Source: Spirochaetota bacterium
GTDB lineage: Bacteria > Spirochaetota > UBA4802 > UBA5550
Direction of reading: 5' to 3'
Length of the DNA stretch: 64,000 nucleotides
Assembly: GCA_041749375.1 (NCBI GenBank)
Contig: JBGTBN010000050.1
Location: forward strand, 6,789-70,788
Part shown: in pieces, positions 1 to 64,000 of the stretch
Layout: each line of letters starts with the position of its first letter
Position numbering within the stretch: the first letter of the stretch is position 1
The notes under the pieces: model-generated
The model's database searches: none
What the model was told of the DNA's origin: nothing
What the model saw: only the letters and a program-made list of their open reading frames with translations
Made by a program: the position numbers and the translations under genes

Positions 1-529
1 AAGGTTTGTAGTCGTAGGGCCCCAGGACCGCGGTCGGGTTGATGATAACAGCATCCAGTCCCCGGTCCACTGCTTTCACGACTTCAAGCTGGCCCATCGC
101 TTTAGACCTGTCGTAAATAAATTCATCATTGCCAAGAGCCAGCGGCCGGTGTTCATCGATGATGTCCGATTCGGGGTGGGAGCAGTATGCGTGGATCGAG
201 CTGAAGTGGACCAGGCGCCTGACCCTGTTCCTGAGGCAGGCTTCGATTACATTCCGCGTGCCTTCGACATTGATCATTTCAACCGACCCGCCTTCCGACC
301 CGACGATGGATATCTTTGCGGCAAGGTGGAACACCGTTTTCACGCCCTTGCAAAGCTTCATGAGCGAATCGAAATCCGTCACGTCACCCTTGGTCGTCTC
401 GACATCAAGCCCGTTAATGGCCCGCAGGTCGTTGCGCACCAGGACGCGCACGTTGCGTCCCTGTTCGAGAATCGATCGTACCAGGCTCGCACCTACGTGG
501 CCGGTTGATCCGGTTATTGCTGTATCCAT
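1..529 (-). CDS. NAD-dependent epimerase/dehydratase (extended SDR, dihydroflavonol-4-reductase-like); 3' end lies outside the window
   Basis: Reverse translation from ATG (cat 527..529) gives MDTAITGSTGHVGASLVRSILEQGRNVRVLVRN... with a GxxGxxG Rossmann motif and YDRSK (YxxxK). AAGGAG lies 6 nt upstream. The frame stays open to position 1. It is absent from the ORF track because it is truncated. Confidence 0.8.
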   Translation of the reverse strand, partial: MDTAITGSTGHVGASLVRSILEQGRNVRVLVRNDLRAINGLDVETTKGDVTDFDSLMKLCKGVKTVFHLAAKISIVGSEGGSVEMINVEGTRNVIEACLRNRVRRLVHFSSIHAYCSHPESDIIDEHRPLALGNDEFIYDRSKAMGQLEVVKAVDRGLDAVIINPTAVLGPYDYKP

Positions 530-653
530 GTCTTGCTCCTTGACAATTGAGGAACGAAAATATTTGCGTATCACCTTTCCATCAGGAGCGAATGGAAATC
601 AAGTTAAAAAATGGGGAGGGGTCCGTTTTATACGCCGCCGGAGCGGAGAGGCA

Positions 654-2831
654 TTATTCAGTCTTGATCGGGGCAAGCAGCTCTGATATCGTTTTCGAAT
701 GCCTCGACAGGGTCCCGATGACCTGCATAAACTGGTTCACGCTTTCAACGGTCTGCTGAACGGCCGTGTTCATATGGTCTATTGCGACAAGGACGTCCTT
801 GGAAGTGCGGAGCTGCTCGTCGGCGGCGATTGCATTTTCATTCGAAAGCTGTGTCAGGTCCTTCACTACCGTGAAGACTTTGCCGGTTGTCTCCACGAAG
901 GATTTCGCGTGAAAGGCGATGCTGACGATGATGTCCGAGGTGTTTCGCACGGACTCGATCATCTTGCCGATAGACTCCGATATGTTCGAGATGAACCGGA
1001 CACCTTCCTTGACCCGGCCGCCGCTCTCGTTGACAAGCCGCTCGATCTGGTTAGCTTCGCTGCTCGTCTTGTCGGCGAGCTTGCCGACCTCGTCGGCCAC
1101 GACGGCGAAGCCGCGGCCGGCGTCACCGGCGCGCGCCGCCTCGATCGAGGCGTTCAGGGAGAGAAGGTTGATCTGGTCCGATATGTCCTGGATTACCGAG
1201 AGGGTCTCGGCGACCTTCGTCGAGCTGTCACCGATGGCCCTGATCCCGCTGACCGTGGTCTCGAGGTTTTTTTCAATCTCGGCCACGTTCTCGTAGGCGA
1301 TGTTGGCGAGCGTTTCCGCTTCCTCGGTGTTTACGGCTATCTGCTTCATTGACTCTGCAAATTGCTGTATTACCCCAAAGACGTTCTGTGTTTTGTCGTA
1401 CTGTTTTTTGACGTTTTCGGATATCAGCTCCACGGAAGAAGTGATCTCTTCGACAGAAGCGGAAAATTCCTCTATGGTGCTTGCCTGTGTCTGGGAGTCT
1501 TCCGAGATGGTCCTGCCGGTCCTGTCTACCGTCAGTGCGATCTCGTTCAGGTCCGTGGCGGCGGTTTTAAGGCTCATCGATATGTTCCTGAAGCTGTATG
1601 CCAGGTTCTCGACGCCCTTGATCATGTCGCTGATCTCGTCTCCTATCTCGAAGGTGCCGGGGAACCTGGTGACCGACAGGTCGCCGCCGGAGAGTCGCTT
1701 TAAAAAGGCGGAGGCTTCGTCAAGCGTGCGGAACTTCTGCGTCGCGGTATAGAGCGAGTAGGCGGTAATGCCGATTACGAATACGATGCCGATGATCACC
1801 ATGAGTATGACAAATGTGTTCGTCGGCCTGAAAAACGTGCGGGATGATTCGCCCGCCAGCAGGTAGAGACCGGTCCCCGGGACGGGATAGTAGTGACAGT
1901 AGTAAACCTGGCGGTTGAAAAGGATGTCGCATACTCCTTCTTTGCCGTCGAGGAGCTTTTTCACATTTTGGGCGAAAAAATCGGTCACGAGTTTGCCGGC
2001 ATCAACGTCCGACAGCGCTTTTTTCCCGATGTAATCCTTGAATGCGGAGTCGGAGATCGTTCCATCGCGGTCGATGATAAAATACATGTCATGTGCCAGT
2101 ATCCCTCTTGTCTTTATTTCCTCCCGGAGAAAGTCAGCCCGGTCTGTATCGCCGTCGGGATCATACTCATCGGCGATTTTCTCAATTGAAAACTTCAGGT
2201 TCGAGAGCTGGTAATCCAGCTTGGCCGTTTGGTATATGCCAAGCGTTGCCTTGTATGCGTAGAGAGACAGGATTATCAGGAGGATGAGAATGAGGTTCAT
2301 GATCGGGAGCACGATCTTGTGCTTCAGTTTGATGAGACGGAACGGCCTCTTGTGTATTATATGGGCCCGGATCAGCATCGGATAGAGGTAGATGTGATAG
2401 AAGTTACCGACGATGATTGAAATGGCGATCAGGCAGAAGTTGCCGACTGCGATGCTGCCCATGGAAACTGCCATGCCGCGGACAAGCTGGATTCCGACGT
2501 ATAGTGAAGGAGCCAGGCCGAAAACAGCTATGGCCGTAATGTACATCTTGATGTCATAGCTCTGGAGCCTTTTTAAGAGGGAATCATCCAGGTCGGCTCC
2601 CTTACTATCAGAGGAAAAGGCGACCCTGAACCCGCGGGTCAGGGTAAAATTAACGGCAAGCATGATGGTTGTGATGCCGACCAGGATGCCGATCGCGCTG
2701 ATGCCGACGGCATGAAACTTGGCCCTCTCGCTTAAGAACAGTGTAACGGCAATGGCGCTGAATTCGCCGATGATGGTTATCACAAGGTGAGCAAGGAGGA
2801 ATCGAACAAAGCCGTTATTTTTATCTGTCAT
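654..2831 (-). CDS. Methyl-accepting chemotaxis protein with extra N-terminal TM helices, a periplasmic Cache-like segment, HAMP and MCP signalling domain
   Basis: The track ORF 654..2909 contains LNASIEAARAGDAGRGFAVVADEVGKLADKTS, the canonical MCP signalling hairpin. I moved the start to MTDKNNG (cat 2829..2831) because a near-consensus promoter sits inside the longer ORF. Confidence 0.9.
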   Translation of the reverse strand: MTDKNNGFVRFLLAHLVITIIGEFSAIAVTLFLSERAKFHAVGISAIGILVGITTIMLAVNFTLTRGFRVAFSSDSKGADLDDSLLKRLQSYDIKMYITAIAVFGLAPSLYVGIQLVRGMAVSMGSIAVGNFCLIAISIIVGNFYHIYLYPMLIRAHIIHKRPFRLIKLKHKIVLPIMNLILILLIILSLYAYKATLGIYQTAKLDYQLSNLKFSIEKIADEYDPDGDTDRADFLREEIKTRGILAHDMYFIIDRDGTISDSAFKDYIGKKALSDVDAGKLVTDFFAQNVKKLLDGKEGVCDILFNRQVYYCHYYPVPGTGLYLLAGESSRTFFRPTNTFVILMVIIGIVFVIGITAYSLYTATQKFRTLDEASAFLKRLSGGDLSVTRFPGTFEIGDEISDMIKGVENLAYSFRNISMSLKTAATDLNEIALTVDRTGRTISEDSQTQASTIEEFSASVEEITSSVELISENVKKQYDKTQNVFGVIQQFAESMKQIAVNTEEAETLANIAYENVAEIEKNLETTVSGIRAIGDSSTKVAETLSVIQDISDQINLLSLNASIEAARAGDAGRGFAVVADEVGKLADKTSSEANQIERLVNESGGRVKEGVRFISNISESIGKMIESVRNTSDIIVSIAFHAKSFVETTGKVFTVVKDLTQLSNENAIAADEQLRTSKDVLVAIDHMNTAVQQTVESVNQFMQVIGTLSRHSKTISELLAPIKTE

Positions 2832-2864
2832 GATCAGGCCATCCTGGTCGCAAAAACAAACCGC

Positions 2865-2894
2865 ATTATATGGCTTCAGCCCGGGCAGTGTCAA
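2865..2894 (-). promoter_or_regulatory. Sigma70-type promoter of the MCP gene (TTGACA-18 nt-TATAAT on the minus strand)
   Basis: Plus strand shows attata at 2865..2870 and tgtcaa at 2889..2894. Their reverse complements are TATAAT and TTGACA with an 18-nt spacer, about 30 nt upstream of the 2831 start. Confidence 0.6.
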
Positions 2895-3000
2895 GAGAAA
2901 AAACAGCATCTACGATAATAAATTGGACGTCCAACCAATATTGCTATATTATGCTGGCCGCTGTCCAGCGGCACGGTGCTTCCATGATTGCAGGGCAGTA

Positions 3001-4581
3001 TCAGGATCCGCCGGCCATAACAGGCAGGGTCCCTTTGCTGAACACGAACTTACCCTCTTTCATGACGATATCAGGTGAGCGGTACGCCCGTACGTCCTCA
3101 AGCGGGTTGACCGGAAGGAATACCAGGTCGGCGAGCTTTCCTTTCTCGATCGTACCGATCCTGTCTTGGAGCCGTAGTATTCGCGCGCTGTTGATGGTCG
3201 CGATCCTGAGGATCTCATCGTTCCTGAAACCGGCCCTGGAAAGGAACTCCAGCTCGCGGTACTGGCCGCCGAAATAGGCAAGCGGCATGCCCGCGTCAAT
3301 TCCGAACCCGATATTGATGCCGGCGCTGCGCATCCTTGCCAGGTTTTTCGTGCCGTGCAATATCATGCCGAAGTAGAGCCCTGGATCGACGAGATGAATC
3401 TTGTTTTTCCAGAGGTTCTCGATACCTACGCTCCTGTATTTCTTGAGCTCCTCCAGGTTCTTGTTGTGGATTACGCTGTCGCAGTGCTGGAGTGCCTCGG
3501 TATACATGTATTGCTTCCGGATTTTCAGCTCGTTCATGATGAAATCGGTCCTGAACTGCTCCGGTAAGGCGTCATACGCCTCTTCCATGAGGTAGCAGAG
3601 GGCGATGGTCATGGTTGGGACGATGGACACGTTTTTTTTCGCCATCGATTCGATGTCCCTGTCGGAAAGCTCGGCATCGGATACCATGTGCTCAAGGGAG
3701 TTGATCGGATACTTCATGGCGCGGTCAAAGCCGAACTTCCTGTGGACGTGGCATGAAACCGGGAGCCCCGCGCGGTCTGCGTTTTTAAATATGTAGTCCA
3801 GCATCTCGTCCGTGTATACGGGGATGTTCTCCTTCCTGCAGAATACAGACCTGTTGTCCATGGTGAGTTTAATGAGGGAGGCACCTTTTGCGTTCTTCTC
3901 CATGACGTTCCGCATGTTCTCGAAATCCCTGAAGTTCGTCATTACCATGCCGGTGAACAGTGCGATAAAATTGGCCAGGGGATGAGCGTCAGTCGGAGGG
4001 ATGTCCGGATGGCTGCCGTTGATGTTGAGAAGGGAGTTGCAATAGGTAACGCGGGGGCCGTTGAGCCTGCCGGCGTTTATGTCCTTAATCATCCCGTGCA
4101 GGGTGATGGGAAACGAGCCCACATCGCGGTACGTGGTTATCCCGTATTCAAGCCCGATGGTGAATTGCCGCTTCTGGAACGCGAGATGGCGCGAGAGATC
4201 GGCCGTGTCGATGCCGAATGCCGAGGTTATGGTCGGGTGGCAGTGGGCGTCGATGAGGCCGGGTATGACGTATGCTCCGCGCGCGTCGATGGATATCGCG
4301 TCGACGGCCGGTATCACGTTCGACTCTATGGCCTGAATGATGCCGTTCCTGATAAGGATGCGGGTGCCCGGCCTGGATCTTCCCTTTACTACGTCGATGA
4401 CGCTGCAGTTTGTAATGAGAATGTCCCTGGTGTAATCGATTTTCCCGACGTTACGGATGGCAGCTGTCGAGCAGCCGGCCAGTCCGCCGAGCGCGGCTAC
4501 AGCAGCCGTGGTTGATCCGAGATGGATGAAGTCTCTCCTGGTTATTGTATCACATTGTACGCGCCGGGGATCGGATTCCAT
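3001..4581 (-). CDS. Metal-dependent amidohydrolase, Tat-exported putative lipoprotein
   Basis: N-terminus MESDPRRVQCDTITRRDFIHLGSTTAAVAALGGLAGCS carries a twin-arginine motif plus a lipobox Cys. LIDAHCHP is an amidohydrolase metal-binding motif. AGGAGG lies 4 nt upstream of the ATG at 4581, so the longer track ORF (to 4632) is not favoured. Confidence 0.85.
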   Translation of the reverse strand: MESDPRRVQCDTITRRDFIHLGSTTAAVAALGGLAGCSTAAIRNVGKIDYTRDILITNCSVIDVVKGRSRPGTRILIRNGIIQAIESNVIPAVDAISIDARGAYVIPGLIDAHCHPTITSAFGIDTADLSRHLAFQKRQFTIGLEYGITTYRDVGSFPITLHGMIKDINAGRLNGPRVTYCNSLLNINGSHPDIPPTDAHPLANFIALFTGMVMTNFRDFENMRNVMEKNAKGASLIKLTMDNRSVFCRKENIPVYTDEMLDYIFKNADRAGLPVSCHVHRKFGFDRAMKYPINSLEHMVSDAELSDRDIESMAKKNVSIVPTMTIALCYLMEEAYDALPEQFRTDFIMNELKIRKQYMYTEALQHCDSVIHNKNLEELKKYRSVGIENLWKNKIHLVDPGLYFGMILHGTKNLARMRSAGINIGFGIDAGMPLAYFGGQYRELEFLSRAGFRNDEILRIATINSARILRLQDRIGTIEKGKLADLVFLPVNPLEDVRAYRSPDIVMKEGKFVFSKGTLPVMAGGS

Positions 4582-4889
4582 GATGCCTCCTGAAGACATG
4601 GAGTGTGAGGATAAGATATGCCACATGATCATATTTGTGGAGCATTGTCAATCTTAAAATTAACGCACGTTAAGTTAATGATTGAGACTTGTTGCCGTCA
4701 TGCTGGCGCCACATGAAGGGGAGCGGCAAAATCAGGGCGCCGGCTTTGCATAATTAATACCATGCTTAAAAAATTACTTGCAAATCAATGTATATGAAAA
4801 TTTAACATAACCTGATTTTAGAGCATGGAGGCAGGGCCATCAGCGTACTGGATGCAATTGGTAATACCCCTCTGGTCGGGATAAACCGG

Positions 4890-5756
4890 ATGTGGGATGT
4901 GAATGAGTCGGGCGTACGGATACTGGCCAAGCTGGAGGGATCCAACCCGGGCGGCTCGGTGAAAGACCGGCCCGCATATTACATGATAAAAAAAGCCATC
5001 GAATCAGGCGAGCTGACGAAGGACAAGATCATACTCGAACCGACCTCCGGCAATACCGGCATCGGCATGGCCATGATCGCTTCCGCGATGGGATACCGGA
5101 TAAAACTGACGATGCCCTCGTGCGTGAGCGAAGAGCGGCGGTCGATTCTTATCGCCATGGGAGCGGAGCTTGAACTCACCCCGGGGTGCGATAAAACGGA
5201 CGGCGCCATCACGCGGGCGCATCATATCATCGATCATTTTCATGAGAAATACTTCATGCCGAATCAGTTCGGCAACCCCGCCAACTGCCTCGCGCATTAC
5301 GAGACGACGGCGCCGGAAATAGTGCGCGATACGAAGGGGGAGGTAGACGCCTTCGTCGCTGGCATGGGCACTACCGGAACGCTCATGGGCTGTTCCCGTT
5401 TTTTTCGCGAAAATAATCCGCGCACGAAGGTCGTGGGTGTTGAGCCGTCGTTGAATCACCGGATCCAGGGCCTCAAGAACATGAAGGAATCGATCGTGCC
5501 GGCCATCTTTGATTCGTCGCTCCTTGACTACCGGTACGAGTGTTCCGATGATGACGCTTTCGACACGACCCGCAATCTCGCGCTGATGGAGGGGCTTTTC
5601 TGCGGGATGTCCAGCGGTGCCGCACTCTGGGGGGCGATGACGATAGCGCGGGACATGCCCAGGGGCTCGACAGTGGTGGTCCTGTTCCCGGACCGTGGCG
5701 ACCGGTATCTCTCCACCGAGGTCTTCAGGTCGGTCTGCGCCATCTGCCCGCCCTGA
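4890..5756 (+). CDS. cysK: Cysteine synthase (O-acetylserine sulfhydrylase, PLP-dependent); the true 5' end is probably upstream of the first canonical start
   Basis: KLEGSNPGGSVKDRPAYYMIKKAIESGELTKDKIILEPTSGNTGIGMAMIA matches the CysK/CysM PLP-lysine and TSGNTG loops. The conserved N-terminal ISVLDAIGNTPLV is encoded in frame at 4839..4877, with no ATG/GTG/TTG before 4890 (see findings). Confidence 0.85.
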   Translation: MWDVNESGVRILAKLEGSNPGGSVKDRPAYYMIKKAIESGELTKDKIILEPTSGNTGIGMAMIASAMGYRIKLTMPSCVSEERRSILIAMGAELELTPGCDKTDGAITRAHHIIDHFHEKYFMPNQFGNPANCLAHYETTAPEIVRDTKGEVDAFVAGMGTTGTLMGCSRFFRENNPRTKVVGVEPSLNHRIQGLKNMKESIVPAIFDSSLLDYRYECSDDDAFDTTRNLALMEGLFCGMSSGAALWGAMTIARDMPRGSTVVVLFPDRGDRYLSTEVFRSVCAICPP

Positions 5757-5972
5757 CCGGCGCGAAGGCGAGACAGCTTCACATGCAATAATGCGCCGGG
5801 CAGCGCCGGGGCCTGTACGGGAATAGTATAATTATAGTCAGCCACGGATCAATGCGGACATACTCGGTTTGCATGGATATAATCATGATATGTGCTTGTT
5901 GGACAGGTCATGCATTCCTGTTTGTTAAAACAATCTGTGTATATCCGTGGTCAAATCATGCGGGAGGCAGCC

Positions 5973-6929
5973 ATGAAATGCGCAATCGGAAACAATGATA
6001 ATGACCGGCTCACTGAAGCGATGCTCAACGATATCGTGGGCGAGCTGTGCGCTCCAGAATCATACCGCGCTGTTTACCATCGCACCTATCACGATTTTCC
6101 CATGCCGTCGGTCGAATCTCTCAGGGAGACGGTCGATCTCCTGAAGTCGGTCCTGTTCCCCGGCTACTTCATTCACTCGGACCTGAGGCCGGAGACGATG
6201 AAATTCTACATCGGCTCCACACTGGACAGGGTGTACCGCCTGCTTGCCGAGCAGATCAAGCGCGGCTACTGCTTCTCATGCGCGGAAACGGGAGAGGAAG
6301 ACCACGTGTGCGAGGACTGCGAATCACGGTCGAAGGAGGCGGCAGGGAAGCTCCTGGCCGTGCTGCCGCGCCTGAGGCAACTGCTCACCCTCGACGCGCT
6401 GGCCGCGTACAGGGGGGACCCGGCAGCGAAGGGAGTGGGGGAGACTATCTTCTGTTACCCGAGCCTCTCGGCCCTTGCCAATCACCGGATCGCGCACGAG
6501 CTGTACCTCGGGGAGGTTCCGCTCATACCGCGGATCATCTCCGAGATGGCCCATTCCGAGACAGGCATAGATATACACCCGGGCGCCCGGATCGGCGAGT
6601 CGTTCTTCATAGATCACGGGACCGGCACGGTCATCGGTGAGACCGCGGTCATCGGCGTCAACGTCCGGATTTACCAGGGAGTCACCCTGGGCGCAAAGAG
6701 TTTCCCGCTCGACCAGTCCGGCAACCCGATGAAGGGAATCCCCCGCCACCCGGTGGTGGAGGACGATGTCATCATCTATTCCGGGGCAACGATCCTGGGG
6801 CGCGTGACGATCGGGAAGGGCGCTGAGATCGGCGGCAACGTATGGCTGACGCGGGACGTGCCGCCCGGTGCGCGCATCATGCAGGGCAGGCCGGAGGAGA
6901 CGCAGTTCAGCGGCGGGCTCGGTATTTAG
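5973..6929 (+). CDS. cysE: Serine O-acetyltransferase (long N-terminal-domain form)
   Basis: Left-handed beta-helix hexapeptide region GIDIHPGARIGESFFIDHGTGTVIGETAVIGVNVRIYQGVTLG. GGGAGG lies 5 nt upstream of ATG 5973 (MKCAIGNN...). The C-terminal residue is Ile. The gene sits directly downstream of cysK. Confidence 0.85.
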   Translation: MKCAIGNNDNDRLTEAMLNDIVGELCAPESYRAVYHRTYHDFPMPSVESLRETVDLLKSVLFPGYFIHSDLRPETMKFYIGSTLDRVYRLLAEQIKRGYCFSCAETGEEDHVCEDCESRSKEAAGKLLAVLPRLRQLLTLDALAAYRGDPAAKGVGETIFCYPSLSALANHRIAHELYLGEVPLIPRIISEMAHSETGIDIHPGARIGESFFIDHGTGTVIGETAVIGVNVRIYQGVTLGAKSFPLDQSGNPMKGIPRHPVVEDDVIIYSGATILGRVTIGKGAEIGGNVWLTRDVPPGARIMQGRPEETQFSGGLGI

Positions 6930-8278
6930 CCGCCAAGCTTCGCCAGGGTCTGTGCTGCCGCGTTTACCGCGTCCCACACCGGCGCAAAGGGCGGGGCATA
7001 ACCAAGGTCGAGGTAGGCGAGGTCCCGAACCTTCATCTTCGCGGTTATTGCCGTGGCAATTATGTTTGCCCTCAGCGCGGCGCCGTCGGTGCCGGCCACC
7101 TCTCCGCCGATGACCTCCCCGGTCCGGGTATCCATCGTGAGCATGACCGTGATGTCGCGTACGCCAGGGTAATAACCGGCCCGCGACCTCCACCGTGTGA
7201 CAGCGGAAACGGCATCAATGCCCTCCCGCGCCGCATCGGAAGAATTCAGTCCGCTTTTCCCCACCTCGAGATCGAACACCTTGACGAGCTGTGACCCGAC
7301 AATTCCCCGGAGCCTGTCCGTCTCGACGCCGGCAGCGTGAATGCCGGCGACGCGGCCCTGCTTGTTGGCCGTGGTCCCGAGCGGTATGTAAACGTCCTTC
7401 CCGGTTATCAGGCTACGCACCGTGGCGCAATCGCCGGCCGAGTACACGTCCGTAACATTCGTCCTGGAAAACTCGTCCACGATGAGCGCGCCGCGGTCGC
7501 TCATCCTGAGACCGCTTCCAGCCAGGAAACCGGTATTGGGAGCTATCCCGACAGATACGATAATGAAGTCTGCGCCGAATCCTCCTGCGTCCGTATCTAC
7601 CGTGAGCCTGCCGCCGGCGCTTGTGATTCGGTCGATGGACACGCCGGTACGGACGGTCACGCTGTTTTTGAGCAGGGTGTCATGGATGGTGGCGCGGACC
7701 TCTGGCGACATAGACATTGCGACGGATTCATACTTTTCCAGTATTGTCGTTTCTATGTTGAGGCGGCGGAGCGTTTCGGCCATTTCGAGGCCGATGAATC
7801 CGCCGCCAATGATGATGCCTGAGCGCGGTTTTTGTTCCTCGATATGCTTCTTGATGCCGATCGCATCGGAGAGCGAGCGCAGGTAAAAGACGCTGCCGGT
7901 GTTAATGCCGGGAATTGGCGGAGCAACCGGTAGCGCGCCGGTCGCGATTACAAGCTTTTTATAAGCAACGGGACCGGTTCCACTGGAGGACCGAACTGTC
8001 ACCGTCCTGGCGCTGAAATCAACTGCCGTGATCTCAGTGTTAATGAAGATTTCGATCTTTCTTTTCTCGGTATATTCCCGAATATCGATGGCCACCAGGT
8101 CTTCAGGCGCCGGTACGTCCCCTGCTATGAAATAGGGCATGCCGCAGGCGGCATAGGACACATGGGGTCCTTTCTCAAAGACGCCGATGGAGAGCGTTTC
8201 GCTTATTCTTCTTGCCTGTGACGCAGCGCTCATTCCTGCGCCATCGCCTCCTATGATGAGAATGTCGAATTGTTTCAT
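6926..8278 (-). CDS. FAD-dependent pyridine nucleotide-disulfide oxidoreductase (CoA-disulfide reductase / NADH oxidase family)
   Basis: MKQFDILIIGGDGAGMSAA is an FAD GxGxxG motif. SYAACGMPYF is the single redox-Cys motif typical of the Nox/CoADR family. AGGAG RBS is present. Confidence 0.85.
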   Translation of the reverse strand: MKQFDILIIGGDGAGMSAASQARRISETLSIGVFEKGPHVSYAACGMPYFIAGDVPAPEDLVAIDIREYTEKRKIEIFINTEITAVDFSARTVTVRSSSGTGPVAYKKLVIATGALPVAPPIPGINTGSVFYLRSLSDAIGIKKHIEEQKPRSGIIIGGGFIGLEMAETLRRLNIETTILEKYESVAMSMSPEVRATIHDTLLKNSVTVRTGVSIDRITSAGGRLTVDTDAGGFGADFIIVSVGIAPNTGFLAGSGLRMSDRGALIVDEFSRTNVTDVYSAGDCATVRSLITGKDVYIPLGTTANKQGRVAGIHAAGVETDRLRGIVGSQLVKVFDLEVGKSGLNSSDAAREGIDAVSAVTRWRSRAGYYPGVRDITVMLTMDTRTGEVIGGEVAGTDGAALRANIIATAITAKMKVRDLAYLDLGYAPPFAPVWDAVNAAAQTLAKLGG

Positions 8279-8302
8279 GGCGGTCTCCTTGCTTATGAAT
8301 AG

Positions 8303-8331
8303 ACAATACTGTAGTAAACATGGTTTGTCAA
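8303..8331 (-). promoter_or_regulatory. Candidate sigma70 promoter for the CoADR/Nox-like gene (TTGACA-17-TATTGT)
   Basis: Minus-strand reading: TTGACA aaccatgtttactacag TATTGT, about 25 nt upstream of the AAGGAG RBS. Confidence 0.4.
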
Positions 8332-8374
8332 CCTGAAATTATTTAAGAATATTCTAATAAACTAAATAAATAGA

Positions 8375-8403
8375 TGGACATATGTTTAGATTATTAGTAT
8401 ATT
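8375..8403 (+). promoter_or_regulatory. Candidate sigma70 promoter for the selenoprotein gene (TGGACA-17-TATATT)
   Basis: tggaca at 8375..8380, a 17-nt spacer, tatatt at 8398..8403. GGAG RBS at 8423..8426 and ATG at 8433. Confidence 0.45.
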
Positions 8404-8416
8404 AGTGGTACTAATA
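8400..8416. promoter_or_regulatory. Palindromic operator-like site TATTAGT-GGT-ACTAATA overlapping the -10/TSS region
   Basis: Perfect 7-bp inverted repeat with a 3-nt spacer. A third direct ATTAGTA half-site lies at 8393..8399. The layout resembles Fur-family 7-1-7 boxes, but the binding protein is unknown. Confidence 0.4.
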
Positions 8417-8432
8417 GTAGATGGAGTTAATT

Positions 8433-8735
8433 ATGAATATTTCAATTACGCCCTCAGCACGAGAAGAATTGAACAAGGTGATGCAGGGCTCGGAGTTCAG
8501 CAAGCCGGCGCTGAGGGTTGTTTTTTCAGGGTATGGTTGAGGCGGTCCCCGCCTGGGACTGGCTCTGGATGAGCTGGAAAACAATACCGACCGCGTCGTT
8601 GAAAGTGATGGTATCACGATCATGCTCGATGAAAAGATTCTCGGATATCTCGACACGGTGCCGGTGGTGAAGGTTGATTACACGAAAAGTCGCTACGGTT
8701 CAGGATTTATTATTGAAGGCGGATCCCGCTGCTGA
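8433..8735 (+). CDS. HesB/IscA-like selenoprotein (in-frame UGA = Sec at 8538..8540)
   Basis: MNISITPSAREELNKVMQGSEFSKPALRVVFSGYG-U-GGPRLGLALDELENNTDRVVESDGITIMLDEKILGYLDTVPVVKVDYTKSRYGSGFIIEGGSRC*. The TGA replaces the conserved Cys of the HesB/IscA G-G-C-G-G-like loop. The frame stays family-like on both sides. The gene has its own promoter, RBS and terminator. Confidence 0.8.
8544..8560 (+). promoter_or_regulatory. Candidate bacterial SECIS hairpin (GGUCCC-CGCCU-GGGACU)
   Basis: The stem-loop starts 4 nt after the UGA: 6 pairs including one G-U, with a 5-nt loop containing G. An alternative hairpin GGCGG-UCC-CCGCC lies at 8541..8553. Confidence 0.4.
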
Positions 8736-8766
8736 AATAACAGTCCAGGAGTGCAGTTCACAAAAG

Positions 8767-8797
8767 AACGGGACGGCAGATGCCGCCCCGTTTTTTT
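8767..8797. terminator. Bidirectional intrinsic terminator between the convergent selenoprotein and rubrerythrin genes
   Basis: aacGGGACGGCagatGCCGCCCCgttttttt: a GC stem with one mismatch, followed by T7 on the plus strand and a T-rich tract on the minus strand. Confidence 0.75.
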
Positions 8798-8814
8798 GTC
8801 ATATCCGGGCATTG

Positions 8815-9390
8815 TTAAAAGTTGTCGTCCAATACCTCGAAGTATGACTTGGGATGCAGGCAGGTGGGGCAGGTTTCAGGAGCGCCTTCGCCCTCATGAA
8901 TATACCCGCAATTGCGGCATTTCCATTTCTTTTTCTCTTTCTTCTTAAATACGGTCCCGTCCTCGATGTTTTTCGCAAGGGCACGATACCGCTCCTCATG
9001 GTGCTTTTCGACCTCTGCAATCTTTCTCCATGCGATGGCAATCTCCTTGAACCCTTCCTGTTCGGCGATGTCCGCGAACTCCGGATAGAGCTTCGTGTGC
9101 TCCTCGTTTTCACCGTCAGCTGCAGCTTTCAGGTTGTCGACCGTCTTCCCGATGACCCCGGCGGGGTAAGAAGCATTGATCTCCACCATGCCTCCCTCGA
9201 GAAACTTGAAGAAGCGCTTGGCGTGCTCCTTCTCGTTATCCGACGTTTCGTTGAAGATGGCTGCTATCTGCTCGTAGCCTTCTTTTTTCGCCTGGGAGGC
9301 GAAGTAGTTATAACGGGTCCTCGCCTGGGATTCGCCGGCAAAGGATGCCAGCAGATTTTTCTCGGTTTTTGTTCCTTTTAAACTCTTCAT
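8815..9390 (-). CDS. rbr: Rubrerythrin
   Basis: [64 protein letters not shown] is the diiron four-helix bundle. The C-terminal rubredoxin-like CRNCGY...CPTC is present. AGGAG RBS precedes ATG 9390. Confidence 0.95.
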
Positions 9391-9468
9391 TATTTTCTCC
9401 TGAGTTGGTGTCGTTTCGCATGCGGACCGCCGGATCATTGTATTTGTCAGGCGCGGCCGCATTCATTG

Positions 9469-9999
9469 TTATGCGCCGGCTCCGGCCAACCCGGCGTAGA
9501 GCACCATGTTCAACATGCGCTGCGCCAGCTCGCGGTCCTTCATTAACAGTCCGTTCCCGTCATTGCCGATAAGCTTGAGTTCGTCCAGTATCGTCAAAGC
9601 GGAGGCCTCCTCCTCAACCTGCTCGGCCACGAACCACTGGAGCATCTGGTTTGTCGCGTGGTCCTTTTCCGCGATCGCGAGATTAACGAGATCGTTGATC
9701 AGGCCCGTCACCTTCTGCTCGTGCTTATATACTTCCTCGAAAACATGCTCGGGCGACTTCCAGTCGGTCGGCGGTCCGTCTATCGGCTTCAGCAAGACCC
9801 TGCCGCCGCGATCGAACATGTAGTTGTACAGCTTGCGGGAGTGTGCGAATTCCTCCGCCGCCTGTATCTCCATCCAGTGGGCAAAGCCGCGGAGTCCCTT
9901 GTCCTGGAAAAAGGCGGACATCGAGAGGTACAGGTACCCGGAATACTGCTCGGCGTTTACCTGTGCATTTATGGCTTCCTCTATTTTTTTGTTGATCAT
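9469..9999 (-). CDS. ftn: Ferritin (non-heme, bacterial type)
   Basis: MINKKIEEAINAQVNAEQYSGYLYLSMSAFFQDKGLRGFAHWMEIQAAEEFAHSRKLYNYMFDRGG matches the ferritin ferroxidase-centre helices. AGGAGG RBS is present. Confidence 0.9.
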   Translation of the reverse strand: MINKKIEEAINAQVNAEQYSGYLYLSMSAFFQDKGLRGFAHWMEIQAAEEFAHSRKLYNYMFDRGGRVLLKPIDGPPTDWKSPEHVFEEVYKHEQKVTGLINDLVNLAIAEKDHATNQMLQWFVAEQVEEEASALTILDELKLIGNDGNGLLMKDRELAQRMLNMVLYAGLAGAGA

Positions 10000-10009
10000 G
10001 CCGTACCTC

Positions 10010-10387
10010 CTATTTTTTCCAGAGGCCGTGGAGGTTGCAGTATTCCCTGATCGTCGATTTCTCGTCGACGCAGCAGAATTCCGCTTCCGGCGCCTGTCCC
10101 GGCTTCAGGAAGGTGCGGTTCGAGGTCCCGTCCGCGGTGATGACCTGGATCCACTCGATATAGTGCTTTTCCTCCATCGGGTGTGCGACCTCGCCGACTT
10201 TTGCTTTGATCCCATGATCGGTTTTGCTCACGGCGGGAACATGCTTCTCCTTAGCCGCGTCAGTCGTGTTTTCCGTAAGAAGCGTCATGTCCTGGCCGCA
10301 GCATACCAGCGTACCGACGCCTTCGTGGATCATTTCAACCATATTACCGCAAACCTGGCATTTGTAAACCTCAAGTCTTTTTGTCAT
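10010..10387 (-). CDS. dfx: Desulfoferrodoxin (2Fe superoxide reductase)
   Basis: The N-terminal desulforedoxin motif is [24 protein letters not shown]. It is followed by the SOR domain (EKHVPAV...). GGAGG RBS is present. Confidence 0.95.
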
Positions 10388-10456
10388 GGTTCTACCTCCG
10401 TTAGTATCTGTATATATCGCATCGGGCGGCGCGTGCGGGAACGCGTCCCGGTCGCG

Positions 10457-11461
10457 TCACTGCTGAATAGTGATCTTCCCTCTGAAAATCCTGTAAACAT
10501 AGAATGTGTAACCCAGGACAATAGGCATCCCGATCGCCGCTATAATCAGCATGACCGTGAGCGTAAGCTGCCCTGATGACGTGGTGTAAATCGAAAGGTG
10601 GGGTATGCCTTCCGCGACCGACCTGACAAGGTCGGGGAACTGCAGGGAAGCGGTTATTCCCCACAGTCCGATAAACGCGATTCCAGACATCATGAACGGA
10701 ATGATGCCCGTTCCGCGGACGGTCTGCCTCAGGCCAAGGACCACGGCTCCACCCACAACCGCGGTGAAGATCCACGCGGGTATGCTGCCCATTCTCTCGG
10801 GATACACCAGCGCGGACACGGCAATTGCGGCGACAAATAGGATTGCAAACGCCATCCAGAGCTTTTTACCGAAGTTTCTCGCGCGTTCGCTGACCGGGCC
10901 TTCGGTCTTGATCATCGCATACATGGATCCATGAAGGAGGATCGCGCAGAGACCCAGTAAGCCCGTGGAAAGGGGCAGGGGCCGCAGGAGCGTGAAAAAG
11001 TTCCCCGTGAATTCCATTCTGTTATCGAGGGGTATCCCCTGGATCACGTTGCCAAGCGCAACGCCGAATAGTAGCGACGGAAGGAAGCTACCGATGGCAA
11101 ATGCCCACTTCCAGAGGCCGCGGCGTTGTTGATCGAGAGACCAGAATTCAAAAGAAACGGCCCTGAATATAAGGGCGAACAGGACAAGCATGAGCGCCAG
11201 GTAAAACCCGCTGAAAACTGTCGCGTACACGTGGGGAAACGCAGCGAACAGGGCGCCACCTGCAGTCAGAAGCCATACTTCATTCCCGTCCCAGAACGGT
11301 CCGATAGCGGTAAGCAGGGACGCGGTTTCCCTATCGTCCTTCGCGAGAAAGGGGAGGAGTGACCCCACTCCCAGGTCAAAGCCATCGAGCACGGAATATC
11401 CAATGAAGAGCACGCCGATAAGGAAAAACCAGGTTATCTGTAAAGCCTGCATGGTATCCAT
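10457..11461 (-). CDS. cydB: Cytochrome bd ubiquinol/menaquinol oxidase subunit II
   Basis: A 334-aa polytopic protein (WFFLIGVLFIGYSVLDGFDLGVG... is a typical CydB N-terminus). It lies 2 nt downstream of cydA. Confidence 0.93.
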   Translation of the reverse strand: MDTMQALQITWFFLIGVLFIGYSVLDGFDLGVGSLLPFLAKDDRETASLLTAIGPFWDGNEVWLLTAGGALFAAFPHVYATVFSGFYLALMLVLFALIFRAVSFEFWSLDQQRRGLWKWAFAIGSFLPSLLFGVALGNVIQGIPLDNRMEFTGNFFTLLRPLPLSTGLLGLCAILLHGSMYAMIKTEGPVSERARNFGKKLWMAFAILFVAAIAVSALVYPERMGSIPAWIFTAVVGGAVVLGLRQTVRGTGIIPFMMSGIAFIGLWGITASLQFPDLVRSVAEGIPHLSIYTTSSGQLTLTVMLIIAAIGMPIVLGYTFYVYRIFRGKITIQQ

Positions 11462-11463
11462 AG

Positions 11464-12795
11464 TTATTCTCCAATGTATCCGAGTGTGACCTTGTCAGGT
11501 CCCTTCCGCACGATAGTGACGAGAAGCTTTATGAAGATGGTGAAGATCAGGGCAAATATGATGCTGAACATGATGATTGTGAGCAGTATCTGCCAGGCAG
11601 GGACGACAACCGAGGCGGCGTCGGCCGTCCTGAGAATCTTGTACACGGCCCACGGCTGCCTGCCAATTTCCGCCGCCATCCAGCCAAGCTCATTGGAGAC
11701 AAAGGGGAGCGGAATCGCAAACAGCAGCGCCCATAAAAACCACCTGGCGTCATACAACTTTTTCGTTGCAAGCAGGAGTATGGAAATAAACGCGATAAGG
11801 GCGAACAGCGATCCGAGCCCGATCATGCCGTGGTAGACAAGGTATGTGAGCACAATGGGCGGCTGTTCATCGGCCGGGATTTCATCCAGGCCCTGCACTT
11901 TCGCTTCGGGATCGAAGTAGATGGCGAGGCTCAGCAGCTTCGGGACAGCGATCTCAGCGTGCGTTTTCTTCGCTTCCGGGTCCGGGATGCCGATGATTGA
12001 CATCGGGGCGCCGGTCCGGGTCTCCCAGAGGGCCTCGAACGCCGCCATCTTGGCTGGCTGTGTCTTGGCGACCTGCACCGCATGCGCATGTCCGGTGCCG
12101 AACTGGAGCAGTGCGGTAGCAATGAACACGACAAGTGATAACCGGAGAAGGGCGCGCGCCGGCTCGATATCACGCTTTTTCAGCAGATACCAGGCTGCGA
12201 TACCGGAAACGAAGAGCGAACCCGTGATCCACCCGCCGATGATGGTGTGGAGGTACCGCTCGATCGTTGAATGGTTGAGGGCAGCGGCAAAAAAGTCGGT
12301 CAGGACCGCGCGTCCGCCTTCAATCGCGTATCCGGCCGGGGTCTGCATCCACGAGTTTGCGATGATAATCCAGAGGCCAGACAGGTGGGAAGCCAGGAAT
12401 ACCAGGAAAACCGACGCCAGATAGGCGCTGCGTGAGATCTTTTTCCTGCCGAAAACCAGCACCCCGAGGAACACGGATTCCAGGAAAAAGGAAAATATCG
12501 CTTCCGCGGCAAGCGGGGCACCGAAGATATCGCCCACCATGCGGGAGTAGTTCGACCAGTTCGTTCCGAAAGAGAATTCCAGGACGATACCGGATGCCAC
12601 GCCCATGACGAAGACGAGTGCGAGGATCTTCGTAATGAAGATGGATATTTTTTCATAGAGCGGGGAGCCGGTTTTATAGGCCGTTCCCTCAAGAACTAGC
12701 AGGATCAGCGTGAGACCGAGCGTGAGCGGCGGAAAAATAAAGTGAAAACCAGCCGTCAGACCGAATTGAATCCTCGAAAGCATTACAGCATCCAT
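11464..12795 (-). CDS. cydA: Cytochrome bd oxidase subunit I (short Q-loop type)
   Basis: MDAVMLSRIQFGLTAGFHFIFPPLTLGL is the canonical CydA N-terminus with the heme b558 His. The GRQPW motif appears in EIGRQPWAVY. Confidence 0.95.
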   Translation of the reverse strand: MDAVMLSRIQFGLTAGFHFIFPPLTLGLTLILLVLEGTAYKTGSPLYEKISIFITKILALVFVMGVASGIVLEFSFGTNWSNYSRMVGDIFGAPLAAEAIFSFFLESVFLGVLVFGRKKISRSAYLASVFLVFLASHLSGLWIIIANSWMQTPAGYAIEGGRAVLTDFFAAALNHSTIERYLHTIIGGWITGSLFVSGIAAWYLLKKRDIEPARALLRLSLVVFIATALLQFGTGHAHAVQVAKTQPAKMAAFEALWETRTGAPMSIIGIPDPEAKKTHAEIAVPKLLSLAIYFDPEAKVQGLDEIPADEQPPIVLTYLVYHGMIGLGSLFALIAFISILLLATKKLYDARWFLWALLFAIPLPFVSNELGWMAAEIGRQPWAVYKILRTADAASVVVPAWQILLTIIMFSIIFALIFTIFIKLLVTIVRKGPDKVTLGYIGE

Positions 12796-12850
12796 GGCCG
12801 AACCTCACCTCTTATGGTTAATGCAGATTTTTTGAAAGTATGTATGAAGC

Positions 12851-13015
12851 TTAGTCTTCATACGGTTCGAACTGGTCTTTGGTTACGCCGCACTGGGGGC
12901 ATGTCCAGTCATCCGGGAGCTTTTCAAACGGGGTGCCCGGTTTTGCGCCGGAATCGGGATCGCCCGCCGCGGGATCATAAATATAGCCACAGACTGAACA
13001 GATGTATTTTTTCAT
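12851..13015 (-). CDS. rub: Rubredoxin (54 aa; below the ORF-track length cutoff)
   Basis: Reverse translation gives [54 protein letters not shown], with both CxxCG knuckles. AGGAGA RBS is present. The gene lies 55 nt upstream of cydA on the same strand. Confidence 0.95.
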
Positions 13016-13296
13016 ACGTCTCTCCTGATAAATTTTTTAATGTCAGATAATTACAGCGAATGGTGCTGTTGCCATTGCTTACAACACCGTTGCTTCAATA
13101 TAAACAGTGCAAGTTTAAATTGAAACAATTTTTTTTATTTGTCCATTAGAAAGAAAAGTAAGTTCGCTTAATCTAACATTTGTATTAGATACAAGTTACA
13201 AAACAGGATCAATTATTGCAATCAAAAAAGTGGTTATCAGGCATTATCGGGAAAAAAAAATCCGGTCATCCCGAACAAATTCCCGGAGTTGTACGA

Positions 13297-13719
13297 TCAG
13301 TTCCTCTGGCATTTCTTGCAAATGCCTCTGAAGTATATATGCTTTTCGGTTATCAGGTGACCGTCGATTTTCCTGTTGATGATGAGCTTTTTCTCGACAG
13401 GCAAATGGTCAATCTCGATATCGTAGAGTGCGCCGCATGAGAGGCATTTGAAGTGGCCATGAAGCGAAATGTCTGCGTCATACCTGACTTCATTGTCCTC
13501 GATCGTGATGGAAGAGACGAGGCCTTTCTCGGCAAAGGTTTTGAGAGTGTTATATATGGTGGTCTTCGAGAGGGTCGGGATATTCTTGATGACGTCCGCG
13601 TAGATCATGTCCGCAGTCGGATGGACCTGGTTATTCACCAGGTATTCATAAATCTTGAGACGGTGGTACGACGGGCTTATTCCGTTCTTCAGCAGCAGCT
13701 CTTTGATATCGGGTACCAC
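13297..13719 (-). CDS. perR: Fur-family transcriptional regulator, PerR-like
   Basis: LKIYEYLVNNQVHPTADMIYADV...TIYNTLKTFAEKGLV is the winged helix. HGHFKCLSCG...CKKC supplies the structural Zn CxxC pairs. I prefer the GTG start at 13719, 1 nt after the fprA stop. The track start 13776 would overlap fprA by 56 nt. Confidence 0.78.
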   Translation of the reverse strand: MVPDIKELLLKNGISPSYHRLKIYEYLVNNQVHPTADMIYADVIKNIPTLSKTTIYNTLKTFAEKGLVSSITIEDNEVRYDADISLHGHFKCLSCGALYDIEIDHLPVEKKLIINRKIDGHLITEKHIYFRGICKKCQRN

Positions 13720-13720
13720 G

Positions 13721-14887
13721 TTATGATGCCAGTTCTTTCCCGAGTTTTTCCGTAATGCCCGAGAGGAGGGCATCATCGGGAATATATTTCACCTTGATGG
13801 ATTCCAGCATCGTGAAGCCGCATGACGCAAGGTTTTCCTCCACCTGTCCCACGCTCTGGCCTCCCCACCCGTAGGAGCCGAAGGCCAGGCCGGTCCTCTT
13901 TTTCGGGGACAGCCCTTTTAAATAGGTGAGGAACGCGGACACCGTCGGTAGCATGTTGTTGTTGAGGGTCGGGGACCCGACGCAGATATAGCTGGCGTCA
14001 AGGATCTCCGTCATGATGTCCGATATATGGTTCGTCTGGAGGCTCATCATCTGTGCGGGTATCCCCCGGTTCTCAAAGGCCCGGGATATGGCGAACGCTA
14101 TCTTTTTCGTCGAGTTCCACATGGTATCAAAGATGATAAGGGCCTTGCCGGAGGTGGTGTTGTTGGACCACTCGCCGTAGGACCTGACGATGTCGGGTAT
14201 ATGCTTCCTCCAGATGATGCCGTGGCTTGGCGCTATCGTCGCGATCTCAAGCCCTGCCGCGGCAGAAAGGGCTTTTTTCACCTGTTCGCCGTAGGGGAGA
14301 ACTATGTTCGCGTAATACTTGCGCGCTTCAAAGAGAATGATATCGAGCGGGAACTCGTCGTCAAATCGCTCCGCGCTGGCAATATGCTGTCCGAACGCGT
14401 CGTTCGAGAAGAGAAGGCGCTCCTCGGGCATGTAGGTGATCATGTTATCGGGCCAGTGTACCATGGGGGTGAGCACGAAATTGAAGTTGTATCTGCCGGT
14501 ATTCAGCGTTTCGCCCGAGTTGACCGCCTTCAGGTTGAGCCCCGTGCGGTAGTGCTCGGACAATCCCTTGAGACCGTTCGGCGAGGTGAGTATCACGGCC
14601 CGGGGCGCGATCCGTGCGATATCGGGCAGTGAACCCGAATGGTCCATCTCAACATGGTTGGATATAACGTAATCGATTTTGGAGGGGTCCACGACGGTCC
14701 GTATGCGCTCGAGCATCTCGTCGCACAGGTAATATTTCACCGTGTCTATCAGCGTGATTTTCTCGTCAATGACTAGATACGCGTTGTACGTGGAGCCACG
14801 CTGGGTCAGGTAGCCGTGGAAGTTGCGCAGGTCCCAGTCGATCCCGCCGACCCAGAAGATGTTGTCTGTGATTTTAACTGCCTTCAT
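13721..14887 (-). CDS. fprA: Flavodiiron protein (FprA / rubredoxin:oxygen oxidoreductase type)
   Basis: The N-terminal metallo-beta-lactamase-like diiron domain contains NHVEMDHSGSL. The C-terminal flavodoxin-like domain contains ALIIFDTMWNSTKK. The N-terminus MKAVKITDNIFWVGGIDWDLRNFHGY is typical of the family. Confidence 0.9.
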   Translation of the reverse strand: MKAVKITDNIFWVGGIDWDLRNFHGYLTQRGSTYNAYLVIDEKITLIDTVKYYLCDEMLERIRTVVDPSKIDYVISNHVEMDHSGSLPDIARIAPRAVILTSPNGLKGLSEHYRTGLNLKAVNSGETLNTGRYNFNFVLTPMVHWPDNMITYMPEERLLFSNDAFGQHIASAERFDDEFPLDIILFEARKYYANIVLPYGEQVKKALSAAAGLEIATIAPSHGIIWRKHIPDIVRSYGEWSNNTTSGKALIIFDTMWNSTKKIAFAISRAFENRGIPAQMMSLQTNHISDIMTEILDASYICVGSPTLNNNMLPTVSAFLTYLKGLSPKKRTGLAFGSYGWGGQSVGQVEENLASCGFTMLESIKVKYIPDDALLSGITEKLGKELAS

Positions 14888-14994
14888 GGTGCGTCTCCCC
14901 GTACCGGAAATAGTGCGATCCGATCATCCGCTCCGCCGCGTTCATCGATGCGTTATGATCAAATCATTCTTAACCAGAGATCCGGGCGCCGTAT

Positions 14995-15024
14995 TTGTCA
15001 AGAATTCTTTCCTGCTCGTATAGT
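14995..15024 (+). promoter_or_regulatory. Candidate promoter for the cytochrome c gene (TTGTCA-18-TATAGT)
   Basis: ttgtca at 14995..15000 and tatagt at 15019..15024. It sits back-to-back with the fprA promoter. Confidence 0.35.
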
Positions 15025-15026
15025 TA

Positions 15027-15055
15027 AAATTACTTCAAAATTGTAATTATGTCAA
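15027..15055 (-). promoter_or_regulatory. Candidate fprA-perR promoter (TTGACA-17-TAATTT) with an inverted repeat filling the spacer
   Basis: Minus strand: TTGACA taattacaattttgaag TAATTT. The inverted repeat AATTAC-N9-GTAATT (15028..15048) lies between and over the -35 and -10 hexamers. Confidence 0.45.
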
Positions 15056-15186
15056 TTATTTTGCTTGAAACGTCTTAACGGCCGCATGTTTCGAGCGAGT
15101 TTTGGACGAGTGAAAAAATGATTGATTATTACCAGTCAGGAAACAAGAATGAACCATACTTGCAACACCTCAATCCGGAGGCGCAC

Positions 15187-16512
15187 ATGAAGAATCCCGG
15201 ACGCGATATCTTCCATATAATGATAATGATCATTGCTTGCGCAGCTTTTTCTGCCTGCTCGAAGGTGCCACATTACGAGCTGTCGAGGTTTGTCGATCCG
15301 GAGACCTGCGGCGGCTGTCACGAGGCCATCTATCAGCAATGGAAAGATTCCCTGCATAACCTGTCGCATGTCGACCCGATCTACAGGGAGGTTGCCCTCC
15401 ATGACCTGAAAGGCCTGACAGACAGCGATGAGATCAAAGAGGCGGAGCATTGCGTTGCATGTCACACGCCGGTCGGCTTCGTTTCCGGCATGCCCGCCAG
15501 GACCTCCGACCACCTGAAAAAGATTCCGGAGTTGGCGCAGAAAGGGATCCAGTGTGATTTTTGCCATTCGGCTACCGGCGCCAGAAAGATCTACAACGCC
15601 GAGATCAACCTCGAACCGGGGAACGGGGACAGCGACCCGGGCACCAAGAGGGGACCTCGCAACGACGCGCTATCGGATTATCACAAGAGCGCGTATTCCC
15701 CCTTTCATACACGGTCTGAGATTTGCGGCGTCTGCCATGATGTCCGGCATGTCGTATTCGGCACGAAGCTGGAGACCCCGTACGAAGAGTGGAAGAACGG
15801 CCCGTACGCGGCGAAAGGCATCCAGTGCCAGGGGTGCCACATGCACCAGCGGCCCGGCGTGCCGTCCACCGGCTCCACCGTGCGACCGGACAATCCGGGG
15901 GAATCGGTCTCCGGCGGACCCTCTCGGGGCCACGTGTTCACCCATTACTTTGTCGGAGGAAACACGCTGGTGCCGTCGCTTTTCGGGAACAGGGAGCAGG
16001 CAATCATGGCCGGGGAGCGGCTGAAGAATGCCGCGACGGTGAAGCTTGACGACAATGTAACCGGGGGTGTCATGCGGGTGACCGTGACCAACACGGGGGC
16101 GGGGCACGCCATTCCGACGGGCCTCTCGCACGTCCGGCAGATCTGGCTCGAGGTCACGGTAACAGGAGCCGGCGGAAAGGTGCTCTTCCACAGCGGAGCT
16201 CCGGACGAGTCTGGTGTGATAGGGCCCCCGGCGGTCATTTACAACACGGTATTCGGGGACGGAAACGGCAGGCCGGTCATGAACGTGGCAAAAGCACGAA
16301 CGATACTGAAAGACAAGCGCATCGGCCCGATGAAGAGCGTGGTGGAGTCATACCGTCTGCCGGAGATACGGGAGGGTACGGTCACGGCGGAGGTAAAGCT
16401 CTGGTACCGGATCGCGCCGCAGGAGCTGGTTGATTCGGTCCTCGGGAAGGGGAAACTTAAAATTCCGGCCGTTCTCATGGCATCGGACAAAAAATCGCTT
16501 TCGATGAAGTAA
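15187..16512 (+). CDS. Pentaheme c-type cytochrome, putative lipoprotein
   Basis: Five CxxCH motifs: CGGCH, CVACH, CDFCH, CGVCH, CQGCH. The signal peptide has a lipobox (IIACAAFSACS). GGAGG lies 6 nt upstream of ATG 15187. Confidence 0.85.
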   Translation: MKNPGRDIFHIMIMIIACAAFSACSKVPHYELSRFVDPETCGGCHEAIYQQWKDSLHNLSHVDPIYREVALHDLKGLTDSDEIKEAEHCVACHTPVGFVSGMPARTSDHLKKIPELAQKGIQCDFCHSATGARKIYNAEINLEPGNGDSDPGTKRGPRNDALSDYHKSAYSPFHTRSEICGVCHDVRHVVFGTKLETPYEEWKNGPYAAKGIQCQGCHMHQRPGVPSTGSTVRPDNPGESVSGGPSRGHVFTHYFVGGNTLVPSLFGNREQAIMAGERLKNAATVKLDDNVTGGVMRVTVTNTGAGHAIPTGLSHVRQIWLEVTVTGAGGKVLFHSGAPDESGVIGPPAVIYNTVFGDGNGRPVMNVAKARTILKDKRIGPMKSVVESYRLPEIREGTVTAEVKLWYRIAPQELVDSVLGKGKLKIPAVLMASDKKSLSMK

Positions 16513-16559
16513 CGGCACCCGGCGTCAGGACATTTCCCTGAGCGGTTACAGGACCTCCC

Positions 16560-17273
16560 GTGTCAAGATATAGCGCGGAAAAAATTGATGACGAAATCCG
16601 CACGATCCACCTGGAGATTGCAGACAGGGTCAAGGTGCGTCTTGACGGGTTCAGGCGCATCTGGGAATCGGGCGACGATACGGACCTTTTCGCGGAGCTG
16701 GCATTCTGCCTGCTCACTCCCCAGTCGGGAGCGCGGCGTTGTGAGCAGGCTCTTGAGCGACTGAAGAAGTCCGGGGGACTCTTCCATGGCGGCTTCGATG
16801 AAATATGCCCGGACCTGAATATTGTCAGGTTCAAGAACAACAAGACGCGTTACCTGATAGAAGCCCGCGAAACGTTCTGGAACAACGGCGGATCGCTGCG
16901 GAAATTTCTCGTGGAAAGCGGTGACATCCCGTCAATGCGGAAGTCGCTCGTCGACAGGGTCAGGGGGATCGGGTACAAGGAGGCGAGCCATTTCCTGAGA
17001 AATATCGGCCTCGGGGAGGAGCTCGCCATTCTCGACCGTCATGTCCTCAGGGTCATGGCGCGGCTCGGACTGCTCGGCAGCGGGATGGCCGGGAAGGGCG
17101 CGGGTACCGGGAGGCGCGCAGCAGGGCACAGTGTGATCCCGCAGTCCATATCCGGGAGGAAGTACTGCGATCTGGAAAAGCGCCTGCAGGGATATGCCAC
17201 GCGCGCCGGGGTGCCGATGGGGCACCTCGATTTCGTGCTCTTCTACATGGCAACGGGTGACATCTTCAAGTAG
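16560..17273 (+). CDS. ogg: 8-oxoguanine DNA glycosylase/AP lyase, Ogg2-type (HhH-GPD superfamily)
   Basis: GIGYKEASHFLRNIGLGEELAILDRHVL holds the HhH motif, catalytic Lys and Asp typical of archaeal/Thermotoga-type Ogg. It carries a Gly/Ala-rich insertion. Confidence 0.8.
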   Translation: MSRYSAEKIDDEIRTIHLEIADRVKVRLDGFRRIWESGDDTDLFAELAFCLLTPQSGARRCEQALERLKKSGGLFHGGFDEICPDLNIVRFKNNKTRYLIEARETFWNNGGSLRKFLVESGDIPSMRKSLVDRVRGIGYKEASHFLRNIGLGEELAILDRHVLRVMARLGLLGSGMAGKGAGTGRRAAGHSVIPQSISGRKYCDLEKRLQGYATRAGVPMGHLDFVLFYMATGDIFK

Positions 17274-17284
17274 GCTGGTCGCGA

Positions 17285-17770
17285 TCAGGTTTTTTTCATT
17301 TTATCGATGAGATCATAGAGCGTGAGCACGTGCTTTCGCTCTTCGTCAATGACCCTCTCCAGCATGTCCACGGCGGCGTGGTGCACGGGATAGAGACGTT
17401 TCATTTCGGTGTACAGCAGTATCGAATCCTTTTCAGCCACGAATGCGTGTTTTATCGCGTCCATCGGTGTTCCGATATCGCGGACAAACTCCCGCATGTT
17501 CCTGGAGTGGCGGTCGAACACTACTCCTCCGCCGATCGCCCGCAGGTAGGCATAATACTCTTCATTGAAAATGCCCTCTTCAATGGCTTCGGGGCGCCAC
17601 TGGAACGATTGAAAGAGTTCCCTGTGGACCAGCTCTTCTCGCGCGAGAAAGGAAAAAGTTTCCGTGATCGCGGCATCCTTGAAATGGTGGCCGCACTCAT
17701 CGTAAAAATCATGTCCCGCGTCTTCAAGCCTGACAGCTATATCGATGATTTCTTTAATGCTGTATGCCAT
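17285..17770 (-). CDS. Rubrerythrin-like ferritin-fold diiron protein (no rubredoxin domain)
   Basis: It has two ExxH motifs (REELVHRE, EERKHV) in a helical protein of about 160 aa. Confidence 0.75.
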   Translation of the reverse strand: MAYSIKEIIDIAVRLEDAGHDFYDECGHHFKDAAITETFSFLAREELVHRELFQSFQWRPEAIEEGIFNEEYYAYLRAIGGGVVFDRHSRNMREFVRDIGTPMDAIKHAFVAEKDSILLYTEMKRLYPVHHAAVDMLERVIDEERKHVLTLYDLIDKMKKT

Positions 17771-18146
17771 GGCAACGCCCCGAACCTGATTGGTATCATA
17801 CTTGAATTACAAACAAATATTCCTATTTGTCAAGTCAATATGAAATAAACTCTCGAATACATGTTCATACTGATGAAGAATTGAATACTTGATTTACCGA
17901 CCGAACGGACGTTATTTAAATTCTTGACATATTGGGCCAATTCCTGTTCGTTATACCTGTAGGGATGATAATCCTGCCTGGGCCTCCTGTAACAACAGAC
18001 CGGCATGGTTATCGACCATTAATGTAAGAGAACAAGTGTCTTTCAACGCAAGCAACACCGGAACAGGGAGGTTCCTTCAGCCATGCTGCATCTGTTTTCA
18101 CTGCGATTCCATACGAGATTGTTCCAGGCAGTAGCTACGATTCCAT

Positions 18147-19616
18147 GTGATGAACTACAGCAACCTTAAAAAAAGCGAGCTGGTTGACCTTGTCCGCAAA
18201 CTGGAGGGTCAGCTGGAGGAGCTGAAGGGTAAAGAACGGCTCAGCTCCCTGCTTGACAACGTCAGGACTATCGTCGTGGTCACTGACCGGGAGGGCATGC
18301 TCCATTACACCACGCCCTCATTCGAGTGGACGCTTGGGTACGACAGCCCGGACCTGAGGCAGGCCAGGTTTATTGATTTCATCCATCCCGAGGACAGGAA
18401 GCGGGTGGGAGAAGTTTTTCGCCTGGTGCTGACCTCGGACGGATCGTCGCTTATTTTCCCGGAGTTCAGGTTTCAGCACAAGCGGGGGGCATGGATCTAC
18501 CTGGAAGGGGACATCACGAACCAGATGCATGATGCCTCCCTCAAGGGGCTGATTCTCAACCTCTACGACGTGACCCAGCGCAAGCTCTTCGAAGTCGATT
18601 ACGCCCGTCTCCTCGGCGCCATCAGGATCTCCACCGACAGTTTTCTACTGAGCGACAACGAGGGTAATATCATCTTCGTTAACGATGCCACCATGAAGCT
18701 CCTGGAATCCTCCTCCAAAAACGAGATAATCGGCAGGAACATCACGTCTTTCATAAGCGATGAAGAGTTCAACGAGCTGAGCACCGCCGTACGCTCCAAC
18801 CAGGGCCAGATCAAGAGTGTGGAGCACCGGTTTCTGACCGCCGTGGGACGGACCATCCCGGTCGAGTCCAGCATCGCCGTTATGAAGGACAGTGACCGCC
18901 AGGACATCGGTCTCGTCTATATCACGCGGGACATTACCGAGCGGAAGAGGGTCGAGGCCGAAATCATCCAGTACCGCTACCACCTGGAGGAGATCGTCGA
19001 GGCCCGCACCGCCGAGCTCAACCAGAGCATGGGCAAGCTCCGGACGACCCTGGACGGCATTGTCGTTTCGATGGGCTATGCGCTTGAGTCGAGGGACCAG
19101 TACACGGCCGGCCACCAGCACCGCGTGGCTGAGGTCGCCTCGGAGATAGCCCGGGTCATGGGCCTTCCCGATCACACGATAGAGGGGATCCGGATGGCGG
19201 GCCTGATCCACGATATCGGCAAGATCTACGTGCCATCGGAAATACTGAACAAGCACGGCAAGCTCGATGAGGTCGAGTTCATGCTCATCAAGAAGCACCC
19301 GCAGGTGGGATATGACATACTGAAATCGATCGACTTTCCGTGGCCGATCGCCGAGATCGTGTACCAGCACCATGAAAAGCTGAATGGTTCGGGCTACCCG
19401 CGGGGGCTGAAGGACGGGGATATTCTGCTCGAGGCGAAGATCATCTGCGTCGCGGACGTCATAGAGGCGATGACGATCGACAGGCCGTACAAGGGCGGCG
19501 TGGGTATCGAGGGCGCTCTTGAGGAGATCGGGATGAACAGGGGAGCGCTCTATGACCCGGCGGTCGTTGATTCCTGCATGAAGCTGTTCAAGGAAAAAGG
19601 CTACCGGTTCACCTAG
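18147..19616 (+). CDS. PAS-PAS-HD-GYP domain protein (putative c-di-GMP phosphodiesterase)
   Basis: HDIGKIYVP and HHEKLNGSGYPRGL are the HD and GYP motifs. Two PAS-like segments and a coiled coil lie N-terminal to them. Confidence 0.9.
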   Translation: MMNYSNLKKSELVDLVRKLEGQLEELKGKERLSSLLDNVRTIVVVTDREGMLHYTTPSFEWTLGYDSPDLRQARFIDFIHPEDRKRVGEVFRLVLTSDGSSLIFPEFRFQHKRGAWIYLEGDITNQMHDASLKGLILNLYDVTQRKLFEVDYARLLGAIRISTDSFLLSDNEGNIIFVNDATMKLLESSSKNEIIGRNITSFISDEEFNELSTAVRSNQGQIKSVEHRFLTAVGRTIPVESSIAVMKDSDRQDIGLVYITRDITERKRVEAEIIQYRYHLEEIVEARTAELNQSMGKLRTTLDGIVVSMGYALESRDQYTAGHQHRVAEVASEIARVMGLPDHTIEGIRMAGLIHDIGKIYVPSEILNKHGKLDEVEFMLIKKHPQVGYDILKSIDFPWPIAEIVYQHHEKLNGSGYPRGLKDGDILLEAKIICVADVIEAMTIDRPYKGGVGIEGALEEIGMNRGALYDPAVVDSCMKLFKEKGYRFT

Positions 19617-21088
19617 CCCTTCCAGCTGGCGACCGCCTCGACGATAAGCCGCACACCGAAGCCGGTTGCGTTCTTGGGCCGGTAACTCCGCGGCTTGGAA
19701 TTCCGCGCCGTGCCGGCGATATCGATATGGGCCCATTTCTTCGTTTTTACGAACTTCTTCAAAAACATCCCGCCCATGATGGTCCCCGAATTTTTCTCGG
19801 CCGAAATATTGCTGATGTCCGCGATGTCGGACTTTAAATTTTCCTCGTAATCCCTGTGCAGGGGAAGCCTCCAGATGACCTCGCCGGTCGCGTTGCCTGC
19901 ATCCTCCAGGAGGCGGCCCAGAGCATCGTCAGTGGTAAGGTATCCGGCCACGATCTCACCGAACGTAACCACGCAGGCTCCGGTCAGGGTCGCGATGTCG
20001 ACGATGCATTCGGGTCTCAGGCGCTTTTCGGTGAAGGCGATGGCGTCCGCGAGGATGAGTCGGCCCTCCGCGTCGGTATTGCCGATCTCCACCGTGGTGC
20101 CGTCGTACGCGGTGAACACGTCGCCGGGGCGGTAGGAGTCGTTCGAAAGCATGTTCTCGGTCAGGGGCAGCACTGCGTAAACGTTTTTCGGCAGCTTCAG
20201 CTCGGCGACCGCCTTAAGGGTGAACATGGCCGCCGCGGCGCCGGCCATGTCGGTGCGCATGTCCTCGATGTGGCCGGACGGCTTGAGGTTCATGCCGCCC
20301 GAGTCGAAGGTGATGCCCTTCCCGATGATCGAGAAAAATTTTGTGCTCCGGGGATTGCCCCGGTACGCGAGCACAACGAGGGCTGGCGGCCGCCGGCTTC
20401 CCTTGTTGACCGCCAGCAGGAGGCCCATCTTCATCTTCTCTATCTCTTTCTTGCCGTACACGGTGCAGGTAACGCCGGGCAGTCTGCCCAGTGTCCGCGC
20501 CTCGCGGGCAATGCCGAGCGGGTCCGACTTTTCACTGATCTCGTTGATGAGGTCGCGGCAGAGCAGGGTGTTGCGTGAGACGATCCCGACCTTCTTCAGT
20601 ATCGATGCGGCTTTTTTCTCCCCGGTAAGGAAGACAGCGCTTTTCAGGAGGACTTTCCCGTTATCGCCGCCGGCGGTTTTGTATTTGTTATAGCTGTAAT
20701 TTGACAGGATGAGTCCCTCTGCAACGGACTCGAGGACGCTGGCGCCGTCAAGGCCTTTGACCTGCGGCAGGAGCACGGTCACGGAGGTGATGGACCTGTC
20801 GCGGCAGAGACCGGTCGCAACGGAAGCGGAGCGGCGCAGGGATTCCATGTCGATCTCGTCCGCTTTGCCGAGGCCGCAGATGATGACCGCCGGCGTGCCG
20901 GCGAGAGGGATGAACATGGCTTCGGAACTTTTGCCCTTGAAGCGGGACAGGTCGACGCGGCCGGTGAGAAACGAGAGTTCAACCGGTATGGGGGTGCCGC
21001 GTTTCGGATCTTCCCGCTCGGGCAGGAAGAGTAGTATGGTCTCGGATTTTCTAATGCCGGTTACGGCGCTTCGTGTCGTCAGGTTCAT
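19613..21088 (-). CDS. pepA: Leucyl aminopeptidase (M17 family)
   Basis: NTDAEGRLILADA is the M17 signature. AGGAGG RBS is present. Confidence 0.9.
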   Translation of the reverse strand: MNLTTRSAVTGIRKSETILLFLPEREDPKRGTPIPVELSFLTGRVDLSRFKGKSSEAMFIPLAGTPAVIICGLGKADEIDMESLRRSASVATGLCRDRSITSVTVLLPQVKGLDGASVLESVAEGLILSNYSYNKYKTAGGDNGKVLLKSAVFLTGEKKAASILKKVGIVSRNTLLCRDLINEISEKSDPLGIAREARTLGRLPGVTCTVYGKKEIEKMKMGLLLAVNKGSRRPPALVVLAYRGNPRSTKFFSIIGKGITFDSGGMNLKPSGHIEDMRTDMAGAAAAMFTLKAVAELKLPKNVYAVLPLTENMLSNDSYRPGDVFTAYDGTTVEIGNTDAEGRLILADAIAFTEKRLRPECIVDIATLTGACVVTFGEIVAGYLTTDDALGRLLEDAGNATGEVIWRLPLHRDYEENLKSDIADISNISAEKNSGTIMGGMFLKKFVKTKKWAHIDIAGTARNSKPRSYRPKNATGFGVRLIVEAVASWKG

Positions 21089-21181
21089 GGGGCCCTCCTT
21101 GATTGTACCGTTATGGACCGGGACGCCTATTGATTCAAGGATTATTTTTACGCGGGCCCGGTTCCGTGAGGGGCGCCTGCT

Positions 21182-23278
21182 TCAGGGCACGACGCTGAAA
21201 TCTATGAACATGCGGTCAACGTCCACGGCCGCAAGCTTCACCCTGATCGCGTCGCCGATCCGGAAGCGCTTGCCGTAGCGCTTGCCGATGACCGTGTAAT
21301 CGTCCTCCTTGACGAGGTAGTAATCGTCGGTCAGCGCCCTGAGCGGCACCATCCCTTCAACAGGGATCTCGTTCAGGGTGACGTAGAAGCCGTACCGGCT
21401 GACGCCGCTGATGACCCCGGCGAACAGCTCGCCGACCCTGCTCTTAACGACCCGGCAGGCCTTGATCCTGTCGAAGTCCCGCTCCGCCGACTGGGCGACG
21501 CGCTCCTTCTCCGAGCTCCGGTCGCCGATGGTGACGAGCTCGTCGCGGGTGTAGGGGGGCTTTTTCCGGTCGATAAGGGTCTTCAGGCACCGGTGCACCA
21601 CAAGGTCCGGGTAGCGACGGATGGGAGAGGTAAAGTGAGTGTAGTCCTTGAAGCCGAGGCCGAAATGCCCAACCGGCTCTTCGCCGTAATAGGCCTGCAT
21701 GAGCGATTTCAGTATGACCAGGTTGACAACGTGCTCGAACTCCTTACCAGCCACGCGCGCGAGGACCTCCTGGAGGTGCGCCCCGATGTCTCCGGAGGGC
21801 TTGAAGGGGATGCGAAGCTGCTTCAGGAAATCCTTCAGCTTGAGTAGAGAGTCCGGGCTTATCTCCTCGTGTATGCGGTAGAGGGTCGGGATCTCATGCT
21901 CGCGGAGGACACGGGAAACCGCGACGTTGGCGGCAAGCATGAATTCCTCAATAATATTATTGCTGCGAAGCCGGTCCGCGTATCTGATGGCGACCGCCAC
22001 GCCGTTCTCGTACACGAGCTCGGTGTTCGTAAGGGCCAGCTCCAGGCCGCCCTGGCTCATGCGCTTGCCATGGAGGAGGTTGGCCAGCTCCTGCATGAGG
22101 CGAAGCGTGTCGCCCAGCGGGCCACGCTCGTCCGCGGTGAGCATCCGCTCTACCAGGTTGTAGGTGAGGCGGCGGTCCACCCGGATGCGGCCGCGGGTGA
22201 ACTTCTGACCGATCACCGTGCCGGACGCGTCGATCTCCATCTCCACGGACATTGTGAGGCGGTCGAGCCCCTCGCGCAGAGAGCAGAGGTCGTTGGAAAG
22301 GGCCTCGGGCAGCATGGGGATGACATGCGCGCCTATGTAGTAGCTGGTGCCGCGGGATAGCGCCTCGCGGTCGATGGAGGAACCGGGCGTGACGTAGGAC
22401 GACACGTCGGCGATATGGACATACAGGGTATAGCGGCCGCCTTTTTTCGTGATGGAGATGGCGTCGTCGAAGTCCTTGGCCGTATCCCCGTCAATGGTTA
22501 CGGTGAAGATCCCGGTGTAGTCGGTGCGGGGCGCCGTGTCGGAGGAGCTGAATTCTGCGCCCTCTGCGCCCGGGTACGGGGTCCCGGGGTCCGGAAGCGA
22601 GTGCCGGTTGATGACACGGACGAGGTCGTACCGTTCGTCATCGGGAGTGAAGGCCTCGACCAGGGAGCAGCGCTGGCGTTTTCGGTAGAGGCCGTCCTCC
22701 AGCATTATGAGGGCGATATGGCCCGGTTTCAACTGCTCGTCAGGGGGCGGGGAGGCGGCCTCCCTGCCGCCCGGCACATCGAGCAGGAGGTAGACCACCT
22801 CAGCCTGCGTCGCCGAGACAACCCGGGCGAAACAGGTCTTTTTTTCACGACTGAGGACCGATTCGACCACGCCGACCGCGCGGCCGTTCTTGAAATCGGT
22901 TATCCGCACCGATACCCGGTCCGTGTCGTTCGCGCCGGAGATGTCTTCTCTTCTTATTATAATCTCGTCGTCGTAGATGGTGGTGACGATCGCGTTCCCG
23001 GTGCTGTTGGCCCTGAGCATGCCTTCCACCCTGAAGGGGTGGATTCGAATGAACCGGCTCCTCTCTCTCTTGAGAAAAAGGGCCTCGACGAGACCGTCGA
23101 GTGTGGCCTCGATGACAGAGAGGTCCTGCTCCGGGGAACGCCGCTTCGACCGGGAATGTTTCCCTTTACCGCGGGTAGCCGGCCCCTGCTTGATGAGTTC
23201 GGCCAGTATCTCTTTCCTGGTAAAGGCTCCGGATTGTGAGCTGATGAATGAAATAACGTGCTTAGAGGTAACCGCCAT
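21182..23278 (-). CDS. rnr: Ribonuclease R (RNB family 3'-5' exoribonuclease with C-terminal S1 domain)
   Basis: The RNB core contains TIDGDTAKDFDDAIS and HFGLGFKDYTHFTSPIRRYPDLVVHR. The C-terminal S1-like region contains GVISGVSRYGFYVTL. Confidence 0.9.
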   Translation of the reverse strand: MAVTSKHVISFISSQSGAFTRKEILAELIKQGPATRGKGKHSRSKRRSPEQDLSVIEATLDGLVEALFLKRERSRFIRIHPFRVEGMLRANSTGNAIVTTIYDDEIIIRREDISGANDTDRVSVRITDFKNGRAVGVVESVLSREKKTCFARVVSATQAEVVYLLLDVPGGREAASPPPDEQLKPGHIALIMLEDGLYRKRQRCSLVEAFTPDDERYDLVRVINRHSLPDPGTPYPGAEGAEFSSSDTAPRTDYTGIFTVTIDGDTAKDFDDAISITKKGGRYTLYVHIADVSSYVTPGSSIDREALSRGTSYYIGAHVIPMLPEALSNDLCSLREGLDRLTMSVEMEIDASGTVIGQKFTRGRIRVDRRLTYNLVERMLTADERGPLGDTLRLMQELANLLHGKRMSQGGLELALTNTELVYENGVAVAIRYADRLRSNNIIEEFMLAANVAVSRVLREHEIPTLYRIHEEISPDSLLKLKDFLKQLRIPFKPSGDIGAHLQEVLARVAGKEFEHVVNLVILKSLMQAYYGEEPVGHFGLGFKDYTHFTSPIRRYPDLVVHRCLKTLIDRKKPPYTRDELVTIGDRSSEKERVAQSAERDFDRIKACRVVKSRVGELFAGVISGVSRYGFYVTLNEIPVEGMVPLRALTDDYYLVKEDDYTVIGKRYGKRFRIGDAIRVKLAAVDVDRMFIDFSVVP

Positions 23279-23286
23279 GGGACAGA

Positions 23287-23637
23287 CTACTGATCGCCCC
23301 CGTCCGGTTTTTTCTGCTGCTTGGATTCCAGTTTTTGCTTCGCTTCCGCTTTAATTTTTTCGATTTCCAGTTTTTTCTCTTCTATGCTTTTCTTGTAACC
23401 CGCGACCCTGTCACGCAGCTCCTTCACCTTCTGATCGGAAGTACTGACAGATGTCGCTCCTCCGTCAATTTGCGAGATCACATGGCGTCCCAGCTCTTTC
23501 TCCGCTATTCCCTGATCGATTCCGATCCGCTTGATGTCAAGGTTGAGCTTCGCGATCTTCGCGAGCTCCTCGGTCTTATTGACGATGATCTCGCCGTATT
23601 TGGCGAGCGTGTCGCCGGTGTCCTTGATTATTCCCAT
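23287..23637 (-). CDS. Hypothetical coiled-coil protein
   Basis: AAGGAGA RBS precedes ATG 23637 (MGIIKDTGDTLAKYG...). The C-terminus is Lys/Glu-rich. I recognised no family motif. Confidence 0.55.
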   Translation of the reverse strand: MGIIKDTGDTLAKYGEIIVNKTEELAKIAKLNLDIKRIGIDQGIAEKELGRHVISQIDGGATSVSTSDQKVKELRDRVAGYKKSIEEKKLEIEKIKAEAKQKLESKQQKKPDGGDQ

Positions 23638-23665
23638 GGTCGTCTCCTTGCGATATGATAGTATG

Positions 23666-23694
23666 TAGATACTAAATACACCGGCAATTGTCAA
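23666..23694 (-). promoter_or_regulatory. Candidate promoter (TTGACA-17-TATCTA) for the hypothetical-rnr pair
   Basis: Minus strand: TTGACA attgccggtgtatttag TATCTA, just downstream of the preceding terminator. Confidence 0.4.
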
Positions 23695-23704
23695 TAGAAA
23701 TTGA

Positions 23705-23739
23705 TAAAAAAAGCCCGCGCACTGTTACGCGGGCTTTTC
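23705..23739 (-). terminator. Intrinsic terminator after the FabK-like gene
   Basis: The 8-bp stem AGCCCGCG/CGCGGGCT (23712..23735) is followed on the minus strand by T7. Confidence 0.7.
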
Positions 23740-23745
23740 TGTTTC

Positions 23746-24780
23746 TCAAAGCTTCGTGGCCAGTTTTTTCTGCGCCACTTTCGCTTCGCTGACTATGCGT
23801 TCTATGATTTGCTTGACTGCAGGCGTGTCATGGATGATCCCGCTCACCTGACCGATGGGTAGAACGCCTTTGTCGTTGTCGCCGTCCATCGTCCCGACCT
23901 GGAAGGCGAAAAAGCCGTTCGCCATGCGGGCCATCTGCAGTGCTTTCTTCGGCCCCATGAGCATGATGCCGACCATGACCTTGAGCCAGGGCATGCCGAC
24001 AATGCCTGCTATCTTCTTCGAGAGGAACGCCGCGTTGATCAGGTTGAGCCTCTTTTTTATGATCCGCTCGGAGCCTTTGGACTTCATGACGCGCGCATAC
24101 AGGCCGTCGACCTTGTTCGTGTACACGGTCTGGAACGCGTCGATCTCGTTGCTCATGGCTTTCTGTGACGCGTGCACGGGGCTTTCCTTCGAGTTCATGA
24201 AGCGGGTCCCCATGGCGATGGCATCGGCTCCGATCAGCAGGGCCGCGGCGAGGCCGCGCCCGTCGGCGAAACCGCCGGCCGCGATGATCGGGATCTTCAC
24301 CCCGTCGGCAAGCGTGGGGACCAGGACCAGGGAGGTCACATCGCCGCCGTGGCCAGCGGCCTCGTGGCCGGTAACCAGGAGGGCGTCCGCGCCGTCCTTC
24401 TGCGCCGCCAGCGCGTGTTTCATGGTTGTAACCGTTGCGATGACCTTGCCGCCGTAGGCATGCACGGCCTTGCATATCCAGTCGCCTTTGCCGAGCGAGT
24501 AGTTGACGACCGGGACTTTTTCCTCGATGAGCACCTTTGCATTCTGTTCGGCGCCGGGGAAATAGAGCGTGACGTTGGCGGCGAAGGGGTTCTTCGTGAG
24601 CGTGCGCGTCCGCTGTATGTATTCCCGCGTTTCCTCGGGCTTGAGTATGCCCGTCGCCAGTATGCCGAGCCCGCCCGCGTTTGCGACCGCGGCGACCAGC
24701 TCGGGAGTGCTGATCCAGCTCATGCCGGAGAGCACGATCGGGTACTTGATGCCGAATAGCTTCGTAATTTCAGTTTTCAT
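23746..24780 (-). CDS. Nitronate monooxygenase / enoyl-ACP reductase II (FabK-like) FMN TIM-barrel protein
   Basis: The N-terminus LFGIKYPIVLSGMSWISTPELVAAVANAGGLGILA and the motif GHEAAGH are typical of the NMO/FabK family. GGAGGAA RBS is present. Confidence 0.85.
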   Translation of the reverse strand: MKTEITKLFGIKYPIVLSGMSWISTPELVAAVANAGGLGILATGILKPEETREYIQRTRTLTKNPFAANVTLYFPGAEQNAKVLIEEKVPVVNYSLGKGDWICKAVHAYGGKVIATVTTMKHALAAQKDGADALLVTGHEAAGHGGDVTSLVLVPTLADGVKIPIIAAGGFADGRGLAAALLIGADAIAMGTRFMNSKESPVHASQKAMSNEIDAFQTVYTNKVDGLYARVMKSKGSERIIKKRLNLINAAFLSKKIAGIVGMPWLKVMVGIMLMGPKKALQMARMANGFFAFQVGTMDGDNDKGVLPIGQVSGIIHDTPAVKQIIERIVSEAKVAQKKLATKL

Positions 24781-24800
24781 TCAGTTCCTCCGCCGGTATC

Positions 24801-25952
24801 CTAGTATTCACGCAGCACGTTGCTGGCGATGACGAGCCGCTGTATCTCGGACGTTCCCTCGTATATCTCGGTGATCCGGGCGTCGCGGTAGAACCGCTCG
24901 ACCGGGTAGTCCTTCACGTAGCCGTAGCCCCCGAAAATCTGGATCGCCTTGTGCGTGGCGCGGTGCGAGGTCTCGGACGCGAAGAGCTTCGCCATGGCTG
25001 CGTACTTGGAGTAGCGCTGGCGGTCGCCGGTCCCGATGAGGGACGCCGCCTGGTAGACCAGGAGGCGGGACGCCTCGATCTCGGTGGCCATGTCGGCGAT
25101 CATCCACTGCAGCGCCTGGTTGTCGGAGATCGGCTTTCCGAACTGCTTGCGGTCCTTCGCGTACACAACCGCGGCGTCAAGCGCGGCCTGCGAGATTCCG
25201 ACCGCCTGTGCGGCGATCCCGACCCGGCCGCCGTCGAGCGTATGCATGGCGATCTTGAAGCCGTCACCGCGCTTCCCGATCATGTTGCCTTCCGGAATCT
25301 TGCAATTGTCAAATACGAGCTCGGTCGTGGAGGAGGCGCAGATCCCGAGCTTGTCCTCGGTCTTGCCTACGCTGAAGCCGGGGGTCCCTTTCTCGATAAG
25401 GAAGAAGCTCAGCCCCTTATGGCCGATCCCCTTGTCCGTAATGGCCGTGACGACAGCGACCTGCGCCGGGCCGCCGTTGGTGATGAAGTTCTTGGTCCCG
25501 TTGAGGACCCAGTTGCCGTTTTCCAGCACGGCGGTCGTCTTGGTGCCCGCAGCATCGGAGCCGGCTTCCGGCTCGGTAATGCCGAAGCAGCCTATGTACT
25601 CGCCGGTTGTCAGTTTGGTCAGGTATTTCTGCTTGAGCTCTTCGGAGGCGAAATAATAAATGGGTGAAAGACAGAGCGAGTTATGGGCTGAAACGATGGT
25701 GCCGGTCGCAGCGTCGCCCCGCGACACCTCTTCGACTGCGATCGCGTAGCTCACGTAGTCCATGCCGGCCCCGTTGTACTTGTCCGGGTATACGATACCC
25801 ATGATCCCCATTTCTCCGAGCTTCTTGACATGCTCCATTGGAAACTCGTGGGTCCTGTCATAGTGCTCGGCCTTCGGCTTGAGCTCGTTCTCGGCGAATT
25901 GCCGGACGGTATCTTTTAACATCTGCTGTTCTTCGGTAAGTTTAAAATCCAT
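24801..25952 (-). CDS. Acyl-CoA dehydrogenase (short/butyryl-chain type)
   Basis: MDFKLTEEQQMLKDTVRQFAENE..., GCFGITEPEAGSDA and QIFGGYGYVKDYPVERFYRDARITEIYEGTSEIQRLVIA are ACAD signature blocks. Confidence 0.92.
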   Translation of the reverse strand: MDFKLTEEQQMLKDTVRQFAENELKPKAEHYDRTHEFPMEHVKKLGEMGIMGIVYPDKYNGAGMDYVSYAIAVEEVSRGDAATGTIVSAHNSLCLSPIYYFASEELKQKYLTKLTTGEYIGCFGITEPEAGSDAAGTKTTAVLENGNWVLNGTKNFITNGGPAQVAVVTAITDKGIGHKGLSFFLIEKGTPGFSVGKTEDKLGICASSTTELVFDNCKIPEGNMIGKRGDGFKIAMHTLDGGRVGIAAQAVGISQAALDAAVVYAKDRKQFGKPISDNQALQWMIADMATEIEASRLLVYQAASLIGTGDRQRYSKYAAMAKLFASETSHRATHKAIQIFGGYGYVKDYPVERFYRDARITEIYEGTSEIQRLVIASNVLREY

Positions 25953-26293
25953 GATGCACCTCTCCAGGAAAGATTATGATTGCCGTTCAATCCCCTCCAT
26001 GACCGGTGACTGACCGGGCGGCTTTTGTATTCGGGCCGGATCCCGGACTCTCTGACGCGATAATGTCGCGAGGGAATGGCTTGTAAGTCAATTTTTACTA
26101 TCTTTTATCTGTGTGTTTTTTGTCAAGGCGAATAACAATAGCCCGGGACAAGATTTACCGGTGATTCACCAAAATTATCTTGAAAATTATCATGCCCTTG
26201 ATTCTAATCGCATAGTACGGCTGCACGGGCCGGCATTATAAAACTCAATACAATCCGTCCCGTATGACATGGGGCGGTCGCGGGCGAGGCGAC

Positions 26294-27364
26294 ATGAAGA
26301 AATGGCTGATTTTGCTTGTTTTCCCACTGGTTCTGACAGACTGTTCATTCTGGAAGTCGACCACTTTAAACCCGAAAAGGGTAGCTTTTATTCGTAACGG
26401 TACCAAGCCGGGCAACGTATTGATAAAAACCGACGAATACGGCCTGGAGGACCTCTCTGTCGGAATCAGCCTGTATGATAACAACATATGTGTGGCTGAC
26501 AACGAGCTTCGGCGCTTACAGGTCATGAAACCAAACGGCGATGTCGAGCTTATCATCGGTACAATTAAAAATTTAAACACGAAGGATATCACGGCTGAAA
26601 GCTTCAATTTCGGCACCATCGGCAATATCGCGATGGATGAGGACAACAATATCTACGTGCAGAATAAGTTCTCACAGATACGGGATTCGAAAACCCGGCA
26701 TGACGCAGGGACGGACAGCATCGATTTTTCGCCGTCGTACATCCTGGTCTTCAACAAGGCCGGAGAGCTGCAGTACACACTTGGCCAGAAGGGGACGCCC
26801 GACACGCCGCTGTACCATATCGAGCGGCTTGTCGTGGATTCAAAGAACAGGTTGTTCGTGATTACACGATCGTCGGACTCGTGGACCATCTACCGCTTTA
26901 CCGGTAAGAACCGAGATTATTACAACAACCTGAATACGCTCGAGTTCAAAGACCGCGAAGAAAACAACGTGTATGAGGGCAAAATCGACAACATCAAGGT
27001 ATTCAGCAACGGAGAGACGCTCCTCATCTCCGTTTCCTATTATCATGGCACCAGGTTGAAGTACATCAAGATCTTCGAGTTTTCGATAGGTGACGGAAGG
27101 ATAGAGAAGACCATCATGGAAATCCCGGACCCGAAGAACGTGCTATTCGATATAATCGATGATAAATACATATACCTGTGGAACGTCAGCAATGACGAGG
27201 CGAAGTTCGAGGTCGCGAACCTGGACGGCAACATAATCAATAACGTGTACATGAACATGAAAATCAAGCGCAATTACTACTCGAGGATACTGCTCGATGA
27301 ATCGGGCACAATATACTCCTACCACGTGCAGAAGAGCGGTATTGAAATAATGAAATGGGAGTAA
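26294..27364 (+). CDS. Hypothetical lipoprotein (possible beta-propeller-like repeats)
   Basis: MKKWLILLVFPLVLTDCS is a signal peptide plus lipobox. The gene is AT-richer than its neighbours. I recognised no catalytic motif. Confidence 0.65.
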   Translation: MKKWLILLVFPLVLTDCSFWKSTTLNPKRVAFIRNGTKPGNVLIKTDEYGLEDLSVGISLYDNNICVADNELRRLQVMKPNGDVELIIGTIKNLNTKDITAESFNFGTIGNIAMDEDNNIYVQNKFSQIRDSKTRHDAGTDSIDFSPSYILVFNKAGELQYTLGQKGTPDTPLYHIERLVVDSKNRLFVITRSSDSWTIYRFTGKNRDYYNNLNTLEFKDREENNVYEGKIDNIKVFSNGETLLISVSYYHGTRLKYIKIFEFSIGDGRIEKTIMEIPDPKNVLFDIIDDKYIYLWNVSNDEAKFEVANLDGNIINNVYMNMKIKRNYYSRILLDESGTIYSYHVQKSGIEIMKWE

Positions 27365-27368
27365 CCCC

Positions 27369-28967
27369 GTGAAAGTCGTCACCGCCGCTGAAATGCAGGA
27401 GATTGATCGAATAACCATCCGGGAGAACGGGATGCCTGCCGTCGTCCTCATGGGACTGGCCGGCAGGGCGGTCGCCGATCGCGCTGCCTCCCTGATGCCG
27501 TGCGGCGGCCGGGTCGCAGTGTTCGCAGGTACCGGCAATAACGGCGGCGACGGGTACGTGGCTGCCTATTTCCTGGCAAACGCAAGCATTCCGGCAGACG
27601 TGTTCGCCGTCGGGCCCGTGGATAAGATCTCGGAAACGGCCCGCGTGTACCATGACCTGTGCGGGAAGGCAGGCATCGGTATTCGCCGCATCGAAACCGT
27701 CGCGGACCTTGCGGGCCTGGACCTGGATGGATATGCCTGCATTATCGACGCGATGCTAGGGACCGGATTCAGCGGAGCGGCGCACGGGATTACCGCGGAG
27801 GTCATACGGGCCGTCAACGATTCAGACTCGTACGTGCTTTCAATCGATGTTCCCAGCGGCCTCGGGTCGGACGGCAGGGCGCCCGAGGGAGAGGCGGTGA
27901 TCGCGGACAGCACGGTGACGATCGGTCTGCCGAAGCTCTCGCTGGTCACCTACCCGGGCAAAAGCTACACCGGCGTGCTTGCGGTGGCTGACATCGGCTT
28001 CCCGGCGTCGCTCACGAACTCCGACCGGCTTAAAACAGAGCTTATTGACGAGGATTTTTTCAGGAATAACGATATCGCAGGTATAGAGTCCGAATACGCA
28101 GCGCGCGCCGATACCCACAAGGGAGAGCGGGGGCACCTGCTCCTGGTCGGCGGGTTTGACGGCATGGAAGGCGCCATAATGATGGCGGCCCGCGCCGCTT
28201 TCGAGACCGGCGTGGGCATCTGCTCGCTACTGACTACCGCGGGCGCCAGGAGCATCATCGCCGGAACGATTCCCGAGCTAATAACCATGTCAATAGCTCC
28301 TGACCTGGACACGGCAGCGCCCGATCCGGTCGCGATTCGGGCCGCGCTTGCCGACCTGTTCGAGAAAAAACAGTTCGGGGCGGTGCTCATCGGTCCCGGG
28401 ATGGCACGCGGCCCGCTGGCGCGCGCCGTGTGCGAGACGATTTTTTCCTCGACGCGGGATTTCGGGATCACACGAATGCTGGTTGACGGGGACGGCCTGT
28501 TCCACCTTGCAGGCTTCATGAAAAATGGGAAGCCGGACCTCTCGACCCGGATCATACTGACCCCGCATTTCAAGGAAGCATCCCTTCTGACCGGTGCGAC
28601 CGTGGACGAGATACGGAATGACAGGCACGGGTCCGCGGGCAGCCTCGCAAGGGGACTCTCCTGCACGACGGTGCTCAAGGGACCGTCGTCGATCGTTACC
28701 GATGGTGACCGCTTCCTGGTCAACACCACGGGCAATCCCGCGCTTGCCGCGGCCGGCTCGGGCGACGTGCTCTCGGGTATCATCGGAGCGTTGATGCTGA
28801 GGAGGCTTTCACCCCTGCAGGCAGCCGGGTACGGCGCATGGATCCATGGCCGGGCGGCCGACCTCTTCTGCTCCAGGGAAAAAACGGATCTCATCAAGTC
28901 GACGGATCTGCTAAACTATATACGCGCATCCAAACCGTGTCCCGGCCTGGAGCCTGGAAGGAGATAA
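27369..28967 (+). CDS. nnr: Bifunctional NAD(P)H-hydrate repair enzyme (epimerase + ADP-dependent dehydratase)
   Basis: The N-terminal YjeF_N region is GTGNNGGDGYVAA. The C-terminal carbohydrate-kinase-like region is AAAGSGDVLSGIIGAL. The start is GTG. Confidence 0.9.
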   Translation: MKVVTAAEMQEIDRITIRENGMPAVVLMGLAGRAVADRAASLMPCGGRVAVFAGTGNNGGDGYVAAYFLANASIPADVFAVGPVDKISETARVYHDLCGKAGIGIRRIETVADLAGLDLDGYACIIDAMLGTGFSGAAHGITAEVIRAVNDSDSYVLSIDVPSGLGSDGRAPEGEAVIADSTVTIGLPKLSLVTYPGKSYTGVLAVADIGFPASLTNSDRLKTELIDEDFFRNNDIAGIESEYAARADTHKGERGHLLLVGGFDGMEGAIMMAARAAFETGVGICSLLTTAGARSIIAGTIPELITMSIAPDLDTAAPDPVAIRAALADLFEKKQFGAVLIGPGMARGPLARAVCETIFSSTRDFGITRMLVDGDGLFHLAGFMKNGKPDLSTRIILTPHFKEASLLTGATVDEIRNDRHGSAGSLARGLSCTTVLKGPSSIVTDGDRFLVNTTGNPALAAAGSGDVLSGIIGALMLRRLSPLQAAGYGAWIHGRAADLFCSREKTDLIKSTDLLNYIRASKPCPGLEPGRR

Positions 28968-28977
28968 TGATAAACGA

Positions 28978-29385
28978 ATGAAGGCAAAAGAAAAAGAAAA
29001 GGAGTCATACATTCCGCCCTGCATGGAGTGCGGGAGCAGGTGCTGCCAGTACACGGCGATCGAGATCGACAGGCCGACGGCCAAAAACGATTTTGACAAC
29101 ATACGCTGGTACCTTTCCCACAAGAGCGTGCACGTGTTTGTCGATCATGACAAAAAATGGCATGTCGAGTTCAGGAGCCCCTGCGAGAACCTGGCCGACA
29201 ACCACCAGTGCAGCATCTACGATATTCGTCCCCGAATATGCCGCAATCACGGCAACCTGGAAGAGGAGTGCGAGTTTTTTGATTCCCCCTACCTGTATTA
29301 TTTTAACACGCGTCAAGAATTTGAAGACTACCTCGCAGAAAGGGGCATAGACTGGCGTATCAAGCCGAGAAAAACAAAAAAATGA
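28978..29385 (+). CDS. YkgJ-family Cys-cluster (putative Zn/Fe-binding) protein
   Basis: CMECGSRCC ... CSIYDIRPRICRNH matches the CxxCxxxCC / C-x-IY-x-RP-x-xC pattern of the YkgJ (UPF0153) family. Confidence 0.7.
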   Translation: MKAKEKEKESYIPPCMECGSRCCQYTAIEIDRPTAKNDFDNIRWYLSHKSVHVFVDHDKKWHVEFRSPCENLADNHQCSIYDIRPRICRNHGNLEEECEFFDSPYLYYFNTRQEFEDYLAERGIDWRIKPRKTKK

Positions 29386-29668
29386 CAATAATCGATTACT
29401 GCAGCATTTCTCGAAACCTTTGATCCATACGAGACGAGTATCGTAGATTTTTTTTGCTTGATATTTTTATTGATCTGTTCATTAATAATCTATAACGATG
29501 TTGTAACATTTTTTAAAAAATATACGCCCCGTGCCACATGCAGGGAGCGATGCGTACCGAGATATACACACGAGCGGCATATTGTCGTATTATAGTAAGA
29601 AAAAACATTTTTTCATGGTACTGTTGATCGCGGACCCGGCTGAAAAAATCTGGATTTTGGAGGGGCGC

Positions 29669-31003
29669 ATGATGAAACGGTTTATTTTTCTACTAGCCTG
29701 CGTGTTTCTTTCCTTTTGCATCGGGGCCAGTTCTTTCGGCGCTGAAGAAGCGGCTGAAAAGGATGTAATGACGCCCAAAAAGGTGAAGAAGCCGTATCAG
29801 CATCTCCTTGTACTGGGCGATGATTTCCATATCAGCGACGGCACGAACATGCAATCGCCCATCTTCGCTTATTTCTGGTTCGGGGAAAACTTCAAGAACC
29901 CGGACCTGTACACGCAGGTCACTGTCACCACCACGAGAATATTTGCAATAGCTGCCTATAGAACCGACAGGGTATATACCGGCGTAAAGCCCCTTATCGA
30001 GCATAGCACCTATGCCGGCTACCGGTCCTATAACCGCGGCTACCTCGACAGGGGACGGTCGATCAAGGGAAATAATGTCGGCGGGAGCATCTTCTTCCAG
30101 TATAACTGGCTTCGGATCCTGTCCACGCGGGTTTTTGTCCATCCCTCGTATCATTTTTACCGGTTCCCCATCATTTCGGCAAACGAGAACAAGATTATAA
30201 ATATCCCGAACAATCACTGGCAGGTCAAGCCGGGGGCAGAGCTGATCCTCAGCGACCTGGATCAGAAGGACCTTAACCGCGTCCTTCACGGTTACCTCTT
30301 CAGGGTCGAGTACCAGTATGCCCGCAGGATCGGATACGGCACCTGGTATGACTACGACCGGATGTGGTTCCGCGAGCGCTATGACGGCATGTGGTTGCCG
30401 AGCGGGTACACCGTCCCCCCTGTTAACGCGACGCTGGGCACCTGGTACCGGTCAAAGATTCGAGACACTCACCGGCTCTATTTCAACACCGGCGGGTATT
30501 ACAACTTCAAGGGTGATTATAACATTCTCTTCGACTTCTACGGCGGGTTCTTTACCGGTGTCGACCGCAACAACGCGGAGCAGATTGGCTACAGCCAGGC
30601 GGACCACGCTGTCATGCCCGGCTACTTCAACACGGAATTCCAGAGCGCTTTCTACCTGGTCTCACGTTTCCAGGTCGGGATCCCGCTGCCGTTCTGGGGG
30701 ACCAGGATTCAGCCGGGTTTCAACGTGCTCTACATGCCGAAAACGAACGACGTCATCGGCATCGGAAGGAACAATATCACGAACTGGTGGCTCAAGGGAG
30801 GGTACCCCAGGAGATTTTACAAGAGCGTATCATGCCAGCTCTCGATCAAGCTCGGGAACCTGCTGCCATTGTTCGTCGATTACGCGTATGGCATGGACGC
30901 CGTGCGCGCCAATGCATCGCATGAAGTCTATCTCAAGAAATACAGCCGCGGCAGTCATGAGTTCAAGGTGATGCTTGTCATGGGCTTTGTCAAGAATGAG
31001 TAG
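29669..31003 (+). CDS. Secreted aromatic-rich OMP-like protein, paralog A (unknown function)
   Basis: GGAGG RBS, then MMKRFIFLLACVFLSFCIGASSFGAEE as a signal peptide. It shares long identical blocks with the next gene. Confidence 0.7.
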   Translation: MMKRFIFLLACVFLSFCIGASSFGAEEAAEKDVMTPKKVKKPYQHLLVLGDDFHISDGTNMQSPIFAYFWFGENFKNPDLYTQVTVTTTRIFAIAAYRTDRVYTGVKPLIEHSTYAGYRSYNRGYLDRGRSIKGNNVGGSIFFQYNWLRILSTRVFVHPSYHFYRFPIISANENKIINIPNNHWQVKPGAELILSDLDQKDLNRVLHGYLFRVEYQYARRIGYGTWYDYDRMWFRERYDGMWLPSGYTVPPVNATLGTWYRSKIRDTHRLYFNTGGYYNFKGDYNILFDFYGGFFTGVDRNNAEQIGYSQADHAVMPGYFNTEFQSAFYLVSRFQVGIPLPFWGTRIQPGFNVLYMPKTNDVIGIGRNNITNWWLKGGYPRRFYKSVSCQLSIKLGNLLPLFVDYAYGMDAVRANASHEVYLKKYSRGSHEFKVMLVMGFVKNE

Positions 31004-31044
31004 CCGGACCGATCCGGCAGAAAAAAAATATCACGGAGGTCTTT

Positions 31045-32388
31045 ATGAAAAGAGTTGTTGTCTGTCTGGCGTCCATTGCGGCGGTCAGCATCATATGGGT
31101 CCAGGCGTATAGCCAGGATGCCGACAAAATCACGGTTAAAGACATGGACCCCCGTGAGACGCACCAGGAGTACAACCACATCCTCGCCATAGGAGTCAAT
31201 CAGCCCTTCAGCAAGGGATCCAATAATCTCTCGCCGCTGTTCGCGTATTACTGGTTCGGCGACAAGTACAAGAACCCGGACCTGTACACGCAGTTCACGC
31301 TGACTACGACGAGGATATTTTTCATTCTGGGCTATAAAACGGACAGGGTATATGCAGGCGTTAAGCCGCTGATCGAGCACTCGACCTATTCAGGGTGGAA
31401 GTCGTACAACAGGGGTTACAATGACGAGCGGCGCGAGTTTGGCGGGAACAATGCCGGCATCGGCGGGTTCTTCCAGTACAATTTTTTAAGAATACTCACG
31501 GCGCGGATCAATTTCCATTCCTCCTATCATTTTTACCGTTTCCCGGTCCTCACTCCTAACGAGAATAAGTACGTCAACATGCCCAATCGCCACTGGCAGC
31601 TCAAGCCCTGGATAGAGCTGCAGCTGAGTGACGTCGAGGAAAAGAGCCTCACCAGGGTCAAGCATGGGTACCTCTTCAGGGTGGAGTATCACTATGCCCG
31701 GAGGATCGGGTATGGCACCTGGTATGACTATGACCGTCTCTGGACCAGGGAAAAATGGAACGACACGTGGCTGCCGCCGAAGGGCCGTACCGAGGGCGTC
31801 TGGTACAAGTCGAACATCAAGGACACGCACCGCTTCTATTTTAGCGCGGGCGGATATTACAACTTCAAGCATGACATCAATCTCCAGTTCGATATCTACG
31901 GCGGGCTATTCACCGGGGTGGACCGGAACAATGCGGAACAAATCGGGTTTTACCAGGCTGATTACGCCATCATGCCTGGATATTTCGCCGCAGAATTCTA
32001 CCACAATTTTTATGTTATATCGCGCCTGCAGATCGGCCTGCCGATACCTTTCTGGGATGCGCGGATACAACCGGGATTCAACGTGCTCTACATGCCCAAA
32101 ACGAACGAGGTTATCGGTGTCGGTCGTGGCGCCATCACCCAGCAGGAACTCGTACAGCAGTATCCCCGCAGGTTCTATACCAGCGTATCCTGCTCTTTCT
32201 CGCTGCTCCTTGGGAACATGCTTCCGTTTTTCGTGGATTATGCCTATGGCATAGATGCGGACAGGACCAAGGCAGCGCATAAATTATCATATTACGGGAC
32301 GAATTTCGGGACGAAAAACAAGGGCAGCCATGAGCTCCAGGTGATGGTCCTCATGGCTTTCGACAAGAACGAGCCGGACAAGAAATAA
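31045..32388 (+). CDS. Secreted aromatic-rich OMP-like protein, paralog B (unknown function)
   Basis: MKRVVVCLASIAAVSIIWVQAYS is a signal peptide. The protein is collinear with paralog A (GVKPLIEHSTY, ARRIGYGTWYDYDR, TGVDRNNAEQIG, RIQPGFNVLYMPKTN, FVDYAYG). Confidence 0.75.
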   Translation: MKRVVVCLASIAAVSIIWVQAYSQDADKITVKDMDPRETHQEYNHILAIGVNQPFSKGSNNLSPLFAYYWFGDKYKNPDLYTQFTLTTTRIFFILGYKTDRVYAGVKPLIEHSTYSGWKSYNRGYNDERREFGGNNAGIGGFFQYNFLRILTARINFHSSYHFYRFPVLTPNENKYVNMPNRHWQLKPWIELQLSDVEEKSLTRVKHGYLFRVEYHYARRIGYGTWYDYDRLWTREKWNDTWLPPKGRTEGVWYKSNIKDTHRFYFSAGGYYNFKHDINLQFDIYGGLFTGVDRNNAEQIGFYQADYAIMPGYFAAEFYHNFYVISRLQIGLPIPFWDARIQPGFNVLYMPKTNEVIGVGRGAITQQELVQQYPRRFYTSVSCSFSLLLGNMLPFFVDYAYGIDADRTKAAHKLSYYGTNFGTKNKGSHELQVMVLMAFDKNEPDKK

Positions 32389-32455
32389 GAGCGCAAGCGG
32401 ATCCGCAATCCGCTTACGCCTGAACCGAATCCAGTACTGAAATAAACACCGCTTT

Positions 32456-32507
32456 CTTCCGGGATGAGGCGCCACGCGGCGGCCTCCTCCCGGAAGGGGC
32501 GGTTTTT
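32456..32507 (+). terminator. Long stem-loop plus T-tract after the paralog pair
   Basis: The outer stem is CTTCCGGGA ... TCCCGGAAG with an inner GAGGCGCC/GGCGGCCTC pairing, followed by gggcggttttt. A second hairpin AAGCGGAT-ccgca-ATCCGCTT lies at 32395..32415. Confidence 0.5.
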
Positions 32508-32632
32508 AGTATGAGGCATAATTCCCGCCCGGACCGGCTCGTATGGCCGGAAATCATTATTATAATCCATAAAACAGCCTGAATCACCACTTAACTTTAA
32601 AGATAATGCTATATTTTTCCGATTTCATTAGT

Positions 32633-33715
32633 ATGAAAAAGTATATTTTCACCGTCCTTATTGTTTGCTCTTTATCCGGAATTTCCCTAGCTTTATATAC
32701 GGGTCTGGGTTCAGGCCCTGAAGACAAAGAGGCGGTCAAACTTGAGGATGCCATCATCATCCACGGCATAGAGATGGACTCGGAGACGCCGGTCGCTGAA
32801 AACGACGGGGACGGCGAAGGCAGGATCATTTTCGACGACGCGTTTGATGACACTATCATCGATTATGACCGGGTGAAACAGCTGAAAGGCAAAACGGTCA
32901 TCTCGAAAAATCAAATGAAGGAGTTTGACAGGCTGCGTGAGAAAGACAGGCGCTGGCACCTGTGCCGGTACAAGATCCGCAGGAATGACAACCTCTGGAA
33001 CATCGCCAGGCGGTTCGGGGTGCACCAGCACCTGATAATCAGCATCAACAGCATCGACGACCCTGACATGCTCCAGCCTGGGCGATTGATCAACGTACCG
33101 AGCAGGCGCGGCATCTATTATAACGTGCAGAAAGGCGACACGGTGTCGAGGATCGCCGGGCGCTACCGGATCGCCGGGAAGAATATCGTGGCCCATAACA
33201 GGCTGAAGGGCGGCGTTCTCAGACCGGGACAGAAACTCTTCCTCCCCGATGTCCGGGAGAGTGAAGCACGGACGGAGATGGCACGGGCGGACAAAAAGAA
33301 GAAGGGAGCGGCAGTGATCGCCTCGGCACGGAAGCTGTTCATCTGGCCCATACGGGGACGGATCACTTCGGGATTCGGTACACGGGTTGACCCGTTCACC
33401 CGGGACCGCCGCTTTCATTGCGGCATAGATATCAGCGCGAACGTCGGAATGCCGATACGCGCGGCCGGAAACGGGAGGGTCATTTTTAACGGGTGGAAGC
33501 CCGGCTACGGAAAAGTGGTCATCGTCCGGCATGAGGGCGGGTATATCACGGTGTACGCCCACAACAGCAGAAACGTGTCCCCTGTGGACAGCGAGGTCAG
33601 CCGCGGCCAGGTCATAGCCTATTCCGGCATGACCGGTGCGGTAACCGGCGCGCACGTCCATTTCGAGGTGCGTAAATACGTCAATCCCCTAAACCCGATG
33701 AGGTTCTTAAAGTAA
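32633..33715 (+). CDS. LysM-LysM-M23 peptidoglycan DD-endopeptidase-like protein
   Basis: It has two LysM motifs (YKIRRNDNLWNIARRFGV, YNVQKGDTVSRIAGRY). The M23 motifs are HCGIDISA and GAHVHFEVR. Confidence 0.9.
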   Translation: MKKYIFTVLIVCSLSGISLALYTGLGSGPEDKEAVKLEDAIIIHGIEMDSETPVAENDGDGEGRIIFDDAFDDTIIDYDRVKQLKGKTVISKNQMKEFDRLREKDRRWHLCRYKIRRNDNLWNIARRFGVHQHLIISINSIDDPDMLQPGRLINVPSRRGIYYNVQKGDTVSRIAGRYRIAGKNIVAHNRLKGGVLRPGQKLFLPDVRESEARTEMARADKKKKGAAVIASARKLFIWPIRGRITSGFGTRVDPFTRDRRFHCGIDISANVGMPIRAAGNGRVIFNGWKPGYGKVVIVRHEGGYITVYAHNSRNVSPVDSEVSRGQVIAYSGMTGAVTGAHVHFEVRKYVNPLNPMRFLK

Positions 33716-34774
33716 ATGAAAAAGACGATTGCTTTCATCACGATGCTGATCATGACTGCCCCGGCGGTGTACGCCTCCATGGTGATGGAGGAGGGCTCAC
33801 GGCGCATAACAGTATTCCCGACCATGACGGACAAGGAAGGCTGGACCGCGGTACTCAGGGGAAAAATCGTGTCGTACTCTTCAAAGGACGAATTTGACGA
33901 GCAGGACCTGATCGGGAGCTCGCAGGAGAAAACCAAGGCCACGGTTCGTTTATACAGCAGGGAGGGTGTCAGCGAAGGCGATACGCTGTATGTTATAAAT
34001 GACAAGAACCTTATCGTCGCCAGGATGAAGGTCAGGAACGTGTTCAAAACCGTGTCATTCGGTGACATGCTTGTCGGGTACGGGAACTTCAGGCTCGGTT
34101 CCGTCGGGGACCGGGTCATACAGAAGGCGGAGGACGAAAACGCGAAGTACGCGTATATATACAAGGCCCGCGGCGATTATTATGGGAATACGGGCGGCGA
34201 GGGCGAGGCAATTCGGGAATACAAGGAAGCGCTGAAGCTGGACAGGAACAACCCGGATGCGCATCTCGCGCTCGGTATGATTTACCTGAAGCAGGGTCTT
34301 GACCAGTTCGCCCTCAAGGAGTTCCAGGAGAGCTACCGGAACATCGGCAGGCTCTACGACAGGAGCGATAAGTTCCAGCTCCTGGAGAGCATGGCCCGGA
34401 TCAGGTATCGTGAAGTATACGGGTCGTTCCTGCCCGATAAGATGAAAAACCGGTACCGCGATGAGGGCAAAAAATATTGCGGCGAGGCCCTGAGGATCTA
34501 CCCGGCTTCAGAGAACATCAACTACCTGCTTGGTATATTCCATTACAGGTCTCCGAACCCGGACGATAAAGCCGCAAAGGACTATTTCCTGAAAGTCGTT
34601 GAGATCAATCCGTTGAACGCGGACGCCTACGTTGCGCTCGCGGAGCTGTATAACCGGCATGAAAACCCGGGGAAGGCCCGGCTCTATGCCGATAAGGCCC
34701 TCGATGCGGACCCTGCGAACCCAAGGGCTCAAAAGATGGTAAAATATCTCGAATCGAAGCTCGAATTGAAATGA
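33716..34774 (+). CDS. Secreted TPR-repeat protein
   Basis: The signal peptide is MKKTIAFITMLIMTAPAVYAS. TPR-like repeats are present (EAIREYKEALKLDRNNPDAHLALGMIYLKQG, NADAYVALAELYNRHENPGKARLYADKALDADPAN). The ATG abuts the upstream stop. Confidence 0.8.
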   Translation: MKKTIAFITMLIMTAPAVYASMVMEEGSRRITVFPTMTDKEGWTAVLRGKIVSYSSKDEFDEQDLIGSSQEKTKATVRLYSREGVSEGDTLYVINDKNLIVARMKVRNVFKTVSFGDMLVGYGNFRLGSVGDRVIQKAEDENAKYAYIYKARGDYYGNTGGEGEAIREYKEALKLDRNNPDAHLALGMIYLKQGLDQFALKEFQESYRNIGRLYDRSDKFQLLESMARIRYREVYGSFLPDKMKNRYRDEGKKYCGEALRIYPASENINYLLGIFHYRSPNPDDKAAKDYFLKVVEINPLNADAYVALAELYNRHENPGKARLYADKALDADPANPRAQKMVKYLESKLELK

Positions 34775-34905
34775 CCGTTGCGCAGGGCCGGATGATTGTT
34801 CAACCGGTCCCGCGGCATTTCACCGATAATCCGGAAGCCGTCCGGACTTAATCTTCTTGACATTTTCCCGACGCAAAAATAATCCTATATCCTGTAGGAT
34901 GTTTT

Positions 34906-35364
34906 ATGATTATTTATACGCTATTATTCTGCCTCTTGACCTCATTTTCTCTGCATATCCTCATCATAGTAATGTATGTAAAGAATAAGCAGAATTTATA
35001 TTTGTTCTGGTTCATTGCTACCATCGCCCTCAATATGGGGATTGCCCTGGCTCTGATAATATTGGCATTGACAAAACCGCACCTGATACGGCAGTTGAAC
35101 CTGAAATATTTTTTCTGGCTCCTCTCCGGCTTTGTCACCATTTTGCTGCTCTGCGTAAAAGTAGCGATTTTCAGGAACGTGTACAGGAGGGCCCAGGACC
35201 CGAAATGGTACCATGTTAACTACTTCGGGAGAAAGGTGTACGAGAAAGGAGTCGTTAAACAATCTGAATTTATCGGGGTGTTTCTGTCGCTCCCGTTTTT
35301 TCTTATCATAGGGGCATTCTTTGTGTCCCGGCTCATAACCATGATAATGTTCGGTCACATGTAA
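34906..35364 (+). CDS. Small polytopic membrane protein (about 4 TM), unknown function
   Basis: Hydrophobic segments alternate with basic loops. The gene is AT-rich and lies 16 nt upstream of the ParB-N gene. Confidence 0.55.
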   Translation: MIIYTLLFCLLTSFSLHILIIVMYVKNKQNLYLFWFIATIALNMGIALALIILALTKPHLIRQLNLKYFFWLLSGFVTILLLCVKVAIFRNVYRRAQDPKWYHVNYFGRKVYEKGVVKQSEFIGVFLSLPFFLIIGAFFVSRLITMIMFGHM

Positions 35365-35380
35365 GGAGAATGAGAAGATC

Positions 35381-35794
35381 GTGAAAGTACGTATACAGGA
35401 CATCATACTAAAAAGCCGCATACGGATCGATACCGGCGACATATCCGAACTCATGGAGTCGATAAGCAAATACGGGCTCCTGAACCCGATCACGGTGACC
35501 GAGGATTATGAGCTCCTTGCCGGGTTCCGCAGGCTGGAGGCGTGCAAGGCGCTCGGCATGACCGAAGTAGAATGCAACGTCATCAATGTTCAGTCGAAAA
35601 TTGACAGGCTTTTCATAGAAGCAGATGAAAACCTGACGAGGAAGGACCTGAGTGTCCGGGAGATCGAGAGATACGAGGACGAAAAGCGCTACCTGCTTGC
35701 CCGTGGTTTTCAAAAGATTCTGCTCTGGTTTATCCGCATCTTCAGGATAATCGTGTCCTGGATCCGCAGGAGCATTCTCCGACGCGCGTATTAG
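35381..35794 (+). CDS. ParB N-terminal-domain-only protein (ParB/Srx fold) with a hydrophobic/basic C-terminal tail
   Basis: LLNPITVTEDYELLAGFRRLEACKALG contains the GxRR arginine patch. EADENLTRKDLSVREIE resembles the ParB ENLxRxDL box. No HTH follows. The tail is FQKILLWFIRIFRIIVSWIRRSILRRAY. The start is GTG. Confidence 0.7.
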   Translation: MKVRIQDIILKSRIRIDTGDISELMESISKYGLLNPITVTEDYELLAGFRRLEACKALGMTEVECNVINVQSKIDRLFIEADENLTRKDLSVREIERYEDEKRYLLARGFQKILLWFIRIFRIIVSWIRRSILRRAY

Positions 35795-35801
35795 CTGCTC
35801 T

Positions 35802-36944
35802 TCAGAGCGTCAGTCTGGATATGACTTCGAAATGCTGTGTGCAGGGGAACATGTCCGCCAGCGTAAGGGTTTCCATTTTATATCCGCCTGCGACAAAGTC
35901 CTTCACGTCCCTGGCAAACGTTGACGGATTGCATGAAACATACACAATAACGCGGGGCCCCATCGCCAGGATCGTTTTCCTGGTATGCCTGTCAATGCCC
36001 GCCCGGGGCGGGTCCATCACGATGACTTCCGGATTCACCCTGCCCGGATGGATCTGCGAAGATCGCCGGGTTTCGAATTTGACATTGGGTATCCCGTTTT
36101 CCGCAGCATTCATTACGGCGTACCGGATGCTTCCGGCGTTTATGTCGATACCATGCCCCTTCTTAGAAACGCGCGCGAGAGGGAGGGTGAAAAACCCGAC
36201 TCCGCAGCCGATATCGAGGAACGTGGCATTTTCGCCGCACCGGGCCAGCGTTACCACCCGTTCCATGAGGGCACCGCGGAGCAGGCGGTTTGCCTGGTAG
36301 AACTGGTCGATGCCGCGATTGAAGACGAGTCCCGCTTCGCGCTCCCGAAGGGTGGGGTTCCTGTCGAAAGAGGTCACGACCGAGCCCGAGCAGTCAACCG
36401 CGGCCCGGTAATCGCCAGGCGGCGCATCATCAGACCGTACCCGGTCGTTAATGGCATCGTCGAGCAGGAAGCAGCCTGTCCCGGCAATCGGGACAATGTC
36501 ATTGGTGCCTTTCCGGAAAAACCCTGATTTGCCGCATCTGACCTTGATCGCTGCATGGCTCCGGTAGTGAAAACGATGATCATGCAAAACATCCGGCCGC
36601 GGGGGGCCGTCACTGTCCATCCCGGCTATCCTGGAAAGGCTGTCCATAAGTACGCTCATTTTGAATTCGAGCTCTTTCTCATACGGGACGTGGAGGTAGG
36701 AGCATCCACCGCACCGGGCGTACAGGGGGCAGGCAGGCATGATCCTGTCCCCTGAAGCAGAGGTGATGCTGTCAATCTCACCCGTACAGTAGTCTTTTTT
36801 TTCCGACAGGATCCGCACGGTCACGGTTTCACCCGGGACCGCGTGCGGGACGAAAACGGCCTTCCCGAGATGACGGCCGAGGAAAAGGCCGCCGAAAACC
36901 GGCTTCTCAATTTCGACCTGTATGATACTGGTCTCGTCTGACAT
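35802..36944 (-). CDS. TRAM-domain class I SAM-dependent RNA (uracil-5)-methyltransferase, RumA/TrmA family
   Basis: The SAM motif is FLDIGCGVGFFTLPLA and the catalytic region is VIVMDPPRAGI ... YVSCNP. The start is ambiguous (36944 with GAGGAG, or 37010). Confidence 0.85.
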   Translation of the reverse strand: MSDETSIIQVEIEKPVFGGLFLGRHLGKAVFVPHAVPGETVTVRILSEKKDYCTGEIDSITSASGDRIMPACPLYARCGGCSYLHVPYEKELEFKMSVLMDSLSRIAGMDSDGPPRPDVLHDHRFHYRSHAAIKVRCGKSGFFRKGTNDIVPIAGTGCFLLDDAINDRVRSDDAPPGDYRAAVDCSGSVVTSFDRNPTLREREAGLVFNRGIDQFYQANRLLRGALMERVVTLARCGENATFLDIGCGVGFFTLPLARVSKKGHGIDINAGSIRYAVMNAAENGIPNVKFETRRSSQIHPGRVNPEVIVMDPPRAGIDRHTRKTILAMGPRVIVYVSCNPSTFARDVKDFVAGGYKMETLTLADMFPCTQHFEVISRLTL

Positions 36945-37159
36945 ATGCTCCTCGTCCGGGATTTTTTTGCGCCGGCCGGTCCCGGCGCGGGCCGCCATTT
37001 TTCGGGCCATGCAAGGATCCCCGGAAAAAATCTATTTGACAATCACCTGTTCCTGGCGTTTTATCAGTATGTAATCGGTAAAGTAACAAAATCAGTCAAT
37101 CCCTTTCCGATATATAAAACCAGATACGATGTAAAATCAGGATAAGAGTTCGACCGGCC

Positions 37160-38713
37160 ATGAAGATTATCACGTGTATAACCGTTTTGCTGCTTCTCGT
37201 ATCCCTGGCTTCCTGCTCGAAAAACGGGAAGAAGGAAAAAGAGCCCAACAATTCCTTTGCCACTGCGGGTGACATTTCCCTGGACGCCAGGTTCACGGGA
37301 TTTATGGATACCCCCAATGACAGGGACTTTTATCGGCTTATCATTGATAAACCCGGCGTAATCGACGTGAACTGCTCGGGTGTCAAGGGAATCAACCTTG
37401 CCGTGAAAGTATGGAAAGGCGAGGAGGAGCCCAGGCTTTTAAAATGGATCGATGATAACAGAAAGTCATCGCCGGAGCGGCTGGGCAACCTGGGCGTTAT
37501 CCCGGGCACCTACTATTTCGAGATTCTGCAGAGCGACAGGGACACGAGAAAATCAAGCACCGAGTCGTCCTACGAGCTCGAGCTGAAAAGCAGGGAGGCC
37601 ATTTCCGAGGAATCAGAGCCGAATGACTCGAAGGACGAGGCCGATAGCCTCCGCCAGGACAACGAGATAACCGGCTATTTCTCCCCGGCCTATAACCGCA
37701 TGAATGAAAATACTGAGAACCTTCACCGCGAGGAGGACTGGTACGTTGTGGATGTCGCGCTCGGTTCCGACACGCCCGCGCTGATCACCGTCTCCCTTTC
37801 GGGAGTGACAGAAATCAATTCAATTCTCTCACTGTACGATGAGAACGATACACTCATATCAACGTCCGATAACGGCGGCACGGGCGAGCCGGAGTCGATT
37901 ACAGGGGCCGGTATCCAGAAATCCGGCAGCTATTATATAATTGTCGCCTCGAAGGGATATGCCGCGAACAACGACGAGCCCTATACGCTCAAGGTCACGA
38001 TGCTCGAGCGTGATGCGGGAGCGGAGATGGAGAAGAATGACGATTTTGATTCCGCCAACGGGATCGTGAACAATGTCATTACCGGAAAAATAAACTCCCG
38101 GAAGGACCGTGACCTGTTCCTTTGCACGGTAACCAGGCCTTCAGCCTACAGGATAGAACTGAGACCGGCGGATGACATGGACACTATATGCTCGATCTAC
38201 AATATAAACCAGGAAAAAATAATCGACATCAATAACGCCGGCTCAGGGAAGAAGGAGACGTACCCCAATTATTTCTCCGATAAAGATTTTTACATAGAGG
38301 TCACGATGCGCTCGCGTGATTCACTGCCGACCGGTGAATATGTTCTCTCGGTGACACCTCTTGAAGAGAATGAAAGCATGGAGCGCGAGCCAAACAATGA
38401 CGTGCCGCAGGCCAATGGACTAAAAGCGAAAACGATATCAGGGTACACTTCGTTCAAGGGGGATAAGGACTACTTCAAGCTGTCCTATGATTCCCGCGTT
38501 AAGGACCGGTTCGAGGTGCGAGGCGCCCGCGGCGGCGAGATACGGGTCTCCGTGACTGACCCGCTGGGGTATATAACCAAAACGGTCGATGTCAAGGGCG
38601 AGAAAAAGGTCATATTCAGCGAGATGATTGACAAAAAAGGCTACATCATCGTGGAGTCGGTAACCGAGAGCTATGATTATCCATACACGATAAACCTGCG
38701 AGGTGGAGAATGA
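37160..38713 (+). CDS. Lipoprotein made of four PPC (pre-peptidase C-terminal)-like repeats, with no catalytic domain
   Basis: The lipobox is LVSLASCS. Four modules each start with EPNNSF / EPNDSK / EKNDDF / EPNNDV and contain DRDFYRL / EDWYVVDV / DRDLFLC / DKDYFKL. Confidence 0.8.
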   Translation: MKIITCITVLLLLVSLASCSKNGKKEKEPNNSFATAGDISLDARFTGFMDTPNDRDFYRLIIDKPGVIDVNCSGVKGINLAVKVWKGEEEPRLLKWIDDNRKSSPERLGNLGVIPGTYYFEILQSDRDTRKSSTESSYELELKSREAISEESEPNDSKDEADSLRQDNEITGYFSPAYNRMNENTENLHREEDWYVVDVALGSDTPALITVSLSGVTEINSILSLYDENDTLISTSDNGGTGEPESITGAGIQKSGSYYIIVASKGYAANNDEPYTLKVTMLERDAGAEMEKNDDFDSANGIVNNVITGKINSRKDRDLFLCTVTRPSAYRIELRPADDMDTICSIYNINQEKIIDINNAGSGKKETYPNYFSDKDFYIEVTMRSRDSLPTGEYVLSVTPLEENESMEREPNNDVPQANGLKAKTISGYTSFKGDKDYFKLSYDSRVKDRFEVRGARGGEIRVSVTDPLGYITKTVDVKGEKKVIFSEMIDKKGYIIVESVTESYDYPYTINLRGGE

Positions 38714-39174
38714 AGCACGCTGTACCTGTAGCGGCACTATGCATGTCGGTCCTGCTGTTCGTCGGATGCGCGACGACCGACTCAACGGGTGAGAAAACCA
38801 TCACCTACAAGAAACCCGATGAGTATAATTTTCGGTTCACAGGACTCGATACGGAGATTGACGATCCCTCAAAAGACCGGCGGTCGTATTACAAGATATT
38901 CATCGACAAGGCGGAGGAGGGCAGGACAACCACGGGCCTTGAGTCGCAGGAAAAATCGTGCGACGCGAGACTGCAGCCGAACCGCCACCTTGTAACAGTG
39001 GAAAAGTGGGTACTGGATCAGAGATCGGGCCGATACATCAAGCTTAACAACATTGAGCAGCCCAAGCCGAATTACGTTTATTTCGATCTTCCTGAAGACA
39101 GGATCGTTGTCATCGAGATGAAGACCCTCAGGGACGGCACAACCGAATTCGTGGTCGGTTACGAGCGCAGATAA
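38710..39174 (+). CDS. Hypothetical lipoprotein, translationally coupled (ATGA overlap) to the PPC-repeat gene
   Basis: MKHAVPVAALCMSVLLFVGCATTDS is a lipobox signal. I recognised no other motif. Confidence 0.6.
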   Translation: MKHAVPVAALCMSVLLFVGCATTDSTGEKTITYKKPDEYNFRFTGLDTEIDDPSKDRRSYYKIFIDKAEEGRTTTGLESQEKSCDARLQPNRHLVTVEKWVLDQRSGRYIKLNNIEQPKPNYVYFDLPEDRIVVIEMKTLRDGTTEFVVGYERR

Positions 39175-39194
39175 ACGGGTGGTATGGCACAATT

Positions 39195-39229
39195 AAAAAA
39201 AGGGCGAGGCCATCCGGCCCCGCCCTTTC
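39195..39229 (-). terminator. Intrinsic terminator (bidirectional hairpin; T7 on the minus strand)
   Basis: The stem GGGCGAGGCC-atcc-GGCCCCGCCC (39202..39225) is flanked by A7 on the plus strand, which reads as T7 for the minus-strand gene. Confidence 0.7.
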
Positions 39230-39233
39230 CGTG

Positions 39234-40268
39234 TCAGTCTAAATAGCCGGTGTCCGGCTTCTCCTTTTTGGAAACCTTGCTGGCGTAGAAGCGCTTGGCC
39301 ACCGCAAATGGTATTTCGTAATCCTGGCGGGCGTTCCACATGATGTAGCCCTTGATGCCGGAATCATGCACCGCCTGCAACTGGTCCTGTATATACTTAT
39401 CATAAGGGATGCCGGCCATTTTCATTTTGAACGCCTGGATATATGATACGATCATGGCGTTCTTGGCCCTCAATTTGGCCTGGGTCGATGTCACGTGCAC
39501 GGTGTAGTACGGGTCGGCGTAGAACTTTTTGCTCCAGGTGTAGTGGGAGGGGTAGGCCATGGGGCATATCAGGTCAACGACCTTGTCCAGGCTTTCCATG
39601 TTCTGGCCGATGATATCGTTTTTATTCAGGGGAATCCTTCCGAAGACGTCAGCGGCAATCCTGGCATTGTATTTCTTGATCCGCGCCCGCGCGCTGATGA
39701 TGAAGTCCTCGACAAACTTATACCGCTGGCCGTATGTCAGGTGCCTGGTGCTCCCCGAATCATGGAACCTGATGTAATCGAACTGGATCTCGGTGAATCC
39801 ATTTTTGCAGGCATCTTCGGCTATGGCAATACGGTCCTGGAGATAGCTCTGCGGTACGGGAAAGCTCCTGAGGCCGTCGGGGAAGACCACGATGCGGGCT
39901 ATGGGATGAATGCCGTTTTCCCTGCAGTATTTGACGTGGGAAGCGGGCACCATGCATTTTACGTTTTTTGCGCTCTGTACATCGAGCACCATGGCATTTA
40001 TGTTGGCGGCTTTCGCCTTTGCGACCAGGCCCTTGAGCTTCTCGAAATTATTCGCTGACGATACGGTCAGGTAAATCCCACGGTAGAAATCTGGAAACCT
40101 GTGCGTGGTTTCGCCGGTTTGGGAATCTTCGTTATTTGTCTTAAAAAATTGTGCGACCACTATCGAATCATGGGCGTCGCTGAGGCGGGAGTTGAATATT
40201 TTGAATGGCAGATTGCCTACTAGTAAAAAACCGCCTGTAAGCAACAGTAACATGCCAATTTTTTTCAT
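39234..40268 (-). CDS. Secreted putative glycoside hydrolase (DUF4015-like TIM barrel)
   Basis: GFTEIQFDYIRFHD and ICPMAYPSHY match, from memory, the FDYIRFP / PMVYPSH signature of the DUF4015 family. The signal peptide is MKKIGMLLLLTGGFLLVG. GAGG RBS precedes ATG 40268. Confidence 0.7.
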   Translation of the reverse strand: MKKIGMLLLLTGGFLLVGNLPFKIFNSRLSDAHDSIVVAQFFKTNNEDSQTGETTHRFPDFYRGIYLTVSSANNFEKLKGLVAKAKAANINAMVLDVQSAKNVKCMVPASHVKYCRENGIHPIARIVVFPDGLRSFPVPQSYLQDRIAIAEDACKNGFTEIQFDYIRFHDSGSTRHLTYGQRYKFVEDFIISARARIKKYNARIAADVFGRIPLNKNDIIGQNMESLDKVVDLICPMAYPSHYTWSKKFYADPYYTVHVTSTQAKLRAKNAMIVSYIQAFKMKMAGIPYDKYIQDQLQAVHDSGIKGYIMWNARQDYEIPFAVAKRFYASKVSKKEKPDTGYLD

Positions 40269-40510
40269 GGATAACCTCACAATGAATTATTACTGGATAT
40301 AACTAATTATTGCTACTAATAAGTAAAAGAGTTTTTTCACACGCCCATAAAAAATGCCACGGTTATGTTCTTGTAAACACTCCAGTTTCTTCTCAGACAT
40401 AATATCATTATATTACAGCTGTAATCCGCGACAGGTAACCATCGGGCTGGAGGTTAGAAACGTTCCATAACCTTGTATAGATATCTTTATATTAAATATC
40501 GACATGAATG

Positions 40511-40567
40511 TATAAGATTTAATATTTTTATAGACATTTCTGGTAAAAATTATAAATAAATCTTATA
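40511..40567. repeat. 11-bp perfect inverted repeat TATAAGATTTA / TAAATCTTATA with a 35-nt AT-rich spacer
   Basis: The arms lie at 40511..40521 and 40557..40567, inside the 490-nt AT-rich intergenic region upstream of dnaG. A TTGACG hexamer follows at 40573. Confidence 0.6.
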
Positions 40568-40770
40568 AGCTATTGACGCAAATGCTATTTTTTATTATCT
40601 ATAATAGTAAAAGTATTCAAAATCTGCACCACAATTTCGCAGGGATACCCCAATAAGGATTCCGTAGAAAAGACCGGTTATTACAGTGTCTCGGTGTGTA
40701 ACCGGGCATATTTTAACCATTTTCAGTAATTAATGAGTCGGTGCAAGAATAAATTCTTTACGGTGCTACT

Positions 40771-42540
40771 TTGTATATTCAACCTGAAACACTTGATCTG
40801 ATACGAAGCAGGGTTGTCATTCAGGATGTTATCAGGCGGTATGTCCCCTCACTGAAGAAAAAAGGCAAGAACTACCTGGGCCTGTGTCCCTTCCACAAGG
40901 AAAAGACGCCTTCATTCACCGTTTCACCTGACAAGCAGATTTTCTATTGCTTCGGCTGTCACACCGGCGGCAACATCTTCAACTTCATCGGTAAAATGGA
41001 GCGGCTGGAATTTCCGGAGAGCGTCAGGTTCGTTGCGGACATGGTCGGGGTTGAGTTGCGGGACGAGAAACGTGGTGACACCTCATTCAACGAGGCCCTC
41101 TTCCGGTTGAACAAAATGGCAATGGAGCAGTTCCGTGCCTGCATCAAGTCGCCGGCAGGCAAGAAGGGACTGGCGTATATAACAGCGCGGGGGATAACCC
41201 CCGAAAGCATGGAGCGGTTCGGCATCGGGTTCGCACCTGATTCATGGGACTTCCTGTCGCGGAACCTTATCAAGTCGAAACGGGACGCGGAGCTCGCAGA
41301 GAGCCTCGGGCTGATCAGGACGAGCCAGACCAGGGCCAACAGCCATTACGACAATTTCCGGAACCGTGTCATGTTTCCCATATACGACATCGCGGGCAAT
41401 GTTATCGCGTTCGGCGGAAGGACCATCGGTGACGATACCCGCAAGTATATCAATTCATCGGAATCGGCCATATTCAAAAAGAGGAGCATACTTTACGGGT
41501 TGAACCTGGCGCGGGAATCGATCAAGGACCTGGACCGCGCCATCGTCGTTGAGGGGTACCTGGATGTGATCGGATGCCACCAGGCGGGCCTGGAAAACGT
41601 GGTGGCCCCGCTCGGGACGGCGATAACGGACGAGCAGATCAAGATGCTGGGACATTATTGCAATGAGATCATCTTCATGTACGACGCCGATACGGCCGGC
41701 ATGAAGGCGGCAGTGCGCTCCCTCGACATCACGGAGGAGACGAATATCAATGTAAGGATCGCCATGCTTCCCGAGGACGACCCGTTTGATTATATCATGA
41801 AGAAGGGCCCCAGGGAATTCATTGCGATCGTGGACAAGGCCGTAATCCCCGTCGAGTTCAGGATAGACCGTATCATGGACAATTTCCCGGCGCTCGGGCG
41901 GGTGAACACACTGCTTAACCTGTTCAGCGTAATACGTGAATTGAAGCTCGAGACCGAGAGAAGCGTGTATCTGAAGAAAATCAGCACCCTGCTTGAGGTG
42001 GACGAAAACTCGGTGCGCGCCGACTTTAAAAACTATCTGCTCAAGCAACAACCTCATAAATCCGGAAATACACAAATATCAAAAAGTGATCAGTCTGATA
42101 TTTCGACCAGGAGTTACCGGGATATAACCCGCCTGGTGTGCCAGTCTCCGAAGTTGATTGAGAAAGTGGTCATTGATTATCCCATAAACGATATACCCGA
42201 TGCCATATCGCGGGAAATACTGAAAAAGATATCTGAATTGTATTACAATGATCCTGAATTTACCATTGATAAAATATTTGACTTTTTCCAGAATGGCCGG
42301 GAAATGGATTTTTTAAATGAAATCGTCAATGCCGAGCATTCCGTGATAAACCCGGACGCAGCGTATACTGAAATTTATATCAACATGAAAGTGCGGGAGA
42401 TTGACGATAAAATAGATAAGTATCATGCGCTTCTCAAGTCTTCTGCCGGTGTAAACGCCAACATGTATCTAACGGAAATAGAAGTGTTGCGCAGGGAAAA
42501 GGAAAAAATGCTTCATTATGTCTATAACAAGGTCTCCTGA
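40771..42540 (+). CDS. dnaG: DNA primase
   Basis: The zinc ribbon is CPFHKEKTPSFTVSPDKQIFYCFGCHTGGNIFNF and the TOPRIM block is VVEGYLDVI ... DADTAG. The start is TTG. Confidence 0.92.
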   Translation: MYIQPETLDLIRSRVVIQDVIRRYVPSLKKKGKNYLGLCPFHKEKTPSFTVSPDKQIFYCFGCHTGGNIFNFIGKMERLEFPESVRFVADMVGVELRDEKRGDTSFNEALFRLNKMAMEQFRACIKSPAGKKGLAYITARGITPESMERFGIGFAPDSWDFLSRNLIKSKRDAELAESLGLIRTSQTRANSHYDNFRNRVMFPIYDIAGNVIAFGGRTIGDDTRKYINSSESAIFKKRSILYGLNLARESIKDLDRAIVVEGYLDVIGCHQAGLENVVAPLGTAITDEQIKMLGHYCNEIIFMYDADTAGMKAAVRSLDITEETNINVRIAMLPEDDPFDYIMKKGPREFIAIVDKAVIPVEFRIDRIMDNFPALGRVNTLLNLFSVIRELKLETERSVYLKKISTLLEVDENSVRADFKNYLLKQQPHKSGNTQISKSDQSDISTRSYRDITRLVCQSPKLIEKVVIDYPINDIPDAISREILKKISELYYNDPEFTIDKIFDFFQNGREMDFLNEIVNAEHSVINPDAAYTEIYINMKVREIDDKIDKYHALLKSSAGVNANMYLTEIEVLRREKEKMLHYVYNKVS

Positions 42541-42631
42541 GGACGGACGCACGGTCTGCCCTGCGGCCTGACGCCAGGGACGTATCACATCGTTACTGAT
42601 GGTTAATTATAAATAAGGATAGGATTACGAC

Positions 42632-44401
42632 ATGAGTAAAAAAGAGATGACACTGGATGCCGTTCCAGAAGTCAAAAAGTTGATCGAGCTGGGCAAGCAG
42701 AATGGCGAAGTAACATATGACGAGATCAACGATGTTCTTCCCGACAAACTGCTGAATTCCGAGAAAATCGATGACGTGTTCATCCTGCTCAACCAGCTGG
42801 GGATAGAGGTGGTCGAGGAGTCGACCAGGAAGGACCAGTCCCTGCCCGGGGTGCGCAAAAAGAGCGCCACGTCGGCGAAAAAAAGCCTCTCCACCCAGAC
42901 GGAAACCTCTCATGTCGACGATCCGATCCGACTATACCTCAAGGAGATCGGGAAAGTTTCCCTGCTCTCCGGTGACCAGGAAGTCGATCTGGCGAAGCGA
43001 ATAGAGGAAGGCGAGATCCTCATCGAGGAAACGGTGTATAACTCGACCCTCCTCATCAATGACCTGATAAAGAACTATTCCAAGATAAAAAGCGGCAAGA
43101 TCAAGCTCACCGACGTGCTCAAGGTGAACCGGCTCTACTATTTTTCATCGGTCGACCTGGACAAGCTGGAAAAGAAGTTCCATGAGACGATGAAAGTGAT
43201 CATCGAAGAAGACAACAAGATGCTGCAGTTGGGCAACAAGCTCAAGAAGGTCGATCCTGAATCCAAGAAGGCGGAAGAGTTCAAGGAAAAGATCGAGATG
43301 TCGCGGGCAACCATCCGCAAGACGATCAGGCACCTCGAGATCAATGATAACGAGGTGAACAAGCTTTCGGTAAAGATCAAGTCGATGGTGGCCAGAATAC
43401 AGGAGACCTACGAGTTTTTCACCGAGATGGAGAACAAGTACCTCAAGGACCTGAAAGACCTCAAGCACCTCGCGAGAAAGCTGGAAAAGGGCGAAACCAT
43501 CACCAAGATCGTGCGCGAGCTCGGCCTTAAGAACAAGGACGAGCTCCTCGACGTCATAAAGAACGTCCGGAACAACGAGCGCAAGATCCGGAGGATAGAG
43601 CAGGAAGCGGGTGCCACGGCCGACGATATCATGGCCTGGGGCCAGCAGATCACCTCGGGCCAGAAGAAGATATCGGTGGCCAAGAAGGAGCTGATCAACG
43701 CGAACCTCCGTCTCGTGGTCTCCATCGCGAAGAAATATGCCAACCGCGGCATGCATTTTTTTGACCTGATTCAGGAAGGCAACATTGGGCTCATCAAGGC
43801 CGTTGACAAGTTCGAATACAAGAAAGGATACAAGTTTTCCACGTACGCCACCTGGTGGATACGGCAGGCCATAACGCGCGCGATCTCCGACCAGGCGCGG
43901 ACCATCCGTGTCCCGGTCCACATGATCGAGCAGATCAACAAGGTCATGCGCGAAACCAGGCTGTTCCAGCAGGAGTTCGGACGCGAACCGAGCCCCGAGG
44001 AGCTGTCTGACCGCCTCGGGTGGGTCGTCGGGAAGGTCAAGGCGGTGAAAAACGTCGCCCGCGAGCCGATTTCCCTCGAGACGCCGGTTGGCGAGGAAGA
44101 GGACTCCCTCCTGGGCGATTTCATCGAGGACAAGGAGGTCGATTCGCCGGCCAACACGGCCGCCTACCGGCTCCTCTCAGAGCAGATAAACACTGTGCTC
44201 TCGACGCTGCCCGCGCGTGAACAGAAAGTCATCCGGATGAGGTTCGGGCTCGATGACGGGTATTCGCATACCCTCGAGGAAGTGGGCTACGTCTTCAAGG
44301 TTACCAGGGAGCGGATCAGGCAGATCGAGGCGAAAGCCCTGCGCCGGCTCCGCCATCCCACCCGCGCGCGTAAGCTGAAAGACTATCTGGATCACATGTA
44401 A
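42632..44401 (+). CDS. rpoD: RNA polymerase primary sigma factor
   Basis: Region 2 is [62 protein letters not shown]. Region 4 is [30 protein letters not shown]. Confidence 0.97.
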
Positions 44402-44455
44402 GAGGCCGGCGTTGCGGCCGGAACTGATAGTGACATCCCGGTAAAACGCGAGTAC

Positions 44456-46756
44456 GTGATGGACCAGATCAAGAAAGTGGCCATTATCGGTGCAGGATCA
44501 TGGGGCACCGCGGTGGCGAAGGACATAGCGGAATCCAAGCCGCATATATCTGTACATATCTGGGCGTACGAGAAATCGGCCGTATTGTCCATCAATGAAT
44601 CGTGCGAGAACGCCGAGTTCCTGCCGGGGATCAAACTCCCTCCGAACATAACCGCTACGAACAGCATGAAAGACGCGGTAGAGGACGCCCAGGCGGTTAT
44701 TCTCGCGCCCCCCTCGAAAGTCGTGTATGACATCTCCCTGAAGCTTTCCGGTCTGATCACCGGCGACGTGGCCGTCGGCTTCCTGACCAAGGGGTTCTGC
44801 AAGATACAGAACGAAGTCTTTACCATATCCCAGGCGATCGAGCGGGCGATCCCCGCCCTTGAGGGAAAAGTCGTCGCTATTTCCGGTCCGAGCCACGCGG
44901 AGGAGGTCTCGCGCCGCTACCACACCTGTCTGAGCGTGGGCGGGCAGTACGCGGAAACGCGGACAGCAATGGCGCATCTGCTCGATTCGGAATACGTTCA
45001 GTGCCGGGAAACGGAGGACATCCGGGCAGTCGAGGTGGGGGGGACGCTTAAAAACCCGGCAGCCATAGCGGCCGGCATGATCAGCGCGCTGCCGCGGTGC
45101 GGCGATAATCTCGCCGGGGCCCTCATCTCCGAGGCGCTGCGCGAGATGGTCAGCCTCGGCGAGCTCTTCGGCATCAAGCCGGAGCGCATGATGGACATCT
45201 CGGGCCTTGGCGACCTGGTCGCGACCTCCCTGAGCGTCCACAGCCGCAACAGGCGGTTCGGGAGCGACATCGCCGCACAAATCATGAAGAAGGGCTCGAC
45301 GCTCAACCTGCTGGACCGCATCGTTCTGCGACTCAGACCGGAGAGCGTTATCGAGCGGATGAGCGAGAAGTTTCACTATCTCGCGGAGGGCGCGTATGCC
45401 ATCGAGCCGCTCATCGAGCTTGCGGAATCGAAAGGCGTGTCCATCCCGGTTTACCGCGCCCTGTACGAGGTGCTCCTGAACAAGAAGGACCCGTCCCTCC
45501 TGGTCGAGACAATCAAGAACCCTGACCGCTTCGACGAGCTCTATTTCAGCACGAAGATCCAGATATCCGGAAAGAAGAAGGGGCTGGAGAAGATCAGGGG
45601 CAGGGCGTTCCGGGAGCTCATAACCGCGAGGACGGCTGAAGAACTGCAGGCAAGGGAAAAGAGCAGGCTTGCGGCGTATTCGCCGGATGAGATCATGAAC
45701 CTCCTGAGAAAGGTCCGCGGCGCCGGCAGGGACCGGATCGGTCATGGGGAAGCGCGATTGATCGAAGGGATCTCGCTGGATAACTACAACGAGACAGTCA
45801 GGGCCCTCTCGGAAATATACGCGGGCGAAGTAACCGACAATTATTCAACGGCCTTCAAGTGGGCCTATTTCCTTTTCCTCGGCGCCTTCGGTTTCATAAA
45901 CATGTTCAGGAAACGGCGCGGGAAGATCACCGTATCCGGAAGGCTCGACGAGATTCGCAAGGCCGGCAAACAGGCCACTGTGCTCTACGTATCGGGTCTC
46001 GCTTCCCCGTTTGATTCTCTCCTTGCGGCCCTTACGATATTCAGAAAAGGCCTGCCGTTCCCGCGGTTCTTCATCAGCGCCGAGGCGGCGTCTACGATGA
46101 ATGCCCTGCTGCTGAAGCTGTGCGGCGGGTTTATCGTCGATACTTCGCGTCTCGGGAACCCGGTGTACCGCGAGGTCATACGGCAGTACCTCTCGATCAT
46201 TGCTGGCCACGGGGTGCCGCTCCTCTACGTCATTGACAGTATGACCGGCGGTGAGGAGTTCTTCTCCGCCGTCACGGATTCCGTCTACAAGCATGGGATA
46301 GAGCTCGCGATCGTCCCGGTCGAGCTGTCGTATCTGAGGAAACCGGCCGGCCTTGACCTCGGTATTACCGGCGTGAGCGGCATGATGGCAAATGTGGTGC
46401 ACCTGAATTTCTCACGGCCGATATTTGTTTCGGAATACACGCGCGTGCCGCACATGATCGAAGGGCTTCCCGGCATTATCGCCGGGATATGGGAAAAGGA
46501 GAAGAAGGTGTTTCCCCACTATGTGCTGTGCGCAATCCTCAGGGACAGGGGCTATTCAGTCAGGCTGGGCGACCTCGCGGGCCTGGTAAAGGGCTACCTC
46601 ACCCGTTCTGCGCGGAGCCATGACTACGGGCCGTCAAAGCTCACGCGGAAGGGCCTGCGTTTCCTGGAAAACAACAGCATCATACGCATTGAGAACGGCA
46701 TGATAACCGTTACCGACAAGGAGTCGCTTTCCTATTACGCGGACAGGATTTCCTGA
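44456..46756 (+). CDS. gpsA: Fusion protein: NAD(P)H-dependent glycerol-3-phosphate dehydrogenase (GpsA) plus a PlsB/GPAT-like acyltransferase-fold domain lacking the HX4D histidine
   Basis: The N-terminus is KKVAIIGAGSWGTAVAKDIA ... GGTLKNPAAIAAGM (GpsA). The C-terminal ~300 aa is collinear with GPAT blocks I-IV, but block I reads GLASPFD (L, not H, at 45998..46000). Confidence 0.85.
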   Translation: MMDQIKKVAIIGAGSWGTAVAKDIAESKPHISVHIWAYEKSAVLSINESCENAEFLPGIKLPPNITATNSMKDAVEDAQAVILAPPSKVVYDISLKLSGLITGDVAVGFLTKGFCKIQNEVFTISQAIERAIPALEGKVVAISGPSHAEEVSRRYHTCLSVGGQYAETRTAMAHLLDSEYVQCRETEDIRAVEVGGTLKNPAAIAAGMISALPRCGDNLAGALISEALREMVSLGELFGIKPERMMDISGLGDLVATSLSVHSRNRRFGSDIAAQIMKKGSTLNLLDRIVLRLRPESVIERMSEKFHYLAEGAYAIEPLIELAESKGVSIPVYRALYEVLLNKKDPSLLVETIKNPDRFDELYFSTKIQISGKKKGLEKIRGRAFRELITARTAEELQAREKSRLAAYSPDEIMNLLRKVRGAGRDRIGHGEARLIEGISLDNYNETVRALSEIYAGEVTDNYSTAFKWAYFLFLGAFGFINMFRKRRGKITVSGRLDEIRKAGKQATVLYVSGLASPFDSLLAALTIFRKGLPFPRFFISAEAASTMNALLLKLCGGFIVDTSRLGNPVYREVIRQYLSIIAGHGVPLLYVIDSMTGGEEFFSAVTDSVYKHGIELAIVPVELSYLRKPAGLDLGITGVSGMMANVVHLNFSRPIFVSEYTRVPHMIEGLPGIIAGIWEKEKKVFPHYVLCAILRDRGYSVRLGDLAGLVKGYLTRSARSHDYGPSKLTRKGLRFLENNSIIRIENGMITVTDKESLSYYADRIS

Positions 46757-46773
46757 CCGGCTTCCCCCGCAAC

Positions 46774-48240
46774 TCACACCCTGAACAGATGCTCGAACGT
46801 ACCGAAAAGAACATTCACCAGCTGGGCACGTCCCTCAACCGAGCCGGACATCCCGTAGAGCGCGCTGCTCTTCGGCTTTGTTCCGACAGCCGATTTCGCA
46901 TAGCTGACGCCCGCCCTGAGGTCCTCTATCAGCAGGTCAGCCAGGCCCGGCACCAGTGTCTGGGGCACGGTCACACAGAAGTGTATGCCTGCGGGGTTCT
47001 GCAGGCCGTTGAAGCGCCAACCCTTCGAGCTCATGTAATCGTTGACGTGGAAGATGTCGACACTGTCCGAGCGCATGCTTATGATGAAGGTCGCCCTGCC
47101 GACCACCTGGATCTCGGGGATCGACGCCAGGCCTTTTTTAATATCATCGGATATTTTCATGATTTCGCGCGCGGCCTCCAAATATCCCTTCTGTCCGAGT
47201 GAGACCATCGTTGCCCAGGTCGAGGCGCTCAGTCCGCCGGAGCGGCTCCCGGTCATCGACGGGGAGGCGTAGATGCCGCCCGGCCAGTGGGCCATCTGGA
47301 AGAATTGGTACCGGCGCAGCGTCGGGTTGCGGTACAGGACCACCGAGTTACCTTTGAGGCCGTAACCGAATTTGTGCGTGTCAGCGGACATAGAGGTCAG
47401 GCCCGGCAGGCGGAAGTCGAAAACCGGCACCTCGTACCCCAGTTTCTCGATCCAGGGGAGGATGAAGCCCCCCAGGCACCCGTCGATATGAAAACCGATC
47501 CCGTGCTCCAACGCGATCCCGGACAGCTGCTCCATCGGGTCGACAAGCCCGTACGGATAATTACCGGCACTGGCGACTATCGCGACAGTGTTCCTGTTGA
47601 TGAGCTTCTTCACCTCGCCGGGTATGACCAGGTAATCATCATCGTTGACCGGGGCGAGGACCATCTTTATCCCGAAATATTCGCCTGCCTTGTGGAAAGC
47701 CGGATGCGCGGTGATGGGGAGAATGATCTCCGGCTCGGTGATTTTCTTTTCCAGGCGGGCCCGGTCGCGGTAGACTTTCATGGGCATCATGATGCTCTCG
47801 CTGCCGCCGAAGGTTACGGTCCCGCATACCTCGTCTTCCGGGTTTAACGCGCGGGCCGCGTCGCCGTTCATCATGGCTGCGGTCATTGCGACTATCTCGC
47901 TTTCGAATTTTGACATGCTCGGGCAGAGGTCTACCTGGAGCACGTTGACGTGGGAGAAGAGGGAGAATATCCTGTTGAGAAAGGCGCGGTGTTCCGCGCC
48001 GGCATGGTAGAACGTGCCGGACACCTTACCGTTCTTCCATTTGGCGTTCTCTTCCTCCGACATCGTGGAAAGCTCCCTGAATATGTCTTCCCGGTCCCTG
48101 CCTTTTTCCGGGATCCGGTTGTAACTGTCGAAGCGTCCCCTGTAGGGTTTGAAGGGGTCAACGAATGCGTCTGTACTATCGGTCATGGCTTGAACCTCGT
48201 TCTTTTTGATTGCGTTCCGCTCCGTGAGGCGTTGCTTCAT
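46774..48240 (-). CDS. PLP-dependent group II decarboxylase-fold enzyme, sphingosine-1-phosphate-lyase-like
   Basis: SADTHKFGYGLKG is the PLP-Lys motif and resembles SPL HKYGF. NVLQVDLCPSMSKFESEIVAM resembles the SPL NPLH..FP....EAEVV block. The ATGA overlap with the upstream kinase stop supports the 48240 start (alternative 48186). Confidence 0.82.
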   Translation of the reverse strand: MKQRLTERNAIKKNEVQAMTDSTDAFVDPFKPYRGRFDSYNRIPEKGRDREDIFRELSTMSEEENAKWKNGKVSGTFYHAGAEHRAFLNRIFSLFSHVNVLQVDLCPSMSKFESEIVAMTAAMMNGDAARALNPEDEVCGTVTFGGSESIMMPMKVYRDRARLEKKITEPEIILPITAHPAFHKAGEYFGIKMVLAPVNDDDYLVIPGEVKKLINRNTVAIVASAGNYPYGLVDPMEQLSGIALEHGIGFHIDGCLGGFILPWIEKLGYEVPVFDFRLPGLTSMSADTHKFGYGLKGNSVVLYRNPTLRRYQFFQMAHWPGGIYASPSMTGSRSGGLSASTWATMVSLGQKGYLEAAREIMKISDDIKKGLASIPEIQVVGRATFIISMRSDSVDIFHVNDYMSSKGWRFNGLQNPAGIHFCVTVPQTLVPGLADLLIEDLRAGVSYAKSAVGTKPKSSALYGMSGSVEGRAQLVNVLFGTFEHLFRV

Positions 48241-49847
48241 TTCCTGTTGAGAGCGGTAAATATTTTCTTGTTCCTGGTAAAAAGCTCCCTGAACTGGGTA
48301 TACATGGCATCGTACACCCGACGCGTGGACTCCTCCGGAGTGTACGTCCGGGTGATTGAAACCAGGTCCGGGAATTCATCGATCGAACGGCGGCCCAGCT
48401 TGTTGAACGCGAGAAGGGCGGCCCCCCGAAGCGTCGTGCGCGTGGGATCGTCAACCACGTGAATGGGCGCGCCGAGTATATCGGCGTGGATCTGGGCCCA
48501 CAGCGCGGAGAGGGCGCCACCGCCGGCGAACCTGAAGGAGGGGAACCTGCGGCCGGTGAATTTCTCGGCGTAGTGGAGCGTCCACCGGCTATTGTACGCG
48601 AGTCCTTCCATGACGGCCCTGGTCATCTGGCCCCTCGTAGAGCTGAGCGACAGGTTGAAAAAGCCACCGCGGATGTCCCCGTTCTCCTCGGGGCAGATGG
48701 TGCCGTTCAGCCACGGCATGAACAGTACACCGTCGCAGCCGGGAGGGACGCCGGCGGCAATGGCGTTAGCCCGGTCGTACACATCATCGGGGATGGCCCC
48801 GGTTCCGAACCCGTCTTCGGCATACACTATGTTTTTAAGGAAGAACTCGAGCGCCTTTCCGCCGGTGCCCTGTTCCGCCATGAGGAGGAAGCGGTCCCTG
48901 ATTCCGCTTGGCATCGTGGTCATTGTGTGGAAGAGGTCGGTTTTTTTAAAGGGGAGGTGGCAGGTCAGCACGAGCGATGTGCCGATGTAGATAATGCCGT
49001 CGAAATCGCGGACCGCGCCGGAGCCGATCACCGATGCGTTGGTGTCGTTCGATCCGGCGATGACCGGGGTCGATGGCGAAAGACCGAGCTCCGCGGCGAC
49101 TTCAGGCAGCAATGTGCCGACCTGCGCCCTGTTTTCGACCAGGTCAGGGAAAATATCGCGCGACAGGCCTGCGAGCCGGAGCAGTTTCGCGTCATATTCG
49201 GTGCAGCCCCATTTCCGGGAATCTATGACCAGCATGGGGATCATGCTCTCCTGTGTCGCAGCGCACCTGCCGGTCAGGCGGAGGTTGAGAAAGTCTATCG
49301 GCTCCAGGAACTTGTGGGTCCGCCTGAAAATCTCGGGCCGCTCGTGCTTTATAAAAAGAATGTGGCCGATCCCGTCCACGCCCGAATGGGTCGGGGCGAG
49401 CCCGGTGCGTTTCACCCAGGCCAGGAGCTTGCCGATGCCGTATCCCTGTATGGAGGGAAAGCCCCGGATAATTTCACGGTTATACGGGCCGCCGCGCGTG
49501 TCAAGCCAGTGCACGGCATTCATCAGGTGGTCGCCGTTTTCATCGATCGGGACCACGACAGAAAACTGGGAAGTGCAGGTGACGGCGATGATGTTGTCCG
49601 GGGACGCGCCCGAGCCGGTTATCGCTTTTTTCGCGGTCCGCAGCGCGCCAGCCCACCATGCCCCGGGGTCCTGCTCTGCGCCGCCGTTCGGGAGGAGCAG
49701 GATCGGCACGCGTTCCGATGCACTTGCGATGACACGCCCGGTATCGGAGATGACCGCGGATTTCGGGCCTCCGCTGCCAAGGTCGATAGCAAGGACGTGG
49801 GTTCCGGAAAGGGGGAGGTTGCCGTTGCGGGCGGATTCAACAGTCAT
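48237..49847 (-). CDS. FGGY-family carbohydrate kinase (xylulokinase-like)
   Basis: The N-terminal actin-fold phosphate-1 motif is HVLAIDLGSGGPKSAV. The C-terminal FGGY_C motif is FAGGGALSALWAQIHADILGAPI. Confidence 0.85.
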   Translation of the reverse strand: MTVESARNGNLPLSGTHVLAIDLGSGGPKSAVISDTGRVIASASERVPILLLPNGGAEQDPGAWWAGALRTAKKAITGSGASPDNIIAVTCTSQFSVVVPIDENGDHLMNAVHWLDTRGGPYNREIIRGFPSIQGYGIGKLLAWVKRTGLAPTHSGVDGIGHILFIKHERPEIFRRTHKFLEPIDFLNLRLTGRCAATQESMIPMLVIDSRKWGCTEYDAKLLRLAGLSRDIFPDLVENRAQVGTLLPEVAAELGLSPSTPVIAGSNDTNASVIGSGAVRDFDGIIYIGTSLVLTCHLPFKKTDLFHTMTTMPSGIRDRFLLMAEQGTGGKALEFFLKNIVYAEDGFGTGAIPDDVYDRANAIAAGVPPGCDGVLFMPWLNGTICPEENGDIRGGFFNLSLSSTRGQMTRAVMEGLAYNSRWTLHYAEKFTGRRFPSFRFAGGGALSALWAQIHADILGAPIHVVDDPTRTTLRGAALLAFNKLGRRSIDEFPDLVSITRTYTPEESTRRVYDAMYTQFRELFTRNKKIFTALNRK

Positions 49848-49853
49848 GATCCC

Positions 49854-50357
49854 TTACCTGTTCCCGAATATCAATGCCAGGTGGTGGCATGCTTCCTCGG
49901 TGGTATGCGCTACGTATACGGGACCGCCGGCATCTCCCGCTTCCGGCGTAAGAGCGTACCCTGCGCTCCATCCGCCGGCGAAGGTGCAGCAGATGAGGGG
50001 CCTGCCATACAGGCTCGCGTACGCGAGCTCGGACAGGGTGCCATACCTGCCGCCGATGGCGACAACTGCATCCGCTGCGAGAATGTTGACAGCGTTACGT
50101 GCGAAGCCGAGCCCGGTCGGGATAACGACCGAGCAGTACCGGTTTGCGGAATCGATGCTCTCACCGGGAAGGATGCCGATGACGATCCCGCCTGCATCGG
50201 CCGCGCCGCGCGATGCGGCTTCCATGACACCGCCGCGTCCTCCGGTAATCAGGACGTGGCCCTGTTCGGCGATGTAACGGCCGATGGCGACCGCACCCGG
50301 CAGGTCGGGGGATTCGTCCGATGAGCCTATAACCACGATCTGTCTTTTTCTCGTCAT
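49854..50357 (-). CDS. LOG/TIGR00725-like Rossmann-fold protein
   Basis: ITGGRGGVMEAASRGA and AIGGRYGTLSELAYA correspond to the GGxxGxM and PGGxGTxxE motifs of the LOG/lysine-decarboxylase-like family. GGGGGAGA RBS precedes ATG 50357. Confidence 0.75.
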   Translation of the reverse strand: MTRKRQIVVIGSSDESPDLPGAVAIGRYIAEQGHVLITGGRGGVMEAASRGAADAGGIVIGILPGESIDSANRYCSVVIPTGLGFARNAVNILAADAVVAIGGRYGTLSELAYASLYGRPLICCTFAGGWSAGYALTPEAGDAGGPVYVAHTTEEACHHLALIFGNR

Positions 50358-50376
50358 GGGTCTCCCCCGGCGGCGA

Positions 50377-51288
50377 TCATAGCTTTTCCAGGAACAGGAA
50401 CAGCGACTGGGGCGAGCTGATCTCGATCTGGTCAACTTTATATGGTATACTATTGCCGTGAAATTCGATGCTGATCCTGTTTCGTTTCAGGTCAAGGCTG
50501 TTTTTTATCTCCTCCCCGTACGCCACGAGGAAGGTTGAAAGGGACAGTGCGAAGATATGGACAGAAGCAGGATACTTCGATTTGAGAGTGGAGACGATAA
50601 AATTCGAGAACTCTACCAGGGTGTATATCCCGGCGTGAACAAATGATCCGCGCGGGATCCTCAGCTGGTATTGATCAATGTGGAGGGAGCCGTCGTCCAT
50701 GGACCTGAAGATATTGGAGATCTCCGAGGATATGTTGTTTATGTAAATCATCATTATCGGGGATTGCAGCTCCATCGTCCGCTCGAAAATTGAGCGCATG
50801 AGACTGGCAAGGTATTCGAAATGATCGGTGTTAAAGAGTGGGGTTGATGAAACGGACGCCACCACGATCGATTCCCTTGACACGGTCATCTTCTTTATGG
50901 TCATGGAAAAGGTCTGCCCGCCCTTGTCCCCGAGCCGGACCCTGGCAATGCCGTCGTCCAGCAGTGATGCATATTCACGGGTGATGAGCTCGGGCATTGC
51001 CGCGAGGAGGAGGCGATCGCCGGCGTGCGCGACAGGAACCGGAACGCCATCCTTCACGAGGAATAGCGCGGAGAGGTTTGCGCTGTTATGATTGTTATGG
51101 TGGTAGAGAAGGCCCTTTACAAAACCCTTGGCGTGGCTTGACACATATTTTTGCTCGATCAGGTTGTAGCGCCTGAGGAGCTTTGCATACATTTCCCTGG
51201 TTCTGGTTATGGGGAGGTCACCGTCCGAGCTCGCCCTGATCGTCTCGCTGATCTGCTCCATCAGAGCGGATATATCGCTTTCACTCAT
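50377..51288 (-). CDS. Hypothetical cytoplasmic protein (303 aa)
   Basis: The long ORF has coding-like composition and heads the tightly packed LOG-like/kinase/lyase string. I recognised no family motif. Confidence 0.55.
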   Translation of the reverse strand: MSESDISALMEQISETIRASSDGDLPITRTREMYAKLLRRYNLIEQKYVSSHAKGFVKGLLYHHNNHNSANLSALFLVKDGVPVPVAHAGDRLLLAAMPELITREYASLLDDGIARVRLGDKGGQTFSMTIKKMTVSRESIVVASVSSTPLFNTDHFEYLASLMRSIFERTMELQSPIMMIYINNISSEISNIFRSMDDGSLHIDQYQLRIPRGSFVHAGIYTLVEFSNFIVSTLKSKYPASVHIFALSLSTFLVAYGEEIKNSLDLKRNRISIEFHGNSIPYKVDQIEISSPQSLFLFLEKL

Positions 51289-51368
51289 GCCGTTTCTCTC
51301 CCGTATCCAGTATCACCAATGCATACGGCGTGAGTTTTTTCAACAACTAATTTGCAGCGTCGTCATCC

Positions 51369-52673
51369 TCACGCCGGCCGGAACCCGCCGGCATGGGCGG
51401 CATAGCCGACCGCGGTCCTGTAGAGCCGGAACGATCCGGTGAAGAAAAACAGCGAGCGCACGGATACCCTCCTGTCCAGGAAGCGATTGAGCTCCGACGT
51501 ATCGTTGTCGATTACAGCGGTGAAAAAGCGGGAATATCGCTCGCCTGACGGCCTGAAGCACCTATCGTCATCGAGAACATAGTAGACGATCCCGGGGCCC
51601 GTGTCACCGGCAAGCACCGATAGTATGCCATCAATGTCCTTGTCTTTCATGAACGTCATGACAGGGGTAATGTCGTGTTCCGGATATTTATTTCTGACCA
51701 GCTTCATCATTTCGGAAAGTGCGGCCACGTTGTGCGCCGGATCGAAGAGGACAGCCGGGCGTTCGGACAGGAGCTCGAACCGGCCGGGGATTTCCAGGAC
51801 CGAAAGCCCCTTCCGAACAGAGGCCGGATCGACCCCGGGGAAATCAACAGCCCCGGTCAGGGCCGCCGTGACGGCAAGAGCGCTGTTGGCAACCTGGCGG
51901 TCCAGGGGATGGCGTATCTCTATCCCGATGACCGGCGGGCAGCGAACGGTCATGGGGATGTAGTCGTACCTGAACCCGCGGACAAGCTCCGTGATATTAC
52001 CGGCCCTGAAATCGCGGCCGATCATGTAGAGGGGGGCCTGCACCAAGTCGGCCCTGTTTTGAAGAACGGCCGCTATGCCCGGGATCGTGTTGGAGGTGAT
52101 GACGGGGATGTCCCTTTTTATGATGCCGGCTTTTTCCGCTGCAATGGCTTCCACGGTCGGGCCGAGGACGTTCGCGTGATCCATTGATATATCGGTGATG
52201 ACCGAGCAGAGCGGCGAGATCACGTTCGTCGAATCGAGCCTGCCTCCCAGTCCCGTCTCGATGACGGCAATATCGACGCCCGCGTCCGCGAAATAACGGA
52301 ACGCGATCACGGTGAGTATGTCGAAATAGGTCGCCCCGGGGCCGTACCCGGGCCAGTCGGTTCCTATGATATCATCCGCGTACCGGTCGAGCACGGTTTC
52401 AGGTATACGCTCGCTCCCGATGCGTATCCTCTCGTTCACATCGAGCAGATGGGGCGAGGTGTACAGGCCGGCCGTGTAGCCGGCGGAGGTGAATATGGCC
52501 TGCAGCATGTACGCGACCGAACCCTTGCCGTTGGTACCGGCGACATGTATCACTTTCAGGGAGCTGTGCGGGTTGCCGAAGCGCTCGAGGACGCGGAGGA
52601 CGTGGTCCGGCGTGTAATCGCTGATATCGGACCGCTGTTCGTTATTGATGAACCTGTCAAGCTTTTCAAGCAT
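51369..52673 (-). CDS. folC: Folylpolyglutamate synthase / dihydrofolate synthase
   Basis: The P-loop is HVAGTNGKGSVAYML and the Mur-ligase-like middle domain contains ETGLGGRLDSTNV. Confidence 0.9.
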   Translation of the reverse strand: MLEKLDRFINNEQRSDISDYTPDHVLRVLERFGNPHSSLKVIHVAGTNGKGSVAYMLQAIFTSAGYTAGLYTSPHLLDVNERIRIGSERIPETVLDRYADDIIGTDWPGYGPGATYFDILTVIAFRYFADAGVDIAVIETGLGGRLDSTNVISPLCSVITDISMDHANVLGPTVEAIAAEKAGIIKRDIPVITSNTIPGIAAVLQNRADLVQAPLYMIGRDFRAGNITELVRGFRYDYIPMTVRCPPVIGIEIRHPLDRQVANSALAVTAALTGAVDFPGVDPASVRKGLSVLEIPGRFELLSERPAVLFDPAHNVAALSEMMKLVRNKYPEHDITPVMTFMKDKDIDGILSVLAGDTGPGIVYYVLDDDRCFRPSGERYSRFFTAVIDNDTSELNRFLDRRVSVRSLFFFTGSFRLYRTAVGYAAHAGGFRPA

Positions 52674-53562
52674 CTGCCGGAATACCGAGGTTAGAAAAGA
52701 TCGCGCGTCGCATGGCAGCGACGGGTGCGGTCAGCCCGGTCCAGAGCTCGAACTGCCGGGCGCCCTGGTGGAGGAGCATCTCGATCCCGTGGATCACGAC
52801 GCACCCGCGCGCACGGGCCGCGGCGAGGAGCCTGGTTTCGTGGGGGGCGTACACGATGTCGAAGACGGCATGGTGCCGGGCGAGCAGGTCCTCGGGAATG
52901 GGAATTGCGTCCGGGCGCGGGGACATGCCGACCGGCGTCGTATTGATAACGACATCGACCGTTTCCATGAGCCCGCGGTCAAGCGCAACGAGCTCTACTG
53001 CGCGTGCGGGCTCCGGTGTGCGGATGGCTGCTGCCAGGCGCTCTATCCGCTCACTGTTCCTGCCGGTTATGATGATACGGGCGCCGCTCGCAGCGAGGGT
53101 CGCGGCTATGGCACTCGCCGAACCGCCGTTGCCGATGACGAGACAGGTGGAGCCCTCGATCCTGACCTTTCCCCGCTCGAGCGCTGCGGCGGCGCCGAGC
53201 CCGTCCGTATTGTGTCCGGCAAGGGAACCGTCCCTGTTGACCAGCGTATTGATCGAACCGATATCGGCGGCGAGGGGATCGACCGAATCGGCATGACGGA
53301 GCGCCTCGGTCTTGAAGGGGATGGTGATGCTGGCGCCGCGTATGCCCAGCTCTTTCATGGAGCGCATGGCCCCCCCGATGTCTGACGGTTCGAAGGCGAG
53401 GTACACGGCATTGAGCCCGGCCTCGCGGAAGGCGGCGTTGTGCATGACCGGGGACACGCTGTGGCTGACCGGGCTGCCGAACAGGCAGTACAGGCCGGTT
53501 GATGAATTTATGGTCAGTGCGCTCACCGTCCCGATATGGGCAGAGCATTTTGTTTTTGTCAA
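52666..53562 (-). CDS. aroE: Shikimate 5-dehydrogenase
   Basis: FGSPVSHSVSPVMHNAAF, SITIPFK, NTDGLG and VIGNGGSASAIA are the classical AroE blocks. The start is TTG at 53562 (alternative GTG 53526). Confidence 0.9.
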   Translation of the reverse strand: MTKTKCSAHIGTVSALTINSSTGLYCLFGSPVSHSVSPVMHNAAFREAGLNAVYLAFEPSDIGGAMRSMKELGIRGASITIPFKTEALRHADSVDPLAADIGSINTLVNRDGSLAGHNTDGLGAAAALERGKVRIEGSTCLVIGNGGSASAIAATLAASGARIIITGRNSERIERLAAAIRTPEPARAVELVALDRGLMETVDVVINTTPVGMSPRPDAIPIPEDLLARHHAVFDIVYAPHETRLLAAARARGCVVIHGIEMLLHQGARQFELWTGLTAPVAAMRRAIFSNLGIPADA

Positions 53563-53590
53563 TTGTTTTATATTGCATATAACTTAGCCA

Positions 53591-53616
53591 CCCCCCCTGT
53601 CCCCCGGAGGGGGCAC
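53591..53616. repeat. GC-hairpin repeat, left copy (CCCCCCCTGTCCCCCGGAGGGGGCAC)
   Basis: It contains a CCCCC-gga-GGGGG hairpin. Its reverse complement matches the right copy at 54013..54037 except for 2 loop positions. Confidence 0.8.
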
Positions 53617-53644
53617 GGAAGAAGAAGCGGGAAGTAAAGTCATT

Positions 53645-54051
53645 ATGAATACTCGTGTTGAAACGCTTGATTATGTTGTTGAACTGGCAAGAGATTTTTG
53701 AAACAATTTGACTGATGCTGAAAGATTGCCATGGTCCCGGTAAAAAGATAAACAGATTTCCGGATATAGGTTTAGATGTCAGCATTCTATCGATCGAAAT
53801 ATTATGGACTTCTATTGTCATGAAAAACTTATAGCGATTGAGTTAGATGGCGCTATGCATAGAGAAAAAAAAGACAATGATGAATACCGTGATAATTTCA
53901 TGAGAAGTAAGGGTATTATTACATTACGGTTTGTAATCGCGAAGTTGTTCAGGACCTTGAATTAATGATATGTAAAATCGAAACTGAATTATTACGAGAA
54001 GACTCATCTCGCGTGCCCCCTTTGGGGGACAGGGGGGAGTTGATGAGATGA
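53645..54051 (+). pseudogene. Decayed DUF559 (Vsr-like endonuclease fold) gene
   Basis: The reading ...ELARDF*NNLTDAERLPWSR*KDKQISGYRFRCQHSIDRNIMDFYCHEKLIAIELDGAMH...DNFMRSKGIITLRF has two in-frame stops (TGA at 53699 and a TAA). A frameshift before NREVVQDLELMICKIETELL is needed to reach the usual C-terminus. It is strongly AT-rich relative to its flanks. Confidence 0.7.
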
Positions 54052-54097
54052 TATGAGAAGACTGATCCGTCGCGCCCCCTTTGGGGGGCCGGGGGGG
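54013..54097. repeat. Two tandem copies of the GC-hairpin repeat (GTGCCCCCTTTGGGGGACAGGGGGG; CGCCCCCTTTGGGGGGCCGGGGGGG), each preceded by GAGAAGACTNATC
   Basis: The copies lie at 54013..54037 and 54073..54097. The preceding gagaagactcatctcgc and gagaagactgatccgtc show a tandem duplication of about 60 bp. Confidence 0.8.
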
Positions 54098-54116
54098 ATG
54101 CTGGCAACTTGCAGTT

Positions 54117-55838
54117 TTATCCAAGTCGCAAGATCAGGTAGAACAGAATAAGAAAAATGAAGTTGATGTCGACCAGTAGTTCGTATTTAAGGGCTATCAG
54201 GTAGTTCAGCCTGTTGATGAACGACATGAGCGCCATAAAATAAACGATGTTCAGGACCGGGAGCAGGAAGAGCGGGGACACGGTCATGATTGTAATCACG
54301 GCGAAGACGAGGATACCGAGTCCGCCGGCTGCGTTGGATATGATCCTGGTGTTCACCGTTCCGATCCATATCGGCAGTGTCTCCCGGCCGAGAATCAGGT
54401 CGCCCTGGTATGCGACAAGGTCAAGAAGGGCTGTGCGTAGAAAGATGAGACCGAATACCAGGGAGGAAAGCGCGGCAAGGCCGGTACTGCCGGGCAGATG
54501 GCTGACCAGGGGGAGAAGCACCGTCACGATGATCCACCCGAAGCTGGTTACGATTTTTGAATTGTAAAGCTTCCTGGCGATCCCGGAATTCAGTTTCCTG
54601 ATTACCAGCTTGACCGGTGCAGTAGAATACAGGAACCCCATGAGGTACGATCCGGCTATCACGCCGGTAGCGGCAGGTCCGTAGCGCAGCGTGATGAGCA
54701 TCGAGGCAGCCATCGACAGTATCGACGCGACGAGAAGAGGCACGCCGAACCGCCGGTAGATCCTGTACTTGTAGGGGTTGCTGAGCCTGAGGAACTTCTT
54801 TTCGAAGTAGTTGTTTATGGAATACATGGAGAATATGTAGAGCAGAGAGACAGTCGCAAGGGCGTGGTCGTCCGGCAAGCCGCAGTAGAGCATGGTAAAG
54901 AGCGTTACAAAGTAGGCGGCGACCGCAGACAGGATGTTCGTCCTGACGATGAATTCCAGCAGGAACAGGGAGGCCCTGACGAAGATATTGCTCTTCATGT
55001 ACTTGATGGTGTAGATTTTTTCCAGGATATTGTTGATGATCCATCCCGGCGTCGAGGTGCCGGCGGTAACCAGGACGTTGCTGGAATCGGCGAAGTCCTC
55101 TTCACGGAGTTCGTCCTCCGTCTCGACGTGGTACGTCGCGATGTCGCTGTCCCTGCCGATCTGGGCAAGCCGCCTGGTGTTGGCCGAGTTCTTGCCGCCT
55201 ACGACGACCAGCGTATCGGTACCGGCATCGATCCCGACGACGACGTCCTCCTGGCGAAGGCGCGTCGAATCGCAGATGGTGTCGAAAACGGTCACATTGT
55301 TCAGGGAAGCCTGGACGCGGCTTACGATTCGTTTGTAGAGCTCGCGGTCGAAGGTCGTCTGTGAAACCAGGATATAGCTGTCAGCCGGCGGTATGGAATC
55401 TGTTTCCGGCAGGTCCGGGATGACCGATACGCCGCTTGCGGCGTAGCTCATGAGCCCGATGACCTCGGCATGGTCCCTGTCGCCGGTGATAATGGTGTGG
55501 CTGCCGCCGGCGGAATGCTTTTTAATGACGGATTGGACGCGGGCTACCCGTGGACAGGTAAGGTTGATGACGTGCGAGGCGCACCGCTTCACCATGCGCA
55601 GCTCGTCAACCGGTATACCGTGCGTGCGGATGGCGATGCGCCTGTTTGATATATCGTCAAGGGACTCGATCGTGCTAAGCCCCCTCCCGTGAAGGACGTC
55701 TATGGTCTGGGGATTGTGGATCAGCGGCCCGTACACGTACAGGTCTTCGTCCGATGAATTGATCTCGTGGATGATGCGCAGTACGGCGTTCCTGACCCCC
55801 ATGCAAAATCCGGAATGTCTGGCAAGGGTGATCTTCAT
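54117..55838 (-). CDS. ispH: Fusion protein: 4-hydroxy-3-methylbut-2-enyl diphosphate reductase (IspH/LytB) plus a C-terminal polytopic UbiA-like membrane domain
   Basis: The N-terminal ~280 aa has the three IspH cluster Cys contexts (SGFCMGV, LTCPRV, DTICDST). The C-terminal ~290 aa has about 8 hydrophobic helices and a GDLILGRETLPIWIG segment reminiscent of the second UbiA motif. Confidence 0.85.
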   Translation of the reverse strand: MKITLARHSGFCMGVRNAVLRIIHEINSSDEDLYVYGPLIHNPQTIDVLHGRGLSTIESLDDISNRRIAIRTHGIPVDELRMVKRCASHVINLTCPRVARVQSVIKKHSAGGSHTIITGDRDHAEVIGLMSYAASGVSVIPDLPETDSIPPADSYILVSQTTFDRELYKRIVSRVQASLNNVTVFDTICDSTRLRQEDVVVGIDAGTDTLVVVGGKNSANTRRLAQIGRDSDIATYHVETEDELREEDFADSSNVLVTAGTSTPGWIINNILEKIYTIKYMKSNIFVRASLFLLEFIVRTNILSAVAAYFVTLFTMLYCGLPDDHALATVSLLYIFSMYSINNYFEKKFLRLSNPYKYRIYRRFGVPLLVASILSMAASMLITLRYGPAATGVIAGSYLMGFLYSTAPVKLVIRKLNSGIARKLYNSKIVTSFGWIIVTVLLPLVSHLPGSTGLAALSSLVFGLIFLRTALLDLVAYQGDLILGRETLPIWIGTVNTRIISNAAGGLGILVFAVITIMTVSPLFLLPVLNIVYFMALMSFINRLNYLIALKYELLVDINFIFLILFYLILRLG

Positions 55839-55851
55839 GGGCGGTGCCGCG

Positions 55852-56787
55852 TCATTGGACGGGAAGAATTTTGTCCATGGGGTGGTCGGAATCCGGGGCC
55901 GGAGCCGAAGAATTGCCCGGCGAAATATCTATCCGGGGAGCGACCAGGGAGCCCTTGACAGGGATGACCAGCTGGTTCCGGTCATTGATGTACTTCGAAA
56001 TGAAGTCGCGGTAATTGTCAAACAGGGGAGTGTCCGCGTTCATGGTAACCTTGATGTCGATGCGCGAGCTCCAGAAAATCTTCGACATTTCGATGGACCC
56101 AGTAATCGTGCCGTTGAGATCCTTGCCGAATATTCGTATGTTTTTCAGGATCACCTTTCTTCCCGATATTTCCGCTTCCGCCTTGACTGAGGTTATCTTG
56201 ATCGGGGGAAGGATCAGGGGCAGGCCGCCCATGGTGTCCGGAAGCGTGAACTGGCCGATGTCGAGCGAAGCGTTCTCAATGAAAATGTTGAAGTCGCCAC
56301 CCTGTGGAAGGTCATTGAATGACTTGTAATCGATGAAGATATTGCCCTGCAGGTTGAAATTGATCTTCGAGCTTTCCGACTCGTATTTAAAGCCGGTCAG
56401 GTCGACCGATCCCTTGACGTCATTCCGGAACAGGATGCGGAGAAACGAGATGTTGATGTCCGCGCTCCGTATCGAGATCTCACTCCCGCTGCGAAGCACC
56501 ATGTAGATGTTGTTAAGTACGGTCATGCGGATGAGACTGAAATCGATTTCACTGATGTAGACTGTCCGGAAAAGGGTTTTCTCGAGGTCTTTCATTTTTT
56601 TCCTGATCAGCATGTCATAGGGGAAGGTGAAAACGAGGAACACCATGGTCATGATCACGGCGGCGGCGACATAGGTTTTCGCGTACGGGAGCTTGAAGGC
56701 CTCCTTTATTTTGGGCCAGAGGGCCTTGAAATTCAGAACCCCTTTCAGGTTCGTCAGTACGATATTCTTGATGCTCGAGATATCCAT
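55852..56787 (-). CDS. gspN: Type II secretion system protein N-like (bitopic, last gene of the gsp cluster)
   Basis: It has a single N-terminal TM (YVAAAVIMTMVFLVFTF) and a large periplasmic domain. The assignment rests mainly on position after gspM. Confidence 0.55.
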   Translation of the reverse strand: MDISSIKNIVLTNLKGVLNFKALWPKIKEAFKLPYAKTYVAAAVIMTMVFLVFTFPYDMLIRKKMKDLEKTLFRTVYISEIDFSLIRMTVLNNIYMVLRSGSEISIRSADINISFLRILFRNDVKGSVDLTGFKYESESSKINFNLQGNIFIDYKSFNDLPQGGDFNIFIENASLDIGQFTLPDTMGGLPLILPPIKITSVKAEAEISGRKVILKNIRIFGKDLNGTITGSIEMSKIFWSSRIDIKVTMNADTPLFDNYRDFISKYINDRNQLVIPVKGSLVAPRIDISPGNSSAPAPDSDHPMDKILPVQ

Positions 56788-56803
56788 CGGTGCTCCGCGC
56801 CTG

Positions 56804-57319
56804 TCATTGTGATGTAATGCTGTTGAACGTCATGGTCGCATCGTAGGTGTTGCGCCCCTTGATCGTCTGGTTTATCCTCAGGTAACTGATTTGTATGAGC
56901 ATGCCTGAATTTTCCATCTTGTAGATAAAGTTCAGTATCGAATTGATGTCGAGACCTTCGAAACGAACATCCGCCGATATCTTTTTGTATTTCCCCTGGG
57001 CCACGGTCGGCCGGTCCCTGGTATAGGTCTTGTTCTTGATAATGTTGAGGCTCTGTGCGTTTTCCTCGATAAGCGACGTGATCCCGCGCGTATTGTTAAG
57101 CTGGGCGGAATACTGGGAGTTTTTCTGCTTTAGATCCTGGTACTCCTCGTACAGCTTGTCGAGCATGGTGAGGTTGGTCATGTTCTGCTCGTACTCGCGG
57201 TTTATGCTTTCGCGCAGTCCCATGATCGGCGAAATGATGAGGAAATATATGAGCAGGATCCCGAGGACGACGCCCAGAATCTGTAGAAGTCTTGTTTCCC
57301 GTTTGCTCAGTTCAATCAT
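56804..57319 (-). CDS. gspM: Type II secretion system protein M-like (PilO-like bitopic protein)
   Basis: The 171-aa protein has an N-terminal TM (LLQILGVVLGILLIYFLIISPI) followed by a coiled coil. It sits between the gspL-like and gspN-like genes. Confidence 0.6.
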   Translation of the reverse strand: MIELSKRETRLLQILGVVLGILLIYFLIISPIMGLRESINREYEQNMTNLTMLDKLYEEYQDLKQKNSQYSAQLNNTRGITSLIEENAQSLNIIKNKTYTRDRPTVAQGKYKKISADVRFEGLDINSILNFIYKMENSGMLIQISYLRINQTIKGRNTYDATMTFNSITSQ

Positions 57320-57330
57320 GGGGACGCACC

Positions 57331-58959
57331 TTACTCTTTTTTCGCCGGCGGCGTGATCTTATGCTTGATGGTCATCGAGAACCGGACCTCGTTCTGGCGC
57401 GAATACTTGATGTTCAGCGTGACGTTCTCGAACTTCTTGGTCTTGATCAGGCTTTCCTTGAAGGTATCGACTATCGCGCTGGTGCCTGCGACGCCCTCGA
57501 TCATGAGGATGCTCTCGTTGAAGACCAGGTTATTCAGGACAAAATTGCTGTCGCCGGGGAACTGCGAAAGTATGTCTTTCATGATGTCGAGGAATGACCC
57601 GCTGTTCGGCACGAGCTTGGAAACCGAGTCGAGCTCGGTTTTTTCCTTTTTGATGAGCTTCTTAGCGTCGGCGATCGGGTCGCTGCTGACGTTGCGCGTC
57701 TGGAAATAACGGCTGAACTGTTCGACGAGTATCTGGTTGTACTGCCGGTTGGAGCGCGCGGTCAGCACCGCTGATAGGATCAAATTGATTATCAGGATGA
57801 CCACCGTCAGGGCGGCGAATCCGCCCGACAGGTAGTATATCTTTTTCGATTCGCTTGCAACGTCGGGTATGAACTCGCCTTTCAGGAAATTGATGGACGA
57901 GCGGCGGCGGTTAATATAAGCGAGGACCGTGCCGAACGCGATGGGAAACTGGGTCCGTATGTTGCGCTCCTTGTAGTCGTCAAGAAAGGGAAGTGCGTCG
58001 ATCGGGACATCGAGTTGGGCCGAGAGGATGGATCCGAGACCCGTCATGGTGGAGCCGCCGCCCGAGATAAGCGCCCGGTTGTAGGTGATCTCGCCGCACT
58101 CCACCTGCATGGCCTTCCGGGTAAGCATGATCTGTTCGATCAGCCCGTCCACGCTCTCGCGGGCCGTATCATATACCTTGCGCAGCTGCTGGCGGGTGAG
58201 GCCGAGCGATTTGTAATAGTCCCGCTGTACGTTGTTATCGAGCGAAGTCAGGTCCAGGTTGAGGTTCTGGTAAAGCCGGTCCGCCTCGGACGGCTTGATT
58301 TTGAAATACGAGGCCATGGCCCCGGTGATACGGTTGATGCCGATTGCGATGGAGCGCGTGTACAATAGCGTATTGTTTTCGATGAAGTTGATTATCGTTT
58401 TGTTGTACCCGATGTCGATCTGGATGACCGACTCGCTCTCGATCTTGTTGAAATATCGATAGCACTCGAACAGGGCGTTCGCCTCCATGCCCATCTTGAG
58501 AGGCTGGATGCCGCCGGCGTTAAGGAGCTGGATGAAGTCGTGTATGACGGATTTATGGGCCGCGGCGAGGAGTATGCGGCCTTCGTTTTCCCGCTTGCTC
58601 TTCATGGACTGGAAGTCAAGAATCAGGTCTTCCAGCTTGAACGGTATGTTCTCCTCGGCCTCGTAAGGGATCGCATCCGCGATCTTCTCCACGTCGCTGA
58701 AGGGGAACGAGATGGTCCGGATGATCTCGTATTCCATGGGGAGGTTGGTGATGACGCGGTAGCCGGACAGGTCCTCCTCGGTGAGGATCTTCCGTATGGA
58801 CGCGACCATTCCGGCGTTCCGGTCTTCGGCATCGAGGTCGATGTCCTCGTAATTGAATGCCTTGAGCTGGAAGTCCCGGAACCCGGTCTTCACGGTCACG
58901 AGTTTTATGGAATGCGTCCCGACGTCAATGGCAGCGATATTCTCGAACAAGGGAACCAC
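57331..58959 (-). CDS. gspL: Type II secretion system protein L-like: PilM-type actin-fold cytoplasmic domain, TM, and periplasmic domain
   Basis: IAAIDVGTHSIKLV is an actin-like ATPase phosphate-1 motif. A central TM (LSGGFAALTVVILIINLILSAVL) is present. The gene sits between gspK and gspM. Confidence 0.7.
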   Translation of the reverse strand: MVPLFENIAAIDVGTHSIKLVTVKTGFRDFQLKAFNYEDIDLDAEDRNAGMVASIRKILTEEDLSGYRVITNLPMEYEIIRTISFPFSDVEKIADAIPYEAEENIPFKLEDLILDFQSMKSKRENEGRILLAAAHKSVIHDFIQLLNAGGIQPLKMGMEANALFECYRYFNKIESESVIQIDIGYNKTIINFIENNTLLYTRSIAIGINRITGAMASYFKIKPSEADRLYQNLNLDLTSLDNNVQRDYYKSLGLTRQQLRKVYDTARESVDGLIEQIMLTRKAMQVECGEITYNRALISGGGSTMTGLGSILSAQLDVPIDALPFLDDYKERNIRTQFPIAFGTVLAYINRRRSSINFLKGEFIPDVASESKKIYYLSGGFAALTVVILIINLILSAVLTARSNRQYNQILVEQFSRYFQTRNVSSDPIADAKKLIKKEKTELDSVSKLVPNSGSFLDIMKDILSQFPGDSNFVLNNLVFNESILMIEGVAGTSAIVDTFKESLIKTKKFENVTLNIKYSRQNEVRFSMTIKHKITPPAKKE

Positions 58960-58968
58960 CCCGCGGTA

Positions 58969-60180
58969 TTATTCTTCGCACCAGTAATATAAATTCCGCA
59001 TGTCGCGGTTATAATACGCAGTGATCTTCACCCGCGTGTTTCCGAAGTCAGCGGTCGTGAGGATCTTGAAAATATGGGATTTAACGCTGAGACGGTCCAG
59101 CACCGTCTGGTCGCCGATCATGTCCTTGATTTCATCGACCGTCTTGAATGGCTGTACCAGTCTCCTGTTAATAATCTCCGTCACAATATCAGGGGTCATT
59201 TTATCTGTCAACGCAGATAATACCCGGTATGATGCCGTGTTGATGTTGATCTTGTTGAATTCGCTCAGGTAATCGTTCCGGTCACCGTACGAGGTGAAGT
59301 AATCCGACAGCATCCTGCTCTTTTCCTTGCCGATGGCGGTCAGTTCCCTGTTCGCGGCGGCGTCCTCAGTGTTGGGCCCGGCTCCGCCGACGAGCTCGCG
59401 GATTTTATCCAGGTCCAGGTCTATGTTCCCCTTGTTGTGTTCGACCAGGTTCTGCTCGTTCTTCTCCGCCTCGGTGTTGCCGCCGCCCTTGCCGTAAAAA
59501 ATGAGGGGCGTCATGTCTTTTAACAGCAACAGCTCGTCGATGCTGTCCATCGCGTTGTTCTTGGCGTTATAGGGCGGCGTCTGCGACTGGTAGAAGTCCC
59601 CTCCCTCCGAGCCGTAGGGCATGCGGGAGTCGTCCACGTCGACCCAGTCGTGAATGGCGTCGGCAAAATCGATGGGAAGACCCATGTTCATGAAAAAATT
59701 CTGTGTGAAGAAATAGAGCTTTGTCCTGTCGGTAAACTCGTTGGCCAGGATGCTCAGGTTGATCTTCGCGTTCTCGTCGGAGATCTGTATCTTGAGCGTG
59801 CCGTCGTCTATCGGGATGGCGGGAAAGTTGATGGCCCACAGGTCGTTGTAGGAGTCGATCTCCTTGTCCGTCGGCTTCCCGGTAAGCATCTCGGTCGTTA
59901 CGCCCTTGAGGTCTGCATACAGGATGAACTGGGCGAGCTGTATGCCCGATTTTGCCAGGTAGCTCGCCTTGAGCTGGTTCTTCAGCTTCTGCCCGTACCC
60001 GATATTGACGTGCGCGACGGCGATGAACTCGCCCGCTACCGACACGAGCAGGGTAGTGAGAATGAGGACGATTATGAGGACATACCCGGACGGGGAACGC
60101 AGGTAGGACAGTATACCGCGTTCGGCAAGGACGCGGGCGCGCTCCCGGTAGTTGCTCCTGAACCGGTTCGGTATGCCCAT
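58969..60180 (-). CDS. gspK: Type II secretion minor pseudopilin K
   Basis: The hydrophobic N-terminus lacks Glu+5 (GYVLIIVLILTTLLVS). An HhH-like ININTASYRVLSAL is typical of GspK. ATG 60180 lies 1 nt after the gspJ stop. Confidence 0.8.
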   Translation of the reverse strand: MGIPNRFRSNYRERARVLAERGILSYLRSPSGYVLIIVLILTTLLVSVAGEFIAVAHVNIGYGQKLKNQLKASYLAKSGIQLAQFILYADLKGVTTEMLTGKPTDKEIDSYNDLWAINFPAIPIDDGTLKIQISDENAKINLSILANEFTDRTKLYFFTQNFFMNMGLPIDFADAIHDWVDVDDSRMPYGSEGGDFYQSQTPPYNAKNNAMDSIDELLLLKDMTPLIFYGKGGGNTEAEKNEQNLVEHNKGNIDLDLDKIRELVGGAGPNTEDAAANRELTAIGKEKSRMLSDYFTSYGDRNDYLSEFNKININTASYRVLSALTDKMTPDIVTEIINRRLVQPFKTVDEIKDMIGDQTVLDRLSVKSHIFKILTTADFGNTRVKITAYYNRDMRNLYYWCEE

Positions 60181-60181
60181 T

Positions 60182-60877
60182 TTACTTGAACTCCCTGATG
60201 TTGACCAGCGAGACAAATTCGAACGTTTCCTCCTTTGCCTGGTAGTTCTTCACCACCAGCGTCGTTTTTACGGCCTTGGGAAAATTGTTGTTCTGGCGCG
60301 AGTCCCAGTTGCCGTCCCAGTCGTTTCCCCGGTTGAATTCGAACTTGAGACTGACAACGTTTGGAAGGAGTATGTTCTCCGTGCCGCCCTCGAGCGGGTC
60401 ATCCTCCCAGTAGTTGAACTTTTCACGCTTTATGAGATAGGAAAGCCCCTGGGTTTTCTTGTCCGCCCTGAGAAAATAGCCGACTTCGCGCACGTCGCTT
60501 GACCGTACCGGGGTATTCGCGGTCCCGATGAAATTGTAATCGTTGTGGTTGACAGTGACGAAGTTCAGCCTGCTGTCGCTCCCGTCGGTCTCGCAGATGA
60601 AGGTAATGTTCTTGTTCGTGCGCGTGAAATAGGCGTTCGATATGTCCCGGTCTATGCTCAGGAGGGCCAGGTTGACGTTTTCGTAAAACTCGGACAGGCC
60701 GGTGGAGCGCTTGATTGTTTCAAAAATCGAGCGGTACGAGGCGTACGCCATGATCAGGATTATCGATCCGATGGCTACCGCCACCATGATCTCGATCAGG
60801 GTGAACCCAGCGTTCCGGGGCGTTGTTGCGGGCCCGGTGCCCGCGGAAGATACCGTGTAAGCGTGTTTTGCTGTCAT
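60182..60877 (-). CDS. gspJ: Type II secretion minor pseudopilin J-like
   Basis: The prepilin motif is NAG/FTLIEIMVAVAIGSIIL. Size and order fit GspJ. Confidence 0.72.
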   Translation of the reverse strand: MTAKHAYTVSSAGTGPATTPRNAGFTLIEIMVAVAIGSIILIMAYASYRSIFETIKRSTGLSEFYENVNLALLSIDRDISNAYFTRTNKNITFICETDGSDSRLNFVTVNHNDYNFIGTANTPVRSSDVREVGYFLRADKKTQGLSYLIKREKFNYWEDDPLEGGTENILLPNVVSLKFEFNRGNDWDGNWDSRQNNNFPKAVKTTLVVKNYQAKEETFEFVSLVNIREFK

Positions 60878-61254
60878 TGTGTCTGGTAGATGTACGATAT
60901 TATATATTCCCGCTCGTTTCCCCGTTCGTTCCAGGTTACGATGATGTCCGTCTTGTTCGCGCTGAACGGGCCGAGGTCTATCATCGGGTGCTCGAACCGC
61001 TTCGTGACCCTGGTGACCTTGAAGCCGTCATAGCCCTTTGCCGGTTCGTCCCTGATGTCGGTCCCGCGCATGTTTTTCAGCAAAAAGTCGTTCATGCGCG
61101 ATCTGGCAATGAACATGGCGCAGGTGTAATTCTTCATGCCTGAGATGACGTACACGCTCGAGGTGACGCCGGAGATGACGCTCAGCAGCACGATGGAGAG
61201 GATGGCGAGCGCGATCAGTATCTCGACCAGTACGAAGCCCCTATTCCGCTTCAT
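60874..61254 (-). CDS. gspI: Type II secretion minor pseudopilin I-like
   Basis: MKRNRG/FVLVEILIALAILSIVLL is the prepilin motif. The protein is 126 aa. Confidence 0.75.
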   Translation of the reverse strand: MKRNRGFVLVEILIALAILSIVLLSVISGVTSSVYVISGMKNYTCAMFIARSRMNDFLLKNMRGTDIRDEPAKGYDGFKVTRVTKRFEHPMIDLGPFSANKTDIIVTWNERGNEREYIISYIYQTQ

Positions 61255-61825
61255 AGGTTATCCATCCCTCCACGACTTTCGGCTCTTTCATGTGCTTGTC
61301 GATCCTGACGGACCACTGCTGTTCACCGTTGACCAGCACGTGGATAATGGCGTTGTCGGAGTATCCCTGCGGGTAGAAGGGAATCATCACGTAGCCGATA
61401 CTGATTTTTTCCCCGGTGGACAGGAGGACTTCCTCTATCCGGAATGCATCTGAGAAACCCTTGAACCTGAGCGCCTTGAGCTTGCTGTTGATGAATTCCC
61501 CGTCAACGATGGTAAGCACCGAGATGCCATTGCTGCGGTTGAAAATGTCGGTCTGGCCCATTGAATCCTCCGGGTCCGGACTCTGCAGGTGGATGATGAG
61601 ATAGTTTGTCCTGTTGTGGAGAAACGCGTCATCGAAGGTCCTGACTATCATACCGGTGAAAATCGCGAAGTTTTCCCGCTGAGTGCTGAAAACGCGGGTG
61701 ACTCGGGGCGCGGCGATCATGAAAAGTATGCCCACGATCGCAATGACGACCACGATCTCGACAAGCGTAAAGCCACTGTTGCCAGGCGCCTTTTTTTTAC
61801 CGGCCAATGCGTATGTTGTGCCCAT
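61241..61825 (-). CDS. gspH: Type II secretion minor pseudopilin H-like
   Basis: The prepilin motif is NSG/FTLVEIVVVIAIVGILF. The gene lies between gspG and gspI. Confidence 0.7.
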   Translation of the reverse strand: MGTTYALAGKKKAPGNSGFTLVEIVVVIAIVGILFMIAAPRVTRVFSTQRENFAIFTGMIVRTFDDAFLHNRTNYLIIHLQSPDPEDSMGQTDIFNRSNGISVLTIVDGEFINSKLKALRFKGFSDAFRIEEVLLSTGEKISIGYVMIPFYPQGYSDNAIIHVLVNGEQQWSVRIDKHMKEPKVVEGWITYEAE

Positions 61826-61834
61826 TGCACGCGC

Positions 61835-62296
61835 TTATTTCTTCGCCTCCCCTTCGTCCCAGCTTGTTATGTCGGCATTAAAGCTTTCGCCGCCTTCCTT
61901 TCCGTCCGCACCGTAGCTCCAGATGTCAAACTCGCCGTCATCATGATCGCTGGGGTAGCGGTATTGAAACTGGTTGCCCCATGGATCTTTGATGTCTTTT
62001 TCTTTCAATAATTTGTCGTCCACCAGCGCCTGGAGCCCTTCTTCGGTACTGGGATAGTTGCCGTGCGACTCCCTGTATGTTTCCAGCGACAGGGAGAATC
62101 TCGGGATCTGCATTCTGGCCGCGCTGACGTTCGCCTGTTTTCTCGCTTTGAATATTTGAGGACCAACGAGCACGCCCATGAGCAGGGCGATAATCGATAC
62201 GACAATCATGATCTCGATCAGCGTGAAGCCGTCCTCCGCGCGGAGCGCTTCGCGGACGCGTTGCATATGTTGTGCAAGTCTTTCCCGTATATTCAT
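61835..62296 (-). CDS. gspG: Type II secretion major pseudopilin
   Basis: DG/FTLIEIMIVVSIIALLMG followed by DPWGNQFQYRYPS...DIWSYGADGKEGGESFNADITSWD is the classical GspG core. AGGAG RBS precedes ATG 62296. Confidence 0.9.
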   Translation of the reverse strand: MNIRERLAQHMQRVREALRAEDGFTLIEIMIVVSIIALLMGVLVGPQIFKARKQANVSAARMQIPRFSLSLETYRESHGNYPSTEEGLQALVDDKLLKEKDIKDPWGNQFQYRYPSDHDDGEFDIWSYGADGKEGGESFNADITSWDEGEAKK

Positions 62297-62340
62297 GGCC
62301 GTCTCCTTGTGTGGGTATTTCAGTATTGATACAAGCATAA

Positions 62341-63591
62341 TTATTGCAGCAACAGGTTCATCTGCGTAATCGGGAGTATGACCGACATCACGATGAGCGC
62401 GATGACGAGTCCCATGATGATAATGATGATCGGCTCGATCAGGCTCGACAGGCTCGTGACAGTGAGGTCAAGCTCGACTTCATATACGTTCCCGATGTTC
62501 ATGAGCATGGTGTCCAGGTTGTCGCTCGCCTCTCCCGCGGATATCATCCCCAGCACCAGCTTGGGCAGGAACTCCGACTTGTTGAGCGAATTTGACACGG
62601 AAGCTCCTTCCCTGATTTTTTTGGCCGCCTCCTCGATTTTCTCTTCTATGATAACGTTTCCGACGATCTTCTTCACGATTTCGAAGGACTTTATCAGGTC
62701 GACCTTGTTGCTCAGCAGCACACCCAGGTTCTGCGTGAAGCGGAATACGATCAGCCTTTTGTACAGGTTGCTGACGAGGGGAATTTTCAGCTTGAGCTCG
62801 TCTACCTTGCGTCTGCCGGCGGGCGTCTGCTTGTAGCGGTGAAAGATATAGATCGCCGCCAGCAAGAGAGCGAGCGGTATGTACCAGAAGCTGGCCATGA
62901 AATTGCTGAGCCCGATAATCATCCGTGTCACGAAGGGAAGGGCGCGTTCCTGGTCCTCGAACATGCCCGCGATGGTCGGTATGACGCTGGTCATGAGGAA
63001 GGCGGTCACCGCCATTGCGAAGAGAAGCATGAAGGCCGGGTAATACATGGCCGATCGGATCTTGCTCGTCAGTACGTTCTGCTTTTCCTCCAGGTCCGCG
63101 AGCCGGGCTATGACATGGTCGAGCGAGCCGAGGCTCTCGCCCACGCGGACCATGCTGATGTACATGTCGGGGAAGAGCACCTTGTGCTGCGCGAGCGCGT
63201 TTGAGAAGGAGGAGCCCTGCTCGATTTTTTCCTTGATGTCCGCTATGATGTTCCTGAACTGCCTGTTGTCAATCTGCTCCACGATATCGGCTATCGCAAC
63301 GGGCAGGGGAAGTCCCGCCTTCAACAGTGTCGCGAGCTGGCGGGAAAAGAGCCCGAGCTGCTTGGTGCCGAAACGGAGACTGATGACTGCGGAGATCTTC
63401 TCGGCCATCGCCCGGAACGAGGTTTTCTGCCCCGGGGTATCCTGCGTGTTTGACACTTCCTGCCTGACGAGCTTTACAAGGTAGAGGCCCTGGCCGCGCA
63501 CCTTCTGCCGCGCGCTAACCTCCGAGGGTGCGTCGATATAGTCCGACACGGTCTTGCCGGTCCTGTCCAGCGCCTGGTATTGAAATATCAT
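62341..63591 (-). CDS. gspF: Type II secretion inner-membrane platform protein
   Basis: The 416-aa protein has a duplicated GspF/PilC domain (LATLLKAGLPLPVAIA; LGVLLSNKVDLIKSFE) and 3 TM helices. Confidence 0.93.
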   Translation of the reverse strand: MIFQYQALDRTGKTVSDYIDAPSEVSARQKVRGQGLYLVKLVRQEVSNTQDTPGQKTSFRAMAEKISAVISLRFGTKQLGLFSRQLATLLKAGLPLPVAIADIVEQIDNRQFRNIIADIKEKIEQGSSFSNALAQHKVLFPDMYISMVRVGESLGSLDHVIARLADLEEKQNVLTSKIRSAMYYPAFMLLFAMAVTAFLMTSVIPTIAGMFEDQERALPFVTRMIIGLSNFMASFWYIPLALLLAAIYIFHRYKQTPAGRRKVDELKLKIPLVSNLYKRLIVFRFTQNLGVLLSNKVDLIKSFEIVKKIVGNVIIEEKIEEAAKKIREGASVSNSLNKSEFLPKLVLGMISAGEASDNLDTMLMNIGNVYEVELDLTVTSLSSLIEPIIIIIMGLVIALIVMSVILPITQMNLLLQ

Positions 63592-63628
63592 TGCTTCCTG
63601 CTCCCGGGATCATTGCGTCCGCGCTCCA

Positions 63629-64000
63629 TCAGCAGACGCGGACGACCTCCTCGATGGTCGTGATGCCCTGGATGGCCTTGTCGATGCCGTCCTGCATCAG
63701 CGTCTTCATACCCTCTTCCTTGATCGCGAATTCCTTGATAAGGGGCGCCTCGCTGTGGCTCATGATCATTTTCCTCACGCCGGGCGTCAGCACCAGGAGC
63801 TCGAATATGCCGAGCCTTCCGGAATAGCCGGTCTTGAGGCATTCGTCACAGCCCTTGCCCCGGTACAGCTTGCCGCCCTTGAGGTGCGACGGCTTGATGC
63901 CCAGTTCGGAGAGGAACTTCGGCGAGGGCTTGTACGCCTCCTTGCAGGAGGGGCATATCTTGCGGATCAGCCGCTGGGCCAGGTACGCATTGACGGAGGA
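63629..64000 (-). CDS. gspE: Type II secretion ATPase, C-terminal part only (5' end outside the window)
   Basis: Reverse translation gives ...AQRLIRKICPSCKEAYKPSP...GKGCDECLKTGYSGRLGIFELLVLTPGVRKMI...TIEEVVRVC*, with the tetracysteine CxxC...CxxC motif of GspE/PilB ATPases. The stop is at 63629..63631. The listed track ORF 63588..63842 is in a different frame. Confidence 0.9.
   Translation of the reverse strand, partial: SSVNAYLAQRLIRKICPSCKEAYKPSPKFLSELGIKPSHLKGGKLYRGKGCDECLKTGYSGRLGIFELLVLTPGVRKMIMSHSEAPLIKEFAIKEEGMKTLMQDGIDKAIQGITTIEEVVRVC

What the first reader, a model, noticed from the sequence alone, without database searches (positions are those of the whole stretch)
54117..55838. 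IspH (last MEP-pathway enzyme) fused to a polytopic UbiA-like membrane domain
**The IspH part.** Residues 1 to about 280 form a complete IspH/LytB with all three [4Fe-4S] cysteines in canonical contexts.

**The membrane part.** The same ORF continues, with no stop or frameshift, into about 290 residues with roughly eight hydrophobic helices. One segment (LVAYQGDLILGRETLPIWIG) resembles the second Asp-rich motif region of UbiA-superfamily prenyltransferases. I cannot see an intact first NxxxDxxxD motif.

**Why it is unusual.** The IspH fusions I know of are to ribosomal protein S1, not to a membrane protein. Tethering the enzyme that releases IPP/DMAPP to a prenyltransferase-like membrane domain would channel isoprenoid units directly into a membrane product such as a quinone, a lipid carrier or an ether-type lipid.

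**Context.** The gene starts 13 nt after gspN on the same strand.
Basis: partly seen in the sequence, partly recalled or inferred. Interest (0 to 1): 0.65.

Follow-up and report, generated by a model that had tools for sequence, protein, structure and literature searches.

The report
Membrane-anchored IspH–UbiA fusion, spirochaete branch
This gene really does join the last enzyme of the MEP isoprenoid pathway (IspH) to a nine-helix UbiA-type membrane domain, but this kind of fusion was already described in 2015, so this is a diverged spirochaete member of a known family whose membrane half still has no known function.

Summary
**Observation: confirmed.**
- Window 54117..55838 (minus strand) is one uninterrupted 573-aa ORF.
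- Residues 1–277 are a complete IspH. Residues 302–573 form a nine-helix UbiA-fold membrane domain.

**The fusion is not an artefact.**
- 37 species-representative genomes carry it as a single open frame: 36 labelled as spirochaetes and one Glassbacteria.
- An exhaustive search finds about 300 cluster representatives (E ≤ 1e-30), nearly all ~575 aa, from several phyla.

**It is not new.**
- Rao et al. 2015 (PMC4746011) described IspH–UbiA "Rosetta stone" fusions in sulfate reducers.
- The spirochaete membrane domain is the same family as the canonical one (hhalign probability 100%, E = 3.6e-43).

**What differs in the spirochaete branch.**
- Two acidic positions have fixed replacements: D/E354→N and D476→A.
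- The acidic residue of motif 1 is missing in some members.
- Pfam UbiA scores below threshold for the window protein.

**Function.**
- The gene occupies the housekeeping ispH slot, at the tail of the T2SS cluster. Sister spirochaetes have a stand-alone ispH there.
- Most likely it is the cell's HMBPP reductase, held rigidly on the cytoplasmic face of a UbiA-type pocket.
- Whether that pocket still transfers a prenyl group, and to what, is unknown.

The parts
54117..55838 (-). Whole ispH-ubiA-like ORF (573 aa plus stop)
   Evidence: There are no internal stops. It is a single open frame in 37 related genomes. The AF2 model has mean pLDDT 95.9 and pTM 0.92.
55008..55838 (-). IspH (HMBPP reductase) domain, residues 1-277. 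Cluster Cys codons: C12 at 55803-55805, C95 at 55554-55556, C189 at 55272-55274.
   Evidence: Pfam LYTB E = 4.9e-74 and TIGR00216 above cutoff. Catalytic residues are invariant. Foldseek matches 3dnf at TM 0.86 and E. coli IspH:HMBPP at TM 0.83, rmsd 2.0.
54936..55007 (-). Short, length-constrained linker: end of the last IspH helix plus a helix at residues 285-299 ending in the conserved (S/T)N motif, residues 278-301
   Evidence: The spacing from P264 to residue 300 is exactly 37 residues in 131 of 163 fused proteins from several phyla. The helix is predicted with pLDDT above 90.
54120..54935 (-). UbiA-fold membrane domain, nine TM helices, N-terminus in the cytoplasm, residues 302-573
   Evidence: Foldseek matches AfUbiA 4tq3, DGGGPS 7bpu and ApUbiA 4od4 at TM 0.60-0.65, probability 1.0. 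Pfam UbiA scores only 18.2 bits, below the threshold of 34.2. Positive-inside count is 14 K+R against 0. hhalign to the canonical IspH-UbiA domains gives probability 100%, E = 3.6e-43.
54768..54815 (-). Degenerate first motif, cytoplasmic loop L2-3: N342-N-Y-F-E346 ... S353-N354-P-Y-K357
   Evidence: N342 is conserved in both subfamilies. Position 346 is D/E in 33 of 43 spirochaete-type proteins. Position 354 is N in 42 of 43, against D/E in 68 of 120 other fusions. The motif aligns to ChlG 'LNDFYDRDIDAINEPYR'.
54360..54437 (-). Second motif, cytoplasmic loop L6-7: R468...D473-L-V-A476-Y-Q-G-D480-L-I-L-G-R-E-T-L-P...G493
   Evidence: This is the most conserved segment (mean 0.82). D473 and D480 are invariant in the clade. 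Position 476 is Ala in 40 of 43, against D/E in 92 of 120 other fusions. ChlG has Ser at this position.
55852..56787 (-). Upstream ORF (311 aa) at the 'gspN' position of the T2SS cluster, 13 nt from the ispH start (context only, not part of the protein)
   Evidence: It has no T2SSN Pfam hit. gspK-L-M-orfN lie directly upstream in 39 of 39 related loci with enough sequence.

Best explanation
The gene encodes a single polypeptide with two parts. One is a fully intact IspH, the [4Fe-4S] HMBPP reductase that makes IPP and DMAPP. It is joined through a short linker of fixed length to the other part, a nine-helix UbiA-superfamily membrane domain.

The protein is a diverged spirochaete branch of the IspH-UbiA fusion family described in 2015. 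It sits in the genomic slot of the housekeeping ispH, so it is most likely the cell's working IspH.

**Inferred mechanism.**
- IspH is held on the cytoplasmic face of the inner membrane, directly over the cytoplasm-facing pocket of the UbiA-type domain.
- Its C5 diphosphate products are therefore released next to that pocket.
- The pocket still looks functional. N342, Y404, K428, R468, D473, D480, R485 and E486/T487 are conserved, and the cytoplasmic loops are its best conserved parts.
- I therefore favour, at about 50%, that it still binds a prenyl diphosphate and transfers the prenyl group to an unknown membrane acceptor, possibly with a short-chain donor such as DMAPP.

**Shown:** the architecture, the folds, the topology, the conservation and the family relationship.

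**Inferred:** membrane tethering, channelling, and any transferase activity.
For: - **Intact ORF and IspH signatures:**
- **The fusion is conserved.** It is a single frame in 37 species-representative genomes. The exhaustive search gives 318 representatives at E <= 1e-30, nearly all about 575 aa and matching the whole profile.
- **Same family as canonical fusions.** These come from Deltaproteobacteria, Nitrospinota and Planctomycetota, where Pfam UbiA passes threshold. hhalign gives probability 100%, E = 3.6e-43 over 286 columns.
- **Prior description:** PMC4746011.
- **Structure.** The deep-alignment AF2 model has pLDDT 95.9 and pTM 0.92. Its halves match IspH (TM 0.83-0.86) and UbiA-fold enzymes (TM 0.60-0.65).
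- **Topology and conservation.** N-in topology places the conserved loops in the cytoplasm. Loop conservation is 0.67-0.82, against 0.33-0.42 for periplasmic loops.
- **Linker length** is nearly invariant across phyla.
- **Housekeeping slot.** Sister spirochaete lineages carry a stand-alone 282-291-aa ispH at the same position after gspL-gspM-orfN. Synteny holds in 39 of 39 loci.
- **No close stand-alone paralogue.** No stand-alone IspH on a long contig is closer than about 46% identity.
- **Ala476 is compatible with activity.** Chlorophyll synthase has Ser at that position.
Against: - No biochemical data exist for any IspH-UbiA protein. The 2015 authors failed to express a full-length one.
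- In this branch the canonical NDxxDxxxD motif is absent, and two acidic positions kept by most other fusions are replaced: 354 D/E to N and 476 D to A. Eight of 43 members also lack the acidic residue at 346. The two-Mg2+ diphosphate site may therefore be impaired.
- Pfam UbiA is below threshold for this protein. PDB sequence-profile searches find no UbiA structure at a significant E-value.
- The membrane half evolves faster than the IspH half (0.40 against 0.62 mean pairwise identity).
- Gene neighbourhoods give no hint of an acceptor.
- I could not test whether a second ispH exists in the genome.
Confidence: 0.8

Rival explanations
1. In the spirochaete branch the UbiA-like half is no longer an enzyme. 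It is a pseudo-enzyme that only anchors IspH to the membrane, or binds and senses a prenyl diphosphate or lipid to regulate IspH. No prenyl group is transferred.
For: - Motif 1 is degenerate and loses its acidic residue altogether in 8 of 43 members.
- Position 354 is fixed as Asn and position 476 as Ala, where other fusions keep Asp/Glu.
- Pfam UbiA scores only 18 bits.
- The membrane half is less conserved than IspH.
- The 2015 paper also raised localisation and sensor roles.
Against: - A simple anchor would not need nine helices.
- It would also not keep cytoplasmic loop motifs almost invariant over a clade that has diverged to about 40% identity. These include QGDLILGRETLP, YNSK, R468, D473, D480 and LKYE..VD.
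- Active chlorophyll synthase also lacks Asp at the 476-equivalent position.
- The residues kept are those shared with the canonical fusions.
Confidence: 0.3
2. The fusion is an artefact of this window: a missed stop, a frameshift or an assembly chimera joining two adjacent genes.
For: Three related contigs (L001-L003) have ispH and the membrane gene called separately.
Against: - Those splits come from a single extra base in L001 and from multiple frameshifts in visibly error-rich assemblies.
- 37 species-representative genomes from many projects have one open frame.
- Linker length is conserved across phyla.
- AF2 gives pTM 0.92 for the whole chain.
Confidence: 0.02
3. The fused protein is functionally tied to the type II secretion system encoded immediately upstream, for example by making a lipid needed by the secretion machinery.
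For: gspK-L-M-orfN directly precede the gene on the same strand in 39 of 39 loci, with a gap of only about 13 nt.
Against: - The same T2SS-ispH order is found in sister lineages whose ispH has no membrane domain. The linkage therefore predates, or is independent of, the UbiA-like half.
- Fusions in other phyla have unrelated neighbours.
Confidence: 0.04

Closest known systems
IspH-UbiA 'Rosetta stone' fusion proteins (Rao, O'Dowd, Li, Wang, Oldfield, Chem Sci 2015; PMC4746011; UbiA part classed as PT_UbiA_5)
   Same: - Same architecture: IspH at the N-terminus and a roughly nine-TM UbiA-like domain at the C-terminus, about 575 aa in total.
- The membrane domains are homologous from end to end (hhalign probability 100%).
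- Linker length is the same.
- Function is unknown in both.
   Different: - The published set was reported as 'all in sulfate-reducing bacteria'. This branch is in uncultured Spirochaetota.
- The published proteins are said to carry two DxxxD motifs. Here D476 is Ala, D/E354 is Asn, and Pfam UbiA falls below threshold.
- I did not compare directly with the named species of the paper. I used Deltaproteobacteria-, Nitrospinota- and Planctomycetota-labelled fusions instead.
UbiA-superfamily intramembrane prenyltransferases with solved structures (AfUbiA 4TQ3, ApUbiA 4OD4/5, DGGGP synthase 7BPU/6M31, chlorophyll synthase 9SAU)
   Same: - Same fold (TM 0.60-0.65, probability 1.0).
- The conserved motifs lie in cytoplasmic loops L2-3 and L6-7.
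- The motif 2 core GD...G..(T/S)LP is shared with chlorophyll synthase.
   Different: - Only 11-16% identity.
- The first motif NDxxDxxxD is reduced to NNxx(E/D).
- It is fused to IspH.
- No acceptor can be inferred.
IspH-RPS1 fusions of Clostridia and Fusobacteria (NCBIfam NF000907)
   Same: The N-terminal IspH carries a C-terminal extension. The IspH half of this protein scores best against that model's first 283 positions.
   Different: The partner there is a soluble RNA-binding S1 repeat array, not a membrane domain. The full NF000907 cutoff is not met (263 against 624 bits).
Stand-alone IspH of sister spirochaete lineages (e.g. L053, GCA_027858855.1)
   Same: Same genomic slot directly after gspL-gspM-orfN. 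In a rough NJ tree it groups on the same side as the spirochaete fusions.
   Different: It is 282-291 aa with no membrane domain. It is only about 43% identical to the IspH half here.

Membership tests
IspH/LytB (HMBPP reductase) | Family profile match above the curated threshold | tested here: met
   Pfam PF02401 scores 249 bits (cutoff 24.5). TIGR00216 scores 238.6 bits (cutoff 187.85).
IspH/LytB (HMBPP reductase) | Three [4Fe-4S] cysteines and the substrate-binding His, Glu, Thr, Ser and Asn residues | tested here: met
   C12, C95, C189, H41, H73, H123, E125, T161, S218, N220 and S262 are present in the window protein. All are invariant in 38 relatives except T161 (37 of 38).
IspH/LytB (HMBPP reductase) | Trefoil three-domain fold | tested here: met
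   Foldseek matches 3dnf at TM 0.86 and E. coli IspH:HMBPP at TM 0.83, rmsd 2.0 A.
IspH/LytB (HMBPP reductase) | Converts HMBPP to IPP and DMAPP | not testable with these tools
   This needs complementation of an E. coli ispH mutant or an enzyme assay.
UbiA superfamily of intramembrane prenyltransferases | Pfam PF01040 at or above the gathering score | tested here: not met
   The window protein scores 18.2 bits against 34.2. Relatives range from no hit to 34.9 bits (spirochaete-type) and 41-66 bits (canonical fusions).
UbiA superfamily of intramembrane prenyltransferases | UbiA fold: 8-9 TM helices, N-terminus inside, active-site loops facing the cytoplasm | tested here: met
   The model is confident (pLDDT above 90). 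The best membrane-protein matches are AfUbiA, DGGGPS and ApUbiA at TM 0.60-0.65. The positive-inside count is 14 against 0.
UbiA superfamily of intramembrane prenyltransferases | First Asp-rich motif N-D-x-x-D-x-x-x-D in loop 2-3 | tested here: not met
   The sequence is N342-N-Y-F-E-K-K-F-L. Only the Asn and one acidic residue remain, and the acidic residue is absent in 8 of 43 clade members.
UbiA superfamily of intramembrane prenyltransferases | Second Asp-rich motif D-x-x-x-D in loop 6-7 | tested here: inconclusive
   The sequence is D473-L-V-A476-Y-Q-G-D480. The first Asp of DxxxD is Ala, but D473 and D480 are invariant. Chlorophyll synthase has D-F-K-S-V-E-G-D with the same spacing.
UbiA superfamily of intramembrane prenyltransferases | Mg2+-dependent prenyl transfer | not testable with these tools
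IspH-UbiA fusion family (Rao et al. 2015) | IspH and a UbiA-like domain in one polypeptide, with IspH at the N-terminus | tested here: met
IspH-UbiA fusion family (Rao et al. 2015) | Membrane domain homologous to that of the canonical fusions | tested here: met
   hhalign A3 against A4 gives probability 100%, E = 3.6e-43 over 286 columns. The exhaustive search also shows a continuum of scores.
IspH-UbiA fusion family (Rao et al. 2015) | Two DxxxD motifs in the UbiA part, as stated in the paper | tested here: not met
   See the motif rows above.
IspH-UbiA fusion family (Rao et al. 2015) | CDD class PT_UbiA_5 | not testable with these tools
   No CDD search was available.

The most novel reading that the evidence does not exclude
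In the spirochaete branch, the UbiA-type pocket has lost the canonical two-metal diphosphate site (D/E354 to N, D476 to A, and the motif 1 acid lost in some members). It has either become a new kind of module or moved to a different chemistry.
- **New module:** a prenyl-diphosphate- or lipid-sensing pseudo-enzyme that tethers and controls the cell's only IspH at the membrane.
- **Different chemistry:** a transferase that uses IspH's own C5 product or substrate (DMAPP or HMBPP) directly on a membrane acceptor.

Either way it would be the first functional assignment for any IspH-UbiA protein.
Probability: 0.3. Interest if true: 0.55.

Novelty: new member of a known kind. Interest (0 to 1): 0.3.

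Why it matters
- IspH is an essential enzyme and a drug target. The purpose of its UbiA fusion has been an open question since 2015.
- This work shows the fusion family is much larger and taxonomically wider than reported: hundreds of representatives in Spirochaetota, Desulfobacterota, Nitrospinota, Planctomycetota and others.
- The junction geometry is tightly conserved, and in spirochaetes the fused gene replaces the housekeeping ispH in situ.
- The spirochaete branch offers a natural experiment. Its pocket has two acidic positions swapped, which could help decide whether the membrane half is catalytic.
- The practical value is modest. The result corrects the idea that this is a new architecture, and it flags that database proteins called 'stand-alone' versions of the domain are mostly frameshift artefacts.

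Tried and rejected
- **PDB sequence-profile searches.** Searches with the membrane domain found no UbiA structure at a useful E-value. The best was chlorophyll synthase at E = 0.27. The fold search was needed instead.
- **First alignment (A2).** I therefore rely only on the top 150 (nearly all about 575 aa, matching across the whole profile) and on the E <= 1e-30 count.
- **First structure model.** It had a poor IspH half because the alignment was shallow. A 105-sequence alignment replaced it.
- **Neighbourhoods in three other phyla** showed no shared partner genes.
- **Second ispH in the same genome.** Indirect evidence only: the positional orthology and the absence of close stand-alone homologues.
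- **Stand-alone versions of the membrane domain.** Every candidate examined turned out to be a split or truncated call of a fusion: P0001, P0003 and P0018, and P0099.
- **Rfam scan of the window:** no hits.
- **Model coordinates** are not exposed, so the IspH-to-pocket interface could not be measured.
- **NJ tree of IspH halves** has no support values and is used only as a hint.
- **Rejected outright:** an unrelated transporter and an assembly chimera.
Full report
**1. The observation**

The feature is one ORF on the minus strand, 55838 down to 54117. It is 573 codons long with no internal stop.

Residues 3-275 match Pfam LYTB (E = 4.9e-74). The whole protein passes the NCBIfam ispH equivalog TIGR00216 (238.6 bits, cutoff 187.85).

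The three cluster cysteines are C12, C95 and C189. They and the substrate-binding residues H41, H73, H123, E125, S218, N220 and S262 are invariant in 38 relatives, and T161 is kept in 37 of 38. C95, H123, E125 and C189 are also invariant in all 163 fused proteins aligned, and C12 is Cys in every sequence that covers that column (149 of 163).

The C-terminal half gives only a sub-threshold Pfam UbiA hit (18.2 bits against 34.2).

**2. Is the junction real?**

Three related metagenome contigs (L001-L003) call ispH and the membrane gene separately. These splits are artefacts:
- In L001, homology to the window protein runs straight through residues 289/290, with exactly one extra base between the two frames.
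- L002 and L003 are visibly full of frameshifts.

A scan of one genome per species found 43 loci. All but two are in records labelled Spirochaetota, Spirochaetes, Spirochaetia, Leptospirales or Leptospiraceae. Every locus with enough sequence has a single open frame covering residues 1 to about 570. That makes 37 full-length proteins of 569-587 aa, down to 46% identity, including one Glassbacteria locus at 32%. The fusion is therefore genuine and conserved.

**3. How common is it, and is it known?**

A profile search of 1.84 billion cluster representatives gave 318 hits at E <= 1e-30. The best 150 are nearly all about 575 aa and match across both the end of IspH and the whole membrane domain. 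The profile includes about 120 IspH positions, so the lower-score counts are inflated.

Below the spirochaete tier (above 280 bits) lies a long series at 200-266 bits. These come from Deltaproteobacteria, Nitrospinota and Planctomycetota/Brocadiales. In them Pfam UbiA passes threshold (41-66 bits), and databases call them simply IspH.

The literature search found Rao et al. [quoted passage not shown] That paper reports:
- 47 IspH-UbiA fusions, 'all in sulfate-reducing bacteria';
- a UbiA part classed as PT_UbiA_5, with two DxxxD motifs;
- the same channelling or localisation hypothesis;
- failed attempts to express the full-length protein.

No later paper deals with these fusions.

A profile-profile comparison of the spirochaete membrane domains against the canonical ones gives probability 100%, E = 3.6e-43 over 286 columns. 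This is the same family, not an independent invention.

**4. Structure and topology**

With a 105-sequence alignment, AlphaFold2 gives mean pLDDT 95.9 and pTM 0.92 for the whole chain. A pTM that high for a two-domain protein implies a confidently predicted mutual arrangement.

Fold matches:

| Half | Best matches | TM-score |
|---|---|---|
| N-terminal | Aquifex IspH | 0.86 |
| N-terminal | E. coli IspH:HMBPP | 0.83 (rmsd 2.0 A) |
| C-terminal | AfUbiA, DGGGP synthase, ApUbiA | 0.60-0.65 |

The membrane half has nine TM helices, preceded by a short helix (285-299) that follows the last IspH helix almost directly.

Loops L2-3, L4-5, L6-7 and L8-9 carry 14 Lys+Arg, against none in the opposite loops. 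The N-terminus and these loops are therefore cytoplasmic, on the same side as IspH. Those cytoplasmic loops are the best conserved parts of the domain (0.67-0.82, against 0.33-0.42 for periplasmic loops).

The spacing between the IspH STP motif and the start of TM1 is exactly 37 residues in 131 of 163 fusions from several phyla. All this argues for rigid, selected coupling and against a loose tether.

**5. What is different in the spirochaete branch**

I compared 43 spirochaete-type proteins with 120 other fusions.

Conserved in both groups: N342, Y404, K428, W435, P443, R468, D473, D480, G484, E486 and T487.

Positions that differ:

| Position | Spirochaete-type (43) | Other fusions (120) |
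|---|---|---|
| 354 | Asn in 42 | Asp/Glu in 68 |
| 476 | Ala in 40 | Asp/Glu in 92 |
| 346 | Asp/Glu in 33; Met or Thr in 8 Leptospiraceae-like members | Asp/Glu in 81 |

The canonical NDxxDxxxD motif is absent from the whole fusion family, which has N...D followed by N-D-P.

A weak but motif-level alignment to chlorophyll synthase (9sau) is informative. That active enzyme has D-F-K-S-V-E-G-D, with Ser where the spirochaete clade has Ala. Ala476 alone therefore does not prove inactivity.

**6. Genomic context**

In 39 of 39 spirochaete loci with enough upstream sequence, the gene directly follows gspK, gspL/pilM, gspM and a 311-aa ORF on the same strand. aroE and folC usually follow.

Two stand-alone spirochaete IspHs (282-291 aa, about 43% identical) lie in exactly the same slot after gspL-gspM-orfN, followed by ribH-nusB. 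Two conclusions follow:
- The T2SS-ispH order is ancestral and not specific to the fusion.
- The fused gene is the positional counterpart of the housekeeping ispH.

No stand-alone IspH on a long contig is closer than about 46% to this IspH half. In other phyla the neighbours are unrelated housekeeping genes.

A rough NJ tree places the spirochaete fusion IspH halves near the stand-alone spirochaete IspHs. It also shows fused and unfused forms intermixed elsewhere (no support values). That pattern suggests repeated gain or loss of the membrane half.

**7. Interpretation**

Shown:
- a real fusion with both folds intact;
- the topology;
- a conserved cytoplasmic pocket;
- membership of the published fusion family;
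- the housekeeping position.

Inferred:
- IspH works at the membrane surface, over a UbiA-type pocket.
- That pocket either still transfers a prenyl group to an unknown acceptor (about 50%) or has become a binding or anchoring module (about 30%).

If channelling is the point of the fusion, the donor would most logically be IspH's own C5 product. This is speculation.

**8. Verdict**

The UbiA-like call is supported by fold and by family relationship. The claim of an unprecedented architecture is not supported.

This is a new, diverged member of a known but functionally uncharacterised fusion family.

Noticed in passing
window 53563-54116: The gap between the fused gene and aroE is 554 nt here, against about 65 nt in the close relative L001. 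It holds an AT-rich core (GC 0.32-0.41 against about 0.58 around it). On the + strand, at 53804-53965, is a truncated DUF559 endonuclease-like ORF (Pfam 39.2 bits, profile positions 46-93 of 109). The core is flanked by GC-rich hairpin repeats: CCCCCTTTGGGGG twice at 54016 and 54075, and a related copy near 53600. This is probably the remnant of an inserted element.
   Followed up: partly
window 55852-60216 and loci L004-L046, L053: ispH, whether fused or stand-alone, always sits at the tail of the gspK-gspL-gspM-orfN cluster on the same strand, with a gap of about 13 nt or an overlap. This holds across a deeply diverged spirochaete group: 39 of 39 fusion loci, and also lineages with a plain ispH. 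The reason for this conserved linkage is unexplained.
   Followed up: partly
It is conserved at this position in all related loci but diverges fast (26-85% identity).
   Followed up: partly
L001 5936-5938; L002; L003 5890-6040: In several public assemblies the fusion is split by 1-nt indels. As a result, databases contain apparent 'stand-alone' UbiA-like proteins (P0001, P0003, P0018) and truncated IspHs. These are assembly or gene-calling artefacts, not separate genes.
   Followed up: yes
L059 624-626 and L060 322-324: A low-GC (31%) relative has a TGA codon exactly at the invariant Gly of the IspH T-H-G motif (RTH*IP). The rest of the 577-codon frame is intact. The gene sequence is identical in two independent datasets. 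It is either a recent nonsense mutation or UGA read as Gly. Other genes on the contig end normally.
   Followed up: partly
proteins P0024-P0036 (tier at 280-430 bits): An intermediate group of fused proteins lies between the spirochaete type and the canonical type and has even more eroded motifs. In P0036, for example, motif 1 reads INNLRM and motif 2 reads DIITIDGDTITGRVTLP. This suggests a gradient of pocket degeneration within the family.
   Followed up: no
L032 (CAZDZB010000279.1): One fusion-bearing 1.9-kb contig is binned in a MAG labelled Christensenellaceae (Firmicutes), although the protein is spirochaete-type. This is probably a binning error.
   Followed up: no
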